Source of the DNA: Folioceros fuciformis
Taxonomy: Eukaryota
Direction: 5' to 3'
Assembly: GCA_049999805.1 (NCBI GenBank)
Contig: JBNGIO010006195.1
Location: 1-36,526 of the forward strand
Length of the DNA: 36,526 nt
In this document: positions 1 to 36,526 of the stretch, piece by piece
Numbering within the stretch: position 1 is the first letter of the stretch
Layout: each line of letters begins with the position of its first letter
The notes under the pieces: model-generated
Told to the model about the DNA's origin: nothing
Seen by the model: the letters and a program-made list of their open reading frames with translations, nothing else
The model's database searches: none
Position numbers and translations under genes: made by a program

Positions 1-340
1 TGGCTAATTGTTTTAACTTAAGGATGGTTATATTTGGCTAATTGTTTTAACTTAAGGATGGTTATATTTGGCTAATTGTTTTAACTTAAGGATGGTTATA
101 TTTGGAAGCACAAGTTCGGTATGAAGGTGGTAGTTTTAACCTAATGATGGTTATATTTGGAAGCACAAGCTCAGTATTTAACCTAATGATGGTTATATTT
201 GGAAGCACAAGCTCAGTATGAAGGTGGTAGTTTTAACCTAATGATGGTTATATTTGGAAGCACAAGCTCAGTATGAAGGTGGAAGCACAAGTTCAGTATG
301 AAGGTGGTAGCTTTACCGTTTTAACCTAAGGATGGTTAGC
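1..340. repeat. Compound minisatellite: three 34-bp units followed by ~55-bp units sharing the TTTTAAC(T/C)TAA(G/T)GATGGTTATATTTGG core
   Basis: TGGCTAATTGTTTTAACTTAAGGATGGTTATATT repeats at 1, 35 and 69. GGAAGCACAAG(C/T)TC(A/G)GTAT-containing units with internal deletions follow to ~340. Confidence 0.9.
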
Positions 341-385
341 TCAGGTAGTCTGAATAAAACTGGTAGCTTTTATTCTGCTCAAGAC

Positions 386-457
386 AGGTCCCACCGAGAT
401 TTGAACTCGGGCTACTGGATTCAGAGTCCAGTGTCCTAACCACTAGACTATAGGACC
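386..457 (-). tRNA. tRNA-Gln(CTG): tRNA-Gln, anticodon CTG
   Basis: The reverse complement is GGTCCTATAGTCTAGTGGTTAGGACACTGGACTCTGAATCCAGTAGCCCGAGTTCAAATCTCGGTGGGACCT (72 nt). It has acceptor stem GGTCCTA/TGGGACC, A box, GTTCAAATC B box and anticodon stem CTGGA/TCCAG. A T4 run lies ~26 nt downstream. Confidence 0.96.
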
Positions 458-589
458 ACAACAGCAAACACGTAATTTACAATTATTATGTAATAGTAAA
501 TTTTAAGACAATAGCAGTAAGACAATTTTGTAGTGGCCTGTAGTGCGGACTAGGAACTCCAGACTGCCACGAACGTGGAGAAGAATGCA

Positions 590-608
590 ACCGACCGACC
601 GACCGACC
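590..608. repeat. (ACCG)n microsatellite
   Basis: ACCGACCGACCGACCGACC read directly. Confidence 0.8.
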
Positions 609-2093
609 ATCAAAGGATTATCGAGAATGGACCAAACTTTGTTGAGTGATACAATTGACTCCACTCTTGATAACGGCAATCAGCACTGCCGTTTGTTTGT
701 CCTCACACTTGCTGGGAAACGACATTTATACACATGACATTCAGAGTTCCACACTTCTTTAAGCGCAGATCGGATCTTCTTCTGGAGCGATCCGTACCAT
801 CTCTCCCAACGCACAATGGACCAGGAGATCTTCACAATGTGACGTGTCCACAAGGGTAAAGGCCTGGAAATATGGTCTCCACGAGTGCAGTGGAGCAGAC
901 GGTGTGCAAGTGGCGCTGCAGCATTGGGTCTTTCACGACTTGTTTCATTTGGCATGTCATTGTTGTCGTTCATCGCGAGCAAGCCAGAATTTTGCTGACC
1001 ACCCCTCTTGCTGGTCGGGCGCCCTATAGACTTGGTCGTCTGCGCGGAGTGCCTGCTTGGTACATGTTATTGCTTTCCGGAAGGGCGGGGGTGGCCACAA
1101 GCGTGTGGTGCATACAAGGCCTTGCAAACCAGGTGGAGGCAAGAATGTGAGCTGGGACAAGGTCAGGATAAGACAGTCACATGGATTGCTGGCTAAGTCT
1201 CATCGGATGCAGGTGTGCGAGGCTGGGGCGTGCTCTAATTCGCAGGCTCTCAAGACGGGATTTACTGTGTCCTCTGAAAACCCCTAGGCCGGGCAGAGCT
1301 AGAGCTCTTGCACTCAGCCTTCAGGGCATTGTCCTTCCCCACCTCCTTTGAGTCTAAACTGTCAAGGACCTCGCCTGGACCATCACAGAACCCTTATGTG
1401 CAAACCCTGTTGTTCTAGGCGGCCATGTTACCACATCCTGTGACGCCAAACTAAACAACCCAGAGTTTGCACAAGCCATCAGAAGGAAAGTAAAGGTAAC
1501 TTGGTCAGTCACAAGGAGGCCCTCTTACTGTCTTGGCTGAGCCCCTTGTTGTGCATACACCCAGCAGGCAGTGCCACCCATGTCGCCACATCGTTTCTGG
1601 TCAAGCTGTCAAAACCCCCGCTAGCATCTTCCACTTCACCACAGTTTACAATACATGTCCTGCCGAGCTAAGAGTATGCCCCTGTTCAGCACATCACAGT
1701 CATTGCACTTCCTGTTCATTCCAAGTCGACTACAGACGCACGAGCTTCAAGGCCAGCTACAAAGCCTTGTGAGCAGCCTCCGGTGAAGTCTTTGATCTCA
1801 CACCCGGTCCTTGGGTGCAGGTGAAGACCTTATATCGTCCAGAGCCGCAAGAGGGAGGCATGGCTCATCGCCGATGGGAGCATTGTGCATATGGGCATCG
1901 ACCATGGCTTCAGACGATGGCATGTGAGCACACAAGGATTCTAAGGGTATGGAAGTACATACATACGTATTTAGCTAACAACTTCTTGAAATGGCTAGTT
2001 ACAAGGGTTTAACAAGGCTGTCCTCCCATCCGGAAGTGTGAGCTCCAAACTGAGCGCCGGTGTCAGCCAGGGATTCGGAGGCTTTTCTCAAGG

Positions 2094-2789
2094 ATGGATC
2101 TGTGCCACGAATGTGAAGGGCTGGACTCGTCGGGCTTCCGCGTGGAAAGGGATCCTTGCGTGGAGGCTCGGGAGGACGAACCATTCTGTAGGCCCAGGGA
2201 ATGCTCGAAGTGCAAAACATGGATGGGGAAACCCCACTTCTTGCTGCAAGTCTTGCATGGTCGGCTGGCGGAACCGGTGGATCTGCACAGATTCGAGATG
2301 AAGCCTTCTCTGTGGAGCAGTCTGCCTCAGGAGTGTCTGCAGATAATACTGGCTAGGCTGCCATTGGGCAGCCGCGTCCGCTTCTCTTTCTGCCTTGAAC
2401 ACGACTACAAGGAGCGCAAGGTTGATTTCGGGGTTTGGGAGCTGGAAAGTAGCCCATCTGTCTGGCTGCAGGTATCATTTCTACCTGAACATCTGCAGGA
2501 AATGCTTTTACCTGTGAGGTACCTCCGGAGGAGCAGCGTACAAGAGCCAAGGTACCTCTTTCGTCGAGCGACCTTTTTAGCTGAAACACTGTACTTCACT
2601 ATTGAGCAGCGCTTAAAATTCACGAAGGACTCTCGGGGCTATGACAACGGCCATGGAGACCGTACGTGCAAGCACTTGGTGGGATACAATATTCTCGACA
2701 GCACATGGAGTCTCATATGCAAAGGCGTGAATCCCCTATCCCGGAATAATTCGTTCCAACTCTTCTGGCCGAATGATGTCCGTGTCTGA
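2094..2789 (+). CDS. F-box protein, intronless, apparently lacking the central region (possibly an internally deleted pseudogene)
   Basis: The 231-aa ORF has the F-box motif LWSSLPQECLQIILARLPLGSRVRF. It is joined directly to a C-terminal block (DFGVWELESSPSVWLQVSFLPEHL...HLVGYNILDSTW) shared with paralogs at ~4240 and ~7690. Confidence 0.6.
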   Translation: MDLCHECEGLDSSGFRVERDPCVEAREDEPFCRPRECSKCKTWMGKPHFLLQVLHGRLAEPVDLHRFEMKPSLWSSLPQECLQIILARLPLGSRVRFSFCLEHDYKERKVDFGVWELESSPSVWLQVSFLPEHLQEMLLPVRYLRRSSVQEPRYLFRRATFLAETLYFTIEQRLKFTKDSRGYDNGHGDRTCKHLVGYNILDSTWSLICKGVNPLSRNNSFQLFWPNDVRV

Positions 2790-3379
2790 CAGGTTTCCAT
2801 GTTCATATCTCTGGCGTTTCGGGGTTAGAAACCTATACCCGAGGAAATCAACAGGAGTGCTGAGATGGTACTTGGGTATACATGTCTGAAGTGTGCTCCT
2901 CTCCAAAGCCAAAATATCTGCAAGCCCAGAGTAAACATGGCAGATAGCCTAGATACCATGGGCCAGTTGCCAAAGTCAAAACCATGTGCCGTCACAAAGC
3001 CACTTAGTGCCGAACATTGAGTGCAGAACACACAGTGGCCGGAATTACGTACGCTTTACAGAACTTGGGATGAGCTGTTTTATCTGGGGTCCTGTTATAT
3101 ATGCAGGTAGTTTTGTAGCGACGGCTCGCAAGGTCATCAAATGCTTGATTTGTCGATATGTGCAGGCACCCCTCTAGCAACAGCTCACAAGGCATCACTG
3201 CATATTTTGCTGATATTTGGCTGTGGCAAACCACAGATTCCTGGAAGCCCGCCAGGCGAGTCACGATGAGTGCCACGTTGCAACTCATCAACGTGTAGCA
3301 GTGACGGCAAAGTTGAAATAAGGGAAAAACCATAGAAAGTAAAAGAGAAAGAAGTAACTGCCATGTTCAAGATGCATAC

Positions 3380-4567
3380 ATGTCTTGCATGTTTCTGGCA
3401 CAGACTCCTAGATTGCTGCACCCACTAGTGAAGGGCTGCATGAAGAGGAGCGTAAGAAATGGATGGTTACAAGAATCCGAGTCAATGGACTATGTGTGCG
3501 CAAGTTTCTCTTTCGGGTTTGGGCCGTTTGCAGCCAGCACTTGCCTGTTCTTTACTGGGCATGTTGGAGTGAACTAGCGAGGTCCTAGGTCGCTGAGAGA
3601 CCAGCACCGGCAGCTTCCTTTTATGGGCTGCGTTGTGAGTGGGCGTCCAAGTCCACATTAAATGGAAAAATGCTTCACGTTAAAGAGGGGCTGCTACAAA
3701 AAAGTGAGCGATGGGTGGCCTTCTAAGTGTGATGCTTTACCTCAGGTAGCAACGAGGCTATGTCAATTTTCTATCGTCCATCACAACTTCCTGTGCTGCC
3801 GAGGGAGTTCGTCAAGGAAGAGTTTGATAACGACCGAGCCTGCCGGAACCTACAGCTTGAGGTAGACACAGACAGGCACTTCAACATCATTGTTTTCTGT
3901 ATGCGAAAAAATGAGTCCATAATACGCATCTACAGTTCCAAAGATAATAGCTGGAAATCCACTCGAGTTTTACAAGTTTTCCTTCTCGAATCCCAACGAC
4001 AATGTCTACAGCACCTTGACTCAGCTGTATGTTTTGTGGACAGGTAAATACTGCATCTGGGCTCAGTATGTTTTGAGCAATGGTGTTCTGTTAACAGAGC
4101 TGAACAACAAGATGAACATCCATTCAAAAGTGGCCGAGTTCTTTGGGAAGGAAACTGGGATAGTAAGGCTCGGATGGAGACGATGGCACCGAGTCAAGAC
4201 TTATCTGCCGTGTGTTAACTTGGCTGGGGAGATTCTTCTGCCTTGAACAGGATTAACATAAGCAGCAGAAGCTGGATTTTGGGATTTGGGAGCTGGAAGG
4301 TAGCCCAAACATCTGGCAGATGGTATCGCTTCTGCTTGGACATTTTCAAGAAGTGCTATCGGAGCCTTTGAGCTATTGAGGGTCAAAGAAGCAGATGATC
4401 ACGATCACAGCTTGTTGGGTGATACCTCGTACTTCATTATTGCTCCTGGCAGAGCGGAAGGCAGCGTCATATTACGTGACATGCTTTTGTGCCCATGTCC
4501 CGTGGGATGTAACTTTCTCGACGATACATGGAGGCTCGTCAAATTCAAGCCTCCATGTACATACTGA
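3380..4567 (+). pseudogene. F-box family pseudogene
   Basis: Fragments LQLEVDTDRHFNIIVFCM...IRIYSSKDNSWKS (3760-4047) and LEQD*HKQQKLDFGIWELEGSPNIWQMVSLL (from ~4242) match the 2094 and 7516 proteins, but with stops and frameshifts. The boundaries are approximate. Confidence 0.7.
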
Positions 4568-6689
4568 ATATGTACATACATGGAGGCTAATTTGCGACGG
4601 CAAGTCGCACTTTTTCTGTAGTTCGTACCGTCGCTTCCGAAGGAATGGTGTATGCGTGGGCACGCTTCGTTCTTAAACTATGTTAAATGAGCATTCAATC
4701 AAGCAATCGAGTCAGGTGGGCACCCCCATCCGGGTGGTGCATACCCCTCCATTCAGTATGAAACTCCACAGTTAAAGCGCCAATCAGCATCAGCATCAGG
4801 AAAGGGTTGCGTTCAATCAGTATCAGGAAAGGGTTCCAGCTACTCAATAAAAGGAAGAGTTCTTCTATTCAAACATAGTTTACAGTTCAGCAAATCGCCC
4901 CAGCTCTGCCTGGTCACACTGGCCTACCTCGCGTCAGGTATCTTTCGGTGAAGTAAAATAAGTATCTGCGGACTGTCCGAGTGAGTTCGTAGACGAGTTC
5001 AAAACGTACAACTTTATACAGGAGAGAAGCAGCACAAAGAGTTCGAAAGGCTGCAACTCCTTTCCTTCAGCACAAATGTGAGAGAATTTCGTTGAAAACA
5101 TGAGAAGCACGAACATGAGAGTTTGCGTTGCGAACATCAGAGCGGCATATCTTGAACTTGCATCTGCAGTGTTTCCAGTCTCCAGGTGCCGAATGCTATG
5201 ACTTGCAGGATCCATTACCTATTCTGGGATTCATGTTCCAAGAGTCCCATGGGATTGACCAGGAGTAAGTGTATCTCATGCATGCATCCCGTTTGAAGCC
5301 AAGCATAGTATCACGTGTTGCGTGTCTTGTCAATTGTAAGAACAACTCAGAGAGTGGCTACAGGCACATCACAAAGACAGCACAGGACTAGGAGCCCTTC
5401 GAAGTGTGATTGTCAAAGAGGGAAAGGGCGTGAAATGACGAACTTCAAGCGTGGTGCAGCCTATGTGGAGTGTGGATCCGAAGCAAGGTCAGGACCAAGT
5501 ACAAACTGAAGCTGTTTCCGAGGTTGCCACTGTTGGGAAGCGTTACCCTGAATGTACGGACGGGAGACTGGGAAGGGTCATAAGTCGGACATCGTGAGCA
5601 AGAGAGTAAAGGGAGAAGTGCAGCAATACAGTAAACGGATATATACGCTTATGCACACAGAGGGTATGTTTACTTAGTAGGGAAGGCCAGCTTTTAAGTG
5701 CTGGCGCAGTATATGCCACGGATTGTGCTGGCAGCCTCGCTGTGATCACAGCAACAAATTATGCAGCCAGCCTGTAATTGCGGGAGATTGAGCCATAATA
5801 ACTGATCCCAGAGGGAAGATGCTACGACCTCAAAGCCTTGGACATGGAGTCCATATCACGGGCCTATGGCAGGTTAGGAGAATGGGAGCGGTTGGCAAGG
5901 GTTTCCATGAAGGATCACCGAGGGAAAAACCTTTCCACAACACTAAGAGTTCGTACTAACCAGGGACATACTAATGGCCGAGAAGGCTTTCTTGCTATTT
6001 CGTATCGGGGACCACCGCAAGTATTTGTTGGGGTTGGGATAGAAAGTGGGAAGCTGTGGTAAGGTTTCAGCAAGGAAACATGAAAGGTAGGGTGAATGCG
6101 AGATTTGGGAGGAAGGGCACACTCATTAGGCTATAGGGCTAGTGCGACTTATGGAAGGACCAACAAAACAAGCGGAAATGTTACGAACCCCAAGAAGAGA
6201 CAAGTTTCGGGGACATGGGTACTAACTGCAAAACAGGCAAGTTTCGGGGACATCGGTACCAACTGCAAATTCGTGAGGATGCTGCAAATTCCTGAGAACG
6301 ATGAGAATGATGATTGGGCTAGGCAGTTTTGGGCTTCATAGGTGAATTGACGAGCCTGGTGTTGAATTGGACCAGCTAGATGAGGAAATACAAAGTAGCA
6401 TGGACACAAGTAGCAGAAGGGAATGAAGCTGAAAGCCATGTGGGTCAAGGCATTAGGCAAACTCTGCATGGTGGAGAAAGTTCGGCCACTGGGCTTGGTG
6501 CACACTTGCGTAAATATGCAGCATATCCTCTAAAATGTGATTAGGTCACTGTAGCACCATCTATATGAGGATGAAACACTAGAGACATAGAATGCTGAGT
6601 GCCAAGACCATAGTGACCCGCTTACCAAAAGTGGGATGTAAACCTAGAATTACCAATAATATAAAATAGTGGGGAAAGAGCAATTCACA

Positions 6690-7352
6690 AGTAAGTTCAT
6701 TTGTGAAGACCAACAACAACGTAGCAATGCATTAAACCTTGCAGCAATTCAAGATAATATGATCATGAAATCAAGTGTGACTTGCTCCCTAGGTAATAAA
6801 GGAAAGCAAGGGTTGCAGCAAGCTAGTATAGCATTGGTAACAAGCTTTTTTTGTGTTGGCAAAAGTTGCAAATAAGGAAATCATGTCAAACATCCTAGTT
6901 GAGTTGACGCCAAGCATAGAGCTGGTTGAGATTGGTAGTAGTAGAATTTATACATTATAAATCCTAGAATAATCCTAGGGCAATCATTAAATATCATTAG
7001 GGTAACCTTGATGACTTGTAGTAAGCTCATTTGTGAAGACCAACAACAACGTAGCAATGCATTAAAACTTGCAGCAATTCAAGATAATATGATCATGAAA
7101 TCAAGTGTAACTTGCTCTCTAGGTAATAAAGGAGCAAGCAAGGGTTGCAGCAAGCCAGCATAGCATTGGTAACAAGCTTTTTTTTGTGTTGGCACAAGTT
7201 GTAAGTAAGGACATAATGTCAAACATTCTAGTTGAGTTGACGCCAAACATAGAGCCGGTTGAGATTGGTAGTAGTAGAATTTATATGGTATAAATCTAAG
7301 GATAATCCTAGGGCAATCATTAAATATCATTAGGGTAACCTTATGACTTGTA
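6690..7352. repeat. Tandem duplication, two ~330-bp copies
   Basis: GTAAG(T/C)TCATTTGTGAAGACCAACAACAACGTAGCAATGC begins at 6691 and 7021. The copies stay colinear to ...AGGGTAACCTT(G)ATGACTTGTAG. Confidence 0.92.
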
Positions 7353-7368
7353 GGTGAACCATGTTGGG

Positions 7369-7443
7369 CTTCATAAATCAAAGCATGTTGGATGGTTTAG
7401 GGAACTTCATAAATCAAAGCATGTTGGATGGTTTAGGGAACTT
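7369..7443. repeat. 36-bp perfect tandem duplication
   Basis: CTTCATAAATCAAAGCATGTTGGATGGTTTAGGGAA occurs at 7369 and 7405. Confidence 0.9.
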
Positions 7444-7449
7444 GAGGAA

Positions 7450-8073
7450 TGAAACGACTCTGATGATACCAAAGCAAACATCTTAAGGCGGGACAACGAG
7501 TGGCCACAGTACATTTTGTGCAATGCTGATGAACTGTGCGGAGCACAGAGGACCCACTTGATGAACATCCACTGTCTGGAGAGTGGCCGAGTTATATGGG
7601 ATGGGAAACACCAAGGTCCTGATGGAGTAATAGATACGCGGCCCATAGTCATGTGCAAATACTTTGCGTGGCGGGGTAGAATTTGGCGACTTGAACAGGA
7701 GGAACACCGGCACAATTTGGTGACTTTTGGTATGTCGGAGTTGGAAAGGAGCCCATACATGTGGCGCAGGGTATCGGTTCTGCCTGAGCATTTGCACCAC
7801 GTGCTCTTCGATTCGCTGAGGTACCAGCGGCGGGCGAGGAATGGAAGGATCCGATTGGACGGTGCAACCTTGTCGGGCGATACAGTGTATTTCACTGTCG
7901 CTACGGACGTTGTCCCCCACCATGACAGGGAGTGCACGCACCTGGTGAGCTACCACCTTCCCCAGAATGCATGGCGTTACGTTTCCGCATGCGAGGGTAA
8001 ATTCGAGTGGAACAAACGCTCGTGCTCTCTATTCCGGCCGAATGGTGTCGGTGTTTCACAGGTTTCTACCTAG
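7450..8073 (+). pseudogene. 3' half of an F-box family gene (no F-box visible upstream)
   Basis: ORF 7516-8073 (LEQEEHRHNLVTFGMSELERSPYMWRRVSVLPEHL...ATLSGDTVYFTV...DRECTHLVSYHL...LFRPN) aligns by eye with the C-terminus of the 2094-2789 protein. Upstream lies AT-richer tandem repeat. Confidence 0.65.
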
Positions 8074-8849
8074 CTCGACTCTGTCAAGCGTGTGCTGTTG
8101 GAAGCTGTGTCCCAGTTCGTCGCTGACTCCAATGGGTGGAGCCTCAGACTGGTTGGAGAGAGGCAGGCGAAAGTGTCCAGGAGGCGGCCAGTCGCTTCCT
8201 GCAGCACGAGGTGACGTAGTTCTGGTGGAGAGATGGAGAACCATTTCACATCATAAAAAACATTGATGCGCAGCGCTTCCCTTGAATTTTGCATATGCAG
8301 AGGGCCTTGAGTTTCCTTTTCTTATTGCAGACGAAGGCGGGTCCGCTCTGTGACTTTGTCCTGCCAGTTGCGCACCACCTGTGTGTCAGAAATCGAGAGA
8401 TTGTCCTCAAGAGGAGTCGGTTTGGGGAGGTGCAAGCGACTAGAGTCGTTGTTCTGAGAAAACATGTCGTGATGGACCCTTCTGTTCGGAGTCCAGGAAC
8501 TTGCCCTGCCGAAAGTGACCGGAAATATCCGTTGTCGCGGGTCTCTGGCGACACTGGCTTTTCGTTTCTCTGTCCGGTGGAAATTCCCGGCCCAGTGCAA
8601 GGCGATGGAGGATTAAGTGTGATGAAACTAGTGTGTGTGTTTTCTCGGCAACGCATGTCGACATGTCAAAAGCTGGCCGATTCTACGGGATGCCTTTCTA
8701 CCAACGTACACTACATGCATATGAATGCGCAGCGAACAGGATGGTCCACATGCGAAGTGCCCACCTCCCTTGACTCCCGGAGCGTGAACGGCCTAGCCTG
8801 CATCTTTCACTTCGCCACATTTGTCCTTCATGCCTGTCCTCGCTAGGCC

Positions 8850-10000
8850 TCGTGCAAAGCAGCAGCATCGACATCCGTTTGCAGTTCGTCAGATTTTGCA
8901 GACATGCGTGTCCATGATCCAGGCTACCTGCTGCCCAGCAGAATGACACTTCGTAGCTATCCTGTTTCCACAATTGGAAAGTGCGGCTGCCTGGCCTTTG
9001 TTTTTCGAAGTTACGCACCAGTGCTTCCCTCAAAGCAAAAGTGGCACGGACAATCAGCCCCCTTCTCCCCCTCCCTCTCCCGTGGATGACCCTCGCCGGG
9101 CCGTCCACACGCCAGAATTACGAGGGTCTCCCTGGGTCTCGTATGTCATGGCCTCTTGCCAGTTCGTGTCATTCTGCCTCCTTCATTATCGGCGTCTTGG
9201 GTTGTGCCTGCAGCCCTTTGACACTCGATTCACATGATATGCTGGGCTAGAAACAGCATGCATCGGCTGGATGCAGTTTCTTGTAGCCAATGTTTGTCTT
9301 GGAATCTTGACACACGAACATCCACCCATACCCGCAGCTGGAGAAATGCCATCACAAAACATGAAGAAAGTGGGGAGTACTGAGCAATGTTGGGCTTCTT
9401 ATGTTGTCAACCGGGATAAGATCGAAGCTTTTTGCAGGAAACGATTGGCAGCCCTGTGGACACTTTGGGCCACTTTTCTCCTCCGCCCTGAGGTTCCACG
9501 CCATTCAACCAATCACGTACGAACTTCAATGGACAGAGCGTCCAACAGCTTGCTTGAATACGATTCACACTTGACAGAGTCAACGTGAACATGGAATGGG
9601 AACCTGAGGAACCATTCGGTCGGAAGGGACGGTACGTATGGCTCCAGAATACGTTGTTCTTACCTTTGGAAATGAGGCTCTATGCACCGTCGTGAACCTT
9701 GTATCCCACCCAGTGCGTTCACAAAACCCCCTCTTCTAGAACTCTTCTAGAACTACACGCTGTCGGTAAGAAAAATACTGAAGCAGACGGCACCACACCT
9801 GACAATCAAGGTTGTTCAATTTACTTCGCGGACGCCACGTATACTAACCTGGGCCACTCAACGACCCGCCAGCGCTGGAGTCTGGCCTGGAAGCTGGCTC
9901 TCACGACTTCCCAGAATCCTGGACAGACCCGATTGAGGTGGAAGAAAGCAGGCACTCCAGCGTCATTGTTCTGTGTGTGCAGAGACGGGTAAAGACTGCC
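8850..10000 (+). pseudogene. Heavily decayed F-box family relic
   Basis: GNEALCTVVN at ~9668 resembles GNEAMSIF at ~3747. IEVEESRHSSVIVLCV at ~9931 resembles LEVDTDRHFNIIVFCM. No continuous ORF. Confidence 0.4.
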
Positions 10001-10049
10001 GGAAGAATCCCTGTGCACTGCACACCGATTTGTTGGCTCCACAACGGGA

Positions 10050-10720
10050 CTAGCAAAGTACGTGTTTGAATGTAGCGCCTGCGGAGCAAGGGGGGATCCT
10101 CCAGCTGCAGGTGCAAATGGCAGCAGAGGCAGGGGGATGAGCAGGTGAAACGCGTGGCAAGGAGCGTAGGCGTCGGGTGGCCGAAGCCATGGCCAGGCCA
10201 GAGCAGGCAGCCACTGATCCCGAACACTAAATGCCAAGACCAGCGCCAGACGCTTTGCCAGTGAGCCACAAACCTCTGAGTGATGTTTGCGAGGCGGATC
10301 ACGGCTGCTTCCACCCGCCACTGCGGCGCAGATTCTTGGGACCTGCGCCGGCAAACCATTTTCACGCCACAGTGAACGAAGGGCTCAGATTGAAAGCCCG
10401 TCCGGCCAACAATGTTCTCCAGTTCGAGGAACACAAAAAAGCAAAAGGGTAAACAAAACAAAACAAAACGACCAGAAATGTCATAAAAACCCACCAGGCT
10501 AGGGTGCCTTGGTACTGGAGATTCCCGACTCTGCATCTTCTGAAAGCCGGAAGGTTCGCGACGCAACCTTTAACGGTCATAGCCTGTCGCTTCCACCTTC
10601 GAGAAGCAGTTAGAAATGTGGGAGCAGTCCAGTCCAGTCTAGTAACTGCGACAAGGCTCCAGAACACGCCGCCTGGCCTTCTTGAGCCGCGCAACTCTCT
10701 ATCCACGGCAGCATCTCCCT
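10050..10720 (-). pseudogene. Decayed F-box family relic, antisense to the sHSP upstream region (copy 1)
   Basis: Clear DNA similarity to 12280-12790. Fragments such as ATRRLRSLP and CHLHLQLED resemble the family's central block. Confidence 0.4.
10549..10606 (+). promoter_or_regulatory. Heat-shock elements (nGAAn inverted arrays) upstream of sHSP copy 1
   Basis: gGAAggTTCgcGAc at 10549-10562 and cTTCgaGAAg at 10597-10606, ~240-300 nt before the ATG. Both are conserved in copy 2. Confidence 0.7.
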
Positions 10721-10845
10721 GCATTTCCTACGGTTCCCGAGCGTCCTTTGCAGGCAGCTGAATCTGTGGCCATCGCGTGTCTGGACAATCTCAACAAGTT
10801 TCCCCTTGGCGCGATATCTCGGTGTCCTGTGAAGTGCTACAACGG

Positions 10846-11443
10846 ATGGCGTTGGCTCCTTTCTTCACAAGCTCGGGCAATGACAGCGTCTGGGAGCCCG
10901 TGTCTATCGATCGACTGTTCGACCCCTTCGAGCGCTTCGGGCGGGCGGAAAGTACTCCCGCTCGCTCTTTCGCCAGAGATGCGTCTGCGGTAGCCAGCAC
11001 CAGGGTTGATTGGAAGGAAACGCCAACTGCTCACGTTTTGAAGGCCGATTTACCTGGTAAGCATTCCTGTCTGTGAAAGCAGGGTCCGCTTGAGACTCTT
11101 CTTTGGATGCGCGATGGAATTGTGGATGTCCCGTTGTTGACACTAGACATGCTCCCAATTCTTTGCAGGTTTGAAGAAAGAAGAGGTGAAGGTGGAAGTG
11201 GAGGATGGCAATGTGCTGAAGATCAGCGGAGAGCGCAGCAAGGAAGAGGTGCAGGAGACCGACAAGTGGCACCATGTGGAGCGCTCTTACGGCCAATTCC
11301 TTCGGAAGTTTCGGCTTCCTAAGAGCGTGAAGCTCGATCAGATTGCAGCCAGTGTGGAGAACGGCGTTCTCACTGTCACCGTGCCCAAGGTTGAGGAGAA
11401 GAAACCTGAAATTCGACGCATTGATGTGACATGGGCCGAATGA
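10846..11443 (+). CDS. Small heat-shock protein (HSP20/alpha-crystallin, cytosolic class I-like), 161 aa; exons 10846-11056 and 11169-11443
   Basis: MALAPFF...DPFE...[42 protein letters not shown]...[18 protein letters not shown]...[11 protein letters not shown]...IDV. A 112-nt GTAAGC...TTGCAG phase-1 intron joins the two frames. Confidence 0.95.
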
Positions 11444-11949
11444 ATCATATCAAGAGCTGGCGGATGGAAGCGAACTCTCATCCGTTTGTAGCTACCAGCT
11501 GCGAAAATGCCACCCCACGACTGCTTGCAAGCGGCTTTTGCGGGTCTGCCTGTGTGGGCATTCTGCTTGAGCCTACTAGGATGTGTGCTATTGTAGCAGT
11601 TTCTGTGAGGTTTGCTAATTGCAGTGCTTACCAGTCCCCGGACTAACTCGAAAGCGTTACGCTTACATGCAACATTTAGCGTCCATCCCTGCAACCCATT
11701 TCCATTGTCAAACAAACTGAAAACCGTTGCGTCTTCGTCAACATTTTGATGTCCATCATTGCAAGCTACTTTCATCATACACTGTTGCTAGGGTGCCCCT
11801 CTTGCTACTTCGATATACTCCCCCTGCCATCCGCAGGAGTGAAAGAGGCTGCTACTTCTTCGTCACTACCTCAGTCCCCCCGGTGGTACCATCCCAAATA
11901 ACCCTTCCACATTTGAGACAATGAATGGTCATTAACTTGTTCCACCTTT

Positions 11950-12790
11950 GTCTTATTTTGCACATCTCACCATTCCACAAAAGAAACTGAGGCTAGTGGT
12001 TGCGTCGTCTTCTGAACTATAACCAGCGGGGCTGAGGGAGGACGGAGTCTTTCCAGCTACTATCCTTGGATGTGTAGATTCTGACAGTCGGCCTGAACAA
12101 TTCCATGACGGTGAAGTGCCCGTTTTTTGCCAGGGGTTCACTCCTTCCAGTGAGGTAAGCGGGAGCTGCTGGTAGAAACCCTGCACACACAGCAAAGGTG
12201 AGAGAGCGACGTTCGTGGTTGACTGTAGCCACAGGCCGGCAAGTGCAACACCCTGGTAAACACAGCCGGATTCAGCTAGAAGCAGAGGCAGGGGATGAGC
12301 AGGAAGGAGGTGGAAGGCGTAGCAAGGGACACAAGCGTTGCGTTGCCGAAGCCATCGCTAGGCAGGCAGTTATCGCAACCTAGTACCGAAACCAGCACCA
12401 GATTCTTTGCCAGTGGACTGGATACCTCTGAATCTGTCTGAGAGGCGCACCACGGCTGCTGCCACCCGCCACTGGCAAACACTTGGGACTGAAGGCTGGC
12501 AAGCCGTTTTCACGCCGGAATGACCGTAAAGCTCAGATTGTGAGCCCGTCAGACGGCAACCCCATTTCGCGGAACACGAAATTGGCCAACAATATCATAA
12601 AGAAACAGGGGCCTTCGAAGATTCTGGATTCGTTGTGTTCGGAAAGCCAGAAGGTTCGCGAAGGGAACTGAACTGCACTAGCGCTTCCAACTTCGAGAAG
12701 TAGGTAGAAATGTAGGAGCAGCCCGCGCGTGAAGGCTCCAGAACATGCCGCCCGGCCTTCTTAACCTGCGCAACTCTTCCAGCACGGCAT
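11950..12790 (-). pseudogene. Decayed F-box family relic, antisense to the sHSP upstream region (copy 2)
   Basis: ORF 12017-12232 contains GHFTVM...VRIYTSKDSSWK, matching HFNII...IRIYSSKDNSWK of the 3760 fragment. Confidence 0.55.
12649..12700 (+). promoter_or_regulatory. Heat-shock elements upstream of sHSP copy 2
   Basis: A perfect three-unit HSE aGAAggTTCgcGAAg lies at 12649-12663, with cTTCgaGAAg at 12691-12700. An extra GAAgaTTC lies just upstream at ~12617. Confidence 0.78.
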
Positions 12791-12920
12791 ATTGGATTTG
12801 AACCGGTTGCGGACAAGTTTTACAAGCGGCCAAGTCCAAAACTACTCCCTCTGTGCGCAATCCCAGCAAGTCTCTCCCTCACGAGATCTCTTGTCGTCGT
12901 CCGGTGAATTGCTACAACGG

Positions 12921-13518
12921 ATGGCGTTGGCTCCTTTCTTCGCAAGCTTAGGCAATGACAGCGCATGGGAGCCCGTGTCTATCGACCGACTGTTCGATCC
13001 CTTCGAGCACTTCGGACGGGCGGAAAGGACACCCGCTCGCTCTTTCGCTAGGGATGCGTCTGCGGTAGCTAGCACCAGGGTCGATTGGAAGGAAACGCCA
13101 ACTACTCACGTTCTCAAGGCCGATTTGCCTGGTAAGCATTCCTGTCCGCGAAAGCACGATCCGCTTGAAAGTCTTATTTGGATGCGCGATGGACTTGTGG
13201 ATGTCCCGTTGGTGACACTAGCCTTGCTTCCAATTCTTGGCAGGTTTGAAGAAAGAAGAGGTGAAGGTGGAAGTGGAGGATGGCAATGTACTGAAGATCA
13301 GCGGAGAGCGCCGCAAGGAAGAGGTGCAGGAAACGGACAAGTGGCACCATGTGGAGCGCTCTTACGGCCAGTTCCTTCGGAAGTTTCGGCTTCCCAAGAA
13401 CGTGAAGCTCGATCAGATTACAGCCAGTGTGGAGAACGGCGTCCTCACTGTCACCGTACCAAAGGTTGAGGAGAAGAAACCTGGAATTCGACGCATTGAT
13501 GTGACGTGGGCCGAATGA
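12921..13518 (+). CDS. Small heat-shock protein (class I-like), 161 aa; exons 12921-13131 and 13244-13518
   Basis: Near-identical paralog of 10846-11443, with the same 112-nt intron (GTAAGC...TGGCAG) in the DLPG codon. Confidence 0.95.
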
Positions 13519-14149
13519 ATTATATGAAGAGGTAGCCGATGGAAGAGAACTCTCATCCATTTGTAGCTACTAGCTGCAGGTGACGGAATGTTTGTCCCAG
13601 TGACGGAATGTTCCTCTGCGAATACGGCGCTCCAACTTTCTTCGTTTCGGAGTGCAACCGAGACTGATCGGAAGCGGATTTTGCGGAACTGCCTGTGTGG
13701 CCATTCGCATGTCCTATTTTAGCAGTCTTTGTGAAGTTTGCGAATAGAGTGCCCACTAGTCTTGTGATGAATCGAAAACCGTAGCGTTTTTATGCAACAT
13801 CGTGATATCCATCAGTGATGTGGACTTCAAATGTGAACAACCTCACTTTTTGGCCCTCTCCTTGCGTGATACACTCCCCTGCGACCCACTGATGCGAAAA
13901 AAACCTCTGACATGCGAAAGCGATGCAAAATTTCGATTCTTTGCGGTACTGTTGTCACCCTGACTTTGCATTCCAAGCGGGGTTGAGCATCAGTTTCGGT
14001 GAAAGTAAGGCGTAACACGGGTCGCAACCAACTTCCTGACATCAGGTGAGTGACACAAGAACTGCAAATTTTAGACGTGAACTTCAAACTGTAGACTTGA
14101 GTTCGGCAGGGATGTCGAGAATTGTGTCATGCGCAGCTTTGCAGAAAAT

Positions 14150-15620
14150 GTTATGGGCCCATTTCAGGGTCGGACTCGTCGCATTGTTCAGTGGCGAGAG
14201 TTTCCACTACACAGACTCAGCAGACCAAAGTAGGCTTCACGCGGAAGGCCTGCTCAACTTTCGGGAAATGGATTTCCAAACCCCATGTCCTGCTGCGTGT
14301 CTTGCGTGGGCGGTTGGCGGAACCGTTGGATCCACACGGCCTCGAGATAACGCCTTGTCTTTAGGGCAATCCGCCCGGGGAGGATCTGGAAACCCTGTAG
14401 AAGCTGCCTCCATCGTTTTCAGGATCTGGAAGTTCTTCTTGGCATGCTCAGGGTTCAACCTCTTATGAGATTCTATTGAGCCTCCACCTGCATTCCCGCT
14501 CTGTAGCCTGAAGTACAGGGCTGGTGAGCTGGCTCCTTTCAAGCCGTATCATAAAAGGCCGTCTGGAATCTGGGATTTGGAGGTTTTCTGGGTTGGCTTC
14601 TTTTTTCTGCCTCCCAAATTCCAGCTTTCCATTCCTCAAACTACTTTGGGGAAGACAAGTTGGTTTGCATGTTCAAGGTTGACTTCCAGAAGCTTGAGAG
14701 AACTGTGGCTGAAACTCAGCCACTTGAATGGTGTTAACTGGAGAAGATGGGATCACTATTATCGGGATTCTGATGAGCAGGAGTACGACGATTCATTCAA
14801 CCTTTAGAGGGGAACAGTGGTAGGAGCAGCAAGGAGGCAATAGGCACGGGTTTCTACATTTGCTGATTGTGATAGACCTGAGGTTGCAAATCAACGTCAC
14901 CATAAGTCTACAGCCCATTCTTGTCACTCTCCGATGGTAGATGGGGATGGGAAGGGAGCCCGGGGACTAGGAAGGGTATTTGTCCGCAGAGGATGAGATG
15001 ACAAATATGATTTGTAGTTGCAAGAAGGTACAATAGTGGGCATGAGTTTATTGCCATTCCTATCATGGAAACATTTGAAGGAAGTGACACCGAAGTTTGG
15101 CAATGAAGACGACTTTCATGAGTACCAAGCCTTCTAGAGTGGCCAGCTTGAGTTGGAAGAAAGCGGGCACTTCACCATCCTCGTGTTCTGTATGGGGAAA
15201 AAGATTTGAAGGAGAGTAGCACGAAAGGAAAGCCACCCCATAAGTCAGCCACTCTAGTGTGAACACTCTCTTGTGTTCATAGTGAGTGGGTAAACTGAGG
15301 AACCAAACATCTGCAGAATCTGTTTTCGGAAGGTGAGAAAGCCTGCACCTCCTCTGTCCGCTGGAAACCCCCACTAGGAGGTCATGGAGGGAGTGGGAGC
15401 TAACCAACGGACCCTATCCCGGGGTTGAAAGACGGTCATGTTGGGGAGCTTGAGCTTACACCTTCAGGGTTCTACTCTGGTTTATGGATTTCACATGGAG
15501 ACGCAATACTGGCTGATGGGTCAGGTGCCTCTCTACATTACATCACTGGAAAGACATCAGTATAGAAGGAGACTGGACATTTTGCTACAATTGTTGACCC
15601 GCAGCCTGGGATGCTATTGA
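14150..15620 (+). pseudogene. Decayed near-full-length F-box family gene
   Basis: CSTFGKWISKPHVLLRVLRGRLAEPLDPH (~14250-14337) matches CSKCKTWMGKPHFLLQVLHGRLAEPVDLH of the 2094 ORF. Also QLELEESGHFTILVFCM at ~15144 and LVYGFHMETQYW at ~15477. Many stops and frameshifts. Confidence 0.7.
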
Positions 15621-16756
15621 TGAGTTTGTCACTGCTGTTACGCAAGACCAAAGTTCGAGAGCATTTGCTCGGTGGAATAGAAGCAAATCGAAAAGCACAT
15701 CAGCTCATGTTTCTCGACGTGCACAGATTCATGGTCGTGGCTTTAATTGTGTAGCCCTACTTATCACAGGGAAAGGCAGTCGTAGATATGTCAGAGGAGC
15801 TGAGAGAAGTTGCAAGGACTTTTGTGGCTGCTACAGCGTTCTTGGATGCTCTCTCTATTGTCTCAGGGTCGGAAACCTATACTGAGTACGTCATGAGGAG
15901 TGGTATCTGGGTGCTTGGGGCAAGCATGTCTGTTCTGGGCTTGTCTCAGAAGGCCGTACATGTGCAAGGACATGGCTGGACATGGTCATGGTCATAAGCT
16001 TGACGGACATGGAAATGAGCTGTTTCGTATGCCCCGTCTAGCAACAGCTAAGAAGGCATCAACCGCACAATCTGCTGAAATCCTCATCCCTCGTGTCTTC
16101 CGACTGAAAATATGAAAGGAAAATTACGCCTGAAAAGAAACAAAGAATGTTAAGAGAGTTTACGTAGTACGTAAACTTCAAGCGTGTGCGCGAGGAGAGG
16201 ATCCGTGATTCCAGTTGTACTATCTTCATTCTTCGCCCAACTACCAGGCGCTTGCCATCCCATCCAGGCCTTGTGGATCCCATCAAAGGCGTAACCACGA
16301 TTAGTTCGTGGTTACGCATGTCAGGCTCTCGACGAAAGATGGCACACCCACTACATTACACCCACTGACCACCAGCCGCGCCTTCATCATGGCCTTAGAC
16401 TCCAAGGATTTGCCTTGGGCCACAGCAAGCAGAAACTCGACAGCAGAGCCAGGAACGATTTCATGGTGTCTGTCGAACGGAGACCCGGGCAAGGATGGGT
16501 ACGTTACACCAACCACTCCAGGTCCAGCCCGCATGCATACCCGGCACGGCATTCGATGGCTAGCTCCTTCAGCCCTGCTGCTCACTTCCTGCTCCAACAT
16601 ATTACATTCAAGACTTGCTGTGCAACCTGCTGAAGAAATAATCTGTCGCCTTGAGGTTCCTGTGGCCTTGCCTGGGCTTTGCATCAAGCTGCCTGACACC
16701 GCCGTCACTCTGATGTGCAGAGGCAGTCTCCCCTCCAGAAGCTGATCAAGAGCACT

Positions 16757-19524
16757 ATGAATGTGAGCCGACTTCCGTTCATGGTGACAGCCCTGGCCGC
16801 GCTCCTGCTCTCGCAAGCCCTTTTTGCCACAGTCGTCGGAGGAATCGAGCCAGGGGACGAGGCAGGGCGNNNNNNNNNNNNNNNNNNNNNNNNNNNNNNN
16901 NNNNNNNNNNNNNNNNNNNNNNNNNNNNNNNNNNNNNNNNNNNNNNNNNNNNNNNNNNNNNNNNNNNNNATCAGGAGCCGTTTTGTTGGGGAGATGGGAT
17001 CGAAGGGAGACTGGGAAGGGGGGCGAGACGAGAGTGGGTTCCATGGCTTTCAAGGATTCGCTTTTCTGAGACGTGGATTTGCGTCTCCGAGACGGGGATT
17101 TGCTGGACACCATAAGCACGGAGGACATCACCGGAACTGGATTCACCACCGGAGTCCACATTCACGCCGCAGGCGGCACGGGATCGTGAGGGACGTGCAC
17201 GTGGACGGCGCACCGTCCGCATTTTCTGTGATGGATTTCGGCGCTGCTGGCGATGGAGAGTCGGACGACACGCAGGCGAGTGTGGATGTTTGTGGTCATG
17301 GGTCGTTGCAATTCTTGCTCTCCAGCCTTCAGGGCCGGGGCTTTGATGAATTGTTTGAGCGTTGCAGGCGTTTGTGAGCGCCTGGGATATGGCTTGTCAA
17401 TGCGAGGGCGATGTTCTCCTGTCTGTTCCTGCCGGCGGGACGTTTGTGGTTGGCCCGAACCTCAACCTGGAGGGCTGGAATTGTTCATCAAGCATCACCC
17501 TCCAGGTCCCGGTCGAGCCCCTTTCACTGGCGCCGGCAGGATCGTTCCAAGAATTTCCACTCCACTTGCAAGCACAGCACGAAAGAATCGGGATTCCATC
17601 TCCTGACTGAGTTATGTGATGCTGCTCCAGGTGAATGGCGTCATTTCTGCTCCCCTGGATCCAGACGCGTGGAGCGCTGCTGGTGTGGATGCTGGGACAT
17701 GGATCAAGATTTCCCATGTGAGCGATTTCGTGCTTACTGGAACCGGTACCATCGACGGAAGCGGCCACAGTTGGTGGGCTCAGTCGTGTAAAAGAGTTCC
17801 CGACAATGTGAGCGAAACTTCACTTGATCGTCTACGGCTTAAGCATTGTTCATCAGCATTTACAATATCCTTTCAAAGGAAGAGTTACAAGGATGTAGGT
17901 ATCCCGCTGTGGGTCATGACAGCGGTGACTAATTCTTGGTGTGAATTTGGCATTTGATGATCTGGTGTAACAGCCTTGCCGGACTTCTCCCAAAGTAAGA
18001 GGAAATTTCTTGATCCTGAGACTCCTTGACAAATGGAAGCAGTGGACAGCGTAAAAAAAACGGTGGTGGACTACACTATGTAGATCTTGAATATATTTCG
18101 ATGATCATGCAGGCAGTGTTCATCACCGAGAGCTCGAATGTGGTGGTGAGCCAGCTCACGTTTCTCAACAGCCAGACTATGCATTTGGTCTTCCATTACT
18201 GCAACCAGGTGTTGGCCACCGGTCTCAACGTTTCAGCTCCCGAGATGTCTCCCAACACAGACGGAATTCACCTCCAAGAGACACCAAATGCTGTCGTCCA
18301 AGACTCTGTGATACGAACAGGTGATATTTCGCAACAAATAGCCAGCCAGGTCTATCGTTTTCACTCTCCTACCCCATTTCTTTTCCTTTGCAAGAAAGGG
18401 TGTGAAGAAAACCTCGGTCTCCTTTGCGGAGACTTCACGTCATCTTGGGCGGGTGGGTTTCAAGTTCAGGAGATGACTGCATCTCGATCCAGACCGGGTC
18501 CGACAACGTACTGATTCGGAATATCGTCTGCGGACCTGGGCACGGAATAAGGTATCAGAACAAACCGATCGAACAGAGTCATGAGCCTGGGTAAAATGCA
18601 TATGGGGGCCTGACCACAGTTATTCCGCGAGCAGGATTTACACCTACCGACGCCTACCGCAGGCAGTTACTAGAGCTGTTACAGGAGCAGTTCTTGGGCT
18701 GTTTGCTGTTGGTGCCCGGTGTTGTCGTGTCGTTACAGCCCGTGTCAAGCTGCCTTGCGTTTCCAGCCCCCCCTGCTGAATCCTGATGCATGCGCATGCA
18801 TGATGCAGTATCGGCGGCCTGGGCAAGGAAGACTCATATGCCCAAGTCTCCAACGTGCTGGTTCAGAATGTCACACTGTCAGGCTCCACCAACGGCCTCC
18901 GAATCAAGTCTTGGCAGGTACGCTCGTTTGCCAACGCATATGCATGTCTATTTGGGATATGTCATCCTATGCTGCCTACACGACCCGACATCCTGCCTGT
19001 TCACATGGTGTGGGATTCAGTTCATCGTAACTTTGGACCTGGGATGATGTGGATGGTACTCCTCACGCAGGGAGCCTCGGGATCCGTGAACAATGTGACA
19101 TACACCGCAGTGCACATGGTGAATGTGGCCAACCCCATCATCGTGGACCAGTACTACTGCGACTCCGAATCTCCGTGTCAAAACCAGGTGATGAATCTCA
19201 TCGCTTGCCTGCAGTGGGCATTTGTGGATGTTGCAGGCTTTCAGCCATGTGGGTGAGGAAGAGGAAGTGAATGAATTTGTGTCAGATTCACGACAGACAT
19301 CGGCCGTAAAGATCAGCAATGTTCTGTACAATCGTATTTGGGGCACATCAGCAACGGTTGTAGCTGTGAAACTCGCGTGCAGTGAAAGCGTGCCGTGCGA
19401 GAATGTTGTGTTGGAAAACATTGCCTTGACGATGGATGGAGGACAGGCTGCCTCTGCCTTTTGCCTAAGCGCTGCAGGAGCAAGCGTAGGTCAAGTGGAG
19501 CCTCCAAGTTGTTTGGCTGCCTGA
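16757..19524 (+). CDS. Polygalacturonase (GH28), secreted; exons 16757-17275 (spans N gap), 17368-17505, 17631-17807, 17974-17994, 18113-18320, 18470-18551, 18809-18917, 19071-19187, 19297-19524
   Basis: Signal-peptide-like N-terminus and motifs [57 protein letters not shown] and [10 protein letters not shown]. All splice phases are consistent. The start and exon 1 are uncertain because of the gap. Confidence 0.93.
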
Positions 19525-19624
19525 AGCCTCCCAGTCGCTGAGATGCCTGGGATGAAACCATCAGTCGCGTGTGTTCCCTGACTTGACATGTGTCAACAAA
19601 TGTGCAATCCCTTGCCAGCCCTGA

Positions 19625-19830
19625 GAACTTGCCATGTTGTCAGCATGGCAAAAGCCATCACGTACACACCTAGCAACAGCACACATGGGCAGCAAATACA
19701 AGACCTTGTTAGAACGTTATTCCAAGTTTGGCATCAATATAGACTCATCTCCAATGACTTAGTGAAGAAATGTCTTCTCGTTTTAGACGAACCACGACCT
19801 TATGACAAAATGGATAATGTCAGCTGACCA
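19625..19830 (-). pseudogene. Degenerate duplicate of the ArgJ-intron segment containing U35 snoRNA (snoRNA pseudogene)
   Basis: CTTGTTAGAACGTTATTCCAAGTTTGGCATCAATATAGACTCATCTCCAATGAC matches CTTGTCAGAACGTTATTCCAAAATTGGCATCAACATGGACTAATCTCTGATGAC at ~22734. Box D is CTAA instead of CTGA, and box C and the guide are decayed. Confidence 0.7.
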
Positions 19831-19870
19831 CAATCTTCAAATGCTCCCTTGGAGAGTATTGGAAGAGCAT

Positions 19871-20462
19871 TAGGAGGTTGGACCAACCTCAGCTGGAAAA
19901 CGGCACTCTATTATCAACACAACATTTGCTACATCATCAACACAACATTCACCTTCTTCGGACAATGACACTCTATCATCAAGAGAACATTCACCTCTTT
20001 GAGACTTCATAGACTTTGGACAATGACACTCTATCATCAACACAACATTCACCTACTTCTATGAAGTCTAAAGGAGGTGGAGGTGAATGTTCTGTTGATG
20101 ATAGAGTGTCATTGTCCAAAGGAGGTGAATGTTGTGTAGATGCTAGAGGGTTGATGCATAGGAGGTTGGACCAACCTCAGCTGGAAAACGGCACTCTATT
20201 ATCAACACAACATTAGCTCTATCATCAACACAACATTCAGCTCCTTTGGACAATGACACTCTATCATCAAAAGAACATTCACCTCCTTGAGACTTCATAG
20301 AAGTCTATGAAGTCTAACATCAACAATCTAGCATCATCAACCCTCTAGCATCTACACAGCATTCACCTCCTTTAGACTTCAAAGAAGTCTATGAAGTCTA
20401 ACATCAACAATCTACCATCATCAATCCTCTAGCATCTACACAACATTCACCTCCTTGAGATT
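19871..20462. repeat. Nested direct/inverted (fold-back) repeat
   Basis: 19871-20012 is repeated at 20159-20300, and an 84-bp period covers 20290-20460. The inverted segment 20059-20156 pairs with 20015-20054 and 20335-20373. The palindrome AGACTTCATAG-AAGT-CTATGAAGTCT is included. Confidence 0.9.
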
Positions 20463-22024
20463 TTAAAGAAGACAATAATTGAATAACTTGTTGGCTGATC
20501 ATGGGCCAAATTGCACTATTTTTTCTCAAAACAAAAATGCAGTCCCAACACATCAAATTTGTAGGAGGGTAAATACACATCCATGAGAACAAGATTAGAT
20601 GCTCTTATCAAAAAATTGCAATAATATGTAGAGTTAAAGTCATTTTGAATGTGGCTTGTCTAATTAACATAGATGAACTGCATTCATGGGTTTGGTGGTG
20701 TGTAAAATATGGATTACTCCTTAATCTAGTGCCATTGAAACTCATGCCTTTATATGACATTGAATCCAATATGTTTAAAAATAATATAATAAGCCCTTAG
20801 AATCAAGGGAAGATCGTCATGTCTTGGGACCCGTTTCATTTTGCCAAAGGTTTTTATTTGTTTGTAAAAATAAAATTGCCTTATGGTCATCAGGTTATGA
20901 CCATAAGGCAATTTGAAAACCGTGATAAAAATTGCAATAACTTGTTTTGACTCATTTATCAATAGAAACATAAAAGGATAAAGCTTGCATATGCTTATGA
21001 TTAGCTATTTATCAGTTTATCTCATATAAAGCAAAATAGGTAGTTTATTGCAAAAAGATGAGAAAACTCATCTATCATAATAAAGAGAAATATATTAAAA
21101 AAAACCCCACAAAGGTGATATAATATAATTATAGTCTTTAGATATATCTAGGGTTTAAAATAAAATTCACAATTCAGTTTCTCATGATAAACTTATTTTC
21201 TTTGTGAACCTACCATGTATAATAAACATTCAAAACCCACTCAAGGTAAAAATCAGCCAGCATATCATCATGAATATGCTATATCGTACTATCCGCACAT
21301 TATCATCTACTTGTCTGCATTCCTTAAATTTTAAAATTGCTTAAAGCTAATAATGCCAGAATGTAAGTCTATAGGCAAGCTTATAACTGCCAGAATGATT
21401 TAGTTTCAGACTGGGCTTCCTTTAATGTGTACATCGCATTATTGTCTTCCAAAATCAAATAAGGTAAAACCCTTGTGATACTTCCTAACATTTCAATAAC
21501 ACAGGCAATTACTGGGGTACAAAGAGAACCCAACGTCATCCCCTTCACCTTTTTCATTCCCTAAGCATTTTCGATCATTGAAATATCGTGAGTGACAAAC
21601 GGCAATAATTCGCATAACTCAGACTTGTCAGAAATCTAGGAAAGCTCTGCGGCCACTGGTGAATCCGAGCTTTTCATAGTTACGAGCGTCATCGTCCACC
21701 GTAAACTTCACGGGACAATATCCAATTGTAGGAGGGGCAGGCAAACACGATTCAACAACGAAAAAAAAAACGTCAGCACGACGCGGACTCGGTTGGCCCA
21801 CGAAATTCGACCGACGTCTCATTTTGATGGCTTACGTGAGAAGCTTTTGAGTTGGAGATGCACAAGATAGGTGATCTCATGGAACAACCATGGCGACCTT
21901 GCACGGGAATCTGAATGGACAGAACCATCGATAAAGCAAGGAGTCCAGGTGTACCAATTAAGCTTCAGTCTAGAGAGAAGGATTTTCGGAGTTTCACCAG
22001 TGCCCGTGTTTCTTCAGGGACTTC

Positions 22025-25000
22025 TCAAGTAGTGTACTCAGCATTGATTCTCACATAGTCGTAGCTCAGATCGCAACCCCAGGCCTTGCTCTGACCTCCA
22101 CCATCACCTAAAAAACACACGGCGAGAAGGCAGTGAATAGAAGCTCCATGCCAAAAACATGGAACTGCATGCTGAGGAAACATGTAACTGAATTCAAAAC
22201 ACAGGCAATAGTGATGCCAAGAGTGACTAGTTACCAATGGAAATATTCAGTGCCACCGTGCCGTGGACATCACCCGCAGATCGCAGGTAGCTGCTAGCAG
22301 CCACTCTGAATGAGCCCATACGAGCATTACAACAAAAAAAATGATCAGATAACATCGCCAACTCCATCGATCCGATTTGGAGAAATCCAGACCTTCAAGC
22401 AAAACCNNNNNNNNNNNNNNNNNNNNNNNNNNNNNNNNNNNNNNNNNNNNNNNNNNNNNNNNNNNNNNNNNNNNNNNNNNNNNNNNNNNNNNNNNNNNNN
22501 NNNNNNGCATGCTATACGACCCCAGTTTGGATCCCTTCCAAAGACAGCTGCCTGCAAGAAAAGATCAAAGAGAATTTCAGAAATTCATTGAGAATTAAGG
22601 CCCTCAGAACATTTGCTATATTGTCACCATGGCAAAGCCATCAGGTCTCAAAGATTGTAATAACCATCCTTGGGCAGCGAAGACAAATGCCAAAAGAAAA
22701 TGCAGGCAACGCACTCAAATCAAATACGAGGGTCTTGTCAGAACGTTATTCCAAAATTGGCATCAACATGGACTAATCTCTGATGACCGTCGTGATGGAA
22801 TGTATCATCATTCAAGACTTCCAAGCAAAGGAATCAGGTGCTTCAGACCCTGACCACCCGGATTTAGTCAGCTTATCAGACAGAGTGGGCCAGGAGGTCC
22901 GACCTACTTCCAGAAATCTGAAACAAGTCGACACGTGAAAAGTGTACCCAAAGAACATTCACCTCCTGAGGATACAGTGTTCAAAACTAACCCAGAGTGC
23001 TACTGCTCACCGCAAAAGCTCAGCCCCTCGGAGAAAAAGGGATACTCAAGATACACGGATCCAAAGGATTCTCTCAGACAAATGCCTCGTTTGACCTCAC
23101 AGTAACTGGAAACCCAGCTGCCTGACTTCCGCACTGAGGATCAGATTATGGATAGAACATCCAACATCATTACCTTCAAGTGCTTTCTGCTCAAGGCAAG
23201 AACTCAGTCTCGTCATCCATAATGCATCATCGAGAACAGGCACAGAAGTCACATCTTTTGTTCACAAGTCTCTCTCAGACAAATGCCTCATTTGACTTCA
23301 CAGTAACTGGATAACCAGCTGCTTGGCATAGGCACGTCGGATCAGATTATGAATAGAACATCCAATATCTTTACCTTAACGTGATTCTGCTCAAAGCAAG
23401 AACTCGGTCTCGTCATCCATTCTGCATCCTAGAGAGACAAATATAGACTCCATGTGGACAGGTGGAAGGTAAACATTGGAAGGGAGTTCAGAAGAGCTTG
23501 GGATAGCAGATTGACTTCGTAACTAAGGCAAGATACCTTTTGTCAGAGATAGGAACACCTCGACAGCAATCATGAGTGATGTGTAACGGCTGATATTCAA
23601 AAAATGACTGCCAGCTCTGATAATAATCAGGTAGAACAAACTGCAGGCATTAGCGTATTACCTTAGTCAATGAAGATGCAGCCACCGAGCGTGCCACAGT
23701 TGCTGCTGCTGCTTCACTCCCAGCACCTCTCACACTAACCTGTGTGAAGAAACATGTTAAATCGATTTCATACAAGTGCACAAAAAAGTCCTAAAGTTCT
23801 CAGATGTTGAACACCATGATACAGGAATAAATACGACACCACTGGATAAACAGAAAGACCTCTATGAGACATGTAGCACCTTCTCCATCTGATGCTATGG
23901 CCTTCGCTAGAGATTGCAGTACCTATTCAAACCACAAACTCGTGAGTCTGGCTAGTCAAGAGCACAACAAATGCTCACTATGCAAAGCTCACATTGCCAA
24001 GGACTCACCGCATCAAGTGCAGCTTGAAGTTCAAGAGCCTCAGGGCTATCTAGGTCACTAACGAGTTCCCCTCCACATGCACCATTAGCAAAGGCCAAAA
24101 GAGTGTCATTTGTGCTGCTGTCACCGTCCACCTGTCAAATCACAAGTTTAGAAGGGAAATTTTTAAAAATGCTTTCCATTCTCAGTTGTAGAAGTGGAGC
24201 CAGGCTTCCACTTACCGTGATCTGATTGAAGCTGCGGTTAACAGCTTTCAGCACCATTGGTCTCCAAACTTCAACTGCCACATGGGCATCACAGGTCACA
24301 ACCTGCAACGAAAGCCACAGCATCATGGATGCCACTTTGAAGAAAAACATACGACGCAGTTGTTCAACTACTGCCAAACCTTACCCCCAGCAAGGTTGCC
24401 ATGTTTGGATGAATCATCCCTGAGCCTTTTGCAATTCCACCAATCCGTATCAAGGATTTTCCAACCTGTTGCAACCAGTCAAAGGCGTTCAAGGCAACCT
24501 GAATGAAAAAAGGATTGTCATCACTCTAATAACAAGAACGAGTACCTTTGTCTCCACTGCTACACTCTTGCTAACAAGGTCGGTAGTTGTGATGGCCACA
24601 GCAGCTGCATCTGATCTGTTCCCAGACGAAAGAAACAATGCCACCATCTCAATAAACGGCCAGCTCAGAATACATATCCCTGTACTCCAAGAAACACAAG
24701 ACATGTGACAGATTTCTTCACCCATCACTGCCTTCGGACAGAGATGAAGCTAACTCGGGAAGCGATTTCAACAAAGCTTCCTGCAAATTCACAAACATTG
24801 AACACTTTCAACCTGTGCATGGCATCTCCCGTGCTAGAAGAGCTCATGCATTTCACCGAGATACCTTCTAAATCGTAACAAAGCGAAGACAGAATACCTT
24901 CTTAATGCGCTGCCCAATCACTCCAGTAGACTCAATCAGTATGCTTCCCACAGGAACTCCCAAAACCTGCAACCAACAACCAAAGCAGGGCCAATGATCA

Positions 25001-26272
25001 ACACAGAACATACTTGTAGCTAATCCAAAATACAGGACAACGACTGACACATTCAGTCACCTAAGTATAAACCTTGGCTATGGCTTCAGCGGAGTGAAGA
25101 GTGTCCTGGTATCCTTGCTCACCCTGAGTTGACAGAAAAACAGTCAGAAGACAAAACGCAGAGAACATCAAACGGCAGAGAACCGACATTGCTTTGAAAA
25201 CTAGGTCTTAGAGTACGAAAAGCACCGTTGCTGCATTGGCTTGGCCAGCATTGATCAGGACGCCTCGTGCCTGCCACCGATATGATCCAAATGCGAAATA
25301 AGAAAAAAAACCAAGCGACTGATTAAGCTAGCAACGGTGACGTGAGTTTTACACACCGTCGACGACTCCGCAAGCCTCTTCTTGCAGTACAGCACGGGGG
25401 CCGCTGCCATGATATTCTTCGTAAAAGTCCCTACAGTGGGCAAGGATTACAAATTTAGATCAAGTCCGCAAGCTCGACACTCAACGCAGCGGACTGGACT
25501 TCAGACAACACAGAGAGCCTACCGGCCACAATAGCGTCCTTGTCGCTGACGACGAGTGCAAGGTCCGGCTTACGACCAGCTGCCCGCAAACCTCCATACA
25601 GACCCGCTGCTCGGAAACCCTCCGCTGCAGTGACGCCGCCGGGAATCTACAATCACTGGCATTTTTCAACAAGAGAGGAAGCGGAAAAGCTAACACTATT
25701 AGGTATTAGCTGAGCAGACCAGTCAGGGAAAACGAAAGGCGTCTTACTTCAGTCCAAGGCCCCTCTGGAAGCAAGATCTTGGACGCAGGGATAAATTCCC
25801 CTGGCTTGAGAGCCAAGCCCGTCGCCGCGGCGGCAGCCGCGATGATTTGATTCCTGCCCTGGACCAGGTTCTGGTCTCCGTGAGAAAACCCACCTCGTGA
25901 CCAGCAAGTACATCAAACCCAAGGATGCCAGGCCGCAGGGCTCACCTGAGACTTGACCCCTCGGTAGAAAACGTTAGCTGAGTGATCTGCCTTCAACAAT
26001 CCCGCAGCTCTGCGCAGATCAGAGCTGTACCCCAAAAACCGAGAACACGACTGCGAAGACGAGGGCTCTTTCACAGAAGATGCTGTTGCAAATCCAGGCA
26101 CAACCCATCAACCATCACAATCACACCAAACGCACCACACAACCCTACGAGACCCTCACCACCGAGCTCACGAGCGCCGACAAAGCTGTCATCTGCCAGT
26201 ACCCTACCTACCTGACCCCAGACAAGCATCCAGCCGGACCAAACTTTTCAGGGCAACCGGAGACGCCGCCAT
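22025..26272 (-). CDS. argJ: Arginine biosynthesis bifunctional protein ArgJ (glutamate/ornithine acetyltransferase), plastid-targeted, ~17 exons
   Basis: The spliced translation runs [10 protein letters not shown]..., [74 protein letters not shown] (autocleavage Thr), [53 protein letters not shown] at 26272, exon 1 26212-26272, exon 2 25946-26082, long intron 22552-23661. One exon is interrupted by the N gap. Confidence 0.95.
22732..22818 (-). ncRNA. U35: Box C/D snoRNA U35 (SNORD35/snR73 homolog), intronic
   Basis: Minus strand reads GTCTTG-A-ATGATGA(C)...TCACGACGGTC-AT-CAGA(D')...TTGATG(C')...CTGA(D)-CAAGAC, with terminal stem GTCTTG/CAAGAC. The guide is complementary to LSU rRNA GACCGUCGUGA. 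The D'+5 rule hits the first C (yeast Cm2959 equivalent). Confidence 0.88.
23070..23235 (-). ncRNA. U15: Box C/D snoRNA U15 (SNORD15; snR13/snR75-type targets), intronic copy a
   Basis: TCTC-G-ATGATGC...TGGATGACGAG-A-CTGA...ACGAGGCATTTG-T-CTGA-GAGA. The guides complement LSU rRNA CAAAUGCCUCGUCAUCUA. The +5 rule hits yeast-equivalent Am2281 and Gm2288. Confidence 0.88.
23268..23438 (-). ncRNA. U15: Box C/D snoRNA U15, intronic copy b
   Basis: Tandem paralog of 23070-23235 with the same guides (TGGATGACGAG-A-CCGA; GAGGCATTTG-T-CTGA). Terminal stem GTCTCTC/GAGAGAC; degenerate box C AGGATGC. Confidence 0.82.
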
Positions 26273-27129
26273 GTCCAGCTACTGTACCGAAAGGGTAGTA
26301 AGGATCAATTATAAACGAGTGAGCTGAAAGACCTAATTAGGGCATCCGGTCCGGCAACCTCCCTCTGCATCTCCGCTAACGATGATGTATGATCCATCGA
26401 GGGGGCCCAGGGACCGGGGCCCGTGCAGCCGCGCTGGATCCTCACACCACCCCGTGACATCGCCCGCATCACAGAGCCTGTAGGACCCACCAGCCGACCC
26501 CGTCCGCTCCGGAGACCTTCGGCCGCCACTGTCGCGGATGCCGATTGCGAACAAACCCTACGACCAGTCAGTGTCGCTCACGGTCACTCCTGGGATGATG
26601 ATCAAAAAGCAGGCCCCCGGAATAAGCATCCCTCCAGAACGCACTGCTTTCTGAGTTATTGTCGCCATATCTGCGAACTCGTGGCTGGAATATTTATTTT
26701 AAGATATTTCAAAATCGGTATATGGAAAACTTTGGTATCGGGAATTTAAGATCAGGGTTCCATGGGTTTGTAGGCATGCGGATATGGAATACCAATGCGG
26801 ACAGGGATTAGAGATTCATGTTTTTTTTCGTTAGAATATGTATTTTATACACTAATATTTGGCATCTTAGGAATATTTCTCTATTCTACTTTGCCACATC
26901 ATTTAACCTTATGTATATCCCGTATAGCAAAATTTTTTAAATATCTCTAACCTCTTTGTGGATTGAAATGGACAAAGCGATTTTCTTAAATTTCTTGCAC
27001 AGCATTTTGGGACAATCGAGAGCTCCTGATTCTCTTCCTATCCTCGCTGCGCACGCTACTAGTGCACAGCGTTAGTAGCGGATGAATTTGATGTCCGGGT
27101 GCTTGGAAACAGGCTGACACTAAAGCATG

Positions 27130-27640
27130 GTTCTACAATCTCAAGGGGAGCGAGGACCAGACCACCCGACATAAATTCCGCCCCAACCGGCTGGTTTCTC
27201 TCGAGCACTTGCAAGGTGATGATTTTGTTATCCGGCACGCTCTAGCTGGACGCAAGAGCAAGTGCGGCACCAGGCAGCTTGGAATCCACCCCTGCCGGCT
27301 TACACCGATCGTCGAACCAGAGGACCTACTTAGACTTCCTGTTTCAGGCCTCCTGAGATTGACTGCGATCTTGGAGCAATGCAGAGTCCGACACAAACTT
27401 CTCCCACAAGAATTGTTGGTCGATGGAAGACCCGATACTAGCCAGAACTCCAGTTGCATGGGCTGGCTGTGCAGCCAAATTGTTGCACCTGGCAACTTCG
27501 TTGTGTGCCAACATCTGCTTCTATGAAGTCAGCTGGGCGAGAGGCCTCCCTAGCAAGCCTGTTCTCCTCCACATAGCCATGGCTCTCGCATGAACCTACG
27601 GATGCTGTGTACCCCCATTCGCCCAAGAGCTTGCTTCAAA
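27130..27640 (-). mobile_element. Possible decayed LINE ORF2 fragment (endonuclease-RT linker)
   Basis: A stop-interrupted frame reads IDQQFLWEKFVSD...RKSK*VLWFDDRCK, resembling the LINE linker motif W..F.....PWFDxxC. No RT domain is seen. Confidence 0.35.
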
Positions 27641-27680
27641 GCTGCACCTGGCCAGGACCCATCCCGATCGGGACACAAAA

Positions 27681-27704
27681 TAGGTGTCCCAATTGGGACA
27701 CCTA
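27681..27704. repeat. Perfect 24-bp palindrome
   Basis: TAGGTGTCCCAATTGGGACACCTA is its own reverse complement. The palindrome TCCCGATCGGGA is adjacent at ~27662. Confidence 0.85.
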
Positions 27705-28500
27705 CTTTATGCCCTATGACCGAAGCAGGCACAAACGTTATGTCCCTTATCTTTGCAGCGCATACTGCCGCCCTAAAATTTCTATGAAAGAACCTCTATC
27801 CGTATCGGTATTCCATATGCGAAGCATAAAGCAAAAGACTTGTATTAGAGTCCATTAAGAGCCGGTTCCATCATGGCAGTACTTGAAAACTTCCAGCATC
27901 TTTTCCAAAGAGCATCGTTCCCTTTAAGCACTCTCCCTAAACATCCATCTCCATGTTTAAATCCAAAGTTCTTCTAAACAATGGGTTGTTTTCCACTACG
28001 TCTAAGAATGTTTGAAGAGACTTAATGTGAAGATTTAATATATGTTTTAGAGGGCAATGTATAGTAAATGTTGGTTTTCATCTTATCGTGGTGTTTTTTA
28101 AAAATTGTGCAAAATATGTATGTAGGCTTGCTTTAGTTCAATATGTCTGATTCTAACTCTTGACTTGTAGTGCATCTCTCTTCACAAGAAAGTCTACATT
28201 CTCACTTACTTTCCATCTTAAATTGTTCTAGAAAGTCTTGAATATTATTTTCTATTATTGAAAAAGAAATGGAAAGTCTCATCTACTCCACACATAGAGG
28301 AACAACCTGAGCATAGCCAAAGGCTAAAACGATACTAATAGCCTAGCCCCTTTTAAACATCATTCTCAAAAATTATTTAAAGCTCCTAAAATATTGTGAT
28401 GTGGAATAATAAAAAGCCTACCTACCGCTGATGCCAAAAAAACACCTTGACCTATGCTGGTTGCTATTCAAAAAGCCACATTGGTTAGTGCTCTATGGAG

Positions 28501-28698
28501 GGCCAATGCTCTTTGGGGCCACCCTTAGGGTTGGCCAATGCTCTTCGGAGCTATCCTTAGGGTTGGCTAGTGCTCTTTGGAGCCTCCCTTAGGGTTGGCC
28601 AGTGCTCTTTGGAGCCACCTTAGGGTTGGCCAGTGCTCTTTGGAGCCACCCTTAGGGTTGGCCAGTGCTCTTTGGAGCCACCCTTAGGGTTGGCCAGT
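28501..28698. repeat. 32-bp minisatellite, ~6 copies
   Basis: Head-to-tail units GGCCA(A/G)TGCTCTTTGGAGCCACCCTTAGGGTT with no spacers. Confidence 0.93.
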
Positions 28699-30105
28699 CT
28701 ATGGAGCTTGTTGCTTTTCTAAAAACCGTATTAGCTTTGGAATATTATATTGCATACAAGTTGTAGGACATAATAGAAATATATAAATAAAATTTTTATT
28801 AAATCTAAGGAAATTAAAGGACAATCGAATCTAAAGATACGAATTCATACTTTTCGATTGAATATTATGCAGTGTCGTATTTGTAATACAATTCGTACAT
28901 CTCGAGGTGTTGAGGACGCACGGAAATGCCACAGGTATCGCCAGTAAAGCCGGCGCCAACGGTCATGAAAATCTCTCTCTTGTGCGGTGCGGCCATGGCC
29001 ATGGCCCCGGCCCCCGGCCCCGGCTCCGGTCCGATGCCTTCCTCTGACACGAAAAGGAGCTGGCCCACAACGGCGTCGAGGCAACAGGAGCACGGCTCGC
29101 CGCACTGGCCGCCCTCGAGCCTCAATTGTAGTGACACATTCCTTCCTCACAGGCTCCAGCGAGTGACGCTGCCGCCCGTTTTGCCGGGACGCGGTCACCT
29201 TGTATCCCGCTTGCGCAATCTTCGTCTTTCTTAGCTGTCGCGAAGCACGTCGTGCAGAGGCACACATTTCGGACTTGTTGGTGGCCCCTGGGCCCCCTAG
29301 TGAACAGGAAGAGCTGGCTGCTTGGTTGATAAGGGAGCCGGTTAACCCAGGCTGGTTGAGAACATGTGAGGAGAAAGCATCCTAGGAAGAACGCGCGGAC
29401 TCCAGGTGTGTTTGTATTTGTAAAATGCTCTCATCAGGCGTTCCCCTTGCTCGGTGAACTGTGGTTGGCTGGTTGCTCTGGCTGGCTTGGGCCGGCATCA
29501 AAAAATGATATGTTGACTAGCACTAGGCTCCGAGTCCTGTTCTGTTCCGCGTTTATTGCCGGTGACTTGGAGTTGGATTGTATCTCCGTCTGCCTAGTGT
29601 AGAGGCCGGGAACACTCAGCGGAAGGACTGCGGAGAAGGATCGATACCCTATCCTCTGCTTTGTCTGCTCTTCCCTTCGAATAGAACAGAGAACACGTCT
29701 CCAGTCTATTTTAAAATTGCTTTGTGGCGGAAGAGCCGGAGAATGATCCGTTAGGCGTCCCACTGTGCGCGTGTGCCAGCCGTCTGGACTCTGGAGTCGT
29801 TATTGTAGAAGGAAGTGCATGTCAGCCAAGCAGCTTGCACCTTCCTTTCTTTCCTCCGGCCCTCGAGTTTCGTTCTCGTCACACGACCGGAGTTTGTGAT
29901 CACAGCGCATGCTCGGCCCGCTTCTAGAACTGTTCCTTACTTCCCAAGTGTGCCCTTGTTTGATTGTCAGAGAGCAGCGGCTGCGACTTCCGGAGCTGAT
30001 CCGCGGCCCGTGAGCAGAGGTCTCGCGCTGGTTGAAGGCTCAGATCTGGGAAGGTGAAGGTGAAGGAGAGGATCATCCGGGGAAGCAGCATTGTCTTCTC
30101 GCAGG

Positions 30106-30663
30106 ATGAAACCTTCGTTGAAGAAGGCGATGAGGCGGCTTCGGTCGAGTGGCAGAATAGATTATGTGGAGCTGTCCGGCTCCCCGATCTACCACCACCG
30201 GAGGTTGCAGCGGCAGGCGCTGGGATCTACTTCGTTTGATACAACCGCATTGCTGGAGAGGCAGGAGATCAACTCCCCCGTGCAGACGAACTCGCTCTCC
30301 TGCGTTGGGAGCTTCACGGTGAAGAAGCCCAAGGAATTGGTCACCATCTTGGTAGGCAAGGAGATGCGGGTGTTCAAGGTTGAGCCTCAGTTTCTTGAGC
30401 ACGGATTGTTCCAATCTCTTCTGCACAAGACTGGCCGGAGCGGGTACGATGAGAACTGGGTGTGGTATGAGAAGGAGAACGAAGACTACTGTTACGGACG
30501 CGGGCGTAAGTCTTCCGCTTCATCTGTGGAGTACTTGAGGAGCAAAAGTCTTTGCATTGACTGTGATGTTATCTTGTTCGAGCACATTCTTTGGCTCCTC
30601 AACAACGATGATCCCTCCATCCGACACCTCAACCTGGATGAGTTGATGGAGTTTTACAGCTGA
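30106..30663 (+). CDS. SAUR-like (auxin-inducible family) protein, SAUR76-78-like, 185 aa, intronless CDS
   Basis: VTILVGKEMRVFKVEPQFLEHGLFQSLL...CDVILFEHILWLL...LDELMEFYS matches the SAUR76-78 pattern VYVG..RR.Y.......HPLFQEL...CEVVLFEHLLWML...EL.EFY. A possible 3' splice site (TCTCGCAG) sits just before the ATG. Confidence 0.82.
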   Translation: MKPSLKKAMRRLRSSGRIDYVELSGSPIYHHRRLQRQALGSTSFDTTALLERQEINSPVQTNSLSCVGSFTVKKPKELVTILVGKEMRVFKVEPQFLEHGLFQSLLHKTGRSGYDENWVWYEKENEDYCYGRGRKSSASSVEYLRSKSLCIDCDVILFEHILWLLNNDDPSIRHLNLDELMEFYS

Positions 30664-32303
30664 CGCGTTTGTCCGAGGGCTCGGGGATAGTAGCGTCAGC
30701 TTTAATTTTTTTGTTTTGTCGATTCATGGTACCTGAGGACTGGCCACCACACTTTCCTGGGGCTCCAGGCAGCTTGTCGACTGCACGGTGCAACACACAG
30801 CAGAAGACGAGTCAGGCCAGGCCATCCGGTACTTCAACGGTGGAGCGGCCTCTAGGTGAAGATTGTCTTCGAGTTAACGAGATGCAAGCTACAGATGGGC
30901 CTGTCTTCGGAGTCGGAGAGCAGGAGGTGGAGAGTTAGGGATTTTGAGAGGGAGGTAGTGATATGAAGAAGGAGCTGTGCCACCACTCCTCCTTTGGATC
31001 CTGCTATCTCCGCTCGAGTGTTCCACCTCCAGCTATGTAGTTGGGTTGTGCTCATTGCTCTCGTCACGTGGGTGGTGTTCCCACAATGCAATTTCTCGTT
31101 GTGTTCCAGCCCTTTACTGCTAGCTGGATAGGGTACGCGCATTAACCTAGACCAGTGTACAGTTCAGCGACATTTACATGAAACTGCACCTCACCTTGCG
31201 TCCAATGGGGCTCATGATGTGGTGGTACACAAAACACTTGAATAGCTACTGAAAATCTAGACCTGAATAGTTTCTTTATACGAACACCCTTTTTGTGTAT
31301 ATACCCCTGAATTCTTTGTGAACAAGATCTTGGAACTGCATGATGTGGGTGTCAGTCAAGGTAGCGTCAGCTTCCATGGTGTGAGCGCCTAAGGAGTGTG
31401 TCAGCCTCCCGTGCTTGTTAAAATCCATCACGTTCTGAACCTGACATCTGTACCTATATCCCTCTCCCTGTCCACGAGCCCACTACTCCGCAATGACGAA
31501 ACGGGAAGGAAGGCTTTTCCTGTCGTGTTCACTTCCATCTTCTGACTGGTGAATGTCAGTGTTGCTTCAAGTGCTTCTGACATGCTTGGCTTGCTACTTC
31601 CCATTCAGCTCAATGTTGTTGGGGAGACTGGTAACGAAGAAGCATCACTCCTGCATTCTAACCAACTCCCAACTCCATGCACCTGCACTCACTGGAATCT
31701 CCGTTTTCAACGACAGCTGCCTTCTCGAGTATGTTGAAACAGCATGGACTGAACTCTGCTGGTCAGTCGTTCCTACCAATGCAGCTTCTGGTTGCCATTA
31801 GCACAGGGCATCGGCGTATCGCTGTTTAGATGAGGACGGTGAAAGACGGGGTCAGGGAGCTTGCACAGATCCTTGCCAGCACCGAGGGCTGTTCGTCTTT
31901 TACTGTGAGTAGTACGCACGGTGACTTTTGCTTCATCCTGCACTTCAAGGTCAGCGAAGTTCGCTCTCCGTCGAAGTCCTCATCACCACCCAACTGCTAA
32001 CCCCTCCGGACGCTCGTCGTTTGCAGATATTTGGATTCGCCGTTTTCGGTAGGTACGATTCCAGATAGTTGCGTCCCAGACAACTAACGCTTGTGCTACC
32101 GATCTGGTGAGCCCCGCCATCTCACAGGAGTCACGCTTGAATCTATCGGGCATATCTCTTCAGTTTCTACTTTCACGTCCTGTTTGCGTCCCGTTGTAAA
32201 TGTACACGACCCTCGTCTGCCTAGTTAAGAGTAGAGTGACCTCGGTTTGCCGAAGTTTTCTCCACGGAAATAGAACAGCTTGCTCCAATTCGACACGAGG
32301 GTT

Positions 32304-34207
32304 TCATGCAGGAGTTTTGGCACCCGATGGGTTCCGACCAAACTGAGCAATCATCGGTTTGCCCTTCAAGAGAAATCCGTTTGTTGTGCTCTGCCAGCCA
32401 CAAACATGTGATTAGAGTACAGGAAATGGACAAACTTTAGTGCGCACGTAAAAGCGGGTGAGGGAAGGAGCAATGCCAAAGAGTCTGCAGCCATTTCTGT
32501 TGTGGGAAATGTCACAAATGCTTGGCCCCTCATGCGCCCTTCCTGCAAGAAGGCATCCACAGGTGTAGGAGATCATGTCACAACCTCCGCACACAAAGCA
32601 CAGCGAGACGTTTCTGCCATTTGCAAGATTTAAAAATGGGATAGGGGACGTACCTGCATAAGTTTTATGTTGAGGGCGGCTTTCGCCTCTTCAAGTCCAG
32701 CAAAAAAAGCCCCTGAATGAGCACCCCGACACTGGCGGGAATCAGCAAAAGCAATTACCTGCCTGTGAAACGGCCATCCCCGAATCAGACATGTGTCAGG
32801 ACTCACCAAAAATGTGAAGGAGGTCGTCAACTGTAACATCCTTGGCCAGATTCTTGATGTACAGGACGGGTGTAGGATTCCCGGGAGTATAGTTCTGCAA
32901 ACAGGCATAAGAAATGAGAACTGTGAGGTATAAGACCTGTTGTACAACACCAAATCCATGGCTTCCTTCCATAAGGCAGCCAACCTTGAATGTGGGCAGC
33001 GACAGCAGTTCTTCAGGGGGGACTCTGCCTGCAAGGAGCTCCTCCCGTGTTGCGCATCCTGGTGGCTCGGCTTTTGCTTCTGCTATGTCATGGACTGGAC
33101 TCTCAACCACTTCCATCTTCCTTTCGTGGCTGGAGTCTGCTGCTGTGCCTCGTGCAGCAATTTTGATCTGCAGAAAGTAACCCCACTATAAGCATCCAAC
33201 GTGATATACCAAACAACAAACGTTGATCTGCGCCATCATATCCACCACAGACCTGCATCACAGGTTGCTTCCGTTTTACAGTGGAAGCTTCTTTGGCTGT
33301 CAAGGTGATGGACTTGACGCCAGCAGCCTCGTGAGAAGCTTCTTTATCAGCAGCTGGTCCCAAAACTGGCCCTGGTCTCTTCCGCTTTCGTGGGTTTTCA
33401 TGTTGCTGTTTTCCCTTCACCTTGTCATGATCCATGCTCTCAGCTTCACCCTGAACATCCACAACTGATGTCAAGCCCTCAATATGCTATATTACAATGA
33501 GGCCAATCAACATACTGCACTGGGCCAAGAGCTTCGACTGCGTCCACGCTACCTCATCAGACGACTCCAACTCCGATTCCCCGCTGGACAGGTCCGCAGG
33601 GGGAGGGGGAGGCGCACAATCGGGGGGAGGGGGAGGCACACACTCGGGAGGTTGCAACGGAGGCAAAGGCGGTGTTGGCATAGCCGGCCGGAATGGTGCA
33701 GGCAGATTCATCTTGTTCATCAAATGCAGCACCTGCAAACATGGCGCTTCCAGCACACAGCCTGTACGCTGATCAGACGAAAAGGCACACACAGCAGCCA
33801 AGCCTCTCTTGAAACAGATGCCCACAATTGTGTCCCCAACAGAATAAACACCTGTGTATACAAGCGCGGAACGGCAATCAACGCGTTCACGATGTTGGTC
33901 AAAATGTTTCCATCAGGCGGAGGATACGAGTACCTGACAAGAGGCTAGATACTTTCAGACGCAACCTACGAAACAACTTCCCACCAGATCATCAAGACAG
34001 CAAAGGAGCAGGGAAATATGCAAAGGTCCAGTCCACGCACTCGAGATGAGAAGGAAAAGGATAATCCACCCCTAGGCCGGGGCAAATTGGCTCCCCCGAG
34101 TATCCCATCGTTGGCAGCGGAGGCGCGTCCGGGGGAGGAGCATACGGCGGGAGCGGCGGCTGCCCATCCTTCCCCCCTACACCCGATTCTACATCCTTCA
34201 AGGCCAT
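32304..34207 (-). CDS. RNPC3: U11/U12 snRNP 65 kDa protein (RNPC3 homolog, minor spliceosome); 9 exons visible, 5' end uncertain
   Basis: Spliced translation: GEPICPGLGVDYPFPSHLE|YSYPPPDGNILTNIVNALIAVPRLYTQ|VLHLMNKMNLPAPF...SSGESELESSDE|...|NYTPGNPTPVLYIKNLAKDV...|...KLMQ|EGRMRGQAFVTFP...|STTNGFLLKGKPMIAQFGR...PA*. Stop at 32304-32306. Confidence 0.9.
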
Positions 34208-35410
34208 CTGTCCTCCTACGATCAACTGAAACCACGGCTCCAGCTGAATTCGACACCCACAAACCGGAACCCTGAAGCTGAATCTGATGAGGCTTATGCG
34301 AGTTGGAAAGCCAGAGTTGGAGAGTGGGGATTTCGTAAGAGGGCATTCACATGAAAACCAGGTCTTTTATTGCTACCTACTCCTTACGCCCTTGGTGGCA
34401 CATACAGCTACTTCTCCCTTGGGTAGCTACTCGTGATTGCTCCTGTGTTCGAAGGAAACGTTTATGCTTTGTAATATGTTTGGGCACTCTTATATCTGCC
34501 TTCGTTGGATAGAGTTGTTACATCGTTCCGGCCCTGAGACGGAGGCACTCTTTGCACATGCTACCGTATAGGGAAGCGAGAGTAAGGGAAAAAAAAAGAA
34601 AAAAATAGAAGAGCCTCCCTTTGGTTATCATGCAACTGGTGGTTCAAACTAGCTGTCAAACTCTCTGACACACCTGTTACTTTGAGCTTAGATCCATCTA
34701 TATGACTATGCTAAGCTGAAATTTGAGACCTTAATGGCTATTGTGCACGTGGGTTACCGTTATAAGGCCAATCACCCAAACTAGTTGAGAACCATTGACT
34801 ACTTGAGACGAAGAGAGGAAAAGCACATATAAAAAAACGCAAAAACTTCCTTCACGAGGCAAGACCTCCCCATGACTTTGATCTTGAGTAGAAAGTAGCT
34901 AGCCCTATTCTATAAATGGAGAGGATACTAAATTAGAAAGTGTTAAAACTCATTGGTAGGTATGCTTTCTCATGTTGTATATGTATTATCATGACCTAAA
35001 ATACCATTTATCACCAAGCCTAATTGCTTGGCTCAAAATTAACCAAGTGATCTAGTTAATATTAATCTCCTACACTTATTTTCATTGAAGCTACTAAATA
35101 ATATGTGGTTCACTTTTGAAAAGTTTAGGTTGGCTATAGTGTACAATATAAGTATCTCATGCATGAATTTATTATTATACTAATTTAGGGTTTATCTTAA
35201 ATAGCTATAAAAGGGGTGCACTAGTCTAACTTTTTAACATTACCAGCTACTAGTGATGCTCACTAACATTCCTAGCGGTGTAGTGTCTTATATTGTTGCA
35301 CTTGTGCATAATACTTTTTCATTATTTCTATCATCTTATAATTTTTTGAGGTGAAGTTTTTTATAGCTACTAAGCAATATTTTGGTGATAGATTTCTTTG
35401 TTTGTCAAAT

Positions 35411-36526
35411 ATGGAAGATCAAGAGCGAATATCTTCTCAGCGTCAAGATGAACAAAATCAAGAACAAACAAAGCCACCTCCTCAAGGTGGAGAAGAAATA
35501 TTTGCTTTAGAACAAGCGAGGCTAATTCCTCATGACGGAGATGAAATATTTGCTCACAATTCAATTTCAAGGGATAGTGCCAGCACAAGCGCAAGTAACT
35601 TTACTCCACTATGGTTAGAGAGGTTCTTAGAAACGGCAGACACATTCTACCAAGTTTGCAGTACTCACAAGAACAAGCCAAGTTCTTTGCTACGAAGTTT
35701 TTGTGTTTTATGTAAAGAGAAACCACTTTGTCGATATTGTATTGAAGAAGGTCACTTAAATCATCAAATATTACAAGTGAGAACTATAGCACGTAAAACT
35801 TGTGTACGTGTCGATAATATTTCTGAAGTAGACAAGGGTGTGGATTATAAGAATATCCAATCTCTTGCAGATAAAGAGTCATGAGTGCATGTTTTGCAAA
35901 GTTCTATCAAGAATCGTAATGCAGTAGAAGAAATTCAAAAAAAACATTATTCTAAATTATTTTGTATATATTGTATCAAGTCACAACAAAATTCTCAAAG
36001 ACAAAGTACAAAGCACTTATTTTGTTCAATTGATTGTAAAGTTCAATACTTCAAAAGATGCGCAAGATTGGATAATATCTCAATGGACCCGAACATATCA
36101 GTGAAGAACGTGGACAATCTAAAAGACACAGATTCACAAGATGTCCAAGAGCATGTTGAGAGAGGTTATGGCTACATCACGAAAAAACGAAAGGCACAAT
36201 CATCAAAGGAGGATTTGAAGTACGAAGACAATGAGCAAGCGAGCGCTTCCAAGCATGTTGGAAATAAAAAAGAAAAAATACAGCATTCAAAGGATAACTT
36301 AGAATGTGAAAATAACGAGAGTAAGCAAATTGTGACTTGTGAAAAGTGTAAAGTTAATAATTCCTTAAAAATTATCAAGTTAAATGTTTCAAACAAAACT
36401 ATGGTGATCAAAGAGTATTGTGAAGAATGTCTCAAGAATAAATTGCTTTTCTTTCCATGTCGTACTTCGTATAGACAAATTAGAAAGACATTATTTGAAA
36501 TCAAATTAGAATGTTCAATTGTTGCA
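35411..36526 (+). pseudogene. Intronless PLATZ-like zinc-binding protein with a single in-frame TGA (35882-35884); frame open to window end
   Basis: PLWLERFL...FYQVCSTH...FCVLC...LCRYC...HLNHQILQVR...VRVDNI...IQ...*VHVL...CIYC...FCSIDCK follows the PLATZ Cys/His pattern across the stop in one frame. Confidence 0.75.

Follow-up and report, generated by a model that had tools for sequence, protein, structure and literature searches.

Intronic snoRNA clusters with several snoRNAs per intron, all on the host strand and with non-ribosomal genes among the hosts, have been described from rice, Arabidopsis and Ostreococcus (clusters 3 and 5). In rice, 15 of about 31 intronic snoRNA loci were found in ribosomal-protein genes (PMC3022908), and in Ostreococcus 33% of the intronic hosts were assigned to ribosome biogenesis and 18% to RNA processing (PMC7671301). 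Metabolic and plastid genes are also represented. In Arabidopsis, the intronic cluster snoR79a-c is located in At1g31860, which encodes a bifunctional protein of histidine synthesis, and the intronic cluster snoR90a-b in the plastid-development gene At2g33430 (PMC2875012). A comparison of 44 genomes led to the conclusion that snoRNAs move and that their hosts mainly need broad expression (PMC3511168).

Among the families involved here, U15 carries dual guides for two LSU sites, with the same box order, in Arabidopsis U15a/U15b (SNOR75, RF02539), vertebrate SNORD15 (RF00067), Ostreococcus Ot-CDsno42 and the present copies; the yeast counterparts, snR13 and snR75, serve single sites. It was reported that Arabidopsis U15 methylates 25S A2282 and G2289, and that the Arabidopsis targets of U15, U35 and snoR66 are methylated in the wild type with scores of 0.96-0.99 (PMC8053127). 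No study of non-seed-plant snoRNA clusters was found in the literature searched; in the sequence supplement of the main plant survey the name Selaginella occurs at least 8 times, in at least four families.

The locus described here shares the general traits of these intronic clusters. It very likely represents a heterologous polycistronic cluster of four predicted methylation-guide box C/D snoRNAs, a passenger of a single intron in the ArgJ gene of a non-seed land plant, which it entered in one lineage. The whole stretch of DNA analysed, 36,526 nt in length, is referred to as the window.

Host gene

The host is a multi-exon ArgJ gene on the minus strand, as read from the translation of the window, and six of the seven exons scanned matched Pfam PF01960 (ArgJ) in profile order. 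Thirteen ArgJ introns were modelled, all of them GT-AG. The 12 introns upstream of the long one measure 80-120 nt, compared with 1110 nt for the latter; these sizes cover the part of ArgJ that lies 5' of a scaffold gap of 100 N (22407-22506), and the 3' part of the gene lies beyond that gap, which cuts the exon just 3' of the snoRNA intron. A second gap of 100 N is found at 16870-16969.

A contig of 1698 nt from run X1, more than 99% alike to the window, skips exactly the 1110 nt together with the short introns, the skipped stretches having CT..AC ends. The type of run X1 was only guessed to be RNA, and it is the spliced joints that identify the 1698-nt contig as RNA. The claim of a sequence-only reading of this DNA, that ArgJ has a single long intron of 1110 nt, was borne out for the part 5' of the gap, both by the sizes of the 12 upstream introns and by the splicing seen in this contig. 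In a small ArgJ tree, the ArgJ of the window was placed outside the flowering-plant clade; judged from its sequence, the source is a land plant outside that clade, and intron size and GC hint at a hornwort.

Content of the long intron

Four box C/D snoRNA genes are carried by the long ArgJ intron (Table 1). On the host strand their order from 5' to 3' is U15 copy 1, U15 copy 2, U35 and snoR66. In all four, terminal C and D boxes are closed by a stem of 4-6 bp and internal D' and C' boxes are present; the C boxes of U15 copy 1 (AGGAUGC) and snoR66 (AGGAUGG) are non-consensus. Several snoRNA genes in one spliced intron and on the host strand is the arrangement by which a plant intronic polycistronic cluster is recognised, and the antisense elements of about 10 nt or longer beside D or D', with +5 on a known methylation site, are those of box C/D guides.

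Table 1. Positions in the window of the long ArgJ intron, its flanking exons and the features within it
Feature	Position	Strand	Length (nt)	Details
ArgJ exon 5' of the long intron	23662..23739	-		Pfam ArgJ profile positions 258-283, E 0.0054; covered by spliced contig
Long ArgJ intron	22552..23661	-	1110	GT-AG, phase 0, after ...SSLTK; from gene model and spliced contig joint
Intron leader before first snoRNA	23438..23661	-	224	No RNA recognised; chance-level Rfam matches, fold z -0.18
U15 copy 1	23269..23437	-	169	C AGGAUGC 23430, D' CCGA 23407, C' GUGAAGU 23301, D CUGA 23278; 6-bp terminal stem
U15 copy 1 hairpin insert	23303..23403	-	101	D'-C' interval; fold z -3.5 against dinucleotide shuffles
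U15 copy 2	23069..23236	-	168	C AUGAUGC 23230, D' CUGA 23207, C' GUGAGGU 23100, D CUGA 23077; 5-bp terminal stem
U15 copy 2 hairpin insert	23102..23203	-	102	D'-C' interval; fold z -2.5 against dinucleotide shuffles
Spacer between U15 copy 2 and U35	22820..23068	-	~250	No RNA recognised; no credible Rfam match, whole-segment fold z 0.13, no H box
U35/snR73 homologue	22732..22818	-	87	C AUGAUGA 22811, D' CAGA 22782, D CUGA 22741; 6-bp stem
snoR66 homologue	22600..22675	-	76	C AGGAUGG 22670, D' CUGA 22644, C' AUGGUGA 22630, D CUGA 22607; 4-bp stem
ArgJ exon 3' of the long intron	22507..22551	-		From translation and contig joint; cut by N gap 22407-22506

No snoRNA family reached its Rfam gathering score anywhere in the window, where the sole gathering-level Rfam match was a tRNA. 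At the level of E-values 18 Rfam matches were obtained in the intron, all on the host strand, and these resolved into the four genes. The best of them was snoR66, matched over the full model with 37.4 bits (gathering 43, E 7.9e-6). U15 copy 1 scored 22.2 bits with SNORD15 (gathering 75), U15 copy 2 scored 23.2 bits with SNORD15 and 29.8 bits with SNOR75 (gathering 50), and U35 scored 26.6 bits with plasmodium_snoR20 (gathering 45) and 18.3 bits with SNORD35 (gathering 36). The Rfam check against SNORD15 and SNORD35 that had been proposed with the sequence-only reading gave sense-strand matches for both families, but below threshold. The U15 copies, whose scores stay below gathering, are assigned by their guides as functional homologues and not as members of the Rfam families.

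That reading had also proposed a polycistronic box C/D cluster with U15 and U35 in the ArgJ intron, with which the boxes, stems and guide registers agree. It counted three snoRNAs on the sense strand; two U15 and one U35 are indeed there, but snoR66 was missed and the count is four. The +5 register on LSU rRNA that it assigned to the guides holds for U15 and U35; snoR66 is aimed at SSU rRNA. The labels U15b and U15a are not assignable, since both copies carry both guides and are identical at 141 of 170 columns.

The two U15 copies

The guides in both copies are directed to the equivalents of Arabidopsis 25S A2282 and G2289. In each copy the +5 position falls on the A for box D and on the G for box D', seven bases apart, and the D' guides measure 9-11 bp. 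At the 29 columns where the copies differ, the boxes, guides and pairs are left intact. A tandem U15 duplicate is also found in the U15a-U15b cluster of flowering plants, but the neighbours of U15 are U35 and snoR66 here and snoR7 and snoR18 there.

The main difference from other members of the family is in size, which here includes a hairpin of about 100 nt between D' and C'. Arabidopsis U15 measures 81-84 nt (PMC5122169), Ostreococcus Ot-CDsno42 measures 121 nt (PMC7671301) and the Rfam SNORD15 model has 146 positions, compared with 168-169 nt in the window. The inserts fold into an irregular hairpin. All 34 pairs tested are kept in both copies, four of them via changes on both sides, and within the insert two compensatory and two one-sided changes separate the copies. 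The same level of covariation was reached by 31 of 500 shuffles, a comparison which, with two sequences only, has little power. In Arabidopsis U15 the top loop carries a long complement to downstream rRNA; only 6-nt matches of this kind are present in the U15 of the window.

In a second organism (X2 record 5), a contig was found in which about 150 nt separate the two U15 guide ends, and the long form of U15 is therefore not unique to this genome. By eye, about 30 bases on each side of U15 copy 2 (23040-23068 region) resemble the loose ends of this contig, which hints at a conserved start of the spacer. Another X2 contig, of 154 nt, is identical to 23054-23207 and may be carry-over. Variation in the D'-C' length is already known for the U15 family, and the copies of the window are at its long end. 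The chances appear to be even that the long hairpin is the older form, which was then shortened by flowering plants. A snoRNA nested in the insert was considered and rejected, the C-like and D-like motifs being situated in the hairpin and having no conserved target. Matches of the long-U15 pattern in two loci (L022 and L023) were taken as chance, with no snoRNA match there.

snoR66

The D' guide of snoR66 forms a 12-nt perfect complement to the SSU rRNA, with +5 on nucleotide 38 of the complete SSU rRNA in L017, the equivalent of Arabidopsis 18S C38. Guide and register are common to snoR66 (RF00202) and Chlamydomonas CrCD33, and the C' box AUGGUGA is that of CrCD33. Arabidopsis snoR66 is located in a snoR161/snoR66/snoR118 cluster (PMC2875012), in contrast to its association with U15 and U35 here.

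U35 and its D-adjacent element

The D' guide of U35, which starts at -3, is directed to the equivalent of 25S C2960, with a register matching that of Arabidopsis U35 (PMC5122169); the yeast site is C2959. Its 11-nt complement was present in 5 of 21 rDNA loci, namely the five that hold the site.

The bases before box D (AACGUU) match those of Plasmodium PFS17, the RNA of the Rfam family plasmodium_snoR20, and not those of Arabidopsis or Ostreococcus U35. For Plasmodium U35 a single target is listed in PMC2656528. In four plant-type loci this D-adjacent element pairs over 12 bp (2 G-U) with the LSU rRNA near the equivalent of Arabidopsis U2505, which in Arabidopsis has a score of -0.045 and is unmethylated (PMC8053127). 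The score of the pairing was reached by 6 of 150 random 20-mers. Alternatively, the element, with its palindromic core, pairs with GAACGU just upstream of the C2960 site, and snR73 is listed among the snoRNAs with extra pairing (PMC3116282). Judged by its pairings, the element could possibly be a second guide or an extra-pairing element. That U35 has a second guide, shared with Plasmodium, which methylates an LSU uridine unmodified in Arabidopsis, is rather unlikely.

In the fungal snR78-snR72 cluster, snR75 is located upstream of snR73. The order of U15 and U35 is alike here, and no U27/snR74 guide was found between them; the likeness to the fungal cluster is probably a coincidence. U15 and U35 belong to different clusters in Ostreococcus (PMC7671301), in contrast to the single cluster here.

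Spacer, leader and rejected candidates

About 470 nt of the intron are without recognised RNA. An H/ACA reading of the spacer was rejected for lack of an H box, and one of the leader because H-like and ACA motifs occur there with no second hairpin. Local folding windows that reached a z of about -3 against mononucleotide shuffles were the best of many and were disregarded. At the 5' end of the intron, a 10-nt LSU complement before CUGA at 23630 suggested a fifth C/D snoRNA; it was dismissed, as a C box is lacking and 19 of 150 random 20-mers scored equally. Before CUGA at 22871, a pairing of 17 bp maps to a variable part of the LSU rRNA in a non-plant locus and has no extension in plant-type loci. 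The leader was also compared with U15 as a possible decayed third copy, and nothing was found beyond one 24-nt stretch at 71%.

rRNA targets and chance matches

The rRNA reference consisted of 21 eukaryotic rDNA loci obtained from prokaryotic assemblies and belonging to other eukaryotes than the source; the rRNAs were located in 11 of them. Such rDNA is present in at least 21 prokaryotic genome records (L001-L021), in some of them as complete units that include group I introns, and probably represents contamination. The viral contigs searched gave no rRNA match and the plasmid search no plant rDNA. Since the U15 target itself served to retrieve these loci, finding a U15 match in 21 of 21 is circular, and it is the register that counts.

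In a control run against one full rRNA set, 4 of the 26 D-like boxes on the sense strand of the intron had a perfect rRNA complement of 10 nt or longer next to them. The corresponding figures were 2 of 25 for the antisense strand of the intron and 12 of 778 for the window outside it. At 9 nt the counts were 6 of 26 on the sense strand compared with 48 of 778 outside the intron. All six sense-strand matches fall in the register of known methylation sites. The enrichment of complements is modest on its own, and the agreement of the registers at known sites is the stronger point; these registers are identical to those of the Arabidopsis counterparts of U15, U35 and snoR66.

The orthologous ArgJ intron in other plants

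Thirty plant ArgJ loci were obtained by scanning metagenome contigs for the acceptor site that matches this intron. In 27 of them, which represent 12 distinct sequence types, the upstream exon could be located and the intron measured; the other three were left out. The orthologous intron is 76-159 nt long in all 27. Rfam detected no snoRNA in the 17 of the 30 loci that were scanned, and no intact guide-plus-box motif was present in any of the 30. A 10-mer like that of snoR66 occurs in some ArgJ loci, without a D' box in the two inspected. Three of the short-intron loci (L025, L041 and L044) were placed outside the flowering-plant clade in the small tree. The short and snoRNA-free intron of the other loci indicates that the association of the snoRNAs with ArgJ is confined to this lineage or to a narrower group. 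Inspection of the orthologous intron had been suggested along with the sequence-only reading, and it yielded no second case of the cluster in the measurable loci.

In one locus (L032) more than 400 nt upstream of the acceptor are without a recognisable upstream exon, which points to a longer intron; neither a snoRNA motif nor an Rfam match was present in it. A GC donor (GC-AG) was observed at the orthologous intron in L026, L027, L030, L048 and their look-alikes, and GT elsewhere.

Other features of the window

A tRNA gene is located at 386-457 on the minus strand (71 bits); its anticodon, read from the alignment, is CUG, as in tRNA-Gln. A single-exon SAUR-like gene lies at 30106-30660 on the plus strand, with PF02519 on 21 of 21 homologues. 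The named homologues of a neighbouring gene, from lycophytes and mosses, are at most 52% identical. By eye, two small heat-shock-protein-like genes (about 10900-11450 and 12921-13560, at least one apparently with an intron), a multi-exon polygalacturonase-like gene on the plus strand (about 16700-19520) and two related divergent F-box-like reading frames, also on the plus strand (2013-2789 and 7453-8073), could be recognised.

Discussion

The cluster would be transcribed together with the ArgJ pre-mRNA, as known plant snoRNA biology suggests. By analogy with plant snoRNA processing, the released intron would be cut between the members and the RNAs trimmed to their terminal stems, after which each RNA would direct fibrillarin to the nucleotide that pairs with its fifth base upstream of D or D'. 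The expected sites are the equivalents of Arabidopsis 25S A2282, G2289 and C2960 and of 18S C38. The cluster very likely entered the ArgJ intron in one lineage, with U15 duplicated in tandem, and ArgJ would be merely a broadly expressed host without a dedicated link to arginine or nitrogen control.

Alternatively, the cluster could possess its own promoter in the 224-nt leader and be transcribed independently, ArgJ being only its address. Independent polycistronic clusters are the norm in plants (PMC5122169), and the leader alone is twice as long as a normal intron. In X2, moreover, the U15 piece is located on a 1434-nt contig with no ArgJ exon among the pieces listed, a weak point as the flanking exons are unaligned for the X2 ArgJ contig too. 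However, telo box, TEF box, USE and TATA motifs are all absent from the intron, and its only site II motif, at 22886, is in the middle of the cluster. All four genes are on the host strand, and one X1 intron contig spans 23661-23403, starting exactly at the 5' splice site as unspliced pre-mRNA would. An internal promoter is improbable. The contig depths (97.7 for the spliced contig of X1 and about 3 for its two intron contigs; 63.5 for the U15 contig of X2 and 32.9 for its ArgJ contig) are not expression levels. The pair of telo box and site II motif marks the promoters of many snoRNA host genes in rice (PMC3022908). A telo box (26553) and a site II motif (26409) precede the 5'-most recognised ArgJ exon by no more than about 600 nt; in the window as a whole, telo boxes number 3 and site II motifs 43.

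Decay of some or all members into copies without stable RNA, most likely of U15 copy 1 or snoR66, could be suspected from their non-consensus C boxes, from the low Rfam scores and from the position of snoR66, whose end lies just 47 nt short of the 3' splice site; it was also reported that 20% of the unconfirmed Arabidopsis predictions came from unexpressed snoRNAs (PMC8053127). However, the six main guides are intact and in register, none of the four terminal stems is disrupted, and where the U15 copies differ, their boxes, guides and pairs have been spared. A C box ending in GG is found in Arabidopsis and Chlamydomonas snoR66 as well (PMC5122169). Such decay is extremely unlikely.

The sequence-only reading considered a plastid arginine enzyme to be an unusual host. 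By analogy with the histidine-synthesis and plastid-development genes of Arabidopsis, and with the rice loci, about half of which are outside ribosomal-protein genes, ArgJ is less unusual than was claimed, and metabolic hosts have precedent. The cluster in the Arabidopsis histidine gene differs in consisting of three H/ACA copies, compared with four C/D RNAs of three families in ArgJ. No report of ArgJ as a snoRNA host was found in the literature, on which the host tables of the rice and Chlamydomonas cluster papers may bear. The same reading proposed that nitrogen metabolism is coupled to rRNA methylation, the cluster being kept in ArgJ to tie methylation to arginine synthesis and nitrogen status. 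Cotranscription would make the supply of precursor follow ArgJ transcription, and the copies of the window may be the only ones in the genome. However, the association is absent from all 27 other measurable ArgJ loci, and in Arabidopsis methylation at the four target sites is almost complete (PMC8053127). In Ostreococcus the level of a snoRNA did not track the expression of its host in the one pair examined (PMC7671301), the choice of hosts is explained by broad expression (PMC3511168), and literature joining a snoRNA with ornithine acetyltransferase was not found. The proposed coupling is therefore very unlikely, and drift into a broadly expressed gene is the simpler explanation.

A bolder joint reading can be constructed, in which U15, U35 and snoR66 now come solely from the ArgJ intron of this non-seed lineage and methylation follows nitrogen as a consequence, U35 has a second guide and the long U15 is ancestral. 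Taken together this is highly improbable, and the nitrogen link is its unlikely step; if it were true, methylation of core rRNA sites would follow the transcription of the arginine pathway and the nitrogen status.

Based on the results of this study, the cluster as a passenger in ArgJ adds to a known type of arrangement and opens no new mechanism. Its four snoRNA genes would escape standard Rfam annotation, and they belong to a region of the plant tree with hardly any catalogued snoRNAs. The second guide of U35, tentative as it is, would provide a testable prediction of a methylation site differing from Arabidopsis. With entry in one lineage being very likely, the locus would serve as a clean example of how a snoRNA cluster can move into the intron of a housekeeping gene in a lineage-specific way.
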